Origin: Candidatus Woesearchaeota archaeon
Lineage (GTDB): Archaea > Nanobdellota > Nanobdellia > Woesearchaeales > JAGVYF01
DNA length: 64,000 bases
Assembly: GCA_023264635.1 (NCBI GenBank)
Contig: JAHFLT010000005.1
Location: 4,582-68,581, forward strand
Reading direction: 5' to 3'
Below, piece by piece: positions 1-64,000 of the stretch. The notes beneath the pieces were generated by a model. The model saw only the letters and a program-made list of their open reading frames with translations. It had not been told where the DNA came from and searched no databases. The position numbers and the translations under genes were made by a program. How positions within the stretch are numbered: the first letter of the stretch is position 1; each line of letters starts with the position of its first letter.

Positions 1-586
1 CTTTCTTCCCTTTTTCCACCAATTTTTTTATTATTTCTCCCATCTCGGGATATTCAGCAGCCCGTTTACCGTAACGATTCAGGTAAATAAGATCTCCCAA
101 TGTGAAATGCGGTTTTTCAGTTCCTGTCTCTTCGCTGTAACCAAGCACAACAATCAGGTGTGGCACTACAACAGTTGGCAGTGCCAGTATATCCTTTATT
201 TTTTCCTCATCAAATGCCGAAACCCAGCAGGAGCCTAAACCCAACTCATGGGCTTTCAGAAGCATAAGCATTGCAGCTGCAGCTGCATCCTGCACAGCAT
301 AACCATTTCCAGGTTCCCCATAAAATCTTTTCACATCGCGATTATCAGTGCACACAACGATAAGGGCACCTGCATTTGCCATCCAGATTTGCTCTTCGCA
401 TGCATTCGCAACTTTTTCCTTCTGTGTCTCATCTGTTACCACCACAAACCGCCATTCCTGTAAATTTCCAGCAGTAGGCGCATTCGTTCCAGTCTTAATG
501 ATGGTAGCCAAGATCGATGCAGCCACCTCTTTTGGAGAGAATTTATGCACAGAATGCCTTTTTACAATGCATTCATCCAATTCCAT
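1..586 (-). CDS. Nitroreductase-family protein; its C-terminus runs past the window start
   Basis: Hand translation of the minus strand gives MELDECIVKRHSVHKF...NLQEWRFVVVTDE...AHELGLGSCWVSAFDE..., with the typical nitroreductase GLGSxW motif. The reading frame is still open at position 1. A TATA-like tttatata lies about 25 nt upstream of the ATG at 586. The + strand ORFs listed at 248..626 are antisense junk. Confidence 0.6.
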   Translation of the reverse strand, partial: MELDECIVKRHSVHKFSPKEVAASILATIIKTGTNAPTAGNLQEWRFVVVTDETQKEKVANACEEQIWMANAGALIVVCTDNRDVKRFYGEPGNGYAVQDAAAAAMLMLLKAHELGLGSCWVSAFDEEKIKDILALPTVVVPHLIVVLGYSEETGTEKPHFTLGDLIYLNRYGKRAAEYPEMGEIIKKLVEKGKK

Positions 587-865
587 GTGTAGCATCAGCC
601 AAAAAGTGTATATAAATATATCGTAGAAGCCGTTGAAACGTCAGAATTTCACTCGTGTTTCACGAGTCAAGAGCATAGTGTATAGTACTACCTTCAGCTC
701 ATGGAATTCTGAATATGCTCAAAAAATGCAAAAGCATTTTTTTTTGGTTTTTGTGCAAGAAATCACTTATGCTTTCTTTGCAACCGAAGCATTAGCTGAG
801 GAACTTTTCAATAGCGAAATATCGTAACAACATTTAAAAACACGTTTATGTCCCACTGCGTCCAT

Positions 866-1093
866 GCGACAGTAGTCTAGTGGTAGGACGCTACCCTGCC
901 ACGGTAGCAACCCGGGTTCGAATAGGGTTTTGTGGTTAGAGGTTTGTGGCTTGAGGTAAAATGATCAGAGATTGTGGTTTGAGAATGAGGTTTGTGGTTG
1001 GAATACGACAAGCCTCGAACACCAGACTTTGATTAATAAAACCTCAAACTTCAAACTAAGAACATCAAATCAACGAAATTCCCGGCTGTCGCA
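866..1093 (+). tRNA. tRNA-Gly(GCC) interrupted by a ~157-nt intron (about 924..1080) in the T-loop/T-stem
   Basis: Acceptor 5' gcgacag (866-872) pairs perfectly with ctgtcgc (1086-1092), followed by discriminator a. D-arm is gtct/agtggta/ggac. Anticodon stem ctacc/ggtag has loop ctGCCac. T-stem 5' is ccggg with T-loop ttcgaat (917-923). The matching 3' T-stem cccgg appears only at 1081-1085. Exon ttcg can pair with intron-3' cgaa, giving a BHB-like helix. The 3' end is followed by a T-run. Confidence 0.75.
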
Positions 1094-1144
1094 TCTATTT
1101 TTTTTGTCAATTACGTTTAAATAATCAAGAACCATGATAAAGCC

Positions 1145-1462
1145 ATGTTCAATATAGGTACAGACATTGTCTTTATTCCCAAGATAAAAAAGATTCTCAC
1201 AGATAGTTCATTCCTCAACAGAGTCTTTCATGAAGATGAACGCACACCGTTTACAGCTGAGCACCTTGCTGGCATTTACGCTGCAAAGGAAGCTTTTTTT
1301 AAAGCGCTTGGAAAGGATCCATCTTGGCTGTCTGTCCACATCAAAGGCAAAGCACCACAATGTGTTCTCACACCGCAGCTTGCGCAAAAAATAAAGCACA
1401 CAAGCCTCAGCATAAGCCATGATAAAGAATATGCTATTGCGCAGGTGCTCGTAGAGCTATGA
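1145..1462 (+). CDS. acpS: Holo-[acyl-carrier-protein] synthase (4'-phosphopantetheinyl transferase, AcpS type)
   Basis: IGTDIVFI near the N-terminus, AAKEAFFKALG, and a C-terminal ISISHDKEYAIAQV match the AcpS signature. Size is about 105 aa. Its stop overlaps the start of the next gene (ATGA). Confidence 0.75.
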   Translation: MFNIGTDIVFIPKIKKILTDSSFLNRVFHEDERTPFTAEHLAGIYAAKEAFFKALGKDPSWLSVHIKGKAPQCVLTPQLAQKIKHTSLSISHDKEYAIAQVLVEL

Positions 1463-3831
1463 ACACTATCTTAGAGTTGATTGATAGCCTGAAGGAGAAA
1501 GAAGGGATAGCATTAACTTCTTTCAATGGATATCGACATTTTCATTACACCTACCAAGAACTCTACGACCTTGCCAGTAGGACAGCAGCTTTACTTGATC
1601 ATATAGGTATCAACAAAAAAGATGTTGTACTCATCTGGGGACCTAACCAGCCGGAGTGGGTAGCTGCTTTTTTAGCATGCATCATCCGAGGTGCGATTGC
1701 TGTACCGATAGATGTGCATAACAAACCAGATTTTGTTGAGAAAGTGCAAAAGCAGACAAAAGCGAAGCTGCTCATTACCAATACACCGCTATCCCAAATC
1801 AAGTCACTGTCCTTGAATAATCTCTTTTATGCATTACAATTTCCACCATCCCAACCAAGAGAATGCTTTGAAAAAGATATTGTTGAAATACTATACACAT
1901 CTGGCACAACAGGAGAACCAAAGGGAGTTGCGTTGTCACACAAGAATTTCTGCGCAAGCCTTTTGGCATTGCAGATGCTCATCAAGCCAGAGAAGCACAC
2001 AGTTCTCTCTGTGCTACCATTGAGCCACATTTTCGAACAAGTTATTGGCCTTCTGTTGCCATTACAATTTGGAGCAAGAATTATTTATTTACCTTCTCTT
2101 AAACCATCCCTTTTGCTTGACAGTATCAGGAAAGAACGTGTAACCATTCTGTTATTGATGCCGCGTATGATGGAACTTTTGCTGGTAGAGTTGCAGTGTT
2201 CTCCACTCTATTCTTTTTATTCATTGACAAAAACAGGGAAGCTGTTGTTAGCGCCTTCACTGCACTTCATTGTGGTGGGCGGCGCTCCACTGGACAATGA
2301 ACTTGAGCGTGCATGGGAAAAACTTGGTTTCGAGGTTCTGCAAGGATATGGCATGACAGAAACAACCGCCTTACTAACCTGTTTATTGCCAGAAGTTCAT
2401 GTGCATAACTCTGTTGGCAAAGCAGTGCCAGGTGTTGAACTTAAAGTGGAGAACGATGAGATTGTAGTGCGGGGGGATAATGTCTTTACTGCATACTACC
2501 GGAACAAGCAAAAAACAAGCGCTGCATTTTCTAAGGGATGGTTTAAGACCGGTGACATGGGAGAATGTGACTCTGCAGGATTCATATACATCAAAGGACG
2601 AAAAAAAGATATGATAAAAACAAGCTCGGGCTTCACTATTTATCCTGAAGATATAGAAGCTGTGCTGAAAAAATGCAGTGGCGTAAGAGATGCATGTGTA
2701 ATTGGCATTCCAACACGCAAAGGAGAAAAAGTTCATGCAGTCCTCTTACTTGAAAATGGAAATCCTGAAGAGGTTATCGCAGAAGCAAACAAACAGCTTG
2801 ATGAGATACAAAAAATTACAGATTATTCACTTTGGCCAGATCGAGATTTTCCCCGAACTCCTCTGCAGAAGGTGAAGAAAAATGTCGTTCTTGGTATTGT
2901 TCTTGGTATAACACCAAAAAGAATTGCAAAGACTCAGAGGGAAAGACTTCCCCCGCTCAAAGCAACGATTGCCCAACTGACAACGAAAAATATCTTGCCA
3001 AATGCACAGTTGAGAGACCTTGATTTTTCCTCGTTGGATAGAGTTGAACTTGCAACACGGTTAGAGCAGGAGTTTCTTACTGATGTTGATGAGAACGAAC
3101 TGCGCCCAGAGACAACAGTAGCTGATGTTGAGAAATTAATTCTCAAAGGAATACGAGAGAGAGAGGTGCATGTACGCCGCTGGACGCGCTGGAGTATTAT
3201 ACGTCTCATCCGTGTTGTCATCCAGCACTTTTTGTATATTGTAACAGCACTCTTGTGTAGGCGTGTTGTGAAGGGAAGAGAAAATGTCTCTGGAATACGG
3301 GGTCCTGTGATTTTTATTGCAAATCATGCAAGCCATCTTGATACGCCTGTCCTTCTTATGAGCTTGCCATTTTCATTGCGTGAAAAAATTACACCAGCTG
3401 CATGGGAAGAATATTTTTTTGAGGAACGGAAAGAGTGGTACTGGAAAGTGTATCAGTTATTTGCCTATAATTTTACAACTATATTCTGGAATGCCTTCAT
3501 GTTCCCGCAGACAAAAGGTTTCCGTAAGGCATTGCGTTATGCAGGAGAATTAGTGGATGATGGATGGAGCATTCTTGTTTTCCCTGAAGGTGCACGCACG
3601 ACAACCGGCAAGTTGTTGCCATTCAAGGAAGGGATTGGATTTTTGGCAAAAGAGCTGAAGATACCAATTGTGCCGATAAAGCTTGAAGGATTATTGCCTA
3701 TTTTACCCAGAGGAAAAATTATCCCTTCACCAGGAAAAGTGATGGTGAAAATAGGAAAGCCATTATCATTCACCACCGAATCTGTTGTTGAGATAACTAA
3801 GTATATCGAAGATGCTCTAAAGAGGTTGTGA
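1459..3831 (+). CDS. Fusion protein: AMP-dependent acyl-ACP/CoA synthetase, internal phosphopantetheine carrier domain, and PlsC-type 1-acyl-glycerol-3-phosphate acyltransferase (Aas-like, with a different domain order)
   Basis: AMP-binding motifs YTSGTTGEPKG, GWFKTGDMG and YIKGRKKDMIKTSSGFTIYPEDIE. Carrier motif LDFSSLDRVEL. Acyltransferase motifs HX4D (FIANHASHLD) and FPEGARTT. Confidence 0.8.
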   Translation: MNTILELIDSLKEKEGIALTSFNGYRHFHYTYQELYDLASRTAALLDHIGINKKDVVLIWGPNQPEWVAAFLACIIRGAIAVPIDVHNKPDFVEKVQKQTKAKLLITNTPLSQIKSLSLNNLFYALQFPPSQPRECFEKDIVEILYTSGTTGEPKGVALSHKNFCASLLALQMLIKPEKHTVLSVLPLSHIFEQVIGLLLPLQFGARIIYLPSLKPSLLLDSIRKERVTILLLMPRMMELLLVELQCSPLYSFYSLTKTGKLLLAPSLHFIVVGGAPLDNELERAWEKLGFEVLQGYGMTETTALLTCLLPEVHVHNSVGKAVPGVELKVENDEIVVRGDNVFTAYYRNKQKTSAAFSKGWFKTGDMGECDSAGFIYIKGRKKDMIKTSSGFTIYPEDIEAVLKKCSGVRDACVIGIPTRKGEKVHAVLLLENGNPEEVIAEANKQLDEIQKITDYSLWPDRDFPRTPLQKVKKNVVLGIVLGITPKRIAKTQRERLPPLKATIAQLTTKNILPNAQLRDLDFSSLDRVELATRLEQEFLTDVDENELRPETTVADVEKLILKGIREREVHVRRWTRWSIIRLIRVVIQHFLYIVTALLCRRVVKGRENVSGIRGPVIFIANHASHLDTPVLLMSLPFSLREKITPAAWEEYFFEERKEWYWKVYQLFAYNFTTIFWNAFMFPQTKGFRKALRYAGELVDDGWSILVFPEGARTTTGKLLPFKEGIGFLAKELKIPIVPIKLEGLLPILPRGKIIPSPGKVMVKIGKPLSFTTESVVEITKYIEDALKRL

Positions 3832-4079
3832 AGAAGGAATGCCGTCTTCAGGTAAAAATTTATAACCTCACCATATCCACTACCATTATGCCCCTAATTA
3901 TGCACAAACGCATTTCCATCATTCCTTATCAGGACTATACTCCATGGGGATATCTCTTTGAAACCGTTGCTTTGCAGGAACATCTCTTTCCCACCCTAAG
4001 TAAGTATGATTCCACAACATCCTATATTCTGATGAAAGACAAACAAAGCCACTACTATGTCTATATCAGTTTTTTATAA
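3828..4079 (+). CDS. Hypothetical small ORF with a GTG start and low-complexity sequence; doubtful
   Basis: ORF track only. No recognisable motifs. Confidence 0.15.
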   Translation: MKKECRLQVKIYNLTISTTIMPLIMHKRISIIPYQDYTPWGYLFETVALQEHLFPTLSKYDSTTSYILMKDKQSHYYVYISFL

Positions 4080-4124
4080 GTTTATGGCGCCAGTTTTTTA
4101 TAGCATTGACTATTTGTATGGAGC

Positions 4125-4814
4125 ATGCATTGTACGGTTGTAGATCTTGGCATAATCCCCTTTAGAGAGGCATTGGCACTGCAGGAGAAAATGTGTGCAT
4201 TACGTGCAGAGAATAAAATAGAAGATCACCTTCTCCTGCTTGAACACGATCCCATCATCACACTCGGCAGGAAAGCAACTAAAGAGATGTTTCGTGTTTC
4301 ACCCATCGAGATTCGCAAAATGGGCATTGACGTTATTGAAATAGATCGCGGAGGAAACATCACCTACCATGGCCCAGGACAACTAGTAGGATACCCTATT
4401 TTGAATTTCAGCAGACTTGTAGAGGAACAACAACTTACTGTGGAGAAATATATGATCATTCTCCGACGAATGCTGCTTGCTGTTTTACGTGATTTTGACA
4501 TTGATGCATGGCAGGAAGATGGCGGTGTATGGGTTGCCGAAGGAATAAAAATCGGAGCGACAGGCATTGCAATTAAATCATTCCCTTCTATGAAAGTCAC
4601 CAAGCACGGCTTTGCATTAGATGTGAACACCAATTTAGCTCATTTTGCGACCATCGCACCATGCGGGTACCCTAATGCAGAAGCTATTTCAATGCAGAAG
4701 ATTCTCCAGAAGAAAATTGATATGACTTATATTAAACAAAGCATCATCAACATATTTGGAGATGCATTTGGACATAGTTTAGAAGTGGGGAACAGAAAAG
4801 ATATGTTTATATAA
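4125..4814 (+). CDS. lipB: Octanoyltransferase (lipoyl/octanoyl-protein ligase B)
   Basis: LLLEHDPIITLGRKA and RGGNITYHGPGQLVGYPIL are the conserved LipB core. About 229 aa. Confidence 0.75.
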   Translation: MHCTVVDLGIIPFREALALQEKMCALRAENKIEDHLLLLEHDPIITLGRKATKEMFRVSPIEIRKMGIDVIEIDRGGNITYHGPGQLVGYPILNFSRLVEEQQLTVEKYMIILRRMLLAVLRDFDIDAWQEDGGVWVAEGIKIGATGIAIKSFPSMKVTKHGFALDVNTNLAHFATIAPCGYPNAEAISMQKILQKKIDMTYIKQSIINIFGDAFGHSLEVGNRKDMFI

Positions 4815-4837
4815 GAGCGTCTCCAATTTATCCTAAA

Positions 4838-5170
4838 ATGATTCTAACAGAAGAGAAATCAGCTTATTATGTTGCGGCTCGTAAAAAAGGTTCAGAAGAC
4901 TCCTTCCAGTTTGTCAAATATGAAAAACACGGCAGGTGTGCCGGTGGACTTTCTACCGAGTGGAGTGTTGGTTTTAGAGTCGGGAATTATGCCTGTTCTG
5001 AAGAGATAGCAAAGAAAGCGCAGGAAGAACTTGAAAAACGAGGGTTTGAAGTACAGATTATAAAACAGTACTGGCCTTCGGGACATATCGATCTTGATGG
5101 GATTATTTTTGCAGAAGGACTGGAAAAAATTGCGAAGAATATTATAAAGAAAAGCAAGCGGGAATTATAA
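4838..5170 (+). CDS. Hypothetical protein
   Basis: Clean 110-aa ORF with no recognisable family. Confidence 0.3.
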   Translation: MILTEEKSAYYVAARKKGSEDSFQFVKYEKHGRCAGGLSTEWSVGFRVGNYACSEEIAKKAQEELEKRGFEVQIIKQYWPSGHIDLDGIIFAEGLEKIAKNIIKKSKREL

Positions 5171-5176
5171 TTTTTC

Positions 5177-6232
5177 TTAGTCTTTCCACGTCCTCATCGC
5201 TTCTCCCAAACGTCGTAATCCTTCACGGAGAATATCCTCTTTTACACTATAGCCAATCCGAAGAAACCCCTCCGCTTCAAAGAAAGCACCAGGAATCACG
5301 CGTGTCTGATACGTATCAATAAGATAGTCAACAAATGCGCGTGTATCACTGACAGGTACTTTAACGAACCCTATAGGAGTTCCATTTGGTTCAACCCATT
5401 GGACATTATAGTGTGTTACCCATTCTTTCATGAGGGAAAAGTTTTTTCGCAGCCTCGCAAGCGTCAGCCCTCTCCACATATCTTCATTACGTAATACCTC
5501 TTGTGTTTTTTTGTCAATAACCGAAGAGACGTCTGCATGGAGAAGCGTATTTGCTTCCTCTATTTTAGAGATAAGCGACTCTTCTCCCACAACCCACCCA
5601 ACTTTGAGCTTGCCAAGTCCATATGGTTTATTCACGTGCGACAGAGAAAGGGCATATTTTGTCATGTGACAGAGGGGAGATGACTTCACAAATGAGGCCT
5701 CATTATAGACCTCATCAGAAAGAATAATGCTCTTGTTTTGCTCAGCATACGCAGCAAGTTCTTCAAGATTCTTTTGCGATAGTGATGTCCCAGAAGGATT
5801 ATGTGGGTTGGTGAGGATGACCATTGCCGGAGCTGGTTTTTGATATGAAGGAAGAGGTAACGCAAAGCTCTGCTCAAAAAGGCGTTGTAACGGTTGAATG
5901 GCACAGCCCATGCTTCTCGCTCCCAGTACAAGTGGCTCGTACACCGGTGTTTCAACAGCGACACTATCTTTTGGAGAAAGAAAAGTCTGCACAATAAGCT
6001 GGACAAGGAGAGAAACGCCTGTGGTGACGAATATATTTTTCTTTTCTACATTATACTTTGCTGCAAGAAGTGATCGTAACTCAGGACTTCCACTCATAAA
6101 CGGAACAGAGAGCTTTGTCTGAGGAACAATAACCTCATACTCTTCAGGACACATCCCACTTGAATACAAATCATACTTTATGAAACGCTTTTCTCTTTCC
6201 AGCCAGAGCAAATATGAAGAAGGAATAATCAT
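5177..6232 (-). CDS. PLP-dependent aminotransferase, class I/II
   Basis: ILTNPHNPSGT motif (NPxNPTG) and LSHVNKPYGLGKLKVGW with the PLP-lysine region. Stop/start overlap with the downstream gdh (ATGA at 6229-6232). Confidence 0.7.
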   Translation of the reverse strand: MIIPSSYLLWLEREKRFIKYDLYSSGMCPEEYEVIVPQTKLSVPFMSGSPELRSLLAAKYNVEKKNIFVTTGVSLLVQLIVQTFLSPKDSVAVETPVYEPLVLGARSMGCAIQPLQRLFEQSFALPLPSYQKPAPAMVILTNPHNPSGTSLSQKNLEELAAYAEQNKSIILSDEVYNEASFVKSSPLCHMTKYALSLSHVNKPYGLGKLKVGWVVGEESLISKIEEANTLLHADVSSVIDKKTQEVLRNEDMWRGLTLARLRKNFSLMKEWVTHYNVQWVEPNGTPIGFVKVPVSDTRAFVDYLIDTYQTRVIPGAFFEAEGFLRIGYSVKEDILREGLRRLGEAMRTWKD

Positions 6233-7491
6233 GGAAAATGCCCGCGCATCTTGACGTAATTCGCTACCTTTCCGATAGCAAGGACATAAGCCCCTGTTCG
6301 GAGATCAGTATTGTACTGCTTAGCCGCATTCTTCACGCGCACAAAAGCACGATCCATGTACTTGCTAAGTTCATCATACACGCGCTGTTCCTCCCACTGT
6401 AGTTCCTGCTTATCTTGTGCCCACTCAAAGTAGCTGACAGTGACGCCACCAGCATTCGCGAGGATGTCAGGCACAACAATAGTGCCATTTGCAGCCAGTA
6501 TTTTTTCCGCATCCACTGTTGTAGGAGCGTTAGCGCCTTCTACCACCATCTTTGCTTTAATACGGGGGGCATTCTCTGGAGTCAGCTGGTTCTCTAAAGC
6601 TGCCGGAACCAATATGTCAACTGGCAACTCGAGAATATCTTTAACACCACTATGTTCTGCATTGGGATACCCTTGCAGCGTTTTTGTTTTCAATGAATAT
6701 GCAATGACATCATCTATGCCCAACCCCCTTTTGTTATGGATTGTCCCGTTGATATCAGATACCGCAACTACTTTGCATCCGCGCAACTCCAATTGTTTTG
6801 CAGAGACACTTCCCACATTACCAAATCCCTGCACAGCTACTTTCATCCCTTTTAGGTCTCCACGATAAAATTCCCGCCATGCACGTTCTGCGATTTGCAC
6901 AACCCCTCTACCTGTTGCCTCTGCTCTTCCCTGACTACCATATAATTCTACGGGTTTCCCTGTCACAACGCTTGATACAGTGTTTCCATTATTCTCTATA
7001 ATGCTATATGTGTCCATTATCCAGGCCATCACTTCAGCATTTGTCCCCATGTCTGGTGCAGGAACATCCCTGTCTGGATGGAAGACATTGCGCATTTCAT
7101 AGGTATATCTGCGTGTCATTCTCTCTAGCTCTCCTTTGGAAAGTGTCCTCGGATCGCATGTAATGCCACCTTTTGCTCCGCTAAAAGGCAAGTCAACAAC
7201 TGCACATTTCCATGTCATGAGAAATGCCAATGCCTTTATTTCATCTAAATCCACAGAAGGCGCATATCGTATCCCACCTTTTGTTGGTGTCATGAACTTG
7301 TGCCGCACTCTATAGCCAGTAAACATCTTTATCTCACCATTATCTGTCATCACTGGGAAATTCACTTCCAGTTCAAAATTAGTCTTTCGTAACCGTGGAA
7401 GGATATTTTTATCGATATCCATCAGTGCAGCTGCCTGGTCAAATTGTTTTTGTGCATTCTTGTACGGATTGATTTTCTCTTCCATCATCAT
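6229..7491 (-). CDS. gdhA: Glutamate dehydrogenase
   Basis: KGGIRYAPSVDLDEIKALAFLMTWKCAVVDLPFSGAKGGI and the GFGNVG NAD(P) Rossmann motif. Likely start is MMMEEKINPY at about 7491. The ORF track extends to 7623, which would overlap the divergent ZIP gene. Confidence 0.85.
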   Translation of the reverse strand: MMMEEKINPYKNAQKQFDQAAALMDIDKNILPRLRKTNFELEVNFPVMTDNGEIKMFTGYRVRHKFMTPTKGGIRYAPSVDLDEIKALAFLMTWKCAVVDLPFSGAKGGITCDPRTLSKGELERMTRRYTYEMRNVFHPDRDVPAPDMGTNAEVMAWIMDTYSIIENNGNTVSSVVTGKPVELYGSQGRAEATGRGVVQIAERAWREFYRGDLKGMKVAVQGFGNVGSVSAKQLELRGCKVVAVSDINGTIHNKRGLGIDDVIAYSLKTKTLQGYPNAEHSGVKDILELPVDILVPAALENQLTPENAPRIKAKMVVEGANAPTTVDAEKILAANGTIVVPDILANAGGVTVSYFEWAQDKQELQWEEQRVYDELSKYMDRAFVRVKNAAKQYNTDLRTGAYVLAIGKVANYVKMRGHFP

Positions 7492-7595
7492 CCCCCCGGC
7501 AATAACCCGTCTAATCCATTTTGCAATTATTTCGTCTTCAAACGTCATAATACAAGCGCGAAATGTAATCGTCGTAATGCTGGTATTTAAATTAG

Positions 7596-8348
7596 TTGCG
7601 CACAAAGCTTTTAAAGAAAACAAAACTATGCATTACCATGTTACTCTATATCCTTTTCAGTATAGCTATTGTTAGTCTTATTTCCCTTGTGGGGGTATTT
7701 TTTTTTTCTGGTTTCCTTGAGAGACATTTATTCCTTCTTGTCGGTTTTGCTACTGGTGCGTTGCTTGGTACAACATTTTTCGATATACTGCCTGAAACAA
7801 ATGAAACAAGCATTGTTTTAGTTGGTATATTAGTTTCTTTCCTCCTGGAAAAATTGTTTTGGCATCATCACCATCATTATGAAGAACACCATAAACACGT
7901 TCATCCTGCTGCTTATCTCAATCTCGTAGGAGATGGCATCCACAACTTTATTGACGGAACAATAATCACATCTGCTTATCTTACAAGTATACCACTTGGA
8001 GTAACAGTAACATTGGCCATCATCCTTCATGAAATTCCACAGGAGATAGGTGATTTCGGCATTCTTTTGGCAAGTGGTTTCACGAAAGAGAAAGCATTGT
8101 TCTATAACTTTCTTTCAGCGCTCACTGCATTTGCAGGTGGGTTACTCGTCTACTTCTTTTCATTTAGTATGAAAACACTTGCGCCTACATTACTCGCATT
8201 TGCTGCCGGTGGATTTTTATATATTACAAATGTAGATATGATGCCGGAGTTACATAAAGAAAAAGACACGAAAAAATCAATACAGCAAGTTATTTTTATT
8301 TTGTTAGGAATTGGAGTTATTTGGATTGGTGCTCAACACGGAAGGTGA
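7596..8348 (+). CDS. zupT: ZIP-family zinc/iron permease (ZupT-like)
   Basis: HNFIDG and LAIILHEIPQEIGDFGIL motifs, a His-rich loop HHHHHYEEHHKH, and multiple TM helices. An alternative start lies at M7638. Confidence 0.75.
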   Translation: MRTKLLKKTKLCITMLLYILFSIAIVSLISLVGVFFFSGFLERHLFLLVGFATGALLGTTFFDILPETNETSIVLVGILVSFLLEKLFWHHHHHYEEHHKHVHPAAYLNLVGDGIHNFIDGTIITSAYLTSIPLGVTVTLAIILHEIPQEIGDFGILLASGFTKEKALFYNFLSALTAFAGGLLVYFFSFSMKTLAPTLLAFAAGGFLYITNVDMMPELHKEKDTKKSIQQVIFILLGIGVIWIGAQHGR

Positions 8349-8422
8349 CTTTCTCACATCCACATCCTCATCTGTTAGTTTAAAGATGAGTGTTTCATTG
8401 GTCATTGATTTATTTCCCTCTT

Positions 8423-8670
8423 AAGTTTTTCCCAGGTTTTTTTCGCTGAGCCGAAGGTGAAGTCGAAAAAAAGCAGGTGTAAGTTGCAGCGAAACTGCCT
8501 ACTCTTTTCCCAGGTTCCAAAGAAATTCTTTTGGAATTTCTTGGACCAAGACGAGCTTTGCTCGTCTTTGGTTTTGGGAGTGAGCCGAAGGCGAACGAAC
8601 AAAAAGCTGAAATGGGCCCACCCGGATTTTCTACTGGGTATTCAGTCTTTGAACCGGGGACCTTCACCTT
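8423..8670. repeat. Expanded copy (A) of a repeated intergenic element: core motifs tttttcccagg, gctgagccgaagg, aaaaagctg and tttgaaccggg, with an internal partial duplication and two strong hairpins
   Basis: The same motifs in the same order as element B at 41526..41612. Hairpins are agaaattc-tttt-gaatttct (8521-8541) and ccaagacgagc-ttt-gctcgtctttgg (8546-8571), each followed by a T-run. A long-range 9-bp pairing aaggtgaag (8453-8461) with cttcacctt (8663-8671) also encloses part of the region. It lies in a 470-bp gap between convergent genes. Confidence 0.5.
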
Positions 8671-8821
8671 TCTTCAGCATATTTGTTTTATCTCTTTGTG
8701 CTATGTAAGGGTGACGTCATAGCCGCTAGACCATGGGCCCGAAACAGAACGGTATTTTTAAGAGATATAAAAGACTTTACCTACCTAATCCAAATCTTGC
8801 ACGCCTTGCGCCTTCGACGTT

Positions 8822-9556
8822 TTATTTTCTTTGTAATATCCCAAGAGACGCTCTAAAGAAGAAACATGCGTCGATACCATATCCACAGCCGTAACGATTA
8901 CCGCGACTAACAGGCATCAAAACATTTTCCGGTGGAAGATAAAGCCATGTATTCTGCCTAATTTCCTCGGGTAATATCGCATACGGACGAGACCAGAGCT
9001 TCTGGACTAGGAAGGGGTTTATTTCGTTCACACCTTTGGGGGTACTCCAATCAAGTAATGAGCCAATGGAATACACTTCCTCTCCCGCGTGTTTCAGTTT
9101 TCCTCCTTGCACTACATATTGATATCCATTCCACACTAGATTCTCCGGGTCGAGATAGCAGTGCAACATATTCTCTTCCTGCATTATCGCCATGCTTAGC
9201 CATTCTCCGTAACCATTGAGCATATTATCAGCAATTGCTTGCTGGTCTGGTTGTAGTGTCCCTTCCAGTCCTCTGCAGATAAGGTCAAATGCTTCTACTG
9301 GTCTGGGATGGCGCTCGTAGCCGCGTGCTCGCAATGCACGCAGACTGGCGTCATAGGTGTACAGTCTTTTCTCTTTTCCATCATAAACCGCTTTCTCTTC
9401 GAAAACAACATCAGATAGTGCTGACTTTATGGTAATCTCCTTTTTCTCATCGGGTTTGCCGATATCGAGATATGATTCAATGCCCATAAAGAGGGAGAGA
9501 TTGAGTGACATTAAAAAACTTACCTGCTGAGTAAGTTGAGTAAAAGCTGAGAACAT
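8822..9556 (-). CDS. Unknown-function paralog family, copy 1 (of 3)
   Basis: Shares GKPDEKKEITIKSALSDVVFE, YERHPRP.EAFDLICRGLEG, YGEWLSMA, LHCYLDPENL, VVQGGK.KHA and KLWSRPYAILPE with 19030..19695 and 19692..20369. Likely true start is MGIESYLDIGKPDEKK. About 170 nt are near-identical to copy 2. Confidence 0.5.
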   Translation of the reverse strand: MFSAFTQLTQQVSFLMSLNLSLFMGIESYLDIGKPDEKKEITIKSALSDVVFEEKAVYDGKEKRLYTYDASLRALRARGYERHPRPVEAFDLICRGLEGTLQPDQQAIADNMLNGYGEWLSMAIMQEENMLHCYLDPENLVWNGYQYVVQGGKLKHAGEEVYSIGSLLDWSTPKGVNEINPFLVQKLWSRPYAILPEEIRQNTWLYLPPENVLMPVSRGNRYGCGYGIDACFFFRASLGILQRK

Positions 9557-9581
9557 ATCTTTATATAGTTTTTATCTCTTC

Positions 9582-10973
9582 TTGGGACTTGTGGGGGAAG
9601 TGACAATACAAGACAAACTCCTGGGAGATAATGGTGTCTACGACCTAGTGAACCAAAACTTCTACTTGAATCGTGCACAAATCCAGCTAGGAGACAGATT
9701 CTTCGAGCCAGTAGCGTTTATCGGCATTCTCACTGCTCTTGTCGACGGCAAAGAATTACTGTATGGTCCGTATGGCAAAGGGAAGACAACTTCTTCAGAA
9801 GCGTTGGGAGCACTCCTCTATGGACTCCCCTTGGAATTCATGCAGGTAAGCCAACTTGATGGTCATCCAGAGCAGACAGAAGAGAAAATAAAGGCTATCA
9901 TTGATTTAGGCAAGCTCACTAAAGAAGGGATTGAGGAGGTCATCTGGCGGTTGTTCGTGTATACTCCTGCAAAAGTATGTGATGAAATTAATCGTCTTCC
10001 CGAAGGCAAGCAGAACATCTTGCTCAAAGGAATTGATAGAAATGTATGGACGTACCGAGATAGTACATTGACAGTGCCGCAAGGATGCTTTTACGGAACA
10101 TGCAATTATGCTGACAGGGGAAATACAGATCTCATCCCACCGTTGAAAGACAGATTTGACATCGCTGTAGAAGTGAGACGAGCAGACCCTATTCGCCGCG
10201 AACTCATTAGAAATGGCGTTGTGCGAGATGCATTCGAACAGCTGAAGGAGCCAGCACTGTATACGGAAATTTTCGCTATGCTGATGGACTCCAAACACAC
10301 AGCTGAAAAAAAACTGGAGTTGCTAGAACAGATGAGTCAAAAATTCAAGCAAGAACTCAGCAAGCGCTTCAGTTTGTCCCTTCCCACGAATGATGAACTA
10401 CGCACTGCTAAAAAAGAGTTATCTTCTCTTATCTTGGAGGATGAGGCGACCCTATTCATAGATTACCTTACCAGCGAGATGGAATTCTGTATCTACCATG
10501 ACAAGCCAGAGCATGCCACCTGCCAGAAATGCCATTGGAAAGATTTTCTTTGTTCAAGAATGGGGAAAATAGGAGGCAGACTTGAGCTTTCGGTGGTTAA
10601 GTATGCCCGTGCAACAGCGTGGTTATTAGGGGAAAAAAAAGTAACATTGGAACACGTCAAGATGATATACCCTTATGCGCTATGGCACCGTGCAGAGTTT
10701 CAGGATAATATTTTACAGGAGTATGTCAGCGAGCCGAGAGAAAGCACCTTAAAGCTCCACATCGCACGAAAGATCGTGGAAGAGAAGACACCCCATTTTA
10801 TCGAGACAAAGGACCTGCAGGCACGGAGCTATAATGCTGTTGTCAATAGCAACGCAAACGACCTTGAGAAGTCTCACTTTAAGCATGCTGTGTACGTGGA
10901 TTACGTCAGTGCATGGGACTCCAAAAAAGACAAGGACGCTGTTGAGCAACTGCTGAAAAAAATAAGGAAATGA
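9582..10973 (+). CDS. MoxR-like AAA+ ATPase (AAA_3/AAA_5 type) with a Cys-containing C-terminal extension
   Basis: Walker A LLYGPYGKGKTT. Walker B and sensor region VCDEINRLPEGKQNILLKGIDRN. NP-loop/arginine region TVPQGCFYGTCNYADRGNTDLIPPLKDRFDIAVEV. Non-ATG start (TTG or GTG around 9582-9600). TATA-like ctttatatag about 25-30 nt upstream. Confidence 0.65.
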   Translation: MGLVGEVTIQDKLLGDNGVYDLVNQNFYLNRAQIQLGDRFFEPVAFIGILTALVDGKELLYGPYGKGKTTSSEALGALLYGLPLEFMQVSQLDGHPEQTEEKIKAIIDLGKLTKEGIEEVIWRLFVYTPAKVCDEINRLPEGKQNILLKGIDRNVWTYRDSTLTVPQGCFYGTCNYADRGNTDLIPPLKDRFDIAVEVRRADPIRRELIRNGVVRDAFEQLKEPALYTEIFAMLMDSKHTAEKKLELLEQMSQKFKQELSKRFSLSLPTNDELRTAKKELSSLILEDEATLFIDYLTSEMEFCIYHDKPEHATCQKCHWKDFLCSRMGKIGGRLELSVVKYARATAWLLGEKKVTLEHVKMIYPYALWHRAEFQDNILQEYVSEPRESTLKLHIARKIVEEKTPHFIETKDLQARSYNAVVNSNANDLEKSHFKHAVYVDYVSAWDSKKDKDAVEQLLKKIRK

Positions 10974-11650
10974 CGCTTGACAAACTGATAAAAAAATATG
11001 GTTTGTGGTCAAAAGAAGTTGTAGCATCAAAAGAAAAGTATGTAATAAATGAACAGGCACCTACACCCTATCACCGCTTGCTGGAGCATATCCTTTATTT
11101 TACACCCGAACAACCATTCCCCGGGGTATTCAAGCACTCTTACGATTTATTAGTAAAGGAAGGACTCGAGCCATCACAAGATGATATCGAAGCATTCGCA
11201 AAGAGTTTCCTCGTTTATGAAGGATATGACCGTTTCTGGCGCCGTGCAGGGAAATTTCTCTCAGCCATGATCGCATTATGGGAAAATAACACACACACAA
11301 AAACGTTTATTCGGCTCGATTTCTCTGCTGCAAGTAAACCTGTAGACTATGCATGCATAAAACTAAATAACTGTTCTATTCAGATAGATGGGTCTGTGGG
11401 CTCTTACTGCGGCATGAACAGCAAGGAATGCAATATCCTTATCCAAAGCAATGCTGGTCAATCTCTTGGTTACAAAGCAGAGAAAACTCTTTTCAAAGTA
11501 TCTGGAGAGACGGGAACCGGACTTGGAGCGTATGCACATGCATGCTCATATTTTGTCCGTGGCACAATAGCGCAGATTTCACCGTATATTCTATCCAGTT
11601 GCGAGGTTTACAATAGTGGTGGCAGCGCGCACACAAAGGTGTTCCCATGA
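10970..11650 (+). CDS. Small protein with an N-terminal helical region and a C-terminal GXGXG-type beta-helix repeat; paralog 1 of 3
   Basis: N-terminus MTLDKLIKKYG. C-terminal IQIDGSVGSYCGMNSKECNILIQSNAGQSLGYKAEKTLFKVSGETGTGLGAYAHACSYFVRG fits the GXGXG beta-helix pattern of the glutamate synthase C-terminal domain and FwdC. Start overlaps the upstream stop. Confidence 0.5.
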   Translation: MTLDKLIKKYGLWSKEVVASKEKYVINEQAPTPYHRLLEHILYFTPEQPFPGVFKHSYDLLVKEGLEPSQDDIEAFAKSFLVYEGYDRFWRRAGKFLSAMIALWENNTHTKTFIRLDFSAASKPVDYACIKLNNCSIQIDGSVGSYCGMNSKECNILIQSNAGQSLGYKAEKTLFKVSGETGTGLGAYAHACSYFVRGTIAQISPYILSSCEVYNSGGSAHTKVFP

Positions 11651-12219
11651 CCATAGACAAACTCCTCAAACAAAAAAAGGTCCCAGACAAAAAGGTAAGT
11701 GAACAGAAAAAGACAAATTATCAGGAATCACTTCAGCCATTGAGCCTTCATGACCTCTATAAAGATATGCTCCTTGGGTATGAATATGGCTTACGATGGG
11801 ACCCGAAAAAGCTGGACATCATCACCGTGACAAGGGATGATTTGACAGTAATCATAGACGAACTGTCATGCCACCAATCCTCTATCGGATTCGAGTTCTT
11901 CACAGGCAGCTTTATTTCAGATGTGATGATGCACTTGCTTATGAAGGGAGAACTTGAGAAATACATCACTATTACTCTTCCAAAGGCAGTTCACAGGATG
12001 GGCGCTGGAATCCATACCATAACCCTCGAAATTAAAGGAGACTGTGGCTACAATTGCGCGCAGAACGCGAAAAATGCGATGTTTATCGTCCACGGAGATG
12101 TGACAACCATTGGAAGAAATGAGAACTGTACATTTTACATTTATGGTGACGTCAAAAGTCATAAATATTATAATAGCAATGTGTATCTGTACAGAAACAA
12201 TGGATGGACTCACCTATGA
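11647..12219 (+). CDS. GXGXG-like beta-helix small protein, paralog 2
   Basis: N-terminus MTIDKLLKQKK. C-terminus ITLEIKGDCGYNCAQNAKNAMFIVHGDVTTIGRNENCTFYIYGDV. Overlapping start/stop with its neighbours. Confidence 0.5.
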   Translation: MTIDKLLKQKKVPDKKVSEQKKTNYQESLQPLSLHDLYKDMLLGYEYGLRWDPKKLDIITVTRDDLTVIIDELSCHQSSIGFEFFTGSFISDVMMHLLMKGELEKYITITLPKAVHRMGAGIHTITLEIKGDCGYNCAQNAKNAMFIVHGDVTTIGRNENCTFYIYGDVKSHKYYNSNVYLYRNNGWTHL

Positions 12220-12803
12220 CGCTTGAAAAACTTTTGAAGAAACACGGAATAAAGGTGATTGAAGTAAAGGATAAGGCAAAGCATATTGTTGCTTATCCCT
12301 CCATCGTAGAGATATACACTCTTTTAATAAAAGACGCTGCACAATTCTTCGACGGAAAAAAAAAGGTGCAATATGCTGATATATGTGAATTGCTCACAAG
12401 GAGAGGATGCACAAAAAATGAGTTTGAAAAACTATGCGCTTCACTGGATCAATACAAGAATATGCGTAATTTTCCTCGATGCACAGGTATCGCATTAAGC
12501 ACAATAGTAACAGTACTTCCAGCAAAGATGACTATTGATGTTTCTTCTTTATCTGTTCCGCCAGATTATCTCTGCACACGCCTCGCTGACAAGGAGTATA
12601 CCCTTATTGGGGAGGTAGGTAGATGTTTTGGGTTCCAGACAGAGCGCAGTATTTTCCATCTTGATGGGAGATATGGAGATTCTCTGGGCAAAGAAACTAG
12701 TGACTGCACGTTTTATATCAAAGACCCATATACTCCGCATAATATCCCCCCGTCCAATAGTGTTTACTACTTAAAGAATGGCAAGTGGCGGCGCGGGAGA
12801 TAA
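12204..12803 (+). CDS. GXGXG-like beta-helix small protein, paralog 3
   Basis: N-terminus MDSPMTLEKLLKKHG. C-terminus LIGEVGRCFGFQTERSIFHLDGRYGDSLGKETSDCTFYIKD. Confidence 0.45.
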   Translation: MDSPMTLEKLLKKHGIKVIEVKDKAKHIVAYPSIVEIYTLLIKDAAQFFDGKKKVQYADICELLTRRGCTKNEFEKLCASLDQYKNMRNFPRCTGIALSTIVTVLPAKMTIDVSSLSVPPDYLCTRLADKEYTLIGEVGRCFGFQTERSIFHLDGRYGDSLGKETSDCTFYIKDPYTPHNIPPSNSVYYLKNGKWRRGR

Positions 12804-12865
12804 AGGAAGATAATAGTAGGCATTCTTCAAACAATAGCATTTCACTTAACCGCCTGAATGGAAAT

Positions 12866-13279
12866 CTAAACATATGCATCAGCAGTTGTGTGCACTGCTC
12901 CCCCATAGCGTGGAAAATTCTCGCCGCGCATGATGAGATGCGTCTTCGGATTCTTTGATTCGAATGCTTTAATGAGATATTGCTTGGCAAATTCATAATC
13001 AAAGTGTTTGCATGAAAAGAGATCTATAAAGACGTAATCTTTTGCCTCAAAAGTATGTATTGATATGTGGCTCTCTGCAATCACGATGAAGCCAGTGATG
13101 CCTTTGTCTTCTGGCACCAATCCAGAATAACGGAACACATAAGGCTGTGTTATTTTTGTCATCCCTATCAAATCTGGCAGCTCATTCAGGAGCTGTGACA
13201 CGAAGTCCAGATCTTTTAATTTTTTTTGATTACACTGGTTTAAGTCAAGAGTTAAATGTGGTCCGAATGCTTGTTTCAT
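12866..13279 (-). CDS. speH: S-adenosylmethionine decarboxylase proenzyme (archaeal/bacterial SpeH type)
   Basis: GPHLTLDLNQC, GITGFIVIAESHISIHTFEAKDYVFIDLFSC (the ES self-cleavage serine site), about 137 aa. Confidence 0.75.
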   Translation of the reverse strand: MKQAFGPHLTLDLNQCNQKKLKDLDFVSQLLNELPDLIGMTKITQPYVFRYSGLVPEDKGITGFIVIAESHISIHTFEAKDYVFIDLFSCKHFDYEFAKQYLIKAFESKNPKTHLIMRGENFPRYGGAVHTTADAYV

Positions 13280-13489
13280 TTTTTAAATTCCTCCCTGAGT
13301 AGTTGAGTTAGTGGGTGAGACTGCTTTTGGGAGATAGTGGGTGAAAAAAGAGTAGAGAGAAAGAGTGATAGTTCTCCAACGACAAAGACAGCTATCCCAC
13401 CAGGAAATAAACCGAGAGTAAGTATGCATCATTTCTTATTGTCTACTTCTTAGTATTTACTCCTTAAGAAAATAAAGGTACTTATAAAT

Positions 13490-14515
13490 TTAACGCAATT
13501 CGCCTGGCTTAAAGATCCCATTTTCAGTGATTATTCCCGTGATGTATTTCGCAGGAGTTACGTCAAATGCAGGGTTGCTGGCATGAGAATCTGGTGAGCA
13601 GACAAGAATCCTCTCAAGCATCCCTTCTGCTGTCTTGCCTGTCTGATAAAGCACTTCATCCTCACTTCTCTCCTCAATAGGAATCTCTCTGCCTGTTGCG
13701 CATTTTTTGTCAATAGTTGACATTGGAGCAGCGATATAAAACGGGATCCCAAACTCTTTTGCGCAGATGGCCTTTTCCAGAGTTCCTATCTTGTTTGCAG
13801 TATCACCGTTTCTCGCTATCCTGTCAGCGCCTACAATAATGAGATCTATTTCTTTACGCGACATGAAATATGCAGCAGCATTATCAGTTATTATTTTGTG
13901 TTCAACACCATTGTGGTATAATTCCCACGCAGTAAGCCGTGCTCCCTGTCCGCGCGGTCGGGTCTCATCCACAAGCACAGAGATGTTTTTTCCTCGCTGC
14001 TTGGCAACATAGATTGGCGAAAGCGCAGTTCCATAATCCACACATGCTAACCATCCGGCATTACAATGTGTTTCAATCCTAAAACCAGAACCGATTAAAG
14101 AAACGCCATATTCTCCAATCTTTTTGCATGCAGCAACATCTTCATCTGCTATGCACTGGGCTTCAAGCACAGGAGACATCGATTTATAGACTCTATTTGT
14201 TGCATAGAAGAGATTATATGCCGTGGGGCGGGTGGCTTCTATATCCTGCTTTGCAAGCTCGATATCAGCTCCTTGCAAAAAAGCCTGTGCCATTGCAAAG
14301 CCTGCTGTCACACCAATTGCAGGAGCGCCTCTCACTCTCATGTCCTTTATTGCTTCACACGTCTCTTGATATGTCTTCGCTTCATGAACTCGGAAACTAA
14401 ATGGCAGCGCATTCTGGTCAATGAAAAAAACAGATTGTCCCTGCATCCAGACTGTCCTGTAATGTGTGCCGTTAACCAGCATTTTTTTCTGAGGAAGGGT
14501 AAAATATAAAAGCAT
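13490..14515 (-). CDS. mtnA: eIF-2B alpha/beta/delta family isomerase (methylthioribose-1-phosphate or ribose-1,5-bisphosphate isomerase)
   Basis: IDQNALPFSF...CEAIKDMRVRGAPAIGVTAGFAMAQ and GADRIARNGDTANKIGT. Likely start is MLVNGTHY. Confidence 0.7.
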   Translation of the reverse strand: MLLYFTLPQKKMLVNGTHYRTVWMQGQSVFFIDQNALPFSFRVHEAKTYQETCEAIKDMRVRGAPAIGVTAGFAMAQAFLQGADIELAKQDIEATRPTAYNLFYATNRVYKSMSPVLEAQCIADEDVAACKKIGEYGVSLIGSGFRIETHCNAGWLACVDYGTALSPIYVAKQRGKNISVLVDETRPRGQGARLTAWELYHNGVEHKIITDNAAAYFMSRKEIDLIIVGADRIARNGDTANKIGTLEKAICAKEFGIPFYIAAPMSTIDKKCATGREIPIEERSEDEVLYQTGKTAEGMLERILVCSPDSHASNPAFDVTPAKYITGIITENGIFKPGELR

Positions 14516-14537
14516 TGGGGTTTAGGACCCGTTTACT

Positions 14538-15392
14538 ATGAGAACGTTGGCTCTTGCCGGAATGATACTGTTTGCACAATATGCAGAAGCAAAAGAGGCA
14601 GCCATCCTGTTTTCCTCCATGAGCGATGCCACATACGATGACCCGATAGACAGGAATGCAGTATGGCGAGGTACAGCGATGACCTATCAGTCAATCCGTA
14701 ACCTTGGCATTACCAGTGAAAATGTCATCATACTTTATAATGATGCAAAGCCAGACTATACAGATATAAGTATCCCTCTCCGAGCAGAAATCAGCAGCAA
14801 AACAATCTCAGAAGGCAAAGACAGCGAACTTGAAAAAGTATTCAGAGAGCAGACAAAAGATCTCACTGACCAGGATACTATCATCCTTTGTACATCAACA
14901 CATGGAGGAGATAATGGGATTCTGTACCCGAGTTATGGGAGACAAATTCCCGCAAAAAAAATGGGTGAGTTGCTCTCCACAACAAAAGCACGTGCTGTTG
15001 TGTTTTATCTCGCGTGTTATTCTGGCTCCATGCTTCAGTCTTCTTCAGCACCAAATACTGTTCAGGTGTCATGCGCAAACCATACACTCGCATGGATTGA
15101 CAGAAATTACAGCAGCAGCGCAGACTTCTTCAGGGCATTTAGTACGCCTAGTGCAGATCGTGATCATAATGGAAAGGTATCTATCGAAGAAGCTGCAGCG
15201 TATGCCCATAAAAATTGGGGTAAATACATGGACGGATTCCTTGAGAAGTATCTCCTCACTACCTACGTCTGGCCAAAGAACTTTTTTGGATATAACGATA
15301 AGGAAGAAGTCGTTGAAAAGATAGATTGTGATCCTCAGATAAAACGCGGACAGCTTATTCCTCTGGAGTGGACATTGGAGAAAAAACCATGA
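14538..15392 (+). CDS. Secreted legumain-like (C13 family) cysteine peptidase
   Basis: Signal peptide MRTLALAGMILFAQYAEA. Catalytic His in ILCTSTHGGDNG. Catalytic Cys in VFYLACYSGSMLQ (compare legumain VFYIEACESGSMM). Confidence 0.65.
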   Translation: MRTLALAGMILFAQYAEAKEAAILFSSMSDATYDDPIDRNAVWRGTAMTYQSIRNLGITSENVIILYNDAKPDYTDISIPLRAEISSKTISEGKDSELEKVFREQTKDLTDQDTIILCTSTHGGDNGILYPSYGRQIPAKKMGELLSTTKARAVVFYLACYSGSMLQSSSAPNTVQVSCANHTLAWIDRNYSSSADFFRAFSTPSADRDHNGKVSIEEAAAYAHKNWGKYMDGFLEKYLLTTYVWPKNFFGYNDKEEVVEKIDCDPQIKRGQLIPLEWTLEKKP

Positions 15393-16027
15393 GCATTGAC
15401 ACATTACTTTCAGAGATCAAAACAAGTAAAGCTATTGAGGAAGAGAAGCAGTATATCATGGCACATCTCAAGACGATTCCGGCAGTCGCCACGTTAGCTG
15501 CTTATGCACCAAAACGGGAATGGTTCACTACGCCAACCAAAATTCACGGCATAATGCATGAAACCCGCGTGCTTGTTTATGTGGAGTTGCTTGGGCAGAT
15601 GACGTATGTGGAATACAAAATAGACGTTGAATCTCTTCGCTATGCAGCTATCACTCATGATGTCAAAAGAATAAATGATTGGTACGACTTTCCGCATGGA
15701 GCGCGTGCAGCGAAGTGGTTGCTCGACACAAAACCGATTCCCGAACAATACTGTCTGTCTACTGCAGAGATTGTAAAGTGGCATGTTACACAAGACATCG
15801 CAATTCCAAAGATGACTAAAGAACTGGAAGTGTTCAAGGATGCTGATGGCCTTGACAGATGGCGCATTGGCGATCTTAACACGAATTACCTGCGGACATC
15901 CCACTCCGTCAATATGGTAGAGACTGCTAAAGCGCTTTTCCTGCTGTCAAATGCATTGAAAGAACAAGGTGCGGAAGATTTTACCGCTGTGCTGGAAAGC
16001 GGGCGCTTGCTTGGGATACTCCAATAG
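15368..16027 (+). CDS. HD-domain phosphohydrolase-like protein
   Basis: HGIMHETRV...AAITHDVKR...FKDADGLDR fits an HD metal-binding pattern. Weak assignment. Confidence 0.45.
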   Translation: MDIGEKTMSIDTLLSEIKTSKAIEEEKQYIMAHLKTIPAVATLAAYAPKREWFTTPTKIHGIMHETRVLVYVELLGQMTYVEYKIDVESLRYAAITHDVKRINDWYDFPHGARAAKWLLDTKPIPEQYCLSTAEIVKWHVTQDIAIPKMTKELEVFKDADGLDRWRIGDLNTNYLRTSHSVNMVETAKALFLLSNALKEQGAEDFTAVLESGRLLGILQ

Positions 16028-16082
16028 TCAAATGTTTATCCAGTAGCCAAATGTTTAAAAACTTCTCTCCCCTAAGAGTGAT

Positions 16083-16814
16083 ATGCACGACAAGATATTT
16101 GAAATACTCTTCACTAAGGATGACATCAGCTGGCAGAGTCTACTGCTTGAACTGGTGAAATCAGAGGGAATGGACCCGTGGGACATAGATGTCTCTATCC
16201 TTACACAGCGCTACATAGAGATGCTGAAGAATATCAAGAAGCTTGATTTTCACGTGACAGGAAAAGTTGTACTCGCAGCTGCACTCCTACTGAAAGTAAA
16301 GTCAAGCCGTTTGGTGGGGGAAGACATATCGAATCTTGACAGACTGTTTGCGGCCACTCAGGGAGAGCTTGATGGATTTGATGACAGTGAACTTATGCAG
16401 TATGAAGGAGGAGATGAGCAAGGTAATCCGGTGCCAACACTCATCCCGCACACGCCACAGCCTCGCAAGCGGAAGGTATCAATCTATGACCTTATCGAGG
16501 CCCTCCAGAAAGCAATGGACGTAAAGAAAAGAAGGCTGATGCGTTATTTACCAAAAGGGCAGACATTTACAGTACCCACAAGGACATTCGATATAGGTAA
16601 TGCAATCCGTGAGCTTTACCTGCGCATAAAGAAATATTATTATGAAAATGAAAAACTTACATTTTCTCAACTTATTCCATCAGAGGAGAAAGCAGACAAA
16701 GTGTATACATTCATTCCCTTATTGCATCTCACCTCACAGCGTAAAATTGATTTGATACAACAGGAGCACTTCGGGGAGATAGAGATCGACTTTGTTGAAG
16801 AAAAAAAAAATTAA
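16083..16814 (+). CDS. scpA: Segregation and condensation protein A (kleisin)
   Basis: N-terminus FEILFTKDDISWQSLLLELVKSEGMDPWDIDVSILTQRYIEMLKN is typical of ScpA. Confidence 0.7.
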   Translation: MHDKIFEILFTKDDISWQSLLLELVKSEGMDPWDIDVSILTQRYIEMLKNIKKLDFHVTGKVVLAAALLLKVKSSRLVGEDISNLDRLFAATQGELDGFDDSELMQYEGGDEQGNPVPTLIPHTPQPRKRKVSIYDLIEALQKAMDVKKRRLMRYLPKGQTFTVPTRTFDIGNAIRELYLRIKKYYYENEKLTFSQLIPSEEKADKVYTFIPLLHLTSQRKIDLIQQEHFGEIEIDFVEEKKN

Positions 16815-17521
16815 TGTTCATGCACTACCTCTTTTTTGAATGAGAATAGCCGGTATTTCTCTCTACACCTCCTAACAGTGATGATGTCGCCTTCATGTAT
16901 CATAATCATCTTTGGATTATTGTCTGTAGAAAGCAAGCCATTTGTCCTAAGGATAGTGATGGTAACTACGGCGTTCTCTTTAAGCAGGTATGGCCCTAAT
17001 GATTCTGTGGGATTATTAAATGCAAGCCCAAATCCTTTGTCAAATCGTTTTCTCGTGATAGAATGAAAGTACGCTGTGCTGCCAAAAGGAGTTGCAATCA
17101 CTACTCCATCACCAATCACCCCGGGAAAAATTGTTTTACCAGTGATAGCCACAGAGAAACGCAGAGCGCACGTCTGTTTCCTGTTTCGCAGTACAATATC
17201 ATTAGTCGCAATAAGTCTTTTCCCATGTGTAAATGCTTCGAGCTTTGCGTGTTCTTCTATCCTGTATTTACCCTGCTTGATGAATTTGAGAAGGGTACGG
17301 AGTGGTAATTCATGGCAGCGCTTGCATATCTTGCTTTCCTTAATGACGGCTTTTGGCACTCCCGGGTATAATCTTTCTGAGACAAGGAATGTTCCATCTC
17401 CACCGACAGAGAGGACAAAGTCTGGATTCTTTGTCACAAGAGAAAAGTCTTCGTTTTTCAATACAGAAGTGAGCTCCGAACGAGAGACTCCCGGTTTTAT
17501 AACAAGTGCAACATGTTTCAT
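16811..17521 (-). CDS. nadK: NAD(+) kinase
   Basis: VGGDGTFL, NDIV and DGVVIATPFGSTAY motifs. Confidence 0.8.
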   Translation of the reverse strand: MKHVALVIKPGVSRSELTSVLKNEDFSLVTKNPDFVLSVGGDGTFLVSERLYPGVPKAVIKESKICKRCHELPLRTLLKFIKQGKYRIEEHAKLEAFTHGKRLIATNDIVLRNRKQTCALRFSVAITGKTIFPGVIGDGVVIATPFGSTAYFHSITRKRFDKGFGLAFNNPTESLGPYLLKENAVVTITILRTNGLLSTDNNPKMIMIHEGDIITVRRCREKYRLFSFKKEVVHEH

Positions 17522-17763
17522 TCTCGATAGACAAAGATTATGTTTGATTCGCTGAGCAAATAATAGATGTTATCTTTCCTGAGAATTTCTGCATAGTTCT
17601 TCGCGAGCTTCACGAAGTCATTCATTGTCTTGATATTTACTATCATCCATCCTTCAGGTATCAATATCTCGCTGACTTCTACTACTTTCGCCGTATCTAG
17701 TTTTGTCATCGAAGGCATGGTGGCTCTTTGGTATTTAACTCTTTCTGCGGAATGCTGTGGCAT
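17518..17763 (-). CDS. Hypothetical small protein
   Basis: ORF only. Coupled to nadK by an overlapping stop/start. Confidence 0.3.
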   Translation of the reverse strand: MPQHSAERVKYQRATMPSMTKLDTAKVVEVSEILIPEGWMIVNIKTMNDFVKLAKNYAEILRKDNIYYLLSESNIIFVYRE

Positions 17764-17811
17764 TTCTTTGTGGTCATCAGGACAAAGATTAGATAATCAG
17801 TGTACCTATAA

Positions 17812-18393
17812 TCAGTGTACTAAGCTTTGAACATCAAACGTTGCTTGTGTCCCTTTTAGTATCATCGGTGATCTTCCGATGAATGCAGCGGTAATGCCGT
17901 TGTGTTCCGCTTTCTTCCCCTTATATTGGCTCATTGCTATTGTGTTGCCATCAACCACAAAGAGTTGACCATTGTGATTCTTGTCATAACTGTATGCGAC
18001 GTGATGTAATTTGCCATCAAAAAGAGATATCTTGGTGGACTGCATTACAGGAACTCCACCTTCCAGATATTGGTCTTTTATGTTATATATTATCGTGAGC
18101 CCATCGATGAATCTTGACTCAAAGAGAATCACTTTGGCAGCATCATTGAACCTATCTGGCGGCATGGAAAGTGTCAGTGTTAGCGTGCCAGCATCAGCAT
18201 TCTGCACATCAAGTCCATTTGAGATGGAAACGATATTTTCTACTGGTTTCTCAGCAACAAGCACAACAGGTTTTGTCTCCTTAATGCTGTGCATAGAAAG
18301 CTGAAGAGGGGCTGCGTTGGAGAAGAATATCAGGAGGATGATAAGAAGGGGAGTTGAATTGATGATGAACAGCGTGTGCATTTTCTTAGTCAT
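17812..18393 (-). CDS. Secreted or membrane-anchored LamG/concanavalin-like lectin-domain protein
   Basis: N-terminal hydrophobic signal. GQLFVVDGNTIA resembles a LamG/pentraxin strand. Weak. Confidence 0.45.
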   Translation of the reverse strand: MTKKMHTLFIINSTPLLIILLIFFSNAAPLQLSMHSIKETKPVVLVAEKPVENIVSISNGLDVQNADAGTLTLTLSMPPDRFNDAAKVILFESRFIDGLTIIYNIKDQYLEGGVPVMQSTKISLFDGKLHHVAYSYDKNHNGQLFVVDGNTIAMSQYKGKKAEHNGITAAFIGRSPMILKGTQATFDVQSLVH

Positions 18394-18419
18394 TCTTCTT
18401 TTCTATATCCTTGTTGTTT

Positions 18420-18992
18420 TTAAGGATTGCGACTGAGCAAGTATTCCCTTAGCCTCTTTATTGCACGACCCCTGAAAAGGTTCTCCCCTGGCTGTCGCAT
18501 TTCACCGTATGTTTTCTGCTCAGGGTTATTCTCTTTTGGAATGAAGAGGGAATCCTCACCCCAGCCAAGCGTTCCTCTCTCTTCTTCCGCCATAGTACCT
18601 TCCTCTTCTCCAGCAAAAAGATGGGGAATGTCTCCGGGCTCACAATAAGCAATAACTGATTTGTATTTTACTGTCCGATTTTCTACACCCTGTAGTAACT
18701 TTAGAAGCCCTCTGCAGCCAAGCTTTGTGAAAACTGTCTTAGTATACACGCCAGGAAAACCGTCATATGCATCCATGAAAAATCCAGAGTCTTCCACAAC
18801 CACTGGCTTCTTTAGCTGGTTTGCAAGCTCACGTGCAGCTTCCTTGGCTACAGTTTCATTAGTCTCTGCACGTATCTCTCTGTATTCAATATCAATATGA
18901 TTGATAGTAATGTCTGGCTCCAGATAATGTTTAAATTCTTCTGCTTTGTTCTTGTTGCGGGTGACAAGATTTAATTCCATATCACATGACAA
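18420..18992 (-). CDS. Non-canonical purine NTP pyrophosphatase (Ham1/RdgB/ITPase family)
   Basis: LVTRNKNKAEEF, EDSGFFMDAYDGFPGVYTK and KSVIAYCEPG motifs. Confidence 0.8.
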   Translation of the reverse strand: MSCDMELNLVTRNKNKAEEFKHYLEPDITINHIDIEYREIRAETNETVAKEAARELANQLKKPVVVEDSGFFMDAYDGFPGVYTKTVFTKLGCRGLLKLLQGVENRTVKYKSVIAYCEPGDIPHLFAGEEEGTMAEEERGTLGWGEDSLFIPKENNPEQKTYGEMRQPGENLFRGRAIKRLREYLLSRNP

Positions 18993-19029
18993 GAAGAATG
19001 AGTATTAAATGATTTCGAGTTGCTGATGC

Positions 19030-19695
19030 TTATGCTTGGGGCATTACCCCGCGAGAGACCTTGCAGTACCCTGTGCCGACATCATACCATTTATAGTAAC
19101 CACCGCGACTCATAAGCCACAAAACACTCTCTGGTGGAATCCACATCAATGCATTCTGCCTAATCTTTTCGGGTAGTATCGCATACGGGCGAGACCAGAG
19201 TTTCTCGACCAAAGTGGGGTTTATTTCGTTCATGGTTTTGGGGGTAAAGCAATCAGGAAATGAGCTAATTGAATACACTTCCTCTCTCGCGTGTTTTATT
19301 TTTCCTCCTTGTACAACATACCTCCACTCTTTCTTATCCCATAGGAGATTCTCCGGATCGAGATAACAATGCAACAAATTTCCTTTCCGCAACATTGCCA
19401 TGCTTAGCCATTCGCCATAACTATTCATCATATCATCAGCGATTGCTTGCTGTTCTGGAGATAATCTTCCTTCCAGTCCTCTGCAGATAAGGTCAAATGC
19501 TTCTGCTGGACGGGGGTGGCGCTCATAGCCGCGTTCTCTTAGTGCTTGTAAGCTGTCATTGAAAGTGTAGAGTTTTTTGTGTTGTCCTTCGTACACAGTT
19601 CTCGGTTCGAAAACAACATCTGATAGTGCTGACTTTAGGGTAATCTCTTTTTTCTCATCGGGTTTATTGAGGCCGAGATAGAAATCAATGCTCAT
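19030..19695 (-). CDS. Unknown-function paralog family, copy 3
   Basis: Shares the same conserved blocks as 8822..9556. About 80% nucleotide identity in the core, with a divergent C-terminal tail. Confidence 0.5.
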   Translation of the reverse strand: MSIDFYLGLNKPDEKKEITLKSALSDVVFEPRTVYEGQHKKLYTFNDSLQALRERGYERHPRPAEAFDLICRGLEGRLSPEQQAIADDMMNSYGEWLSMAMLRKGNLLHCYLDPENLLWDKKEWRYVVQGGKIKHAREEVYSISSFPDCFTPKTMNEINPTLVEKLWSRPYAILPEKIRQNALMWIPPESVLWLMSRGGYYKWYDVGTGYCKVSRGVMPQA

Positions 19696-20369
19696 CGTTG
19701 TCGTACCCCACGAGATGCACTGGTGATGTAGCTGGTGTCAACATCATACTTGGTGATGTAGTTATTGCTACTGACAGGACGCAAAGCATTTTCTGGTGGA
19801 AGCAAAATCCACGCATTCTGTCTTATCTCTTCAGGTAATAGTGCATAGTGACGAGACCAGAGCTTCTCCACTAAGGCTGGATTCGCATCGTTCATATATT
19901 TAATGTGAATCAACCCATGCAATGAGCCAATAGAGTACACTTCCTCTTCCGCGTGTTTCAGTTTTCCTCCTTGAACAATGTATTGATTTCCATTCCACAC
20001 CAGATTCTCCGGGTCAAGATAGCAATGCAACAGATTTCCTTTCCGCAGAATTGCCATGCTCAGCCATTCGCCATAACTATTCACCATATCGCCAGCAACT
20101 GCTTGCTGCTCTGGTTGCAGTCTCTCCTCCAGTCCTCTGCAGATAAAATCAAACGCTTCTACTGGTCTGGGATGGCGCTCGTAGCCGCGTGCTCGCAATG
20201 CACGCAGACTGGCGTCATAGGTGTACAGTCTTTTCTCTTTTCCATCATAAACCGCTTTCTCTTCGAAAACAACATCTGATAGTGCTGACTTTATGGTAAT
20301 CTCCTTTTTCTCATCTGGTTTGCCTAGTCCCTCGTACAGTTTTATCATGTTAATAGAGAATCCCAACAA
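19692..20369 (-). CDS. Unknown-function paralog family, copy 2 (tandem with copy 3)
   Basis: Same blocks. The 170 nt at 20151-20320 match 9291-9460 with 2 mismatches. Confidence 0.5.
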   Translation of the reverse strand: MLGFSINMIKLYEGLGKPDEKKEITIKSALSDVVFEEKAVYDGKEKRLYTYDASLRALRARGYERHPRPVEAFDFICRGLEERLQPEQQAVAGDMVNSYGEWLSMAILRKGNLLHCYLDPENLVWNGNQYIVQGGKLKHAEEEVYSIGSLHGLIHIKYMNDANPALVEKLWSRHYALLPEEIRQNAWILLPPENALRPVSSNNYITKYDVDTSYITSASRGVRQR

Positions 20370-20826
20370 CTACCCCGTTGACTTGAGAGAACCTCACTGG
20401 CTCAAGATCAGATGAGGAATTATTGTCTCCCTTTACAATCGCATACCATCCTTCTTTGTCCTCCCCAATACGAATGACGCGGTGGATGATGAGCGTTCTG
20501 TCCAGAGAATATGAAATTATATCGCCGACATGAATCTCTTCAGAGCTCTGTGGCTTTACTTCAAATGCATTAGCTTCCTTATCCAGCGTAGGATCCATTG
20601 AATTGGTGTCAGTGAACTTTGACCAGAACAGATGTGGTGCACTGATGACAGCATAATTATCATAGACTTGTATCTGATCTTCCTTTAGATGATCTGCTGG
20701 TGATATGCGCTCTGGCGCAGCAACGAATGCATATGGACTCTCAAACTGTATAGAACTCAAAACAGTATGAGAGAACCATCCAAGCAATGCTGCACAGAGC
20801 ATGATGAAAAACAGCCACTTATCCAT
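20350..20826 (-). CDS. Signal peptidase I (S26 family, archaeal/SipW-like)
   Basis: N-terminal TM helix. Catalytic Ser box NSMDPTL. IIHRVIRI His box. Its 3' end overlaps paralog copy 2. Confidence 0.7.
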   Translation of the reverse strand: MDKWLFFIMLCAALLGWFSHTVLSSIQFESPYAFVAAPERISPADHLKEDQIQVYDNYAVISAPHLFWSKFTDTNSMDPTLDKEANAFEVKPQSSEEIHVGDIISYSLDRTLIIHRVIRIGEDKEGWYAIVKGDNNSSSDLEPVRFSQVNGVVVGILY

Positions 20827-20934
20827 ATGCTGCGAGATTCAGGACATCTTTTAAATGTTTCCTATAATTTAGCACTAATTAGTAGTAATATTTCTAAAGA
20901 ATGTTTATATAATAACTCTTCCCTCTAGCGGTGC

Positions 20935-21831
20935 ATGATAACAAAAGAAGGGTTAGCAGACCATCGGATGGCTGGCAGAATCACTGCGCAGGCTCTGGAG
21001 CATGGACGGAAGCTCATCAGAAAAGATATCCCTCTGCTGGAAGTGACAGAAAAAGTAGAGCAGAAGATAGCACAGCTTGGTGGGAAGCTTGCTTTTCCGG
21101 TCAATATGTCTTGTGACAGCATAGCTGCACATTATGCAGCTGCTCCGAATGATGCGAGTATCGTAAAAAACCATGTGCTTAAGCTTGACGTAGGCGTGCA
21201 CATAAATGGATTCGTTGCAGATAGTGCCATCACGATTGACTTGTCTGGTGAAAACAGCGACTTGGTCAAGGCATCACGTGAGGCGCTGAACAAGGCCATA
21301 AAAGAAATAAAACCCGGCATTAAACTTGGTGAGATTGGTGCATGTGTCGAAGAAACAATCACTGGTAGGGGATTCCAGCCAATTCGCAATCTCTCTGGGC
21401 ACGAAGTTGGCCAGTACATTGTTCACACAGGAATAAGCATTCCCAATTACGCCAATGGAGAAAAGACTGAAATCGAAGAAGGGATGATCATTGCAGTTGA
21501 ACCATTTGCAACAACAGGTGTCGGATTGATTAAGGAACAAGGTTCTCCTGAGATCTTCAGCATCCCTGTTTACAAGCCTGTGCGCATTGGCTTTGTGAGA
21601 GAGATTGTTACCTACTTGGAAACAAACTATAAGCATATGCCCTTCTCAAAGCGTTCACTCATGCCCGCATTTTCTTTGGCACAGATAAACTATGCACTGT
21701 CTTCCCTGAAACCAATCCTTCGCGAGTATGCACCTCTTGTCGAGCAAAAGGGGGGATTTGTCAGCCAAGCAGAACACACAATGTATATCACCGCTGACAA
21801 AGCAGTTGTTCTGACAAAAGAGGACGCATAA
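20935..21831 (+). CDS. map: Methionine aminopeptidase, type 2 (archaeal)
   Basis: Archaeal MetAP2 N-terminal pattern ...HRMAGRITAQALEHGRKLI, DVGVHINGFVADSAIT, and metal ligands in HEVGQY and EPF. Confidence 0.85.
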   Translation: MITKEGLADHRMAGRITAQALEHGRKLIRKDIPLLEVTEKVEQKIAQLGGKLAFPVNMSCDSIAAHYAAAPNDASIVKNHVLKLDVGVHINGFVADSAITIDLSGENSDLVKASREALNKAIKEIKPGIKLGEIGACVEETITGRGFQPIRNLSGHEVGQYIVHTGISIPNYANGEKTEIEEGMIIAVEPFATTGVGLIKEQGSPEIFSIPVYKPVRIGFVREIVTYLETNYKHMPFSKRSLMPAFSLAQINYALSSLKPILREYAPLVEQKGGFVSQAEHTMYITADKAVVLTKEDA

Positions 21832-21911
21832 AGAGATGACTCATATAATGAGATGATTCCTATCAAAATTTGCTATAACATTTATATTCTCTACTGCTCT
21901 ACACGTCATGA

Positions 21912-23195
21912 ATGGATAGAGATTTGGAGAAACTTCTTTCTGTTGTCAAGGATGGACAAAACCAGAGAATTATGTTTCCACCTGAAGAACTGCAGATCAT
22001 CTCATTTGTTCTCGATTATGCCAGGGCAAAACACGGGAATCAGCGAAGACGTAATGGAAAGCCATATATCGTGCACCCGATAGCAGTTGCTAAGACACTG
22101 GTAGAGTATAAGGCAGATTACATTTCTATCTGTGCTGGTTTGCTTCATGATGTTGTAGAAGAGCAAGTTGATGCGTATCAGGAGAACAACCCAACTGTTT
22201 CGGATGAGAAACTCAGTTCCTTGGAAGGTAAGTTGTTTATAACACTGCAAGAAGATATACTTTCTAATTTCGCACATACTGTAGTGGAACCGCCGCTCTT
22301 GCCAATGGGAAAAGGGCACATGAGCTGTGACATTGTAAAGGAATGTGTTCTCCAATTCAGTGACTTGCGGAATTCATACAAAGAGAGAACTATTGACGAC
22401 ATGGGAAATGCACTCTATGTCCAGCTTAAGAAGCCCCGGGAAATCAGGAAAGGCAGAGCAGAGATTATGCAGGAAATGGAAAGACTTATGGAACGCAAGG
22501 AAAGGCAACTCGAACGAGAGGTTCCCAGTAAGGCTAAGCGTCGTCTTAGAGAAAAATATGGATTTGGTCAGGAAGAGAACGATGCATTGGACAGAGTGGT
22601 ACATTACACATATGATTTATGCGTAATTGTGGACATAGTTAAACTCCTGACGAGAGAAAAGGGCATTTTTTATTTCAACTCAATAGAGAATATGCTGCTT
22701 GAGGAAGATGAAGAGAAAAAGAAACACACTCTTCTGGTTAAAATGGCTGACATACTGGATAACATCCGTGACATGCAGAAGGTGGGGGTTCACACTAATA
22801 GTATGCGATTATATCGCTGTTTCAAAAATATGTTTGTGCTGAACTGCATTAAGAATTATTTTGTGCTGGCAGGCATGAAGCATGAGGAGCCACCCTACAA
22901 GTTACTTTCTGAAACATGTCGGATGACGAGATCGACATTATGTAATATAACAAACAGCTTGAGATGCACAGAGGTGCTGAAGCAGATAAAGGGTAAGGAA
23001 GAGGAAGCATTCAACAACCGTATTAAGGAGTATTTCTATTGCATGCATGGACATAAGGATGTGCTTGAAAAGACACATAACGACCCAGCTAAACAATACC
23101 TGGACGCGGTGCTCTTCACACCAGTGATAGAGAAATTAGCCATGGACGATAGGTATGTAAACAGTGGCCTTCTGAGCACATTCAGAAAAGACTAA
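21912..23195 (+). CDS. RelA/SpoT-type HD-domain protein ((p)ppGpp-hydrolase-like) with a ~330-aa uncharacterised C-terminal extension
   Basis: AKHGNQRRRNGKPYIVHPIAVAKTL...ISICAGLLHDVVEE matches the RelA/SpoT/MESH1 hydrolase HD signature. No synthetase motifs seen. Confidence 0.55.
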   Translation: MDRDLEKLLSVVKDGQNQRIMFPPEELQIISFVLDYARAKHGNQRRRNGKPYIVHPIAVAKTLVEYKADYISICAGLLHDVVEEQVDAYQENNPTVSDEKLSSLEGKLFITLQEDILSNFAHTVVEPPLLPMGKGHMSCDIVKECVLQFSDLRNSYKERTIDDMGNALYVQLKKPREIRKGRAEIMQEMERLMERKERQLEREVPSKAKRRLREKYGFGQEENDALDRVVHYTYDLCVIVDIVKLLTREKGIFYFNSIENMLLEEDEEKKKHTLLVKMADILDNIRDMQKVGVHTNSMRLYRCFKNMFVLNCIKNYFVLAGMKHEEPPYKLLSETCRMTRSTLCNITNSLRCTEVLKQIKGKEEEAFNNRIKEYFYCMHGHKDVLEKTHNDPAKQYLDAVLFTPVIEKLAMDDRYVNSGLLSTFRKD

Positions 23196-23233
23196 AGGAA
23201 GTTTTATATAACATAATTACCTGGTTCATCATC

Positions 23234-23761
23234 GTGAGTAGTGTGAAACGTATCCTCTTCATTATAGCACCCTCTAGTTTCAGAGATGAGGAGCTTGAGG
23301 AACCAAAAGGGATTCTAGAAGATGCAGGATGCATTTGTGATGTTGCCTCAACAACAGTTTCTCCTGTGAGGGGAATGCTCGGCTTGATCGTGAAGCCAGA
23401 TGTGTTAGTAGATAATATGAGTGTGGAGAATTATGATGCTGTTATTGTTGTTGGCGGAAGTGGCAGTCCTGTACTGAGCACAAACAAGAAAGTGCTGGAG
23501 ATTGTACAGAAAGCTGCACAGCTCGGTAAAGTCATTGGGTCAATCTGCTTTGGAAGTTTAACAACTGCGCGTGCTGGCGTGCTGAAAGGCAAGAATGGCA
23601 CAGGATGGAAACATGCAGAGACAGTGAAAGCATTTCAGCAGAATGGAGCTTTGTATGTCGATGAAGGAGTTGTTGTTGATGGAGGAATAGTCACTGCGCA
23701 AGGACCGCAAGTAGCAACAGCATTTGGAAAAAAAGTGCTGGAGTTAGTGAAGAGGGTCTGA
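23234..23761 (+). CDS. DJ-1/PfpI family protein
   Basis: Nucleophile elbow IGSICFGSLTTARAGVLKGK, and AVIVVGGSG. Confidence 0.7.
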   Translation: MSSVKRILFIIAPSSFRDEELEEPKGILEDAGCICDVASTTVSPVRGMLGLIVKPDVLVDNMSVENYDAVIVVGGSGSPVLSTNKKVLEIVQKAAQLGKVIGSICFGSLTTARAGVLKGKNGTGWKHAETVKAFQQNGALYVDEGVVVDGGIVTAQGPQVATAFGKKVLELVKRV

Positions 23762-23789
23762 CGCATTACAATGGATATCGACATTTTAA

Positions 23790-24734
23790 TTATATATTTT
23801 TCATAATTCTTGCCACAAAAAACCCTTCTGAATCATTATCCATAGGCCACATGCGCAGGCAGTGCTTAACATCTGGATGATACGTCACTCCATCAAAACC
23901 AGTGACACACGAGCTGCGTTTGATATTTAATTCAATCTTCTCTATGGATGCAGTAGGCTCATGCTGCAACAACCACGACACGACACCTTCATCCTCTTCT
24001 GGCTCCAGCGTGCAGGTGGAGTATACCATAACGCCTCCTGCCTTCAGATTGGAAAATGCAGTTTTCACCAGCTGTTTTTGTTGGCCAGACAATACTTTTA
24101 CCACATTAGGGTTCCATTGTTGTATGGTCCTAAGAGAGCGCCTAATCGTTCCAACACCAGAACAAGGAGCGTCTACAAGTATTTTATCAAACGCAAATCC
24201 ACTGAAGTGAGTGCCTCTCATCATGGTAATCACGGTATTCAGCACGCCGCAGCGCTGAAGATTCAACCCTAATGGCGCCAGTCTCTCATGGGAAATATCA
24301 TTTGCCACTACCATACCGCTATTTTGTAGGTATTGTGCTAGCTGTGTTGTCTTACTTCCGGGAGAAGCACACATGTCCAGGATATGCTCATCCAGTTGCG
24401 GGTCAAGCACTAGCGGTGGAATCATAGATGCAGATTCTTGCACATAAATATAGCCTAAAGCATGCTCAAGCAGATTACCAACATCGTAGCGCTCTCCCTC
24501 GATGTAAAAACCATCCTTGCACCAGGGGATTGGTTGCAGGCGCCAATGCTTCTCCAAGCGGGCCACCAGCTCAGGAACAGACATTTTCAGCGTATTTACT
24601 CTTATGCATTTTCGCTGCCAAGACAATGAGTAAGCGATAAACTCATCATAGCGGTCTTCAAGTAATGATTTGTATCGCTCAATGAATTTTGGCTTAAAGA
24701 CAATATTCTCTGTGCCTGAAATCCTTTCTAGCAT
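23790..24734 (-). CDS. NOL1/NOP2/Sun-family RNA (cytosine-C5)-methyltransferase
   Basis: SAM motif DMCASPGSKT, catalytic DAPCSGVGT, and TC-motif YSTCT. Confidence 0.8.
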   Translation of the reverse strand: MLERISGTENIVFKPKFIERYKSLLEDRYDEFIAYSLSWQRKCIRVNTLKMSVPELVARLEKHWRLQPIPWCKDGFYIEGERYDVGNLLEHALGYIYVQESASMIPPLVLDPQLDEHILDMCASPGSKTTQLAQYLQNSGMVVANDISHERLAPLGLNLQRCGVLNTVITMMRGTHFSGFAFDKILVDAPCSGVGTIRRSLRTIQQWNPNVVKVLSGQQKQLVKTAFSNLKAGGVMVYSTCTLEPEEDEGVVSWLLQHEPTASIEKIELNIKRSSCVTGFDGVTYHPDVKHCLRMWPMDNDSEGFFVARIMKNI

Positions 24735-24775
24735 AGCATAAAGGGAAGATAAGAAGTAGATAAAACTATGGAAAA

Positions 24776-25093
24776 TTATGCGCTTGCTTCTTCTTCATGT
24801 TCAGTAGGCGGCACAGCATTCTTACTGATGATCATGATGTCTCCCACTGCTCTTACCAGTTGATGAGGGACAATGACTCCTTTTGCAGTACCAAGTACTC
24901 GACTAAGGAAAGAGTTCTTTGATGCTCTGATTTTCCAGCCAAAGAGCTTGTTATTATTAACTATAATAGATTCTTCGACGTCTCCAAAATAGTCTCCCTC
25001 ATCACTGAAAACTTTCATTTCATATGTTTCAGAAAGACGTTTGAGCTTTAACATTACACCCACCTCACACCAATGTACAAATAAAGAACCCAA
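24776..25093 (-). CDS. PRC-barrel domain protein
   Basis: LKRLSETYEMKVFSDEGDYFGDVEESII resembles an archaeal PRC-barrel. Confidence 0.4.
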   Translation of the reverse strand: MGSLFVHWCEVGVMLKLKRLSETYEMKVFSDEGDYFGDVEESIIVNNNKLFGWKIRASKNSFLSRVLGTAKGVIVPHQLVRAVGDIMIISKNAVPPTEHEEEASA

Positions 25094-25128
25094 GAATATA
25101 TAAATATTACTGTCTCAATGAATCAAAA

Positions 25129-25974
25129 ATGAGATCAGCGAGACAAGCCATCGGTGGCCAGGCAGTCATCGAGGGAGTCATGCTTCGTGGCTCTCGGTAT
25201 TGTGCTGTCGCTGTCCGCAAAGAAAACAAAATAGTGACAAAGGTGGATCCTGTCTCACCGCTCCGCCTGCAGAAAATCCCTGTCCTTAGAGGAGTGTTAG
25301 CACTGATAGACATGCTTATTTTAGGCATAAATACACTGCTCTGGAGCGCTGCACAGGCAGAAGGTGAAGAGCTGTCAAAAAAAGAAACAGCTACTCTATT
25401 CACAACGACCATCGCAATAGCAATCGTGTTTTTCATTGGGATTCCTTTGCTCATCACTCTCATGATATCACCATCACATGGGGTGTTGTTCAATCTTTTA
25501 GACGGCTCATTGCGCCTTGGCATATTCATTGGCTATGTGGGAATCATTTCGAGACTTGAGGACGTCAAAAAGTTATTTCGTTATCATGGCGCTGAACACA
25601 AGGTAGTAAATTGCTATGAGCAAGTGCACCATGTCACGGTGAATGCTGCCAAGAAATGTTCACCCATCCATCCACGCTGTGGAACCACTTTTGTCATGGT
25701 CATACTGTTGCTCAGTGTTGTGGTTCTTTCTATCATTAATCCAAGCACCTGGTTTGGCAAGTTTTTGGTGCGCATCATGATGTTCCCCATTATTGCGGGC
25801 ACTTCCTACGAAATAATCAAGCTCGCTGCCAACTTTAGGGAAAATATTCTACTTAAGGCAATCATTACTCCGGGGCTATGGTTCCAGACGATAACAACAG
25901 CAGAACCAACTGCAGAAGAACTAGAGGTTGCAGTTGCTGCATTGAATGCTTTGGTGGAGAAAGAAAATGCTTAG
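25129..25974 (+). CDS. DUF1385 (YqhQ-like) membrane-associated metal-dependent protein
   Basis: GGQAVIEGVMLRG, YHGAEHKVVNCYE, HPRCGTTF. Confidence 0.65.
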   Translation: MRSARQAIGGQAVIEGVMLRGSRYCAVAVRKENKIVTKVDPVSPLRLQKIPVLRGVLALIDMLILGINTLLWSAAQAEGEELSKKETATLFTTTIAIAIVFFIGIPLLITLMISPSHGVLFNLLDGSLRLGIFIGYVGIISRLEDVKKLFRYHGAEHKVVNCYEQVHHVTVNAAKKCSPIHPRCGTTFVMVILLLSVVVLSIINPSTWFGKFLVRIMMFPIIAGTSYEIIKLAANFRENILLKAIITPGLWFQTITTAEPTAEELEVAVAALNALVEKENA

Positions 25975-26422
25975 GAACCTGCGAGAATTATCCTACCAGC
26001 ATATCATTGCTGAGCGTGATGTCAAGCCATTTCTCATCTTTGCCTCATTCCTTCTCACATTCTTTATTTCACGTGCAGTTGTCTACTTATTTCCAACGCT
26101 GAATTTGATCATTTTTAAGTATCACATTCACCACTTTTACTATGGCATTATCTTATTGGCAGTATCAAATTACATGACACTGGTTGGTCATTCCGAAGGC
26201 CTTCGGCGTCTATGTGCAATACTTATGGGAATCGGGCTTGGGCTCATTGCTGATGAAATGGGGATATTACTCATGTGCGGCACCAAAGGCCATTTCTGTG
26301 ATCCATCTGCCATTTATTGGTCTCGCTTGCAGTTTGATATTGTCATCTACGCAACCCTTCTCTTTTTTGTAGTATTGTTTGTTCCACCTGTTTGGAAACG
26401 CATCAAGACATGGAGACAATAG
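25946..26422 (+). CDS. Hypothetical membrane protein
   Basis: 4-5 predicted TM helices. ORF only. Confidence 0.35.
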   Translation: MLWWRKKMLRNLRELSYQHIIAERDVKPFLIFASFLLTFFISRAVVYLFPTLNLIIFKYHIHHFYYGIILLAVSNYMTLVGHSEGLRRLCAILMGIGLGLIADEMGILLMCGTKGHFCDPSAIYWSRLQFDIVIYATLLFFVVLFVPPVWKRIKTWRQ

Positions 26423-26516
26423 AGACAATAAACAGAATAATGCAAAAGAAGTCATTTTCTCCATAAGCCATCTCTATATGTATCATATTCATAACGTATA
26501 TATAGGATAATTTAGC

Positions 26517-27836
26517 TTGATAGTCCGCATGAGAAGAGGTTTGCTGACGTTGCTTTTTGCTTCTGCTGTCTACGCCGGACCCTATGAGGACTTCCAGTCA
26601 GAGCTTATAATTCTTAATAAGAGGACTAAAGTGACCCACTCCAATGAGTGTGATGTGCACATTAAAATCAAAGAAGTTATTGGGTTTGAGGTAAAGCAGT
26701 ATTATGAAAAAGAGAGGAACGAGAAAGATAAGAACGATTCCCGCAAATCATGGTATATGGAGATAGATGCGCTGAACAAGGCAGTGCAAGAGAACTATTC
26801 TCAGAACTTTGGTATATGCATTGATATTGTGTGTGTGGAAGAGTGGAAGCATGAACCATCGCTTACATTAGAGACATTGATGCAGGAAGCAATGTTCATC
26901 CCGCCTAAAGAGGCGCAAGCTGTTGTGGGATTGACAAGGCTCAAAGCGCTGCTCACATCAACAGTCGGTAGGGCTGAACCTCTTGGTAATTATATGGTCA
27001 TTCGTGTTGGTAAAGAAGATGGACGTACAATATACCTTCACGAATTTGCTCACCTTCTTGGTGCGCAGCACGTGAATGACCAGAAATCCATCATGTACGA
27101 ACAAGAATCGGGCTCACTGCATTGGGACAGGACGAGCAAGAAAATAATCATCTCAAACAAAAATCGATCGTGGGAGTTGGATGAGACTAAAGTCGGGCTG
27201 CACAAATGCGCCTTGCATCTAGATGAAAAGTCCCTTAAACAACTGAAAAGCATCTATCGCTTGTTCGGACTACAAAATCTTGTTCAGGATAAACACAAGC
27301 TGTGGCAGACTGCAGAGGAAAGAACATCTCAGCTTCTTGCATCCTACCCCAAGGAAGGGCATCTGCACTTTCTCCAGAGCGAGCTTTATGAGCAGCTTGG
27401 GAAAAATGAAGAATCAATGGGGGAGCTGGAAAAAGCATTAGCGTTCGGCACGGACTATGCAGTCCTACAAAACAATCTCGCATACTATTATTCTGAAAAG
27501 AATCCGGAAAGAGCGCTGAAATTGGCACAAAGCGCTGTGAACAAAAAACCAAATGATGAGTTTCGTGAGACACTTGGGTGGGCTTATTACAATAACGGAT
27601 GCTACAACGAGGCAGAACAAGAACTCATCAAAATAAAATCCCTCGAGAAAAATGCCGAGTACCAATATCATCTCGGCATGACATATGACAAACTTAATAA
27701 GTGGGAAAAGGCAAAAGACGCTCTAAGAAAAGTAATCACACTCGATAAGGGAAAACTCAGGCAATTTGCAGACAAGAAACTAAAAGCGTATGAATATGAA
27801 GAAAATTCTGATGAAAAGCAAAATAAGGATGAATAA
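26517..27836 (+). CDS. Secreted metzincin-type zinc metalloprotease with C-terminal TPR repeats
   Basis: Signal peptide MRRGLLTLLFASAVYA. HEFAHLLGAQH matches HExxHxxGxxH. C-terminal repeats such as AYYYSEKNPERALKLAQSAV are TPR-like. Confidence 0.6.
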   Translation: MIVRMRRGLLTLLFASAVYAGPYEDFQSELIILNKRTKVTHSNECDVHIKIKEVIGFEVKQYYEKERNEKDKNDSRKSWYMEIDALNKAVQENYSQNFGICIDIVCVEEWKHEPSLTLETLMQEAMFIPPKEAQAVVGLTRLKALLTSTVGRAEPLGNYMVIRVGKEDGRTIYLHEFAHLLGAQHVNDQKSIMYEQESGSLHWDRTSKKIIISNKNRSWELDETKVGLHKCALHLDEKSLKQLKSIYRLFGLQNLVQDKHKLWQTAEERTSQLLASYPKEGHLHFLQSELYEQLGKNEESMGELEKALAFGTDYAVLQNNLAYYYSEKNPERALKLAQSAVNKKPNDEFRETLGWAYYNNGCYNEAEQELIKIKSLEKNAEYQYHLGMTYDKLNKWEKAKDALRKVITLDKGKLRQFADKKLKAYEYEENSDEKQNKDE

Positions 27837-27857
27837 AGAGGGATGAATAGCTCAGCT

Positions 27858-28220
27858 CTACAAACCCGTAATCCCTTCTTTCGTCACTGCAACTAATCTG
27901 AAAGACAGACCAGCTTGCATCACGCCAGCAAGCATTGCCATGTGTTCCTTTCCCGTGCCAGATACAAAATTCAGCCCGACTTCACCATACTCTTTTCCCA
28001 ACCCTTTCTTTATGGAACTAATCATTTCCTGTACAGGCCAGTTTTCATTTATGATAATGAATTCATGCGGCTTGTCGCACGTGAATTTTTCTTTGCCTTG
28101 CAAAGTAGTGATGATGTATGCTTTCTCCCAATCAACATCTTCTATCAGTTTGGCAACATGATTCCATGAACCTGCTGTGAGAAGAGCGACGAGTTTGACC
28201 ACGAAAAAAAGCAGAATCAA
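27858..28220 (-). CDS. Hypothetical protein
   Basis: ORF only. No recognisable family. Confidence 0.3.
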   Translation of the reverse strand: MILLFFVVKLVALLTAGSWNHVAKLIEDVDWEKAYIITTLQGKEKFTCDKPHEFIIINENWPVQEMISSIKKGLGKEYGEVGLNFVSGTGKEHMAMLAGVMQAGLSFRLVAVTKEGITGL

Positions 28221-28256
28221 TTGCTATTTAAAGATTGCCAAGAGTTGTTTTATTAC

Positions 28257-28658
28257 TTACGCTATTTGTTTAAGGTCTCCGTAGAGAATATGCGGTTTTG
28301 TAGCTGCAATCTCATCAGTATAACTAAGATGCGGAATTGGGTTAAGGAGAAATATCTTTTTGTCCAAAACATATGCAAAGCCGATTTCTATTAACGTGCT
28401 ACCACCAACATAATTAGGAACATTATTTTTATCGTAATTAAGGACAAGAACTGCGTCATGACATGAAATAACTCCATAATACTCCTTGAGAGCATCGCGA
28501 TCTATCTTTTTCCATTTGTCTTCTACAGTAACTATACTGAGGATAAAGCGCTCAAGGTCTCCGGGGGTTTGAACTGTATGGCCAAGCTCTTCAAGCAACT
28601 TTTTTGTAGTATGCATCTCATTGGCAAAAGCCATGCTTCCGCAGATTGCAATTTTCAT
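28257..28658 (-). CDS. Nucleoside 2-deoxyribosyltransferase-like protein
   Basis: MKIAICGS N-terminus, plus GGSTLIEIGFAYVLDKKIFLL. Confidence 0.5.
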   Translation of the reverse strand: MKIAICGSMAFANEMHTTKKLLEELGHTVQTPGDLERFILSIVTVEDKWKKIDRDALKEYYGVISCHDAVLVLNYDKNNVPNYVGGSTLIEIGFAYVLDKKIFLLNPIPHLSYTDEIAATKPHILYGDLKQIA

Positions 28659-28711
28659 TTAATGCGAGGTTTGAATAACATTTATAAACCCCTTGCTTTT
28701 TCTCAGTAACT

Positions 28712-29512
28712 ATGTCGAAGTCAAAGAGACAGATAAAAGCAAAGCCTTTGGTGAAAGCCTTAAAGAAGAGCTGGTATTCACTCGTCGCTCCAGCGCTCTT
28801 TAACAAGCAAATCCTAGGTCAGTCACTCGTGGCCGAACCCACACAGCTGTTGAATAAAGTGATAGTCGCTAATGCAATGAACCTAACAGGAGACATGAAG
28901 AAACAACAAGTTACCGTGACGTTTAATGTCGATGAAATTAAAGATGGGCAGGGGCTAACTTCAGTCATTGCATTTGAAATCAATTCTGCATACATCAAAA
29001 GGCTCGTCAGACGAAATAGGAATAAGCTAGACATGTCCTTCAATGCCACTACTAAGGATAATATACGCATGCGCGTTAAGCCCGTCCTCTTCACTAAGAC
29101 AAAAACATCCAGTGGTATTTGTGCGGCTCTCAGAAAAAAGACGCATGACTTCTTACTAAAACAACTAAAAACGATGACTTTTGAGGAGATTATACAGGAT
29201 TTACTCTTAGCGAGACTTCAAATCGCTATACGCAATGAGGTGAAAACGATTTACCCGGTTAAAAATGCAGAGATTAGGATGTTGCTGCGGGAGCAAACAA
29301 GGGAAAAAACAGAAACAACATCACCTCATGAAACAAAACAAGAAGCAGTAATAGCAGAGTCTCAAGGTGAAGTAAAAGACATCAAGGTTCCAAAGCGCAG
29401 GGCGAAACCAAAGAAAGAAGAACTAAAAAATGAAGCAAAAGAAGAAATAATGCCTGATGCAGCTAAGGAAGTGCGGGATGTGCAATTTCTGGTTCCACCA
29501 GCAGCAGAATGA
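28712..29512 (+). CDS. rps3ae: 30S ribosomal protein S3Ae (S1e)
   Basis: WYSLVAPALFNKQILGQSLVAEP...VTVTFNVDEIKDGQG matches S3Ae. Lys-rich C-terminal tail. Confidence 0.85.
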   Translation: MSKSKRQIKAKPLVKALKKSWYSLVAPALFNKQILGQSLVAEPTQLLNKVIVANAMNLTGDMKKQQVTVTFNVDEIKDGQGLTSVIAFEINSAYIKRLVRRNRNKLDMSFNATTKDNIRMRVKPVLFTKTKTSSGICAALRKKTHDFLLKQLKTMTFEEIIQDLLLARLQIAIRNEVKTIYPVKNAEIRMLLREQTREKTETTSPHETKQEAVIAESQGEVKDIKVPKRRAKPKKEELKNEAKEEIMPDAAKEVRDVQFLVPPAAE

Positions 29513-29555
29513 CTATTTAGTAATCATTTAATACAAACTTTTTTTTATCTTACTC

Positions 29556-30212
29556 ATGAGGATTATTGGGATTGATGAAGCGGGAAGGGGACCTGTTATT
29601 GGTCCTTTTGTCATGTGCGGCGTGCAACTTCTGGAAGAGGATAACAGCAAACTGCAAGCGATGGGCGTCAAAGATAGCAAACAACTGACAAAGAAAAGAC
29701 GGGAATTCCTCTTCGCCGAGATTAAAACGGTTATAGAAAATCACACATTAGTCATCATCACTCCTGAAGAGATCGATACGTTCATGAGGAAAGGAGTCTC
29801 TCTAAACGACATCGAAGCGAAAGCAACAGGAGAGATTCTTTCTGCACTGAGCGGAGATAAAGCATATATTGATTGCCCAAGTGTTAATGCCAGGAAATAT
29901 GCTGCGCAACTTAAGGCAAAACTGGACAAAAAAATGGAACTGGTTGTTGAACACAAAGCAGATGAGACGTATGTGTGCGTTGGCGGTGCGTCTATTTTGG
30001 CGAAAGTCGTTAGAGATAGAGAAATCGAGAAATTACAAAAAGAATATGGTGATTTTGGTTCTGGTTATCCAAGTGATCCCAAGACAAAACAATTTCTTCA
30101 GAAAAATGTGGATAAGTACCCGCACATTTTTAGGCATTTGTGGGAACCATGGGAAAGAGCTGCGGAAGAGAAAGTACAGCGGCGGTTACACGAATTTCGA
30201 GAAGAACAATAG
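29556..30212 (+). CDS. rnhB: Ribonuclease HII
   Basis: MRIIGIDEAGRGPVIGPFVMCGV. Catalytic D/E pattern, with D in ADETYVCVGGASILAK. Confidence 0.85.
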   Translation: MRIIGIDEAGRGPVIGPFVMCGVQLLEEDNSKLQAMGVKDSKQLTKKRREFLFAEIKTVIENHTLVIITPEEIDTFMRKGVSLNDIEAKATGEILSALSGDKAYIDCPSVNARKYAAQLKAKLDKKMELVVEHKADETYVCVGGASILAKVVRDREIEKLQKEYGDFGSGYPSDPKTKQFLQKNVDKYPHIFRHLWEPWERAAEEKVQRRLHEFREEQ

Positions 30213-30791
30213 AAGCACGCCGCCAAACATCATTGTCCCCCACATACGTCTATCCCAGACGAAAACCTTGGCACCATCAAAAAGCCCAAAGGGAAGGAGA
30301 TTAAAAATCACTAAAAGTGCATTGATATAAGTGCCATAATGGAACAACGGTTGCAGAATACCTTTACCAGATAATAATCCTACCACCAAAAAGAATAATG
30401 CCAATACGAGATTGACAAGAGGTCCTGCACTCGCGATCTTTCCATTCGCAATGCGATTGACATAGCCAGAAATAATTACTGCTCCCGGTGCTGCAAAGAC
30501 AAATCCAGTGAACGAGAAAAGGACAGAAATGAGAAGCATTTCCCTGAATGCACGAAACTCTGCAAAACAGCCGTATCGCTGTGCAACAACTTTATGTGCC
30601 AGCTCATGCAGCAAAAAACTTACACCAATTGTTGCACTGGCGAATATGAACGCACTAATGAATGCAAATGAAAATACAAATTGGTTGGTAAATAGTATTG
30701 CAAAAGCGAGAGATAACACAAACCAGGCAAGCGTTATTTCGTGGAGCTCTATCGATGATGTTGTGATGCCAAAAAAACGGTAGTTAACCAT
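30186..30791 (-). CDS. Site-2-protease-like M50 family membrane metalloprotease
   Basis: HELAHKVVAQRYG (HExxH) and NLLPFGLFDGAKV (the LDG motif). Multiple TM helices. Confidence 0.7.
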   Translation of the reverse strand: MVNYRFFGITTSSIELHEITLAWFVLSLAFAILFTNQFVFSFAFISAFIFASATIGVSFLLHELAHKVVAQRYGCFAEFRAFREMLLISVLFSFTGFVFAAPGAVIISGYVNRIANGKIASAGPLVNLVLALFFLVVGLLSGKGILQPLFHYGTYINALLVIFNLLPFGLFDGAKVFVWDRRMWGTMMFGGVLLLFFSKFV

Positions 30792-30868
30792 GAAACTTAT
30801 TAACTTACTATTCTATATAAAAGTTTGTGGCAGGTAATCTTATAAGGAGATGCCGGTCTAAGTGATAC

Positions 30869-31141
30869 ATGTTACTTCTTCGTTTACTTGGAGTGCTGGA
30901 TGTGCTTGTTGCTATCAGCATTGCGTTGTATGCAAAGGAATTTATGCCATGGAACGTAATCATTCTCAGTATCATTTATCTTGCGGGAAAAACCATAGTA
31001 TTCCACAAAGATATTGCCAGCTTACTTGATGGATTTGTGGTAATAGTGCTTGTCTTGCAGCTCATCGGCATAGCTAATGATATTCTTTTGTTTATTTGTA
31101 TCCTCTATTTGCTCCAGAAAGCACTGCGTTCATTCACGTGA
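30869..31141 (+). CDS. Small hypothetical membrane protein
   Basis: ORF only, 2-3 TM helices. Confidence 0.3.
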   Translation: MLLLRLLGVLDVLVAISIALYAKEFMPWNVIILSIIYLAGKTIVFHKDIASLLDGFVVIVLVLQLIGIANDILLFICILYLLQKALRSFT

Positions 31142-31159
31142 AAACTTCTCAAAATGCTC

Positions 31160-31897
31160 TTATCTAATATTCTTTTCAATGAGCCAATACCCAATCCACG
31201 CACAAAGCGCGAAGAGTCCTGTAATCATAAGAAGCCAGAGCACAGATAACTGGGTAGAGAGCAGCAGTGAGAAGATTAATACAGTTGAAAAGAATGCAAC
31301 ATAATCAGTTCGAGATGCGAAGAAAAGATGCAACCCATCAGCTGTTGGCACTGGTAACGACATGGCTATGGCTATCATGAGATTAATGATCGCGAGGTCT
31401 TGTACTAATGCTAGATGTATAAAATTCCAGATGAGCCTAAGTACCAATGCAAACACCAAATTGGTTACGGAACCAACAACAGCAGTCCAACCAAGATGAT
31501 AAAATCTGAATCCCGGTCTGCGTCCAAAACGTAGTTCCTGGACAGGGTCCATTTGTATTGAGCCATAAAGAGGCAAGACCAAATAGCCAGCAGTTATAAA
31601 ACAAAGGACAAGGGAAACAATAAGAGACGGAATTTCTACAGACCACTTAACAGTATAACCCATGTAAAGACCAGATATCTTCTGGCTGAACAAATGGGTA
31701 GCGACAGCAAGCAGGGAGAGCAGAGAAGCTACTGCCATAGCCATAAGACCTGCTGAAATATCTGGAGTTCCTTCACCCCATTTGCGAAAAGAGAACATGA
31801 AACCTAAAAACAGAGCAGCAACAAGTAATCCATACCACTCCTTCTCAGAGAGAGAGAGATGTTTTCTGAACATATGTCTCCTCTGAGATTTCCACAC
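31160..31897 (-). CDS. M50-like polytopic membrane protein lacking the HExxH zinc motif
   Basis: LPVPTADGLHLFF resembles the M50 LDG region, but no HExxH is found. 6 or more TM helices. Confidence 0.4.
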   Translation of the reverse strand: MWKSQRRHMFRKHLSLSEKEWYGLLVAALFLGFMFSFRKWGEGTPDISAGLMAMAVASLLSLLAVATHLFSQKISGLYMGYTVKWSVEIPSLIVSLVLCFITAGYLVLPLYGSIQMDPVQELRFGRRPGFRFYHLGWTAVVGSVTNLVFALVLRLIWNFIHLALVQDLAIINLMIAIAMSLPVPTADGLHLFFASRTDYVAFFSTVLIFSLLLSTQLSVLWLLMITGLFALCAWIGYWLIEKNIR

Positions 31898-31949
31898 TTT
31901 TAAAGGTATGGCGAAATCTTTATAAACACGGCACTATGTTCAGGTACTT

Positions 31950-32060
31950 GGACGGTCATAGGGGCTTGGTTCACCCGATCCCATTCCGAACTCGGACGTT
32001 AAGCAAGCCTCCGTACCGGTAAGTACTTTACTCAGTAGGGGAAAGCTGGTAAGCTGTCCA
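31950..32060 (+). rRNA. rrf: 5S ribosomal RNA
   Basis: CACCCGATCCCATTCCGAACTCGGACGTTAAGC matches the universal 5S loop B/helix III/loop C core. Terminal helix I is ggacgg...ctgtcc. TATA-like tttataaa about 25 nt upstream. No 16S/23S adjacent. Confidence 0.75.
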
Positions 32061-32174
32061 CTCACATTCTCCCTTTACTACATTCTCCCGTAAGCATATT
32101 CTTCACTCAGCTATTCTTCCACAACTTACACAAAGATTAAATAATGCTGTGCACTGCCCGAGTAACACTTACCT

Positions 32175-33479
32175 ATGAAATCTATTGCAATTCTTGGAAC
32201 AGGATATGTTGGACTTGTTACAGGTACTTGTTTTGCGGATTTGGGCAATAAAGTGACGTGCATCGATATCATTGAGGAAAAAATAAGAATGCTTTGCCAG
32301 GGAAAGAGCCCAATTTATGAACCTGGTTTAGAAGAGCTTATTCTGAAGAATGTAAAACATGGTAAACTGTCATTTACAACAGATGCGGACCGAGCCATAA
32401 AAAACTCAGAGATTGTCTTTATCTGCCTCCCCACACCTTCTTTACCAGATGGACATTGTGACACGTCTTACGTCCTTGGAGCAGCAGAAACCATCGGTAA
32501 GGCAATAGACAACTACAAAATAATAGTCAATAAGTCTACTTGCCCACCAGGTACTGCGCGACAACTGGAAAATGAAATATGTAAGTATACTTCTCAGCTA
32601 TTCGCTGTAGCCACCAATCCCGAATTTCTGAAAGAAGGATCTGCTGTTATCGATTTTATGAAACCAGACAGAGTGGTCCTAGGTACAGAGAACCCATCTG
32701 TTGAAAAAATACTTCGGCAATTATATGAGGCAGTGACCATCAACGGGCATCCTATTACTGTTATGAAAAGAGAAAGTGCTGAAATGGTAAAGTATGCCAG
32801 CAATGCGCTCTTAGCGGTGAGAATATCTTTCATCAATGAGATAGCTGAAAGCTGTGAACATTGTGGAGCTGATATCAAAGAGGTTGTTGATGGTATGACA
32901 AGCGATCCACGGATAGGACCCCATTTCCTGCATGCTGGCCCAGGTTACGGTGGTTCATGTTTTCCAAAAGACACACTCGCACTGGTAGCATGCAGTAAAG
33001 ATATGGGTGTCTCTTCAAAGATTACTGAAGCTGCTTACATAGTAAACACTGAGCATAAGCTCTATGCCGCAAAAAAGATAGAAATATCTATTGCGGGTCT
33101 CGAAGGAAAAAAAATCGGTATATGGGGACTTGCATTCAAAGCAAACACGGATGACATACGTGAAAGCCCTGCATTGACAATAGTGCCTTATCTCATTGAA
33201 CGAGGGGCCCACATTCATGCTAATGATCCACAGGCTATGGAAAATGCCAAGAGATTTCTTTCGCCAACGGTTGCTTATCATACTAATCTATACGACGTCT
33301 GCAAAGGAAGCGATGTGCTCGTTTTGCTTACGGAATGGAATGATTACAAGGACCCCGACTTTGCGCTGATAAAGAAACTTATGAAAACACCTGCGATTGT
33401 TGATTTAAGAAATCTTTATTACCGTAAAAAAACAGATCTGCAATCACTTGGATTCCAGTATACAGGCATGGGAACATGA
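32175..33479 (+). CDS. ugd: UDP-glucose 6-dehydrogenase
   Basis: N-terminal IAILGTGYVGLVTGTCFADLGNKVTCID Rossmann, and catalytic GGSCFPKD. Confidence 0.85.
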   Translation: MKSIAILGTGYVGLVTGTCFADLGNKVTCIDIIEEKIRMLCQGKSPIYEPGLEELILKNVKHGKLSFTTDADRAIKNSEIVFICLPTPSLPDGHCDTSYVLGAAETIGKAIDNYKIIVNKSTCPPGTARQLENEICKYTSQLFAVATNPEFLKEGSAVIDFMKPDRVVLGTENPSVEKILRQLYEAVTINGHPITVMKRESAEMVKYASNALLAVRISFINEIAESCEHCGADIKEVVDGMTSDPRIGPHFLHAGPGYGGSCFPKDTLALVACSKDMGVSSKITEAAYIVNTEHKLYAAKKIEISIAGLEGKKIGIWGLAFKANTDDIRESPALTIVPYLIERGAHIHANDPQAMENAKRFLSPTVAYHTNLYDVCKGSDVLVLLTEWNDYKDPDFALIKKLMKTPAIVDLRNLYYRKKTDLQSLGFQYTGMGT

Positions 33480-34468
33480 AAGCAATAATTCCTCTTGCGG
33501 GTCTTGGGAAACGCCTTAGACCGCATACGCATACAAAACCAAAGCCCTTGGTGCATGTAGCAGGAAAACCTCTCCTGGGACATCTTCTTGATCAGCTTCT
33601 GCCATACAAAATAGAGGAATATGTTTTCGTCATCGGCTACTTAGGTGAACAAGTCAAAGAATACGTTCACCAGAATTATACCATCAATACAGCTTTTTAC
33701 GAACAGACAGAGTTGAATGGACAAGCAGGTGCTGTTTACCTTGCAAAGGAACGTGTCAAGAGAGATGCTCTTATCATATTTGGAGATACTCTTTTTGACC
33801 ATCGAGAGACGGGATTTGATGCATTGGAAAGCATAGTAGAAGATGGATTACTGTATGTGAAAGAAGTCGATGACCCGAGACGCTTCGGTGTCATTGTAAC
33901 AGATGAAAACGGAAGGGTAACACAGCTTGTGGAAAAACCAAAGAATCCCCCATCCAAATTGGTCAATGTTGGATTGTATTATATCAAACACATGGAAAAA
34001 CTATATGCCTCAATCGATCAGCTCATGGCGCGCCAGAACGAAGGGGAACTCTATCTCCTCGATGCTTTCGGAATTCTCCTTTCACAGGGTCTGCAGTTCA
34101 CAACAAGACCTATTAAAAGCTGGCTTGATTGTGGTACCCGCGAAAGCTTGTTAGAGACAAACAGGGTGCTTCTTTCAGAGAGAACACAAATGGATGGAGA
34201 GATGCAGAATAGCTGCATTATTCCACCAGTTTTTATAGATAAAGGTGCACGCATCATCCATTCTGTTATTGGACCATATGTTTCAGTGGGAAACAACGTA
34301 GAGATTGTAGACAGTAGAATTACAAATAGCATCATCAATCCCTATGCACGCGTCCACAAAACGATAATAGAAGACACAATCATCGGTGAGAGAGCATCTG
34401 TAATGCTAAATAGCTCTCAACTTGATGTTGGCGATGACTGTCAGATTGGATTTTATAAAGACATTTGA
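33476..34468 (+). CDS. Sugar-phosphate nucleotidyltransferase with a C-terminal left-handed beta-helix (GlmU/GMP-like)
   Basis: MKAIIPLAGLGKRLRPHTHTKPKPL, and C-terminal hexapeptide repeats. Confidence 0.7.
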   Translation: MKAIIPLAGLGKRLRPHTHTKPKPLVHVAGKPLLGHLLDQLLPYKIEEYVFVIGYLGEQVKEYVHQNYTINTAFYEQTELNGQAGAVYLAKERVKRDALIIFGDTLFDHRETGFDALESIVEDGLLYVKEVDDPRRFGVIVTDENGRVTQLVEKPKNPPSKLVNVGLYYIKHMEKLYASIDQLMARQNEGELYLLDAFGILLSQGLQFTTRPIKSWLDCGTRESLLETNRVLLSERTQMDGEMQNSCIIPPVFIDKGARIIHSVIGPYVSVGNNVEIVDSRITNSIINPYARVHKTIIEDTIIGERASVMLNSSQLDVGDDCQIGFYKDI

Positions 34469-35364
34469 ACGTCAGATTATCACTCATATATTCACGAGTG
34501 GTTTTTTGTGCTAAATATTTATATAGAATTTACACTATCAGCCGATTGATGAATAAAGAAAAACTTGTTTTATTCTACCAGCAGGGGTGGGAGTGTGAAT
34601 GGGCAGGAAAGTTGGACAAGAATTATTACCCGAGAACAAAGACCTATGAGAATAGGATGCTGGATACGCTTTCTTTCATTTATGAGAAGGAAGATTCGAC
34701 ATTCACCGTCCTAGATGTCGGATGCGGGATTGGGATATATTCATTTGCTCTCTTGTCACGATTCAAAAATGCACATGTCGTGGGAATAGATTTATCACAG
34801 AAACAGATAGATTTTATTAGCGAACAGGCAAAGAGATTCTCATTTAAAGACAGAGGTACATTTCTACAAGCAGATGCGGAAAATTTCTCGCTAAAGAGTA
34901 AATTTGATTACATCATCTGTACTGAACTGCTTGAACATCTGCCTGATCCCCGAAAGGCGCTAAAAAATATTCTCCTTCATGGACATAAAAGGACAAAATT
35001 CATCTTCTCGGTTCCACATATCTACGGTGCTGGAGCTTCGGGGTGGTTCTTTAGGCAATACCGCAAAGATAATGACTGGATTGAAACACAAAAAAAAGAG
35101 GACATAGACTTCTCGAAGCCATATTACGAGTTTTATCATCATGAGTATGTGCTAGAAGAAGCAAAAAAACTACTGGAAGAAAGTGGATTTGTTGTTGAAA
35201 AGGCAGTTTTCTGTAATTTTAATTTCAAAAACAGATACATTACCTATGCATATTCGCAAATTTCTACAAGAAGTATTGACATGCTCTTCAACCGATTGAC
35301 CAACAATAAGAGAGCATCACAGATTACGCTACTCTGTTCATCTGAAAAACCGGTGAATAGCTAA
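34465..35364 (+). CDS. Class I SAM-dependent methyltransferase
   Basis: VLDVGCGIGIYSF motif I. Likely start is MNKEKLV at about 34549. Confidence 0.65.
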   Translation: MNVRLSLIYSRVVFCAKYLYRIYTISRLMNKEKLVLFYQQGWECEWAGKLDKNYYPRTKTYENRMLDTLSFIYEKEDSTFTVLDVGCGIGIYSFALLSRFKNAHVVGIDLSQKQIDFISEQAKRFSFKDRGTFLQADAENFSLKSKFDYIICTELLEHLPDPRKALKNILLHGHKRTKFIFSVPHIYGAGASGWFFRQYRKDNDWIETQKKEDIDFSKPYYEFYHHEYVLEEAKKLLEESGFVVEKAVFCNFNFKNRYITYAYSQISTRSIDMLFNRLTNNKRASQITLLCSSEKPVNS

Positions 35365-36774
35365 CTCTTTGAAGAATGGTATCTCTGAGTTGAAGTATTT
35401 TGAAAAAAAGATTCCACAACTATAAAACATAATTGCGAGTGGAATCAAAATAATAAGAGGAACATGGCTTTGCAGAAGATAAATGAGTAACGCTGTAGCG
35501 ATGCTTGCAAGCAACGGTATTTTCAGCAAGGGGAAAAAATGGTGTGGATATCCGTCATTTGCCAGCATTCTGGCACTATAAAAATAAAACAATAGCTCAA
35601 CAAGACCTGCAACCATAGCTGCACCAAGCATACCTGTGGAAGCGATTAGAAACCAGTCGAGAACTAACGTGAGTATGCCCACCATTACCAGACCTCGTAT
35701 GAGTTTATACTCCTTATTCATTGCAATAAGAGCCAGTGAAGTCAGATAAGTGAGATACTGAAAAAATAATTTAATTCCCAGAACGGACAACACCAATGCT
35801 GCCATTGCATATGCAGCACCATAAACAACAGACAAAATGGTCTTGCTCAAGACAATAACCATAGCAGCTAAGATAATACCTGTCGCCAACAAGAATTTTG
35901 TGGAGAGCATATATGCTTTCTTCGCTTTTTCAGCTGATTCATGTTGTGAGAATATCGGGAGAATTACTAATGCATAAACTGAAGGGAGAATGGCAAATAA
36001 TGCTACTATAGTTGAGGCAGCACTATAAATTCCAACATCGGCATCCCCACGCAGATAGGATAACAGCGTCACATCAATTTTGACATAGAATAGACCAAAG
36101 AAGTAAAACAAGAATAGCGGAAACCCTTTATGAAGCATCGACCACATTATGGCCTTTGAAAATGCAACCGGTGGGTGGAAAAACCATAAAATTGTACTGC
36201 TATTGATGAGAGCACGAACCAAACCGGCAACCACATACGCAATTAGCAGATATAAGAAAGATTTGCCTTGCAGCAAAAAAACAATACCCATGCCAGAGAT
36301 AATCAGCTTTTCTATCACCATGCTAACTGACTCTATCCCGGCAAGATCAACCGTTACAAGGATGTTACGAAAAAACCATGAATAAGAATCCAGAATGCAG
36401 TAGATACTTGCAAGCACTACAGCATACACAATTTCAAGGGGATAATGAGAATATGACATTACCCCTATGATTACGGCTAAGACTAAGAAAGAGAAGATAA
36501 ATTTGACGAGGCAGACATTCCAAAACAGAGATGGCAACTCTTCCCGATTTCTTGCAATCTCCCGAGCAGCCAACACAGCAAGACCCATATCTGTAAAAGC
36601 ATAAAAGAGCAGTGGCAGCGCAAGCGCAAATGAATAGTGTCCAAAACCGGCAGTCCCCAGCATGCGCGCAGCAGCTATTCCAATGAAGAATAACAAAGCC
36701 TTACTGATTATTTCTCCGACTATCAATAAAGTGGTTTTCCTGGCAATATTTCTGACGACACTCATAAAATGCAC
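35338..36774 (-). CDS. Polysaccharide/oligosaccharide flippase (Wzx/MOP family)
   Basis: About 12-14 TM helices and an N-terminus typical of Wzx (KTTLLIVGEIISKALLFFIGIAAARMLG). Confidence 0.7.
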   Translation of the reverse strand: MHFMSVVRNIARKTTLLIVGEIISKALLFFIGIAAARMLGTAGFGHYSFALALPLLFYAFTDMGLAVLAAREIARNREELPSLFWNVCLVKFIFSFLVLAVIIGVMSYSHYPLEIVYAVVLASIYCILDSYSWFFRNILVTVDLAGIESVSMVIEKLIISGMGIVFLLQGKSFLYLLIAYVVAGLVRALINSSTILWFFHPPVAFSKAIMWSMLHKGFPLFLFYFFGLFYVKIDVTLLSYLRGDADVGIYSAASTIVALFAILPSVYALVILPIFSQHESAEKAKKAYMLSTKFLLATGIILAAMVIVLSKTILSVVYGAAYAMAALVLSVLGIKLFFQYLTYLTSLALIAMNKEYKLIRGLVMVGILTLVLDWFLIASTGMLGAAMVAGLVELLFYFYSARMLANDGYPHHFFPLLKIPLLASIATALLIYLLQSHVPLIILIPLAIMFYSCGIFFSKYFNSEIPFFKELAIHRFFR

Positions 36775-36848
36775 AAACTTTTTATACCATTTAAAGTTTT
36801 GTGCAGTTTTGTGCTTTTCTTAGAGATGATTGAGAAAAGGAGATAATT

Positions 36849-36995
36849 GGGGCTACATCCGAAAAAGCGCTCAGCAGCTTAAGGTCGAGGCTTAGCAGTA
36901 GCCCATTTTGCGCTGACAAAGGGTAACATCCGGGAAATGCAAAGAAGCCATAGGCTTCTTGCACAAGGAGAAACGCTGTTCTCCTTTGTGTCAGC
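36849..36995. ncRNA. Candidate structured non-coding RNA: nested strong stems in a 400-bp non-coding gap
   Basis: Stem ggggctac(36849)...gtagccc(36903). Stem gcgctgacaaagg(36910)...cctttgtgtcagc(36995) encloses the hairpins gcaaagaagcc-ata-ggcttcttgc and ggagaa-acgctg-ttctcc. No ORF. Strand unknown. Confidence 0.3.
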
Positions 36996-37181
36996 TATCA
37001 CTTAGAAATACAAAGGCGGGAAGTTACTGAGCCGAATGAGAGCGAGAATTTTTGGATGGAGGCGATAGTTGAGAAAGTATTAAAAATAGATGGTTATTCT
37101 GGACATATCTGAATGTAACTGGGGTGTCTGTGGCGATTCTTCACTGCAATTTGATTGTTGTTCTCATAGCCACATATTTTT

Positions 37182-38318
37182 ATGAACGATAATGAACAAC
37201 AAATTACAGTAGCACATCTACAAGAAACGTATGTTTATCCTTTGTACGAATGGATTTATTACCAGACTATTTTAGTTCCAAATGTTAAAAGTTTAGTTAT
37301 AACACCTCTTGCTGTCAATCTTGAAAAGTATAATCATGCTGAAACGTTTGGGATTAATGAATTATCATCTCCCCGCAAGCAGTGGGAACTTTTTTCTTAT
37401 TTTTATCTTCACAGACCGTGGTATTTTAAGCAGGTAATTAATGCAAAAAAGGTAGATATTATTCATGCACAGTTTGGTAATGTGGGAAGAAGAGCATTAT
37501 GGCTTGCAAAAAAAACTGGAGCAAAATTAATTGTTAGTTTTTATGGTGTTGACCTTGCTTATTTTCCTAATAAAAATCATACTTTCTATAATGAACTGTT
37601 TCAAGCTGTGACATACATTATCGCATTAAGTATTGACATGAAACAAGTTTTAATAAGATTAGGATGTCCGGAAGAGAAAATAAAAATTGTACATGTTGGT
37701 ATTGATTGTAATAAGTTTTCTTATAAAAAACGTCCCTTACATAAACCATTTAGATTTATTTGTCTTGCTAGGTTTATAATGAAAAAAGGAGTTCCTTATA
37801 CTGTCCTTGCTATGGCAAAAGTAGTAAAAAAGTATCCAAACACACAACTTCATCTAGTTGGCGATGGACCGTTATTGCCAACAATAAAAAGGTACATCAA
37901 AGAGTATAATTTACAAAACAATGTGACTATTATAGATAACATCAATACAAGAAATCCCAGAGAAATAGCAGTTCAGGAATTATATAATGCTCATGCCCTG
38001 ATTCTTTTCAGCACACAATGTATTGATGACTATTCTGCAACACCACTTGTTGTGATAGAAGCACAGGCAAGTGGCATTCCGGTCATTACAAGCGATGACC
38101 CTGCTGTTGCCGAAGCAGTGAATCCGAAATACAGTTTTATTGTGCAACAAAAGAATGTCAATCAACTAGCTGAAAAGATGTTATACATTATTGAAAATCA
38201 GCAGGTAGTAGAAAAATACGGTAAAGCAGGCAGAAAACATGTCTTGCAAAATTTCAATTTTTCAAAAATAGGAGAACAATTATCTGAAATTTATCATGAG
38301 GTAGCACTATGCAGGTAA
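37182..38318 (+). CDS. Glycosyltransferase family 1 (GT4-like)
   Basis: EAQASGIPVITSD matches the E-x7-E region. About 378 aa. Confidence 0.75.
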   Translation: MNDNEQQITVAHLQETYVYPLYEWIYYQTILVPNVKSLVITPLAVNLEKYNHAETFGINELSSPRKQWELFSYFYLHRPWYFKQVINAKKVDIIHAQFGNVGRRALWLAKKTGAKLIVSFYGVDLAYFPNKNHTFYNELFQAVTYIIALSIDMKQVLIRLGCPEEKIKIVHVGIDCNKFSYKKRPLHKPFRFICLARFIMKKGVPYTVLAMAKVVKKYPNTQLHLVGDGPLLPTIKRYIKEYNLQNNVTIIDNINTRNPREIAVQELYNAHALILFSTQCIDDYSATPLVVIEAQASGIPVITSDDPAVAEAVNPKYSFIVQQKNVNQLAEKMLYIIENQQVVEKYGKAGRKHVLQNFNFSKIGEQLSEIYHEVALCR

Positions 38319-39121
38319 TTATCTTATGCGGCGGAAAAGGAACCCGATTACGGGAAGAAACAGAAAATAAACCTAAACCCCTTGTAGAGGTTGGGGGCAA
38401 ACCCATCCTTTGGCACATTATGAAAATTTATTCTCACTACGGTTTCAATGATTTTGTCCTTTGTCTCGGCTACAAGGGGGATATGATTAAAGACTACTTT
38501 GTGAATCATAGTTCCTCTGAAAGTGATTTTACTTTTGACTCAAAGACAAAGGAATGCCTCTCCCATGGACCTAATAGCATTGAAAATTGGACTATTACTT
38601 TTGCAAATACTGGTCAGGAAACATTGACTGCAGCCAGAATAAAACAAGTAGAAAAGTACATCACAGAAGATACTTTTCATGTAACGTATGGAGATGTCAT
38701 TGCAGACATAGATATCTCTGCTCTTGTCCGGCAGCATAACGAAGTAGGTACTATCGGAGTGATGACTGGTATACATGGACGCTTAAAACGCGAAACCATC
38801 AAAGCGAAAGGCTCGATTATTACTGAATTTAAACAAGAACTAGAGATAGATGATATTGTCAACGGGGGATTCATGGTATTCAAAAAAGAATTCTTCACTT
38901 ATCTAACAAAAAATTGTATGTTAGAAGAAACTCTTTCTGACTTGGTAAAGGATAGACAGCTGGGTCTTTATTATCACGGTGGATTCTGGGAGAATATGAA
39001 TACTTATCAGGAGGTTGAGAAGTTGAATAAATTGTGTGAAGCAGGTACACCCCCATGGTATATTTGGGAAAAAGGAAAGAAAATGAATTGTCCAACCGCA
39101 GAAGAGTTGGAGGATACTTAA
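38309..39121 (+). CDS. rfbF: Glucose-1-phosphate cytidylyltransferase
   Basis: MQVIILCGGKGTRLREETENKPKPLVEVGGKPILWHIMKIYSHYGFNDFVLCLGYKGDMIKDYF is the RfbF signature. Confidence 0.8.
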   Translation: MQVIILCGGKGTRLREETENKPKPLVEVGGKPILWHIMKIYSHYGFNDFVLCLGYKGDMIKDYFVNHSSSESDFTFDSKTKECLSHGPNSIENWTITFANTGQETLTAARIKQVEKYITEDTFHVTYGDVIADIDISALVRQHNEVGTIGVMTGIHGRLKRETIKAKGSIITEFKQELEIDDIVNGGFMVFKKEFFTYLTKNCMLEETLSDLVKDRQLGLYYHGGFWENMNTYQEVEKLNKLCEAGTPPWYIWEKGKKMNCPTAEELEDT

Positions 39122-39348
39122 CCATATGTGGGAATAAAAATGCCAGTAGATGTGTACAGCAGTCAAGCTATATCTTCTCTCGCATCCTCCCTAATTTAGT
39201 TGGTTTGATTCCCTCCTGAAGATAGCATTCCTTTCCGCTGAGTTCTCTTTTTTTTCAGAGCATCACAAAATTGATGCTAACCTGTTTTTCTGGATGGAAT
39301 CCCTCAGCTCAGTAACCTTTAAATACATTCTTGCGCTGGGAATGATGA

Positions 39349-40773
39349 ATGGATCACGGGCTGTTTGACCATGTAAAAAAGAGGCTGAAGCGTAAGCAAA
39401 AGCATCACTCTATTGTAAAGAGCCTAACAAAACAAGGTTACCAAGAGGCGCATATTAGAAAAGTCATTGCTGTTCTCAACACAACTGAAAAATCCATTGG
39501 GAAGAGGGAGGAAAATGAAACAGCGCTTATCAAGAAGTTTATGATAAAAGAAGTGTTAGATAAGATTGCGTACGGCTTCGGCTCGCAGCAGTTCATCAAT
39601 ATCCTTTTTTCCCTTACAGGCGCATCCTATTTTTTAATCGGTCTTGTCAATGGTTTTAATGTGGTTGCTGGTTTGCTGATGTCGCTTGTTCTGCGTGATT
39701 ATCTGCACGTTCGTGATATCAGCAAAAAGCTCATTGTGGGCAGTGGATTCTTCTTTGGATGTATGTTCTTCCTGCTTTCCTTTGCGGCGTATAGGGGCTG
39801 GACTCTTTTATTCATTCTGTCATTCATTCTTGTTTCTCTTGGTGTTGTCTTCCTGGGAGATATCTATATAAAAGAATACACAGAGAGCTTCAAGAAAGAG
39901 AAAGTGGGTTACGCGCTCAGCAAGATGACGCAATTTGGCATTATCATTATCACCCTGTCATTAGTGCTTTCTGCGTACATTATGGATTATTTTACCATTG
40001 CTGGTAAAGAATTTGCTTACATAGGGATAGTTCCAGGGTATGTCATTTCTTTTGTGATAACTGCGATAGCTTTTATTGCATCCACATTGGTATTGCATAG
40101 CCTTAAACGTGAAATAAAGAGTGAAAGCCAAGCGCAAGTTTCACTGTTGCTGAAGGAACAAATCATCAAAGCAGGGAGATATCTGGCGCTCTTTGCACAG
40201 AATAAGGCAATCCTCCTTGTTCTTATCGCAAGTACACTCACTGGCTTTGTGCAGACGCTGGGCAATACCTATTACGGCATATTTATTTACAAAGAATTTA
40301 ACAAGCTTGGATTTGGCGGTTTCATGAACGTTGCCATGATTTTCGTCGTAGCTATCATTTCAGCTATGTTCGCGCCGAGAATAGCAAAGACGCTCTCCAA
40401 AAAGTACGGCAATGTGCCGATGCTCGTTATGGGAACGCTTCTCCTTGCTATTCTCCCATTGACTTATTACTATCGGCCTTCCCTTACAAATATTGCGATG
40501 GCAACCGTATGTGGCATTATCGGGTCAGCTATTGCTGGACTTGCTACAGGGCTATTGATTAGCAATCGTCTTCCCGAGGCAGAACGCGAAGCGTATTATT
40601 CATCATATTCTGTTATTGTCACAATACCTTATATTATTTTATTTCCCATTGCGGCGTATCTCGCTGATTTATACTCACTAAAAATTATGTTTCTTGTTTT
40701 AGGTGGTGTTTTGGCACTGGTTGTTATGCCGTTATACTTCGCCCTGTTATTTGTTGAGAATAGAGTACTATGA
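39349..40773 (+). CDS. Polytopic membrane transporter (MFS-like) with an N-terminal cytoplasmic extension
   Basis: About 12 TM helices in a 6+6 arrangement. Weak family assignment. Confidence 0.45.
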   Translation: MDHGLFDHVKKRLKRKQKHHSIVKSLTKQGYQEAHIRKVIAVLNTTEKSIGKREENETALIKKFMIKEVLDKIAYGFGSQQFINILFSLTGASYFLIGLVNGFNVVAGLLMSLVLRDYLHVRDISKKLIVGSGFFFGCMFFLLSFAAYRGWTLLFILSFILVSLGVVFLGDIYIKEYTESFKKEKVGYALSKMTQFGIIIITLSLVLSAYIMDYFTIAGKEFAYIGIVPGYVISFVITAIAFIASTLVLHSLKREIKSESQAQVSLLLKEQIIKAGRYLALFAQNKAILLVLIASTLTGFVQTLGNTYYGIFIYKEFNKLGFGGFMNVAMIFVVAIISAMFAPRIAKTLSKKYGNVPMLVMGTLLLAILPLTYYYRPSLTNIAMATVCGIIGSAIAGLATGLLISNRLPEAEREAYYSSYSVIVTIPYIILFPIAAYLADLYSLKIMFLVLGGVLALVVMPLYFALLFVENRVL

Positions 40774-41162
40774 AGACACGGATCTTTTATCACGGATCTC
40801 CTATTTCAAAATTGAAAAGACTTGAGCCTCGTCTCGATACTCGTCTAGGACTAAAAGGTGTTTTTGTTGCTGATGAACCATTTGGGCCGATGATGTTTGC
40901 CCTTCTCCCAAATAGAGCCAAATCTACTGTCAAATATGTAACTAAGAAAAGGAAATTTGTAGAGGGTTATGTCATTACTCCCAAACCATTGAACAAGGTG
41001 GGCTGGCTTTATAGTGTGAAACCGGAACAGGCATGCATTGTTGAAAGAAAACCCGGGCGATATTTTCTCAATGCATCAACCAAAGTAGTAAAATGCAGAA
41101 AGGTAACAAAAGAGGAAGTACTCAAATTGGGATGGAAAGTGACTCCCAAAACCCCTAAATAA
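40770..41162 (+). CDS. Hypothetical basic protein
   Basis: ORF only (IFYHGSP N-terminus). Start overlaps the transporter stop. Confidence 0.3.
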   Translation: MKTRIFYHGSPISKLKRLEPRLDTRLGLKGVFVADEPFGPMMFALLPNRAKSTVKYVTKKRKFVEGYVITPKPLNKVGWLYSVKPEQACIVERKPGRYFLNASTKVVKCRKVTKEEVLKLGWKVTPKTPK

Positions 41163-41424
41163 TCTTCTCTCCAGTCTCTTTCTTTTTCAAATGGATGACG
41201 TTAACAGGACAGCTTTCTGCAGCTTCCTTGTTTTTAGAAAAGTCACTTTCTTCAATATCCAATATCTCCAAGACAATCTCCCCTTTCTCATTTTTCTGGT
41301 GAACACTATTCTTAATATCTGATTTTCCGTCATCATCCATCACCCAGAAATCGGGAGTGATGGCTGCACAAGCTCCACAGCCAATACAATTCGGTCTGTC
41401 GTGTTCAATGATAAATTTAGACAT
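41155..41424 (-). CDS. 4Fe-4S ferredoxin (single cluster)
   Basis: CIGCGACAAITP...CP fits the Cx2Cx2C...CP pattern. Confidence 0.7.
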   Translation of the reverse strand: MSKFIIEHDRPNCIGCGACAAITPDFWVMDDDGKSDIKNSVHQKNEKGEIVLEILDIEESDFSKNKEAAESCPVNVIHLKKKETGEKII

Positions 41425-41525
41425 TGTTAACTATAGTTAATTATTGTTTTTATATAATTCTTTCGATAGAGATTGTAACGCCGCGGCCCGGACTTTCACC
41501 AGCCGACTCTTGTGACGAAGTCACC

Positions 41526-41612
41526 TAGTTTTTCCCAGGTTTTTGGTAGCTGAGCCGAAGGACAAAGTCCTGAAGGCGAAGCGGACAAAAAGCTGTTTTG
41601 AACCGGGAGATC
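41526..41612. repeat. Compact copy (B) of the repeated intergenic element; it lies inside a ~240-nt region whose ends can pair GCCGCGG (41479) with CCGCGGC (41712)
   Basis: tttttcccaggtttttggtagctgagccgaaggacaaagtcctgaaggcgaagcggacaaaaagctgttttgaaccggga. Includes the local hairpin aggac-aaa-gtcct. Sits in a 400-bp gap. Confidence 0.5.
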
Positions 41613-41840
41613 CCTTGCGGGAAACGAGATAATCGCGAGAAGACACTCTCACTGATTGCGATGCATTCTCAAATGTCTGCAGATAGCAATCTCGCGCAGT
41701 ACCAGGTTGTGCCACCGCGGCATCTGTGAAACGATAAAGAGTTTTTATATAAATCTTTGGTGAATCTGTGAACTACATAATACAACAGCAAAGAATCAAC
41801 CCGAAAAGTATTAAATAGGCACTTGTTTTACCTTTTTCGC

Positions 41841-43706
41841 ATGGTATTAGATTTTAAGTCAACAAAGGACATCAAAATTTCAAAGCGTATCATAGACAGG
41901 GTAGTGGGTCAAGAAGAAGCTGTGGAAGTAGCAAAGAAAGCTGCTTCTCAAAGACGCCATATGCTCCTCATTGGAGAGCCTGGTACTGGAAAGTCTATGA
42001 TAGGTCTGGGGCTTGCAGAGCTATTGCCACGCGAAAAACTGCTTGACATACTCGCATTCCAAAATCAGAATGATGAGAACCAGCCACTTATCCGCACGGT
42101 AACAGCTGGCAAGGGTCGGGAAATAGTGATGAAAGCGCGTATGCTGGGCATAGATGCAGTAAAGAATCAGTCTGTTGCTCTTTTCATTATTGCATTGGTT
42201 GTTTCCTTTTTGCCATATTACTTCTGGAAGATGGGGGAAATTTCAGATGTTATTTTTGCAGCGTCTATGATTACAGGGATGGTTTTTCTGATTGGGTTTT
42301 TGTTATTTCTAAACTTCTCAAGAAGACCTGAAACAAGACCTGGTGCTCCTAAAGTCATTGTTGATAATTTTGGGAATAAGCAGGCGCCATTCTTTGATGC
42401 TACTGGTGCACATGCTGGCGCATTACTCGGAGACGTGCTTCACGATCCGTTCCAGTCGGGAGGATTAGGCACCCCGGCTCATGAACGTGTGGTGGCAGGC
42501 ATGATACACAAGGCGCACATGGGTGTTCTTTTCATTGATGAAATAGCGACACTCAAACCAAGCACCCAACAAGAGTTGCTGACAGCACTCCAAGAAGGAA
42601 AATTTTCTATCACTGGGCAATCAGAAAGAAGTGCCGGTGCAATGGTACGTACAGAAGCAGTGCCTTGTAATTTTATTATGATTGCAGCAGGCAATATGGA
42701 AACCATGAAATACATGCATCCTGCCCTGAGGTCACGCATCAGAGGGTATGGGTATGAAGTCTATATGAAGGATACCATGCCAGACAATCCGGAAAACAGA
42801 ATGAAAATAGCACGGTTTGTCGCACAGGAAATCATCCATGATGGGAATATTCCTCATTTCTCCATGGAGGCTGTACTGGCCATCATAGAAGAAGCAAAAC
42901 GTCGCGCGAATCGCAAAGGTCACCTGACGCTACGGTTACGCGAGCTGGGCGGCATTGTCAGAGCTGCAGGAGATCTCGGAAAAGAGGAAGGTGCTGAGTT
43001 TGTTCGGGCAATTCACGTTAAAAATGCCAAAAAATACGCAAGAACCCTGGAACAGCAGTTGGCTGATAAACTTATTGAGAGACGCAAGGAGTATGAAGTG
43101 ATTATGATTTCTGGTGAAAAAGTGGGTAGGGTTAATGGCTTGGCTGTGTTGGGCGGGGAAACAGGAATATTTTCTGGCATCATCCTTCCCATAGAAGCGC
43201 AGGTCTCACCAGGCGGGAAATCTTCAGAAATTATGGCCACTGGAAAATTAGGTGATATTGCAAAAGAAGCTGTCAAGAATGTCTCAGCCATCATTAAGAA
43301 TTATTTTGGTGAAGACATCAAAGGGAAATATGACTTATATGTCCAATTCCTGCAAACCTATGAGGGCGTGGAAGGAGACTCTGCAAGCATTGCAGTGGCA
43401 ACAGCAGTCATCTCCGCAATAGAGAATGTGCCAGTGCGCCAGGATACTGCTATGACTGGCTCATTGACAGTCCGTGGAGAAGTACTTCCCATAGGTGGGG
43501 TTTCTGCAAAAGTCGAAGCAGCTATTGAGTCCGGCCTTAAACAGGTTATTGTGCCACGCTCAAATCTCAATGACATCGTCGTTGAGAAAGCAAAACTAGA
43601 CAAGATAAAAGTGATTCCCGTTGAACATATTGTTGATGTCTTAAAAGAGGCATTGGTGTGGAAAGGAAAAGAACAAGTGCTGAAAAAAATAATAAAAGGA
43701 AAATAG
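41841..43706 (+). CDS. lonB: Archaeal-type ATP-dependent Lon protease (LonB, membrane-anchored)
   Basis: [33 protein letters not shown] Walker A. Two TM helices inserted in the AAA domain. Walker B VLFIDEI. Protease Ser in [12 protein letters not shown] and catalytic Lys region. The ORF track start at 41823 is probably an extension. Confidence 0.9.
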
Positions 43707-43967
43707 CTATTTCTCCTGCAACACATAAGTGCCATGGATGAGAATCTGCTTTCCATTTTTCTCACAGTACAATGTATCTTGTTTCAGTATGTCATAATTT
43801 TCCACTTCTGCATAATAGACTTGCCTACCACCTGAAAAGAGTGCAACAACTGCTTGTTTGTTTGTGGCAGCGCGTGCAGACTCACAGCCAGAAAGCATTG
43901 TCATAACCAGAGCAGCTAAACCACTTAATGTGACATGTCGTACAGTTTTTTCCATTTTTACCACCAA
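43707..43967 (-). CDS. Small putative lipoprotein / secreted protein
   Basis: AALVMTMLSGC lipobox-like signal. ORF only. Confidence 0.35.
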   Translation of the reverse strand: MVVKMEKTVRHVTLSGLAALVMTMLSGCESARAATNKQAVVALFSGGRQVYYAEVENYDILKQDTLYCEKNGKQILIHGTYVLQEK

Positions 43968-44000
43968 GTCACTGGAAAAAGAGATAGTATAAAAAGCTAT

Positions 44001-45269
44001 TCAAGAAAAATCAGTAAATCCAAGTTGCACCTTCTCCTTGCCAGTCAATTTCGTCAGGTAATTATCCTTTCGTGTTTTGTCTTCTGAGAAAATGGGGATT
44101 CCGTATTCTCCATCATAACCAGGCAGCATGGGAACATTGCCCGCGCGATTCAGCGCAATTGCACGCACAAGCTTGGGAGCAACTTTCTCAATAGATTCTA
44201 AAGAAATATGCAGCAGCACATCAAGCTCGCTTCCCAATGTGAGCAGTGCATCTGCTTGCTCCTGTACTGCTCGAGTAGCCAATCCTTTATCTACTACATT
44301 TGCTATTACCTCATGCAGCGGCAAAAGTGTGTAAAACTGCTTTGTGTTTTTTGGCTTGTATCCTTCCTCACGTTCTGCCAGCTCCTCGATGCGATGCAAG
44401 ACGCCAATGGTCAATCCCTTCTTGCATTTGGGGCATATTTTTTTCAGTTCCTTACTTTGGCTTGGTAGCAATCGCACATCGCATGCACGGTGCCCATCAA
44501 GATGATATTTTCCATACGCAGGATCTGTTTCAATAGTCCCAATAATATCATTATTCCGGATGGATTGCAAAACCGCTTTATACGTTATCTCTTTCATCTC
44601 AAATAATGTTGCTTCTCTGCCCATCCTCCATGGCCAGTAGCTATGACTATCGGAAAAACTGACAAGTGCATAATCATCAAGCTCTTTAATTCGCCAATTC
44701 ATTGCTGGTGTAGAAGAAATGCCTGTCTCTATTGCATGGACATGCTTGACTTGCTCTTCAAAACATTCTTTGAGGGAATCGAAGCCACTTTCTGAACCAA
44801 AAACACCAAACCACGGAGTCCATGCATGGGCCGGAATTACTTCGATATCCGGACTAATAGAATGCATCATCTCAACAAATTCCGTACATGGAATTCCAAA
44901 AATGGGACGACCATCGTAATCCACTCTCCCACGCTTCAGCAGTGCTTCTGTTATCTGATCAACAACATCCAGAGAGGGAGCCAGAACAATAGTATGTACT
45001 CTGCGTCCCTTTCCGTTCCATTTGTAAATCAGTGAGATTTCTGTCTGTAGCAAAAATGGAAATCCTGTTTTTGTACGGTAAATGCCCTTACCGTCATCAG
45101 AGAGTTTTGTGCCAATCTCTTCTCTCCACTTTGGATGAGTAAAATCACCCGTTCCTACTAAGGACAATCCTTTCAGTCGAGCATACTTCTCGATATTTTC
45201 AAATACGAGATTCTTACTCGTTGCACGGGAGTACTTTCCATGCATGTGAAGGTCTGCTATGATACGCAT
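44001..45269 (-). CDS. PHP-domain metal-dependent phosphoesterase with a C4 zinc ribbon
   Basis: N-terminal MRIIADLHMHGKYSRATS PHP motif, HAIETG further on, and CPKCKK... Confidence 0.55.
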   Translation of the reverse strand: MRIIADLHMHGKYSRATSKNLVFENIEKYARLKGLSLVGTGDFTHPKWREEIGTKLSDDGKGIYRTKTGFPFLLQTEISLIYKWNGKGRRVHTIVLAPSLDVVDQITEALLKRGRVDYDGRPIFGIPCTEFVEMMHSISPDIEVIPAHAWTPWFGVFGSESGFDSLKECFEEQVKHVHAIETGISSTPAMNWRIKELDDYALVSFSDSHSYWPWRMGREATLFEMKEITYKAVLQSIRNNDIIGTIETDPAYGKYHLDGHRACDVRLLPSQSKELKKICPKCKKGLTIGVLHRIEELAEREEGYKPKNTKQFYTLLPLHEVIANVVDKGLATRAVQEQADALLTLGSELDVLLHISLESIEKVAPKLVRAIALNRAGNVPMLPGYDGEYGIPIFSEDKTRKDNYLTKLTGKEKVQLGFTDFS

Positions 45270-45345
45270 GCAAAAGCGATTGAAACTCCCATATTAAAAT
45301 CTATCCAGCAGAAAATTATAAAAGCACCAAAAAATTAGTCTAAGT

Positions 45346-47052
45346 ATGAGAAATGTAGAGATAGCCAAACTGTTTTATGAGATGGCAGACATTCTGGAAA
45401 TGAAGGGAGTAGACTGGAAGCCTGCCGCCTACAGAAGAGCTGCACGCTCTCTTGAAGCACTTTCTGAAGATGTTGAGATTCTTGCAAAGGAAAACCGATT
45501 GCATGACATCCCCGGCATTGGAGAAGGTTTGGCAGCAAAGATTAATGAATATATTAAGACGGGAAAAATGAAGGAACATGACGAGTTACTGAGAAGTATA
45601 CCAAAGGATATCGTATTACTCATGCAAATTCCAGGCATGGGCCCAAAAAAGGCAAAATTTCTTTTTCAGAAACTAGGCATACACTCAGTAGGGCAACTAC
45701 AGAAAGCTGCAGAGCAACACAAGCTGGCAAAGCTTGCAGGATTTGGAACTAAAACAGAAGAAAACATTCTGCGAGGCATTCGCATTTTCAAAACAGGTCA
45801 TGAACGGATGTTACTTGGCCGTGCATATCCTTTGGCAATGTATATTGTCAAGGAATTACAAAAGAAAAAAGAAGTCGGGAAAATTTCAATTGCTGGTTCA
45901 ATGCGCCGGATGAGCCAGACAGTTGGTGACATAGATATCCTTATCACATCACAGAAACCTGAACCAATAATGGATACGTTCACAACACTGCCAGAAGTCC
46001 AGACAGTACTTGCCAAAGGTCATACAAAGTCAACAGTCATCCTCACGGCAGGTATTCAGGCTGATGTACGAGTCATTTCCGAGAAATCATTCGGCGCTGC
46101 GATGCAATATTTCACTGGAGGTAAGGACCACAATATTTCACTTCGTAACATTGCAATAAAAAAAGGATACAAGCTTTCTGAATATGGGCTTTTCAATAAG
46201 AAAACAGATGTTTTTGTCGCAGGAAAAACTGAAGAAGAGGTGTACAATAAACTAGGCCTGCAGTATGTTGAGCCTGAGATGCGCGAGAACAAGGGAGAGA
46301 TAGAACTTGCAGCAAAAGGCAAGCTGCCGAAACTTGTCAGGCAGGATGACATCAAGGGGGATTTGCACATGCACACAACGTATAGTGACGGGGAGAATAG
46401 TGTACGAGAAATGGTGAGCACTGCAGTTAGGCTTGGGTATGAGTATATCGCTATCACTGATCATTCCGCTACCCAGCGAATTGCTCGTGGCCTGGAAGAA
46501 GAGAGATTAAGAAAATTGTGGAAGGAAATTGACAAAGTGCAAGATGAGTTCCCTGCCATTCGCATATTCAAGGGGAGTGAAGTAGATATTAAAGCTGATG
46601 GGAGCATGGACTACTCGGAGAATATACTAAAAGAGTTGGATATTGTTGTTGGTTCCATTCACTTCGGCCTTAAACGCGACAATACAGAAAGGACTCTTCG
46701 AGCGCTCACCAATAAATATGTGACTATTATTGGGCATCCTACGGGAAAAAGGTATGGGATCCGTGACCCATACACGCTTGACCTATCACGAATTTATTGC
46801 GCTGCACGTGATGCAGGAAAAGTCCTAGAGATAGATGGACAGCCGGAACGCACAGACTTATCTGACGTGAACGTCCATGAAGCGGTCAAAGCAGGAGTGC
46901 ACTTGGTTATTGATACCGATGCACACTCAGTTGAACAATTGCGCAACTATATGCGCTACGGAGTAGGCACTGCAAGAAGGGGCTGGGCAACTGCAGCAGA
47001 CATCATAAATACATTGCCCCTTAAAAAGTTTGAAAAAGTAATTAGGAGATAA
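45346..47052 (+). CDS. polX: DNA polymerase X family (Pol-beta-like core plus C-terminal PHP domain)
   Basis: N-terminal helix-hairpin-helix LPGIGEGLAAKI and IPGMGPKKAKFL. Catalytic GSMRRMSQTVGDIDILI. C-terminal PHP GDLHMHTTYSDG. Confidence 0.85.
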   Translation: MRNVEIAKLFYEMADILEMKGVDWKPAAYRRAARSLEALSEDVEILAKENRLHDIPGIGEGLAAKINEYIKTGKMKEHDELLRSIPKDIVLLMQIPGMGPKKAKFLFQKLGIHSVGQLQKAAEQHKLAKLAGFGTKTEENILRGIRIFKTGHERMLLGRAYPLAMYIVKELQKKKEVGKISIAGSMRRMSQTVGDIDILITSQKPEPIMDTFTTLPEVQTVLAKGHTKSTVILTAGIQADVRVISEKSFGAAMQYFTGGKDHNISLRNIAIKKGYKLSEYGLFNKKTDVFVAGKTEEEVYNKLGLQYVEPEMRENKGEIELAAKGKLPKLVRQDDIKGDLHMHTTYSDGENSVREMVSTAVRLGYEYIAITDHSATQRIARGLEEERLRKLWKEIDKVQDEFPAIRIFKGSEVDIKADGSMDYSENILKELDIVVGSIHFGLKRDNTERTLRALTNKYVTIIGHPTGKRYGIRDPYTLDLSRIYCAARDAGKVLEIDGQPERTDLSDVNVHEAVKAGVHLVIDTDAHSVEQLRNYMRYGVGTARRGWATAADIINTLPLKKFEKVIRR

Positions 47053-47097
47053 CAATTGGGATAGAGAGAAAAGAAAATCAAGGAAGAGAGAGAGTAA

Positions 47098-47475
47098 ATG
47101 CCGCTTTTCAAAAAAAAACAGCAATCAGTTATCCCTATTATCACACCCATAGAGCCTACATATACGATACAGGGCATCCAACACAGAGTTGAACTTCTGC
47201 TACAGGCAGAGAAAAAGCTTGGGAATAGAATAACCATTTTTGAGACCAACACTAATGACCTTGTAGAGAATAATACTAATCGTCTGCTCGTTGTCCGCAA
47301 CGAGTTGACAGAGATTGCAAAAGAACATAAATCATTAAAAGAGCGGTTTGCCTCAATAGTTAGAACATTATCACTCACTGCGAAAAAAGAGGATTACGAG
47401 AAGACCAAGCGCCTTATTGATCAGTATGACCCGGCTGATATGATAACCCGGGAGGAATTTGAGAGACTACTATAG
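47098..47475 (+). CDS. Hypothetical coiled-coil protein
   Basis: ORF only. Confidence 0.3.
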   Translation: MPLFKKKQQSVIPIITPIEPTYTIQGIQHRVELLLQAEKKLGNRITIFETNTNDLVENNTNRLLVVRNELTEIAKEHKSLKERFASIVRTLSLTAKKEDYEKTKRLIDQYDPADMITREEFERLL

Positions 47476-47513
47476 ATTCTACATCGTAGTAGGTATAGAT
47501 GGAAAGAGAGAGA

Positions 47514-47966
47514 TTAATGCTCACGTTCTATGATGATGACTGCTCTTGACGTGTTTCCTTTTTCGTCCCGTACGCCAACAAGAAGGTGCCCATAAAGCGG
47601 CACTGCATATTGTTTCATGATATGACTCTTCGGAAGCTGTGAAGGATGCGCATCATTGCTGCACGCTAGATGATGGCAATCTAAAAGAATAATATAATCA
47701 GTTATGGTGGAGGGACTATCTAGTTCAATCCTCAGACTTCCTCCCTGCGTCCTGCTTGGGATGGAAACATACTTACAGCCCGTAACCCTTTCGATAGTGC
47801 TATTGTTGTAAGTGATGGTTATTGTAGGTCGCGTTATCGTTGATGTTCCTTCATCAACAACATCATCTTCTACACATTCGATATAAGGTATTGGATGTGG
47901 CACAACTGGCTGAGAGCACGGATGAAAACATGACACAGCAATAGCCAACAGCGCTTCCAGTTTCAT
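47514..47966 (-). CDS. Hypothetical secreted protein
   Basis: Signal peptide MKLEALLAIAVSCFH. The ORF track extends to 48092, but that part overlaps the srp54 3' end, so the start is trimmed to M47966. Confidence 0.35.
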   Translation of the reverse strand: MKLEALLAIAVSCFHPCSQPVVPHPIPYIECVEDDVVDEGTSTITRPTITITYNNSTIERVTGCKYVSIPSRTQGGSLRIELDSPSTITDYIILLDCHHLACSNDAHPSQLPKSHIMKQYAVPLYGHLLVGVRDEKGNTSRAVIIIEREH

Positions 47967-49303
47967 TGTGCCGCTCCAAGGCGTTTCATCATGGCTTCTG
48001 CTTTTTTGACTCCGCCTCCTTTGAACATTTTTACCATCTTCTTGCCCATCTTGTATTGTTTCAGCAGGTCGCGCACATCGTTCACTGGACAACCAGATCC
48101 TTTCACAATCCGATCTATTCTTGTACCTACGATTATATCTGGGTCTTCAAGCTCCTCTTTTGTGCATGAGTTCATCACATAACGCCATTTCTTTAATTTC
48201 TCTTCTTGCACGTGCAGCGCTTCCTTTGGCAGCTTTATCTGTGACAGCCCCGGAACTAATTCCATTATTTTCCCCAGAGGACCCATCTTAGATACTGCTT
48301 CCATTTGGTCATATAAATCAATGAGTGTGAAATCCCCCCGCAGCAATCGTTGACCAAGGTCTTCTGCTTCTTCTTGTGTCATTGCTTCTTTTGCTTTCTC
48401 AAGCAGCCCTTCTATATCTCCCATTCCCAAAAGTCTGCCAACAAAACGTTTGGGATCAAATACGTCAAGGTCATCTGTTTTTTCCCCAATGCCAATAAAG
48501 ACAACAGGTGCTCCTGTCACACTGCACGCTGTCAACGCACCACCGCCCTTTGCAGTGCCATCCATGCGAGTGATAATGACGCCAGTGATATTGCAACTCT
48601 TGTGGAACATCTCTGCCTGTAGCTGCGCAGCCTGTCCTATGTCCGCACCAATGACCAGAAGACGCTCTTGCGCTTTGACATATGCATTAAGGGCATTAAG
48701 CTCATCTACTAATTCCTGACTTAATGCATCCCTTCCCGCAGTATCAATGATAACAACATCGAATTTCTGTAATTCTGGTTCATATTTTTTGTAAATGGTG
48801 ACTGCATCTTTGAGATGAGCATCACCAAATACAGGGACGCTGATATTCTTGCCAAGCTGCTGCAATTGTGCAAAAGCTGCAGGTCTCCATATATCCGTAC
48901 CGAGCATCGCCACTTTCTTTCCACGCTTCATGATATATTTAGCGAGCTTTGAGCACGTTGTCGTCTTTCCGCTGCCAAATAATCCAACAATAAGAATAAG
49001 AGTCGGCTTTGCCTGAACAGAGAGCTCTTTTGTTTCTTTGCCCAAAAAAAGAGTCAGCTCTTCATAGACTATCTTTATGAGATGCTCCTTTTTTGTGATT
49101 CCCGCGGGAGTCTCTTCCTTTAGTATTCTGTTTTTGATTGTTTGTGTCAATCCAAAGACCAGCTTAACATTGACATCTGCCTGAAGAAGCGCACGCTGGA
49201 TGTCTTTGACCAACTCATTTATCAGTTTTTCATCAACAAACAGAGAGCTCGTTACCTTCCTTAGTGTCTCTCGCAATGATTCTCCAAGTTTTTCTAGGAC
49301 CAT
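47963..49303 (-). CDS. srp54: Signal recognition particle 54-kDa protein
   Basis: LIVGLFGSGKTTTCSKLA (G1), DTAGR (G3), TRMDG (G4), GMGDIEGLLEK, and a Met-rich M domain. Confidence 0.9.
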   Translation of the reverse strand: MVLEKLGESLRETLRKVTSSLFVDEKLINELVKDIQRALLQADVNVKLVFGLTQTIKNRILKEETPAGITKKEHLIKIVYEELTLFLGKETKELSVQAKPTLILIVGLFGSGKTTTCSKLAKYIMKRGKKVAMLGTDIWRPAAFAQLQQLGKNISVPVFGDAHLKDAVTIYKKYEPELQKFDVVIIDTAGRDALSQELVDELNALNAYVKAQERLLVIGADIGQAAQLQAEMFHKSCNITGVIITRMDGTAKGGGALTACSVTGAPVVFIGIGEKTDDLDVFDPKRFVGRLLGMGDIEGLLEKAKEAMTQEEAEDLGQRLLRGDFTLIDLYDQMEAVSKMGPLGKIMELVPGLSQIKLPKEALHVQEEKLKKWRYVMNSCTKEELEDPDIIVGTRIDRIVKGSGCPVNDVRDLLKQYKMGKKMVKMFKGGGVKKAEAMMKRLGAAQ

Positions 49304-49353
49304 GAAGATACAGAATTACGCAGCTTATTTAAAGATTGATGTGATTTTAAGAT

Positions 49354-49818
49354 TCATTTCTTAAAGTCACAATGCCAGTATCCATTGTCGTTAGTGCACT
49401 TTCCTGCTGAACTTCCTTTATCCAGCTCTCCAGAGAAATCACAATGCCAGTATCCATTGTCATTAGTGCATTTGCGGGAGTGATGATTATGGATACTTGA
49501 TTGTGCAGTAGGTTCAGTTACTGGTTTCCCATTAAAGAGCTGTATTCCCTCAGTAAGTTTTTCAATTGTTTTAGTGAACTTGTCATGTTTCCGCTGCTCT
49601 TCCTTTTCATCGACTTCTACTGTGTCTGCTACAGTAGGCCAGTTTTTCACTTCGCGACCTGTCAAGTACTCAAGTTTTGACTTCTGGTGTGACAACTCGT
49701 CACGCAGCCTTTGAAAGCTCTGAGGCACTGGAACACGATGTCCAGCATAAACAGGCTCTGCATCACAGATGTATAATCCAACAAATAATGGAATAATGTA
49801 TGTTTTCATTGTAATCAC
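49354..49818 (-). CDS. Secreted protein with a C-terminal tandem repeat KCTNDNGYWHCDF
   Basis: Signal peptide. Two near-identical 13-aa Cys/Trp repeats encoded by a 60-nt direct DNA repeat at 49357-49480. Confidence 0.4.
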   Translation of the reverse strand: MITMKTYIIPLFVGLYICDAEPVYAGHRVPVPQSFQRLRDELSHQKSKLEYLTGREVKNWPTVADTVEVDEKEEQRKHDKFTKTIEKLTEGIQLFNGKPVTEPTAQSSIHNHHSRKCTNDNGYWHCDFSGELDKGSSAGKCTNDNGYWHCDFKK

Positions 49819-49863
49819 CCTTGTGCTTCGAGTATTTTCCGTATGTATTCTTGTTTAATGTTT

Positions 49864-50023
49864 TCTAATCGAGCATGATCCCACACTTACCATTGGCTGC
49901 AAAACAATGTGGATGATAGAGTACTTCACAGCTGGCACATTTAACAGTAATGTCACCAGCTTTTTCAGGATGCATTTCATAACTGCATACTGGACAATGG
50001 GGAATATCTATAATATTATTCAT
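49864..50023 (-). CDS. Small Zn-ribbon protein (52 aa), not in the ORF track
   Basis: Hand translation: MNNIIDIPHCPVCSYEMHPEKAGDITVKCASCEVLYHPHCFAANGKCGIMLD (CxxC...CxxC...HxxC). Confidence 0.3.
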
Positions 50024-50131
50024 AGAGTAAAGAGCAAAAGGTCATACTATATAAAGCTTCTGTTTTTTTAACTACTGGTAGGTAGTCAAATACCAAAAAT
50101 ATTAAGAAGACCACCTTACCACTATGAGAAT

Positions 50132-50842
50132 ATGCAACCATACACTTTTGAAGAGATAGCGACACTGAAAGAAGGAGAAGTGGAAGCCACGCTGCATCTT
50201 GCGACGCTGATACGAGTACGTCACCCCGTAACAAGAGATCATCTGAAAGTATGCTTAGTTAACACCCAAACAGCACAACTGGAAAAGAATATGAGTCATG
50301 TAGAATCTCTAGACAAAATTCTGACGCGTGTCAACAAAGATATAGATGCACACATTATTGTTGCTCCGGAATACAGCTATTACCCAGACAGCAGACCGCT
50401 TACTGAACAAGAAAAAGATTATTTCCTACACAAACAAAAAGACAACACCAAAGGCAAGCTAGTTATTCCGGGCACTTTCGTCTGGCAAAAAGAGGGATGC
50501 ATGTATAACGAAGCTTATTTCATTTCAAACGGAGACATCATCGGACAATATCTAAAGTGCAAGGATGGTGGAGAGTGGATAGCAGCAACAAAATTTCAAT
50601 TAAAATATATCCAGGGAAAAGAACCGGGAATCTTCGAATGGAACAAACTTAAATTGGGCATTGAGATTTGCATCGATATGGGAACCATCGCAGCAAAAGG
50701 CATCGGAGATAGAGACTTGCTGTTTGCAATATCATGCGGCAGACAAGATATAGATACAAGATGCCTAAGAAATGGGGGCTACGGCTTTGTCAATGACGGT
50801 TACCAAGAATTTGTTTTCATCGCATACAAACAGCTTCTTTGA
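50132..50842 (+). CDS. Carbon-nitrogen hydrolase (nitrilase superfamily)-like protein
   Basis: IIVAPEYS (Glu), KCKDGGEW, and GIEICIDM (Cys) fit an E-K-C triad arrangement. Moderate. Confidence 0.45.
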   Translation: MQPYTFEEIATLKEGEVEATLHLATLIRVRHPVTRDHLKVCLVNTQTAQLEKNMSHVESLDKILTRVNKDIDAHIIVAPEYSYYPDSRPLTEQEKDYFLHKQKDNTKGKLVIPGTFVWQKEGCMYNEAYFISNGDIIGQYLKCKDGGEWIAATKFQLKYIQGKEPGIFEWNKLKLGIEICIDMGTIAAKGIGDRDLLFAISCGRQDIDTRCLRNGGYGFVNDGYQEFVFIAYKQLL

Positions 50843-51034
50843 CTATTTTGTCGCAACTCTATATGCCAAAGCCAAGAAATCTTTAAAAGGCATTACCCAA
50901 GCACAATGGATATATAGAGGAATAGCGGAGGAAAAAAATAATCGTATGCCAAATGTTCCTCCGCGTATGAGGAAAGGAAATACAATTTATACAAAAAATA
51001 ATTTCATTTCCTATAGCTGTTCACAGGTGAAAAA

Positions 51035-52915
51035 ATGACAAAGAAAGAAGATAAAAACGAAGCTAAAAACGAGGGCGCCGAAAAGAAAGAAACGTACATT
51101 CCTCCAGCTGCTAAATCTCCAGAAGACGTGCAAAAGGAATTAGAAGCAAAAATACCACCTGAAGTTAAAGAAAAACTTGACAAGATAAAAGCAAAGCTTG
51201 AGAAATTCAAAGAACAAGCGCTGGCAAAATTTGATCAGTACATTGTAGGCATTGCCCTCCTCCCTCCAAAGAAACCAGAGGAAGATGAAAAAGCAAACCC
51301 GGATGCAATCAACGTCCTTGTCCTTGTTGATGATTCTGACAGTAAGCGCATGTCAAAACAAGAACTAAAAGAAAAGCTGGGCACGATCATCGCAGGCTTA
51401 GCAAAAGATATTGACCCAAACATCACGCCAGAGACTGTTATTCTTTCAGAGTTATGGCAATCCTGTTACGATGCAAAGTATGACCTTCTCCAGCTTATCG
51501 CAATGGGCGCGCCGATTTTTGATCGGGGCTTGCTCCGCACTATTAAAGTGGCAGAAATCCATAAGACCATGGTCTTGAAGAAATTCGAGAAGTACATTGT
51601 CAGCTATGTTGTAGCTGGCAGCGTGCTGAAAGGGTATGCAAAGGAAACCTCAGATATAGACACATATGTCATCATAGACGATACTGATGTTAAGAAGATG
51701 ACACGTGCTGAGTTGAAGGACAAGCTCAGAGCCATTATCATTAGCATGGGAATGGAAGCTGGTGAGATAACCGGCATCCGTAACAAGCTCCACGTGCAGG
51801 TGTACATTCTAACAGAGTTCTGGGATGCATTACGGGAGGCGAATCCAGTCATCTTCACGCTCCTCCGTAATTGTGTGCCGTTTTATGATCGAGGTATTTT
51901 CATGCCGTGGAAGCAGCTGCTGGAGATGGGAAGAATCAAGCCCAGTGCAGAGGCAATTGACATGTTCCTCGGCTCTGGAGAACAGATGCTTAGGCGTGTC
52001 GAGTTCAAGCTCAAAGAGATTGCGATGGAGGACATATTCCTCTCTATTCTCACACCTACACAGGCAGCATTGATGTTGTACGGCCAGCCGCCGCCTGCGC
52101 CAAAGGAATGCGGTGAAGTGCTGCGTGAGATATTTGTAAAAAAAGAGAAATTGCTTGAGGAAAAGTTCGTAGAGACGTATGAACGGTCACTCAAAGTGCG
52201 CAAGGACATTGAACATGGTCTGCGCAAAGATGTCACTGGCAAAGAGATTGATGAATTGCGGGAAGATGCAGACAAATACCTTAAACGCATCAAGCGCCTT
52301 TTCACCCAGATTGAGAAGATAAAAGAAGAGGAAGCAGTGCTTCATATGTATGAGTCCACAATGACGCTCATCCGTGATCTGCTTAACGCTGAGGGAGTTG
52401 ACAAGGTGCTGGCTGAAGAGGTTGTACGGAAGTTTGACAATGAACTTATCTCAACTGGAAAAATCCCTGCCAAATACTTGCGCACGCTCAACGACATTCT
52501 ACAGGCAAAGAAGGACTTCGATACAAAAACTCTCGGCAAAACCCAGCTGGAAGACCTCAAGAAGGAGTACAATGAATTTGTAAAGGTTTTGGTGGAATAT
52601 CTCCAGCGCAAGCGTGGACGAGAATTAGAGCGCGTCAAGCTGCGTGTGAAGCACAGCCATGGCTTTGGAGAGGTCATCTTATTGGGAAAACATGCCTTTG
52701 TCATCAAAGATGTTGATGCTGAGCAAAAGACTATGCAGAAAGCCACTCTTAATGCTGACGGTAGTTTTGGCTCGCTTGAAAAATCTAGTCTGGAGGAATA
52801 CGAAGGGGCACTCTCGAAAATAGAGACCCCGCAACGAGTGTTCATCAAAGAAAAAATTTTCGAAAATCTCAAGCAGATTTTTGGGCCAGATGTGGAAGTA
52901 CTGCTCAACTATTGA
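51035..52915 (+). CDS. Large Lys/Glu-rich protein with two tandem Pol-beta-type nucleotidyltransferase folds
   Basis: VGIALLPP...VLVLVDDSD and YVVAGSVLKGYAKETSDIDTYVIIDD each look like a minimal NTase GS...DxD pattern. Long helical C-terminus. Confidence 0.45.
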   Translation: MTKKEDKNEAKNEGAEKKETYIPPAAKSPEDVQKELEAKIPPEVKEKLDKIKAKLEKFKEQALAKFDQYIVGIALLPPKKPEEDEKANPDAINVLVLVDDSDSKRMSKQELKEKLGTIIAGLAKDIDPNITPETVILSELWQSCYDAKYDLLQLIAMGAPIFDRGLLRTIKVAEIHKTMVLKKFEKYIVSYVVAGSVLKGYAKETSDIDTYVIIDDTDVKKMTRAELKDKLRAIIISMGMEAGEITGIRNKLHVQVYILTEFWDALREANPVIFTLLRNCVPFYDRGIFMPWKQLLEMGRIKPSAEAIDMFLGSGEQMLRRVEFKLKEIAMEDIFLSILTPTQAALMLYGQPPPAPKECGEVLREIFVKKEKLLEEKFVETYERSLKVRKDIEHGLRKDVTGKEIDELREDADKYLKRIKRLFTQIEKIKEEEAVLHMYESTMTLIRDLLNAEGVDKVLAEEVVRKFDNELISTGKIPAKYLRTLNDILQAKKDFDTKTLGKTQLEDLKKEYNEFVKVLVEYLQRKRGRELERVKLRVKHSHGFGEVILLGKHAFVIKDVDAEQKTMQKATLNADGSFGSLEKSSLEEYEGALSKIETPQRVFIKEKIFENLKQIFGPDVEVLLNY

Positions 52916-53019
52916 GCAAGATTTTACCTTCTTTTTATTTTTTCTCTCAATTCATTTATTTCTTTGTGAGTAACTTTAATCACATCTCATCTCAATAATA
53001 TGTGTAACAGTACTCGAGC

Positions 53020-53475
53020 GTGTCAATATTTATAAAGAGACATGAATTTTTTTTTTCACATATGGATTATGAGCAATTCAAAATAAAACGATTTGGCTTT
53101 TGGGATTTGTATTTACATAAGAACCAATTTCCTTATCTGGGCAGATGTTATGCTTCGGCCATTAGGGAGGATGTGAATGTAGTGACAGATATGGCACGCG
53201 CAGAAGCAGAGGAATTATTCTCTCTTGTAATCCCCTCATGGTACAAAAGTGTCTTAGAATTGTTTGGTGAGTTCCGACCAAATATTGCAATTCTGGGAAA
53301 TGAATGGCCCCATCTTCATGCTCATTTAATCCCAAGATTTCAATATCCAAAGCACTTTTACGGAATAGACTTTATTGACCCCAATCCAAAAGGTAACTAT
53401 TCTCCTTATCCCAAAAGAGATATTTCCTTAGAGGTTTTAGTAAAGATAAAAGAGGATATTGAGAATAAAATTTAG
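53020..53475 (+). CDS. HIT-family (histidine triad) protein
   Basis: HLHAHLIPRF HxHxHxx motif. Likely start is MDYEQFK at 53062. Confidence 0.55.
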   Translation: MSIFIKRHEFFFSHMDYEQFKIKRFGFWDLYLHKNQFPYLGRCYASAIREDVNVVTDMARAEAEELFSLVIPSWYKSVLELFGEFRPNIAILGNEWPHLHAHLIPRFQYPKHFYGIDFIDPNPKGNYSPYPKRDISLEVLVKIKEDIENKI

Positions 53476-53765
53476 ACTTTTACGTCCTTCGTCTCTTTTT
53501 TATCCTCTTTTTCTCCCGTGTTTACTTTCTTTTCCAAACCGCTTTCTTTCAGACAGCTGTCCTTCTTGTTTTCTTTATGATTGTCTTCTTTACGATAATC
53601 TGTCGCATAGAAACCATTGCCATGATAGATAACATTCGGTGGAAAAAGAATACGTTTCAGTTCTCCATGGCATTGCTCACATTCTTTGAGGGAGTCGTCC
53701 TTAATGCTTTGAATCTTCTCAAAGCGGTATGTGCATTTCTGGCACTCGTATTCGTAAAATGGCAT
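53472..53765 (-). CDS. FmdB-family zinc-ribbon protein
   Basis: MPFYEYECQKCTYRFE...CEQCHG matches the FmdB CxxC-x(n)-CxxC N-terminus. The ORF track extends to 53825. Confidence 0.55.
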   Translation of the reverse strand: MPFYEYECQKCTYRFEKIQSIKDDSLKECEQCHGELKRILFPPNVIYHGNGFYATDYRKEDNHKENKKDSCLKESGLEKKVNTGEKEDKKETKDVKV

Positions 53766-53796
53766 AGATGTAAGGAAACAAAAGAGATATAAAAAA

Positions 53797-54606
53797 CTAC
53801 CCCTTCTTTTCTTCTTTTCTCTCACCCATCCTTTTCACTATCTCTTCTGCACAGGTATATTCGGGCATGAAGACATGATGAGCGCCTGCTTTCTTGAGTT
53901 TCTTGACATACTCTTTGCGATGTGCACGTGCATATATGTCCAATGCGGGATTGAGTTCCTTGGCAGTCAGAATAGCAAGCACATTTTTTTCTGTCTCTGG
54001 AATTGCTGCGATAAAGCCTTTCGCATCTTTTATACCACACGATAAAAGGGTCTCCTCTTCAAGGGCATCACCATCTACTACCAATAATCCACGCTTTGTT
54101 TGCGCAGTGGCCACACCAACATCCTTATCAATGATTACATATTGCTCATTCTTTGCCATGAGCAGCTCTGCAACATGTGCTCCCACGCGGCCTGCGCCGC
54201 ATATTATCCAATGATTTTTCAGCTCCTGCACGTTTTTCATAAGATTCACCCCGGTAAAATAATCCTTTAACTCCCCTTCCAGCACCAGATCGAGCGTTGT
54301 CCACAACACAAACCACATGACAAAAGAACCAAAAAGCACGAGAACAATCTGAATCATGCGTGGTGAAAATTGTGATTCACGCTCGTGCAAAAAAGTAAGT
54401 GTTTCTAATGTGTTAAGGAAACCACTCCCTACAGATTCATTCCTCGTAACAGTATAACCCATTGTACCAAAGATAAACAAAAGGAAGATCATACAAAAGA
54501 GTAAACGTATCTTGTTCTGCACATGCAGACCGTCGTTGACTTGCTGCGAATTAAGCACCCCTTTTCTTACCATAAGACTACCTAGGCATCTACAATACAT
54601 AAACAT
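53797..54606 (-). CDS. Ion-channel-like membrane protein with a TrkA-N/RCK NAD-binding domain
   Basis: WIICGAGRVGAHVAELL Rossmann (GxGxxG). N-terminal TM helices. Confidence 0.55.
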   Translation of the reverse strand: MFMYCRCLGSLMVRKGVLNSQQVNDGLHVQNKIRLLFCMIFLLFIFGTMGYTVTRNESVGSGFLNTLETLTFLHERESQFSPRMIQIVLVLFGSFVMWFVLWTTLDLVLEGELKDYFTGVNLMKNVQELKNHWIICGAGRVGAHVAELLMAKNEQYVIIDKDVGVATAQTKRGLLVVDGDALEEETLLSCGIKDAKGFIAAIPETEKNVLAILTAKELNPALDIYARAHRKEYVKKLKKAGAHHVFMPEYTCAEEIVKRMGERKEEKKG

Positions 54607-54644
54607 TTGGAAATGTTTAAAATATCATGAGGCATTGAAGCTCT

Positions 54645-55166
54645 ATGAATATATTTAGGGTGATAATGCTAATTGGACTCATTAGTTTTAGTGTGGATCA
54701 GCAACTTGTGTCTCTCATTTTGGCAGCTCATAACCCCTTACTAGACTCGTTCTTCCTGCTTATTACGAGAACAGAGACGAGCATAGCGGCGTTATTGATA
54801 CTCTCCTTTGTCATCTATCGAAAACAGAGCATCATACCTTTATGGTGTGCATGCGGTATGTCCACTGCAGTAGTATACTTGCTAAAGGTTTTCATTATGA
54901 GACCCAGACCATTTATGATAATGGCTTTTGCTCCGCTTATTATCGAAACTACCAGTTCGTTCCCGAGCAATCATGCAGCTTTGGTCTTTACGGCACTTCC
55001 ATTCCTCCCAGAGAAACGTTATTGGTTAGCTTTTGCATTGTTTGTCGCATTGAGCAGGGTGTATGTTGGTGTGCATTACCCTACTGATGTCATATTCGGC
55101 AGTCTCCTTGGCTACGGAGTCGGATGGTTTGTACATGAGAGGTGGCATCAATGGTATCACCGTTAG
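54645..55166 (+). CDS. PAP2-family (type 2 phosphatidic acid / polyprenyl-PP) phosphatase
   Basis: KxxxxxxRP (MRPRPF), PSNHA, and SRVYVGVHYPTDV. Confidence 0.7.
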   Translation: MNIFRVIMLIGLISFSVDQQLVSLILAAHNPLLDSFFLLITRTETSIAALLILSFVIYRKQSIIPLWCACGMSTAVVYLLKVFIMRPRPFMIMAFAPLIIETTSSFPSNHAALVFTALPFLPEKRYWLAFALFVALSRVYVGVHYPTDVIFGSLLGYGVGWFVHERWHQWYHR

Positions 55167-55738
55167 AAATAAGAAGGAAGATGTTCCACGTTGCTTCTGG
55201 TTTGATACTTATGGGATTATTTTTTACAGATTTGTTGACACCTAGAGTCTTGCTCATCCTTCTTATTATTGGTACTGTACTCTCATACCTCTCCAGAAGA
55301 TATCAGCTTCTCGGTGTATGGTGGTGCCTGACTAATTTCGACAGGCCAGAATACCTCGCATCATTTCCGGGAAAAGGCGCATGGTTTTTTGTGCTTGGTT
55401 TTTTGCTCAGCGCTGCCCTCTTTCAAAAGGAAGTAGCTCTTGCAGCGATGAGCATCCTTGTTATTGGGGATCCTCTTTCACATCTTATAGGCTCACATTT
55501 TGGGAGCATTAAGCATCCTTTTTCCGATAAGAAATTTATTGAAGGACATATAGCGGGTGCGTTTGTTAGTAGTTACATAGCTTCCTACTTTGTTCCATGG
55601 GGGATAGCATTGTGTGGTGCTGTTGCTGGTATGTTCATGGAGGGAGTGGATATAGTCATCCATACAGATCCAGTAGATGATAATGTTGTCATCCCATTGG
55701 CAGCAGGAATTGTTATAACACTCTTGTTATGGATATAA
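55142..55738 (+). CDS. CTP-dependent polyprenol/dolichol kinase or CDP-archaeol-synthase-like (CTP_transf_1 family) membrane protein
   Basis: KKFIEGHIAGAFVS resembles the K-x-x-EG motif. 5-6 TM helices. Overlaps the PAP2 gene. Confidence 0.45.
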   Translation: MASMVSPLEIRRKMFHVASGLILMGLFFTDLLTPRVLLILLIIGTVLSYLSRRYQLLGVWWCLTNFDRPEYLASFPGKGAWFFVLGFLLSAALFQKEVALAAMSILVIGDPLSHLIGSHFGSIKHPFSDKKFIEGHIAGAFVSSYIASYFVPWGIALCGAVAGMFMEGVDIVIHTDPVDDNVVIPLAAGIVITLLLWI

Positions 55739-55847
55739 TAGTAGGGATATGATAGCTGCTTCTAACTTGTCAATGCACTAAAAGGAGAGAATTGTCACAC
55801 TCTGTGATGATACACGCACAATTTCTTTAAAAAAGCACTTACTTTGT

Positions 55848-56537
55848 ATGCTGGATATGATTGGTTTGTCCCTTGAAACAAAACTCTATAAGAATAAAAA
55901 TGCTCCAACAACGTTACATGAAGCTCGTGACTATTTTGAGCGTGCATATCTGGTGAATGCAATTGAGCAGAATGTATGGTACAAGGAGAATGGTGCGCCT
56001 ATTCCTCACGGTGGCATTTATATCGATCAGTTGGCGAGGAGTATGAGTACAAGCCGCAAAAATGCCTCTTATTTGATTAACCAGAAATATGAACTCAAGC
56101 CGCTTGTCGAGTATTATCATTGTGAGAGAAGCGCAAAGATACCATCAAATATTCAGGAATTGACGTCCTACAAAACAATAAACAGAATCATCAGCCAATT
56201 CGTCGCTTCGGTGCAGGATGATGTGACAAAGAGATATGGCTACTTTCTCTCCAAAGATAAAGTTGATGAAGTATCACAAACTGTTACTACAAAGTACCTT
56301 CACGATATTCTTCCCACATTGCCTAAAGCTGCAAAGATAGATTATATTACTAATTATGTGTTAGAGCAGAAACTGCCACTTACAGAAGCTAAAAAGGAAT
56401 TTGAGAAACAGTGGGTTACAGAACATAAAGATAAGCCATTAAACGAAGCTGCCAATGCCTTGGGAATATCACCGCGCCATCTTCGTAGATTGACAAAATC
56501 GTTACACCATCACACAGCACAAACCGATAATGTTTAA
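55848..56537 (+). CDS. Hypothetical protein with a C-terminal Fis-type HTH
   Basis: LNEAANALGISPRHLRRLTKSL. Confidence 0.35.
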   Translation: MLDMIGLSLETKLYKNKNAPTTLHEARDYFERAYLVNAIEQNVWYKENGAPIPHGGIYIDQLARSMSTSRKNASYLINQKYELKPLVEYYHCERSAKIPSNIQELTSYKTINRIISQFVASVQDDVTKRYGYFLSKDKVDEVSQTVTTKYLHDILPTLPKAAKIDYITNYVLEQKLPLTEAKKEFEKQWVTEHKDKPLNEAANALGISPRHLRRLTKSLHHHTAQTDNV

Positions 56538-56574
56538 GAGTACGTTTTCTTTATTGTCAGGATGGTGACAAAAC

Positions 56575-56919
56575 ATGAAGAACTATGAATTGATAAATGA
56601 ATTGAAGAATAAGCCAATATACCAAAGAGATGAAGATAAGACACCTGTAACATACATGATGCCTATAATTGTCATGTACGTCCCAATCACGGACTTGCCA
56701 GATAGCATGTACGGCCAGAGCTTACATAACAATGGGCTTTTTGGTGGCAAGACCCATTATCAGATTAATTATCAGATGATGGATAAAAACAACCCCTACA
56801 TTACGAAAACAGCTGATGGGGAATATGTTTCCACTCTCTTCGAAGAACTTGGAAAGACGTATGCTATTCGCCAAGCAGTTCCTGCCGAGCAGAAAGAAGC
56901 CCACCGTCAAGAGGTTTAG
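56575..56919 (+). CDS. Hypothetical protein
   Basis: ORF only. Confidence 0.3.
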   Translation: MKNYELINELKNKPIYQRDEDKTPVTYMMPIIVMYVPITDLPDSMYGQSLHNNGLFGGKTHYQINYQMMDKNNPYITKTADGEYVSTLFEELGKTYAIRQAVPAEQKEAHRQEV

Positions 56920-58018
56920 TTTTCAGCTCTTTGGTGATGGTAACAAGCAGTTTTTTTTGCAGCATTTCTTTCTTTTTTACAAACTCTTCCCACCCCGTTT
57001 TCTCAGCAGCGACTTTCAGTAAACGCCATGCTGCAACATATCTCTTTGTTCTCAACAACAACGCATAAAGGTTGTTGTATGCCTGTACAAAACGTGGCTC
57101 GAGAGATAATGCCTTTTCAAAATGCTTTGCCGCATCCGGATATTTACCAAGTTGGGAATAGACAACACCAAGGTTAACCCACGCATTTACATCGTTATGG
57201 AGTGATATACTTTTCTCGTACGATTTTTTGGCGTCCTGAAGCTTCTCTTGCGCCATATAAACGTCTCCAATGCATGTATGGACATTTGCATACCCTTCAT
57301 CAAGCGCAGCTGCTTTTTGGAAAAATGCAAGTGCAACATCTAGCTTTTTCTGCTGTATGTAAAGAACGCCAGCTTCATAACAAGGCTTTGGGTTATTTGG
57401 AGTGGCTGCCACTTGCGCAAGCACAAGCTTAAGGTACTTCTCATGTTTCTGCTGCTGTTCCTTTACAGCGCCGTAATGGTGAATGGGAATATCTGTCTTT
57501 ACGATTTTTCCACCTTGCTCAAGAATGCTGTCTTCTACCAATTCGTGCACAGCGTATCTGAATCTGATGTGCGGCTTGTTCTGAAACAAACGGCATATGC
57601 GTGTTGGAAAGTACCCCGGGAAACCTTGTGTATATGGACCAGAAGCTGCAACCCATCCGTGCGTGGTTGGGATTTTAGTATAATTATATTGCATTAAGCT
57701 TACACCTTGAAAACTCGCGTTTTTGATGAGTTCGCGCACCTTGAGCAGATCTTCTGGAGCAATGCGTTCATCAGCATCCAGTACAAGTATCCAGTCTCCA
57801 GTCACTTGCTGTAGTGAGAAATTCCTTGCAGCTGAGAAATCATCTTTCCACGGAAAAGTAACTATTTTGGCATTATGTTTTTTGGCTATGTTTATGGAGT
57901 TGTCTTTGCTGCCAGTATCAACCACAATGATTTCATCCACGTATTCTTTGGCAGAACTCAAACACTCATCGAGCAAATCAGCTTCATCTCGGACAATCAT
58001 GCACAAACTGAGCTTCAT
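56864..58018 (-). CDS. Family-2 glycosyltransferase with C-terminal TPR repeats (paralog of 62074..63357)
   Basis: LSLCMIVRDEADLL...VVDTGSKDNS...LVLDADE are GT2 DxD motifs. C-terminal TPR-like repeats. Confidence 0.7.
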   Translation of the reverse strand: MKLSLCMIVRDEADLLDECLSSAKEYVDEIIVVDTGSKDNSINIAKKHNAKIVTFPWKDDFSAARNFSLQQVTGDWILVLDADERIAPEDLLKVRELIKNASFQGVSLMQYNYTKIPTTHGWVAASGPYTQGFPGYFPTRICRLFQNKPHIRFRYAVHELVEDSILEQGGKIVKTDIPIHHYGAVKEQQQKHEKYLKLVLAQVAATPNNPKPCYEAGVLYIQQKKLDVALAFFQKAAALDEGYANVHTCIGDVYMAQEKLQDAKKSYEKSISLHNDVNAWVNLGVVYSQLGKYPDAAKHFEKALSLEPRFVQAYNNLYALLLRTKRYVAAWRLLKVAAEKTGWEEFVKKKEMLQKKLLVTITKELKTKPLDGGLLSARQELLGE

Positions 58019-58019
58019 T

Positions 58020-58181
58020 TTAGAATGTCTGCCAAGTATAACTTCTTAGCCGTGCAGATTTACCATAGTTACAGGATGAACAGACTTTCTTGCGGATATG
58101 GTAACTATGTCCGCCGCATCGTCTGCAGATGATATGGCTTTTTCCCCTGCTCTTTAAACCGTGAGATGGTGTTCCTTTCAT
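58020..58181 (-). CDS. rpl37e: 50S ribosomal protein L37e (not in the ORF track)
   Basis: Hand translation: [54 protein letters not shown]4 zinc ribbon and the L37e consensus. Immediately downstream of LSm, as in many archaea. Confidence 0.8.
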
Positions 58182-58182
58182 T

Positions 58183-58404
58183 TTATATCGTCGAAATGAT
58201 AGTTATTGTATCGCCGCGCAAAAAGACAACTCCCAGTTTGCGCAGCAGCTCGTTATTCTGCCGCTCTTCTGCATCTTCAAGTACGACATTTATGTGTATG
58301 TCGAATGACCGCAATATCCCTGTGTATTGTCTGCCATTCTTCAATTCAACAATGACGCGTTTGTCACGTGATCTGCTTAATGCATCTAGTGGTCTTGATT
58401 CCAT
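58183..58404 (-). CDS. Sm-like archaeal protein (LSm/SmAP)
   Basis: Sm1 [15 protein letters not shown] and Sm2 VVFLRGDTI motifs. Confidence 0.85.
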
Positions 58405-58445
58405 GTGAAACCCCCTTTGTAGGCGGTTGGGGTGGTATATGATTT

Positions 58446-58877
58446 TTAAATGTTTGTTTTTCTGTATGCAACGAGAAAAGTTGCTGGTGAGACGATGGGG
58501 ATACTCTTGTATTGTTTGATATCCAGTAAGTCATTATCAAAAGAAACGAGATAATCACTCAGTGATTCATATGCGCATGCAACGATATGATCATCTGTCG
58601 AGTCACGTGCCACAACAGGTACTACCTGTGTTGGCACAATAAGAGAGCTTTTTGTTTTGATGTCTTGAACGATATCATCCAACGTTCTTCCTTGTTTTTC
58701 TAATTTGAGACGGAATGGTTGTCTTGTCATGACACGCTTACATTCATCGATAATGTAAGGTGATATTGCCCACTCAACTGAATCAGGAATGAGATATAAT
58801 AGTATCTCAGAAGAATCTCCCTTCCAGAAGTACCCTGCTAAAATGACATTGGTATCCAGCGTGATTTTATACATCAT
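58446..58877 (-). CDS. PIN-domain nuclease
   Basis: ITLDTNVIL (Asp 1) and a later acidic LVSFDNDLLD. No adjacent antitoxin-like ORF seen. Confidence 0.6.
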   Translation of the reverse strand: MMYKITLDTNVILAGYFWKGDSSEILLYLIPDSVEWAISPYIIDECKRVMTRQPFRLKLEKQGRTLDDIVQDIKTKSSLIVPTQVVPVVARDSTDDHIVACAYESLSDYLVSFDNDLLDIKQYKSIPIVSPATFLVAYRKTNI

Positions 58878-58943
58878 TGAATAGAAAATAGTACACTATA
58901 AAAAGCATATAGTTTTATAAATGAGAGATAACCACCGAAGGGT

Positions 58944-59318
58944 ATGCTTTCACAACATCGAGGTAAACGTAAACCAAGCGGTGGCAGGTATAGAAGCCAT
59001 CTCTCAAAGAAGCTGCACAACCTAGGGAGGTTGCCGACACTCACGAAGATTGGAGTACACAAACTGAGGATACTCCGTGTCCGAGGATGTAATCAAAAAG
59101 TGCGGGTCCTTGTGGCAGAATACGCAAATGTTCTCAATCAAAAAGATAAGACATATAGGAAATCAAAAATAAAGACAGTCACAGAGAATACAGCAAACCG
59201 CCATTATGTCAGGAGAAACATAATCACGATGGGTTCTGTGGTAGAGACAGAGTTAGGAAAAGCCCGCATTACAAGCCGTCCGGGACAAGATGGGACTGTG
59301 AATGCTGTACTTCTTTGA
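58944..59318 (+). CDS. rps8e: 30S ribosomal protein S8e
   Basis: GKRKPSGGRYRSHLSKKLHNLGR...RVRGCNQKVR matches the S8e consensus. Confidence 0.85.
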   Translation: MLSQHRGKRKPSGGRYRSHLSKKLHNLGRLPTLTKIGVHKLRILRVRGCNQKVRVLVAEYANVLNQKDKTYRKSKIKTVTENTANRHYVRRNIITMGSVVETELGKARITSRPGQDGTVNAVLL

Positions 59319-59388
59319 ATATGACTAGTTGTATTTTTTGCGAGATTGTAAACGGTGAAGCACCCTGTTATAAATACTAAATACGTAA

Positions 59389-59985
59389 TCAATACCCATT
59401 CTCTCTAAATCCATTAAGAATTCTCTGTTCCAATATTTCTTCGGTAGAAGATGGTGGAATCAGAATATATTTGTTAGTATGCATTGCATCATAGGCACGC
59501 TTGTCCTGCTGGTAAATGGGCATAACATTGCCATACGGCACATATTCTACTGGCACCCAGCCATCTAGGTCAACCACGAAGTCGACGGTTCTCACTCTGC
59601 CTGGACCGAGCTTCAGTCGTACATTCTCAATGTATCTCACTTTCACGCGGGAGAAAAAATCTTCCACAACAGCTCTGCCTGCATTTTCTGAAAGAAACTG
59701 TGACTCAACAGTCTGCCAAGGAGAGTATGTGCGTCGTGTGTAAGGTTCACGATACCACACTGAGAAATTCCTATCGCTGAAAAAAAATGAATTGCCCTGA
59801 CCCCCATACCCATATCTATCCCGATGCGTCCCCCAATTAAAGTCTGGAAAAAACTCAAAGAAACGATGGTGTTGATCAGAGATGTGTTCTCCGACTCTTA
59901 TCCGAGTTCTGTCATGTGCTTGGGCAGAACAGAATGTGCTTACTGCGAGAATGGCACTTGCTAATGTACGTATGACCCTATTCAT
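59389..59985 (-). CDS. Hypothetical secreted protein
   Basis: Signal peptide MNRVIRTLASAILAVSTFCSAQA. Confidence 0.35.
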   Translation of the reverse strand: MNRVIRTLASAILAVSTFCSAQAHDRTRIRVGEHISDQHHRFFEFFPDFNWGTHRDRYGYGGQGNSFFFSDRNFSVWYREPYTRRTYSPWQTVESQFLSENAGRAVVEDFFSRVKVRYIENVRLKLGPGRVRTVDFVVDLDGWVPVEYVPYGNVMPIYQQDKRAYDAMHTNKYILIPPSSTEEILEQRILNGFRENGY

Positions 59986-60443
59986 AGAGATTCTATTCCC
60001 TGATAGGTTATTACTCTTTTAATAGGCGTTGTATAATAGTATTGTCTTTTCCTCGTACCTTGGTTACTTACCAGCACATAACCAGGTTGAGCGTTCTGGA
60101 ATAATTCATAATCAATGAACTCATCTAGGGCGTTTAACGGAATGTCACTAGATAATTCTCTAAATAATGCAGAAGGAGTAAATCTCATTGCAAGATTCTC
60201 TAAATTAACTTTTGGAAATCGTTTTAGAAAAGATTGTATATAGGTCTCATAAGTGAGTACTCCTGATTCAATAAGAGAAAAGAATTTTTTTGTTTTGATA
60301 ACTCCCACATAAGGCCCAACCTCACACAATCCAAATGGAACAATTTTTAGGAGTATCTCTTCAGAATTCAACGTATACCGAGAACCACTTTCAGTTTGAA
60401 ATACGGGAAAAGATTTAGTAAGATATGATTTTGTAATGCTCAT
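59982..60443 (-). CDS. Hypothetical protein
   Basis: ORF only. Coupled to the upstream gene. Confidence 0.3.
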   Translation of the reverse strand: MSITKSYLTKSFPVFQTESGSRYTLNSEEILLKIVPFGLCEVGPYVGVIKTKKFFSLIESGVLTYETYIQSFLKRFPKVNLENLAMRFTPSALFRELSSDIPLNALDEFIDYELFQNAQPGYVLVSNQGTRKRQYYYTTPIKRVITYQGIESL

Positions 60444-60505
60444 TTTACAACAAAAACACCATCACCTCTTAAATCTATGGGAAATACTACTCCAAAGTAG
60501 TATCT

Positions 60506-61231
60506 TCAGATGATTTTCTTCCTTGTGAGGACCCAATTCACCACAAACTGCTCTGTATCGGGATTAGCGATAAAAATGTCTGTTCCATGTCCGAGCTTGT
60601 CGTAAAGTTTTATTTCCTTGTCTTTGCTCACAGACGCGTCATACAGTTTCTGCACAGTAGACGATGAGTAGGTATCTTCTTTTGATGCCACAAGTAACAA
60701 CCCACCCATGTACTGATGAATAACATCATCAGTCTTTACCCCGCGATAATCCAATCCCGGAGAAAGAAGCACTATATACTTTATAGAAGCGTCCTCTACG
60801 CCCAATCGTAATGCAAGATTCGCACCAATGGACGCACCGACGATGCCTATATTGTTGGCATCAACCTTCTGTTGGAGGAGATACTGTTTTGCAGCTTTGA
60901 CATCAAGAATCATTCTCACAAAATCTATATCAGTGAATTCCCGCCATATTCCACTGCTCTCTCCATGACCACGCAAATCAATTGCAATGACCGAAAGTCC
61001 TGCCTTGTTCAGTTTACGTGCAAGAGAATCATACGTATGCCTGTCTTTGTTCAGCATATGAAGGAAGATAATACCACCAGTTCTGGATATGCCGGAATAA
61101 TACGATCCTGCAATGGTTTTTCCATCACTTGTAGTCAATACAACTTTTGTAGGTGATGTAATTGTTGTTGCATTGGGAGAAGATGAAACTGCACACCCTG
61201 CTAATAACAATAATAACAAAAAATAGATCAT
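60506..61231 (-). CDS. Alpha/beta-hydrolase-fold putative lipoprotein
   Basis: LLLLAGCAVSS lipobox. GASIGAN nucleophile elbow (GxSxG). Confidence 0.55.
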   Translation of the reverse strand: MIYFLLLLLLAGCAVSSSPNATTITSPTKVVLTTSDGKTIAGSYYSGISRTGGIIFLHMLNKDRHTYDSLARKLNKAGLSVIAIDLRGHGESSGIWREFTDIDFVRMILDVKAAKQYLLQQKVDANNIGIVGASIGANLALRLGVEDASIKYIVLLSPGLDYRGVKTDDVIHQYMGGLLLVASKEDTYSSSTVQKLYDASVSKDKEIKLYDKLGHGTDIFIANPDTEQFVVNWVLTRKKII

Positions 61232-61869
61232 ACAAACTCTACCTTTGCGAAGCTCTCGCGATAGATAAGGACAACTGTTAAGAGAATGGTGGCGATAATG
61301 AATAGATGCGTATCAAATAGCCACAACACAGCAACCACTGCATAATACAAGCATCGCATTGCATACGAGAATTGATTCATCGTGCGATTTAGCATACTGC
61401 TAAGGTAAGCCAGTCCCTCCTCTCCCTCGACTTTCTTGATGATACTCAGATCAGTCCCAGCAAGGAATGTAAATCTCGACAGCAGACGGATATGCATGAA
61501 AAGGAAATAGATTGTAAGGAAAAGCATGATATTGATAAGAGAGAGTTTATTTGTCGTAAAGTACTCGAAAAAAGTTCTCTCCCCATCGGGAACAACTTTG
61601 TTAATAATGAATCCCACCATAATAATAAGGGCAGAGGCAAGTGACGACGCAGCAACGAGAGAGTTGCGTACTGTATTAAGAACATTATCATAGCGATTCT
61701 CTTTCAGCTGCCGTCGTAGCCATTCTGCCCTGTATTGACTTATTTTTGTGCGGTATGTCTGTAATTCTTCTCTTCGCAAGGTATAATACGAGAATGCCAA
61801 ATAGACCAAGAGACTAACAATATACACCAGCAGCGCAATGATATCTACATCCCTCATAGTGATTCTCAC
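61228..61869 (-). CDS. Hypothetical membrane protein
   Basis: 4-5 TM helices. ORF only. Confidence 0.35.
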   Translation of the reverse strand: MRITMRDVDIIALLVYIVSLLVYLAFSYYTLRREELQTYRTKISQYRAEWLRRQLKENRYDNVLNTVRNSLVAASSLASALIIMVGFIINKVVPDGERTFFEYFTTNKLSLINIMLFLTIYFLFMHIRLLSRFTFLAGTDLSIIKKVEGEEGLAYLSSMLNRTMNQFSYAMRCLYYAVVAVLWLFDTHLFIIATILLTVVLIYRESFAKVEFV

Positions 61870-61952
61870 GGGAGGGGATTATTTAAAGACTATCACAAAG
61901 ATTTAAAAGAATCGCGTGTTCATGTATAATAGAATAGAGATTATTAATCCAC

Positions 61953-62123
61953 ATGGCTGATCCATTACCCAAAGAGCTGTACGATGTTATTGCATGCCCT
62001 GTTTGTAAAGGAGACATAATATACACAAAGGATAAAATAAGACTCTTCTGCAAAGCATGTAAAGTTAATTATCCTATCCGAGATGGGATACCTGTGCTGC
62101 TGCCTTCTCACTGAGAACATCAA
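61953..62123 (+). CDS. Trm112/UPF0434-like small zinc-finger protein (56 aa, not in the ORF track)
   Basis: Hand translation: MADPLPKELYDVIACPVCKGDIIYTKDKIRLFCKACKVNYPIRDGIPVLLPSH. Motifs CPxCKG...CxxC...YPIRDGIP. Overlaps the convergent GT2 3' end by about 50 nt. Confidence 0.6.
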
Positions 62124-63357
62124 ATACTCTGGCCTCTGCTCCTGTAAAGTGCTTTTTTGCTTCACTGCAGAGTGCAATTACTTTCTTCATCTCATTTCTG
62201 TAGAAAGCAATGGTTGTCAACATGGTTAGGGCCTTTTTTTCAGGGCCAACTGCAAGTATCTTTTTAGCTTCTGCTATCAGTTGTTGTTCAACACGCTCTT
62301 TTTCTTTTATAAAATGTATGTGTTTTGTATTAGCACAAGCATCATATAGCAGAGCAAGCGCCTGCAGCGGCTCATTTTGTGTAAAATGCAACTGGATGAG
62401 CGCATCGAAATAAGTTATGCTTCGTGGGTTTTTCTCCAACGCTTTGTTCCATAGTGTCCTTGCCTCTCCCACGTCATTCATCTTGAACTCTACGTACCCT
62501 AACCGAAAATATGTTTCCTCTGATTCTGCTAAAGTAAGACTTTTGGTGAAGTAGTGGCGTGCTTCAGCCAGATTACCCTGCCGAAAAGAGATTTCTCCAA
62601 GATAGTGATATGGCATCAAGTAATGCTCATCGTTTTTTATGGCTCGTTCAAAAGCCTCTTTCGCTTTATCAAATTTTCCGACATCCATGTACCCAACTCC
62701 CAATTCATAGAACGGTTTTGGATGCTGTGGATACTGTTCACAATCTTTTTTGACGAGCGTGAAATACGTATCCTGCTTGAAGGCTGCACTTGGTGTTCCA
62801 CGCAATGCCCCATAGTGGTGTATAACAAATGGTGCTATGCCTAACCCTCCTTTATTCTCTTCAATTGAGAATTCTACTCCTTCATGTACCGAGAACCTGT
62901 ATTTTATCTCTGGCTTGTTGCGGAAGAGACGCACAATGCGTGTCAAGACAAAACCAGGAAATCCTTTCGCCAGCTTTTGGTTTGTGATTGTCGACCATCC
63001 TGGCACACTAGATTCTTGAGAGTAATTGAAAATAGGAACGCGATAACCCCAAATTGAAGAGCTCTTAATGCATTCACGTATCGCACCATGGCTTGCTGGA
63101 TCAAGTGTCTCATCAGCATCCAGTACAAGAATCCATTCCCCTTTTGCATGGTTCAATGCTTCGTTACGTGCTGCCGAGAAGTCATTATTCCACGGAAAAT
63201 TGATAACAGTAGCACCACGTTGTTTTGCAATGCCAATTGTTTTATCGGTACTGCCTGTGTCAACAACTACGATGTCTTCAACGAGACCTTTGACAGATGC
63301 AAGACAGTCACCAATAAATTTTTCTTCATCTTTTGCTATTACACATAAACTCAGCAT
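62074..63357 (-). CDS. Family-2 glycosyltransferase with C-terminal TPR repeats (paralog of 56864..58018)
   Basis: LSLCVIAKDEEKF...VVDTGSTDKT...LVLDADE. Likely start is M63357. The ORF track extends to 63417. Confidence 0.7.
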   Translation of the reverse strand: MLSLCVIAKDEEKFIGDCLASVKGLVEDIVVVDTGSTDKTIGIAKQRGATVINFPWNNDFSAARNEALNHAKGEWILVLDADETLDPASHGAIRECIKSSSIWGYRVPIFNYSQESSVPGWSTITNQKLAKGFPGFVLTRIVRLFRNKPEIKYRFSVHEGVEFSIEENKGGLGIAPFVIHHYGALRGTPSAAFKQDTYFTLVKKDCEQYPQHPKPFYELGVGYMDVGKFDKAKEAFERAIKNDEHYLMPYHYLGEISFRQGNLAEARHYFTKSLTLAESEETYFRLGYVEFKMNDVGEARTLWNKALEKNPRSITYFDALIQLHFTQNEPLQALALLYDACANTKHIHFIKEKERVEQQLIAEAKKILAVGPEKKALTMLTTIAFYRNEMKKVIALCSEAKKHFTGAEARVFDVLSEKAAAQVSHLG

Positions 63358-63430
63358 AGTCCACTGGAATCTGCTCTTATTTAAAAACCTAAAGGAAAGT
63401 TTTAATATGAGGGGCACTCACCCGTAGATT

Positions 63431-63616
63431 ATGCAGAAAAAGGATGTCGCTGCCGGAGTGGGTATTATTGTTGTCGCAATCTTTCTCCTTATTTCGCAGA
63501 CGCAAGATATGGAGACATTAGGGATACAGATAACTATAGGCATCACTGGGCTCATTGCAGGACTCTACTTCATCATTCACGGACTCTTTGTAGATCATTT
63601 GCCACGTAACTGGTAA
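63431..63616 (+). CDS. Small hypothetical membrane protein
   Basis: ORF only, 2 TM helices. Confidence 0.25.
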   Translation: MQKKDVAAGVGIIVVAIFLLISQTQDMETLGIQITIGITGLIAGLYFIIHGLFVDHLPRNW

Positions 63617-64000
63617 ATAAGCCTTTGCTCGCGTGAACTGAGCGTTATAATTGGACTGCTTGAGCTGTCCTCGATGATAAAATTTGCCGCGGTATGCACT
63701 TTTGTCGAGCTGTCGTAGGAGCGTACAGAATAAACATATTCTTTTTCGTCACGTACTGCATAAGTTTTCAGTAGATTAACTCCGGGGTTGTACACGATAT
63801 CAGAGTCACCAAGAGCGCGACCTCTGATCACAAAGGGAAATATCCCAGCGATATCAGATATAAGTCCGGCATCGAAGAATCCTTTAGGGAGTAATGTTGT
63901 CCATACGGAAGATGTCGTTGTTATGTCAACACCCTGTAGCGCCTCAAACCGCCGTTTATCAAAAGTAAGCTCTAACAAAGCAGGTTGTGTTTCTTTCTTG
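63595..64000 (-). CDS. Hypothetical protein; the frame stays open to the window end
   Basis: ORF only. The frame remains open upstream of the listed TTG start. Confidence 0.3.
   Translation of the reverse strand, partial: KKETQPALLELTFDKRRFEALQGVDITTTSSVWTTLLPKGFFDAGLISDIAGIFPFVIRGRALGDSDIVYNPGVNLLKTYAVRDEKEYVYSVRSYDSSTKVHTAANFIIEDSSSSPIITLSSREQRLIYQLRGK

Follow-up and report, generated by a model that had tools for sequence, protein, structure and literature searches.

Non-canonical introns in the T-loop of archaeal tRNA genes are known from the DPANN archaeon ARMAN-2, in which pre-tRNA-Cys(GCA) and pre-tRNA-Pro(GGG) are interrupted at position 59/60 and the intron of tRNA-Cys is cleaved in vitro by the EndA of the same organism (PMC3239211). 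DPANN lineages, including one Woesearchaeota genome, have been surveyed for disrupted tRNA genes, and the incomplete predicted tRNA sets of some DPANN genomes were attributed to disrupted genes that had escaped identification; the α4 EndA with an L3 loop, found in DPANN lineages, was associated with increased tRNA gene disruption (PMC5829648). For Thermoproteales, tRNA intron transposition has been proposed, with near-identical introns at more than one tRNA locus per genome (Fujishima et al. 2010, as summarised in PMC4090602 and PMC4033280).

The locus presented here is located in a 64-kb stretch of woesearchaeotal DNA (hereafter the window) and shows the same habit. Its host is a DPANN archaeon like ARMAN-2, in this case of the lineage Woesearchaeota, and its tRNA-Ser gene combines a 59/60 intron with a canonical 37/38 intron, as in the tRNAs of ARMAN-2 and the multi-intron tRNAs of Thermoproteales. 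Similarly to other tRNAs with 59/60 introns, the central 4-bp helix joins the T-loop to the 3′ terminus of the intron, each bulge has 3 nt, the motif ranges from strict to relaxed, and the genes are hidden from standard tRNA finders. On the contrary, the T-loop introns are of 104 nt (tRNA-Ser) and 157 nt (tRNA-Gly), whereas that of ARMAN-2 tRNA-Cys, tested in vitro, has 13 nt, and the intron of tRNA-Ser, unlike known 59/60 introns, carries a conserved structured repeat which is also found outside introns. As in Thermoproteales, intron-type sequence occurs at more than one tRNA locus of one genome, which may reflect spread at the DNA level, but the extra copies are not introns: they form a tandem pair 3′ of tRNA-Val, with only three copies in 64 kb and no recognised target-site signature. 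T-loop-interrupted tRNA genes are a known habit of tiny DPANN archaea, and the tRNA-Ser finding is real but ordinary and incremental.

Long tRNA introns with a second role are also known. In Haloferax and Pyrococcus, the intron of tRNA-Trp houses a box C/D guide RNA. The T-loop intron of tRNA-Ser resembles it in being long (>100 nt), structured and conserved between related genomes, but has no spaced C/D boxes on either strand, no K-turn and no Rfam match.

The tRNA-Ser gene lies between a ferredoxin gene (minus strand, start at 41424) and lonB, for which the ATG at 41841 is the most likely start because an identical database protein has 621 aa. The long non-coding gap described in the initial annotation is real and spans 41425-41840 (416 bp). 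GC content is 0.46-0.52 within the structured region, compared with 0.32-0.37 in the flanks and 0.417 in the whole window, and a perfect 7-bp helix (GCCGCGG at 41480-41486 with CCGCGGC at 41715-41721) closes this GC-richer stretch of ~240 nt. The two complementary heptamers had been recognized before, with coordinates off by 1 and 3 bases. Conversely, the pairing of CCCGG with CCAGG proposed further out does not hold, since the two are not complementary (four of the five positions pair, around a central C·A mismatch). Both reported hairpins, gtgac-gaa-gtcac (41512-41524) and tccc-ttgc-ggga (41611-41622), were found, as was the TATA-like tttttatataaa (41744-41755). The annotation had proposed a stable RNA gene; such a gene is present and its ends are joined by the GC-rich helix, but it is on the minus strand and is read here as a tRNA gene. 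In detail, the minus strand from 41721 to 41479 is very likely a functional tRNA-Ser(GCU) gene with two protein-spliced bulge-helix-bulge (BHB) introns, judging from its sequence and modelled folds. Its parts are as follows:

41744..41755, minus strand: TATA-like box, probable promoter of tRNA-Ser, ~25-30 nt upstream of tRNA position 1 (read from the sequence).
41684..41721, minus strand: exon 1, with the acceptor 5′ strand GCCGCGG, the D-arm, the 5′ strand of the anticodon stem and the loop to A37 (manual parse and ARAGORN).
41631..41683, minus strand: intron 1, 53 nt, at the canonical position 37/38 (BHB-constrained fold).
41597..41630, minus strand: exon 2, with A38, the 3′ strand of the anticodon stem, the long variable arm, the 5′ strand of the T-stem and T-loop U54-A59.
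41493..41596, minus strand: intron 2, 104 nt, at T-loop position 59/60 (unconstrained MFE and homologous intron in a related genome, L126).
41512..41524, minus strand: hairpin 2 of intron 2, GUGAC-UUC-GUCAC (read from the sequences).
41479..41492, minus strand: exon 3, with U60, the T-stem 3′ strand CCGGG, the acceptor 3′ strand CCGCGGC and the discriminator G73.

The helix formerly considered terminal is the 7-bp acceptor stem of the tRNA, tccc-ttgc-ggga is its variable arm (hairpin UCCC-GCAA-GGGA, 17 nt, 4-bp stem), and gtgac-gaa-gtcac belongs to the T-loop intron, in which it forms a hairpin. Serine identity elements of tRNAs are the long variable arm and G73. Both, the latter as the G at 41479, agree with the anticodon GCU. 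No CCA is encoded in exon 3. On the minus strand, 41759 to 41740 reads CAAAGATTTATATAAAAACT, in which a purine-rich BRE-like AAAGA precedes the TATA-like box, and this box is the probable promoter of tRNA-Ser.

ARAGORN, run with default parameters, identified the 86-nt sequence spliced in silico as tRNA-Ser(gct); the acceptor stem has 7 bp, the variable arm is long and the discriminator is G73. Among 800 shuffles made from the four spliced tRNAs, it called no tRNA. When the T-loop intron alone was removed, ARAGORN in intron mode still called tRNA-Ser(gct) with an intron in the anticodon loop. It placed the 3′ junction of intron 1 differently (44 nt, versus the 53 nt adopted), and the 53-nt junction is preferred because only this one yields a BHB and a variable arm matching that of L126 (GCA_053531795.1). 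From the unspliced sequence, neither ARAGORN at default settings nor Rfam at the gathering threshold reported any tRNA in the whole 64 kb, as is expected if the tRNA genes are disrupted. The custom T-loop scan is unspecific when used alone (33 matches in 20 shuffled windows), and so the case rests on the follow-up tests. Two other parses were rejected. The tRNA-Pro with a 149-nt “intron”, which ARAGORN gave in single-intron mode at a lowered threshold, is wrong and the two-intron model is preferred; for a split, trans-spliced tRNA, no promoter-like box was seen inside intron 2.

The BHB of intron 2 consists of h = CCCGG/CCGGG (the T-stem), H = UUCA/UGAA and h′ = CAGC/GCUG, with 3-nt bulges (AAA and AGU) on opposite strands and one extra bulged G in h′. 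It appears in the unconstrained MFE of the T-arm and intron. In intron 1, h = CGAGA/UCUCG and H = UUGC/GCGA are accompanied by the bulges UAU and UUA; this BHB is relaxed, with the inner helix h′ beginning past a 4×4 internal loop, and the fold constrained to it (−15.8 kcal/mol) is 2.1 kcal/mol above the MFE (−17.9 kcal/mol).

Transcription would start ~27 nt downstream of the TATA-like box and give a pre-tRNA of ~243 nt. In this precursor, U32-C35 of the anticodon loop would pair with the 3′ end of intron 1 and U54-A57 of the T-loop with the 3′ end of intron 2, each pairing forming a 4-bp helix between 3-nt bulges, that is, a substrate of the archaeal splicing endonuclease EndA. The predicted cuts free intron 1 from A37 and A38, and intron 2 from A59 and U60. 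An RtcB-type ligase would join the three exons into the 86-nt tRNA, to which CCA would be added later, and the introns would be released, probably as circles.

L126 has a ferredoxin 81% identical to that of the window, and directly upstream of it, on the same strand, a tRNA-Ser gene (4837-5042) which has the same T-loop intron but is without the 37/38 intron. The 5′ part of this gene, which is uninterrupted, aligns to the tRNA model of Rfam with 19.6 bits. Between the two genes, the T-arm and acceptor 3′ strand are identical at 25/25 positions and the acceptor 5′ strand and D-arm at 25/27. With L126 as the one comparison genome, identity in the exons, the anticodon arm excepted, is 82-100%, above that of intron 2, where hairpin 1 (the 5′ part) shows 77% and the remainder (the 3′ part) ~51%. 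Exons that were kept while the intron diverged are the signature of purifying selection on the exons. Strict orthology is uncertain, because the L126 gene has a different anticodon arm (UGA). Rarely can one T-loop intron be traced from one genome to another, as is possible for the Ser intron. Elsewhere the surroundings differ: three relatives with LonB 82-84% identical have Rpp14 upstream of lonB and no ferredoxin or tRNA there, and in more distant ferredoxin relatives the gene is placed in a Suf operon, with no tRNA there. The LonB search of the genome collection gave one relative, the contig of which carries only 145 nt upstream of lonB.

Two further interrupted tRNA genes were found in the window:

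866..1093, plus strand: tRNA-Gly(GCC) with a single intron of 157 nt at 59/60 (923-1079) (custom scan, MFE fold, and ARAGORN on the spliced sequence).
8613..8740, minus strand: probable tRNA-Val(UAC), interrupted at 37/38 (34 nt) and at 59/60 (21 nt) (custom scan; the spliced sequence is tRNA-Val(tac) in ARAGORN).

For tRNA-Gly there is a weak Rfam tRNA match at 866-934 (24.4 bits). Its central helix H is UUCG/CGAA, compared with UUCA/UGAA in tRNA-Ser, so that the intron strand covaries with the T-loop. In an exhaustive deletion scan, ARAGORN called a tRNA from 123 single deletions of the tRNA-Gly, versus 0 for 10 dinucleotide shuffles, and from 82 single deletions of the L126 tRNA-Ser, versus 1 for 10 dinucleotide shuffles; the matches listed by the scan fall at the T-loop in both genes. 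The gene at 8613..8740 is probably a doubly interrupted tRNA-Val(UAC). ARAGORN's own intron placement gives it the anticodon UGA, which was rejected as the short variable arm does not fit a tRNA-Ser. The 59/60 introns of tRNA-Gly and tRNA-Val are unrelated in sequence to that of tRNA-Ser.

The core of intron 2 is the element which the initial annotation had named a repeat, correctly: BLAST gives partial copies at 8424-8457 and 8587-8609. A covariance model (R1) was built from the copies, and the scores of these training copies are therefore high by construction. The copies in the window are as follows:

41529..41595, minus strand: copy B, the core of intron 2, made of hairpin 1 and the CCUGGGAAAA linker (R1, 66.8 bits as a training sequence).
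8505..8609, minus strand: copy A2, with two inserted hairpins (BLAST; R1 core at 8566-8609, 41 bits).
8426..8476, minus strand: copy A1, in tandem with A2 (BLAST; R1, 75.9 bits).

Independent support for copy B comes from BLAST to copy A and to the L126 intron. Besides these three, nothing in the window exceeds 14 bits with R1. Hairpin 1 contains CAG/CUG, a stem of a U-run with an A-run, and the invariant internal loops UUC×UCA and UUC×UC, while at the position of hairpin 2 hairpins of other sequence are found in copy A2 and in L126. Only copy B is an intron. Copies A1 and A2 are in the 3′ flank of tRNA-Val: A2 begins 3 nt past its discriminator, and A1 lies between this gene and a convergent ZIP-transporter gene. 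The repeat would already have been in the T-loop intron of the common ancestor with L126. The likeliest origin of copies A1 and A2 is that intron-type sequence was duplicated or transposed at the DNA level, as has been proposed for the tRNA introns of Thermoproteales. The presence of the core also outside introns bears on the gain of non-canonical archaeal tRNA introns. In the tRNA-Ser precursor, the long hairpin of copy B, which accounts for most of the T-loop intron, would extend the inner helix h′ of the BHB, thereby holding the two splice sites together.

Whether the repeat is more than intron filler was considered in two forms. According to the first, it is a functional module, namely a protein-binding or antisense RNA, a single-stranded DNA hairpin with recognised tandem G·A loops, or a bidirectional terminator, and this appears unlikely. 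Its internal loops (UUC×UCA, or UGA×GAA on the other strand) are invariant in 4/4 copies with compensatory changes in the flanking stems (GCC/GGC versus GUC/GAC), and the CCUGGGAAAA linker is invariant as well. The conserved loops are far more stable on the antisense strand, the antisense hairpin is the more stable one in every copy, and an A·C of copy A1 on the sense strand is a G·U on the antisense strand; this stability is not explained by a pure role as intron scaffold. Furthermore, A1 and A2 lie between convergent genes, with T-runs facing both directions. On the other hand, only four copies are known (including that of L126), and their position inside or adjoining tRNA genes, in itself a pointer to something more than filler, speaks against an independent module. 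R1 recovered nothing more from the window or from 73 kb of sequence of relatives, and a scan of viral contigs gave only chance matches in coding sequence. The metagenome-wide pattern TGAGCCGAAGGN{5,35}AAAAAGC matched at least 120 stretches, all of which were chance on BLAST re-check. Readings of the repeat as C/D box, K-turn or K-loop were rejected. With the criteria of box C (RUGAUGA), box D (CUGA), C′/D′ boxes and ~12-nt guide spacing, a regex search allowing ≤1 mismatch, run on the two strands of each of the four long introns, gave neither a consistent C/D pair nor a consistent spacing, and the loops measure 3×3 and 2×3, whereas a K-turn has a 3-nt bulge with tandem G·A pairs. A terminator within a tRNA intron would be counter-productive, and the conservation among four recent paralogues may reflect inheritance rather than selection. 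A link of the repeat to “TGAGCCGAA...GCGAAGC” in L123 was also rejected; that sequence is part of another insertion, which has inverted repeats and a target duplication, and gives no R1 match.

The second form, in which the hairpin element is a small mobile module seeding new BHB introns at tRNA loci of Woesearchaeota, or gives a stable intron-derived (possibly circular) or antisense RNA with invariant tandem G·A loops as protein-binding site, seems quite unlikely. If the repeat is indeed more than filler, it would offer a live example of archaeal tRNA intron gain.

A different explanation regards the tRNA-Ser as a pseudogene, inactivated by a MITE-like repeat inserted into its T-loop. The element is indeed found also outside introns, in the two copies 3′ of tRNA-Val. 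U-runs can act as archaeal transcription terminators, and the sense strand of intron 2 opens with a U5 run just past the 5′ splice site (U8 in L126); as such a run could terminate transcription, full-length pre-tRNA-Ser might be made inefficiently. Nevertheless, inactivation is improbable: the exons are intact and fold to a canonical tRNA-Ser, the junctions form a BHB without constraint, L126 shares the insertion with the T-arm and acceptor 3′ strand unchanged and the 3′ half of the intron diverged, and the unrelated sequences at 59/60 of tRNA-Gly and tRNA-Val each have a matching central helix. The functional tRNA-Ser gene with two BHB introns remains the preferred reading.

The proposal of a structured plus-strand RNA of ~240 nt (SRP RNA, RNase P RNA or other) with a terminal helix and its own promoter is hardly credible, since the minus-strand cloverleaf and BHB introns account in register for every sub-feature, the BRE-like purines flank the TATA-like box on its minus-strand side, and the relatives with similar LonB are without the region upstream of lonB. 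The 7-bp helix on which it was based is strand-symmetric. On the plus strand, tandem G·A pairs stabilise the repeat hairpin by 7-9 kcal/mol relative to the minus strand. The whole region folds modestly better than shuffled sequence, but this gain is equal on the plus (z = −2.69) and minus (z = −2.67) strands, and so the fold alone gives neither the strand nor the kind of RNA. The resemblance to archaeal SRP and RNase P RNA is limited to the size range and to the presence of a helix between the two ends; the strand is opposite and their conserved motifs are absent. Rfam 15, including the archaeal models of both, gave no such family at E ≤ 10 with relaxed filters on either strand of 41300-41950, which disposes of these two candidates; the sole match there, FopS inside lonB, is a chance one. 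Whole-window Rfam scans (gathering threshold; E ≤ 5) likewise showed no match at the ferredoxin-lonB gap and no SRP or RNase P RNA.

The window, tRNA-free according to ARAGORN and Rfam, holds at least three tRNAs, all interrupted in the T-loop. Because interrupted tRNAs escape the finders, annotation, completeness and codon-usage inference for MAGs of Woesearchaeota and other DPANN archaea will overlook tRNAs if the tools employed are not BHB-aware. Before a new RNA class is proposed for a long “empty” intergenic gap of a compact DPANN genome, the possibility of a disrupted tRNA there deserves a check. A TATA-like box precedes each of the three tRNAs by ~25-35 nt on the strand of the gene, and an 18-nt near-copy of the probable promoter sequence of tRNA-Ser is found at 41446-41463, at an equal distance upstream of the ferredoxin ATG.

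The region between the ferredoxin gene (41155-41424, minus strand) and lonB measures 416 bp, and the initial annotation was correct in describing it as long. The ATG at 41841 is most likely the LonB start, as a database protein of identical sequence is 621 aa long. GC content is 0.46-0.52 in 41450-41750, versus 0.32-0.37 in the flanks and a window mean of 0.417. Very probably, the locus holds a tRNA-Ser(GCU) gene that is interrupted twice. The earlier observation was essentially right, and the plus-strand "stable RNA gene" proposed from it was right in kind, but wrong in strand and family.

On the minus strand (41721→41479), the 5′ end reads GCCGCGG-UG-GCAC-AACCUGGUA-CUGC and the 3′ end UCCGGG-CCGCGGC-G, in which the acceptor stem, the D-arm, the T-stem, and the discriminator are recognisable. 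The perfect 7-bp complement reported previously is present, 1 and 3 nt away from the positions first assigned to its strands, and both small hairpins, like the TATA-like box, lie where they had been placed; the supposed outer pairing of CCCGG with CCAGG fails, as these sequences are not complementary. The elements of the locus are as follows:

41480-41486 and 41715-41721: GCCGCGG and CCGCGGC, the 7-bp complement
41721-41684, minus strand: exon 1, 38 nt
41683-41631, minus strand: intron 1, tRNA position 37/38, 53 nt
41630-41597, minus strand: exon 2, 34 nt
41596-41493, minus strand: intron 2, position 59/60 (T-loop), 104 nt
41492-41479, minus strand: exon 3, 14 nt

The locus is not an SRP RNA or RNase P RNA gene, the identities suggested initially: neither family had an Rfam covariance-model match there, and a search of 41300-41950 on both strands at E ≤ 10 returned only a chance match inside lonB. 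At Rfam 15 gathering thresholds, the sole match in the whole window is 5S rRNA (31948-32062), and a permissive scan adds only a weak tRNA match at 866-934. The fold is modestly better than that of shuffled sequence, equally so on both strands (z = -2.69 and -2.67), and therefore the whole-region fold says little on strand or identity.

At default settings, ARAGORN identifies the 86-nt sequence spliced in silico as tRNA-Ser(gct), with G73 and a variable arm of 17 nt that corresponds to the tccc-ttgc-ggga hairpin seen earlier. Shuffles of four spliced tRNAs were never called a tRNA (0/800). Splice-site freedom was limited by removing the T-loop intron alone and leaving ARAGORN to locate the anticodon-loop intron; the result was again tRNA-Ser(gct). 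The program placed the 3′ junction of intron 1 at an earlier UCUCG, giving a 44-nt intron. The 53-nt junction is preferred, because only there are a bulge-helix-bulge (BHB) structure and a variable arm similar in length to that of L126 (the related Woesearchaeota genome GCA_053531795.1) obtained.

In the unconstrained MFE fold of the T-arm and intron 2, the 5-bp T-stem is stacked on a 4-bp helix (UUCA/UGAA), followed by a 3-nt bulge on the 5′ strand (AAA), the helix CAGC/GCUG, and a 3-nt bulge on the 3′ strand (AGU). This predicted fold has the geometry of an archaeal splicing endonuclease (EndA) substrate, plus one extra bulged G, and the predicted cut between bulge nucleotides 2 and 3 restores the T-loop UUCAAAU. 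The BHB of intron 1 (53-nt junction) has UUGC/GCGA as central helix with bulges UAU and UUA; it has a relaxed inner helix, and its energy exceeds the MFE by 2.1 kcal/mol.

By its LonB homologues, the window belongs to Candidatus Woesearchaeota, one of the DPANN lineages. In relatives with 82-84% identical LonB, Rpp14 and not the tRNA-Ser region is located upstream of lonB. L126, whose ferredoxin is 81% identical to that of the window, carries a tRNA-Ser (4837-5042) directly upstream of this gene on the same strand. The acceptor stem, D-arm, variable arm, and T-arm are common to both genes, and the 59/60 intron of L126 opens with the same hairpin element as intron 2. Identity is 25/25 in the T-arm and acceptor 3′ strand, 25/27 in the acceptor 5′ strand and D-arm, and 14/17 in the variable arm, falling to 77% in the first intron hairpin with its linker and about 51% in the rest of the intron. 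Such a gradient from exon to intron argues for a functional, spliced gene rather than a pseudogene. In L126, the 5′ part of the gene, which is uninterrupted, aligns with the Rfam tRNA model at 19.6 bits. The anticodon arm is wholly different (GCU in the window, UGA in L126), and L126 has no 37/38 intron. Since the remaining tRNA body and T-loop intron are shared and the anticodon and 37/38 intron differ, comparison of window 41479-41721 with L126 4837-5042 suggests that the anticodon arm was replaced or that Ser isoacceptors underwent gene conversion.

A scan of the window for acceptor and T-arm pairs, with an interrupted T-loop allowed, gave three candidates (Ser, Gly, and Val), all of which survived follow-up; on its own, the scan is unspecific (33 matches in 20 shuffled windows). 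The two further genes are:

866-1093, plus strand: tRNA-Gly(GCC), single 157-nt BHB intron at 59/60 (923-1079)
8740-8613, minus strand: probable tRNA-Val(UAC), introns of 34 nt at 37/38 and 21 nt at 59/60

The tRNA-Gly at 866-1093 is not called by ARAGORN and scores under the Rfam gathering threshold. Repeats of the GGTTTGTGG type and their complements build up its intron, a long hairpin. The T-loop and the central helix covary, the helix being UUCA/UGAA in Ser and UUCG/CGAA in Gly. When single deletions were tried exhaustively, ARAGORN found a tRNA from 123 deletions of the window Gly and 82 of the L126 Ser, the matches listed falling at the T-loop, and the controls (10 dinucleotide shuffles each) yielded 0 and 1, respectively. 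For tRNA-Val, ARAGORN's own intron placement leads to UGA, so that some doubt attaches to the precise 37/38 junction and with it to the anticodon.

The 59/60 intron of pre-tRNA-Cys in ARMAN-2 (DPANN) has a relaxed BHB cut in vitro by its own endonuclease, and pre-tRNA-Pro of the same organism has two T-loop introns (PMC3239211). EndA variants of DPANN have been linked to more tRNA gene disruption in a survey including a Woesearchaeota genome, and the incomplete predicted tRNA sets of some DPANN genomes to unidentified disrupted tRNA genes (PMC5829648). The tRNA-Ser(GCU) is a further example of this known DPANN/archaeal phenomenon, and its single point of modest interest is the conserved repeat carried by the T-loop intron. 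Four copies of this repeat are known:

41529-41595: copy B, within intron 2
8426-8476 and 8505-8609: copies A1 and A2, a tandem pair from 3 nt past the tRNA-Val discriminator
L126 4908-4969: copy within the T-loop intron

In tRNA-sense orientation, each copy forms a long hairpin in which a C·C mismatch separates the CAG/CUG stem from a U-run/A-run stem. Next come a UUC×UCA loop, invariant among the copies, and a 3-bp stem with a compensatory change (GCC/GGC in the window, GUC/GAC in L126); the intron copies also have another loop, UUC×UC, and a terminal stem-loop. After the hairpin stands the invariant linker CCUGGGAAAA, and in three of the four copies a second hairpin of variable sequence comes next. 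The most economical role within the intron would be to lengthen the inner BHB helix, so that the splice sites are held together. This scaffold role leaves several features unexplained: in all copies the antisense hairpin is the more stable one, by 7-9 kcal/mol, because the invariant loops form tandem G·A pairs on that strand; a U5-U8 run opens the sense strand; no pairing partner is assigned to the linker; and two copies sit outside any intron. Neither C/D boxes nor a K-turn were found in the repeat, no further copies occur in the window, 73 kb of relatives, or viral contigs, and a metagenome pattern scan gave chance matches only. As the searches revealed no more copies and no known class, the repeat is regarded as sequence of intron type that was duplicated at tRNA loci; less probably, it has a function or is mobile. 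In Thermoproteales, similar intron sequences have been proposed to spread from one tRNA gene to another (PMC4090602, PMC4033280). A second small hairpin family (CCAAAGA...TCTTTGG type), inserted in copy A2 (8519-8578, plus strand), recurs in L126 at 231-286 (intergenic).

For each of the three tRNA genes of the window, a TATA-like box lies on the gene's own strand, about 25-35 nt upstream. The box at 41744-55, with the minus-strand sequence CAAAGATTTATATAAAAAC, is almost the same as the one before ferredoxin. Both belong to an 18-nt direct repeat (41446-41463 and 41741-41758; minus-strand reading AAAGAWTTATATAAAAAC), a BRE/TATA-like box about 25-30 nt upstream of the ferredoxin ATG and of tRNA-Ser position 1, a spacing implying a putatively leaderless ferredoxin mRNA. 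Ferredoxin lies about 45-55 nt downstream of tRNA-Ser on the same strand in both genomes. Transcription may read through from tRNA-Ser into ferredoxin, because no T-run terminator is found between them (window 41479→41425, minus strand; L126 5043-5086). A T8 run follows tRNA-Gly (~1098-1105) and a T5 run tRNA-Val (~8601-8605).

Upstream of tRNA-Gly, a conserved structured region of ~93 nt (630-722, minus strand; L126 75-170, plus strand) is predicted to form 24 pairs. Three of these show compensatory changes between the window and L126, and G·U pairs determine the strand. No Rfam family matches the region, which may be a small RNA missing from the annotation. Three paralogues (~220-244 aa, no precomputed Pfam domain) are encoded on the minus strand at 8822-9556, 19066-19695, and 19695-20366, the latter two in tandem. 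Their ~40 homologues all come from a few NCBI/ENA contigs with several in each, which suggests a lineage-specific expanded family.

Among the relatives' sequences, L125 (Woesearchaeota) has an Rfam RT-16 RNA match (1548-1717, minus strand; 66.6 bits, above the gathering score) adjoining a reverse-transcriptase (RVT_1) ORF. Between Rpp14 and lonB of L123 (9760-9935), a MITE-like insertion of ~175 bp has 15-bp terminal inverted repeats (GGCTTCATCCAAAAA) and is flanked by an 11-bp direct repeat (TTTTTTGGCGG); it folds no better than shuffled sequence. The LonB of the window is intein-free. In two relatives (L002 146-3421 and protein P0006), LonB reaches ~1065-1091 aa; P0006 contains the intein domain PF14890, and the inserted segment of L002, which has no match to the window LonB, seems to be an insertion of similar kind.
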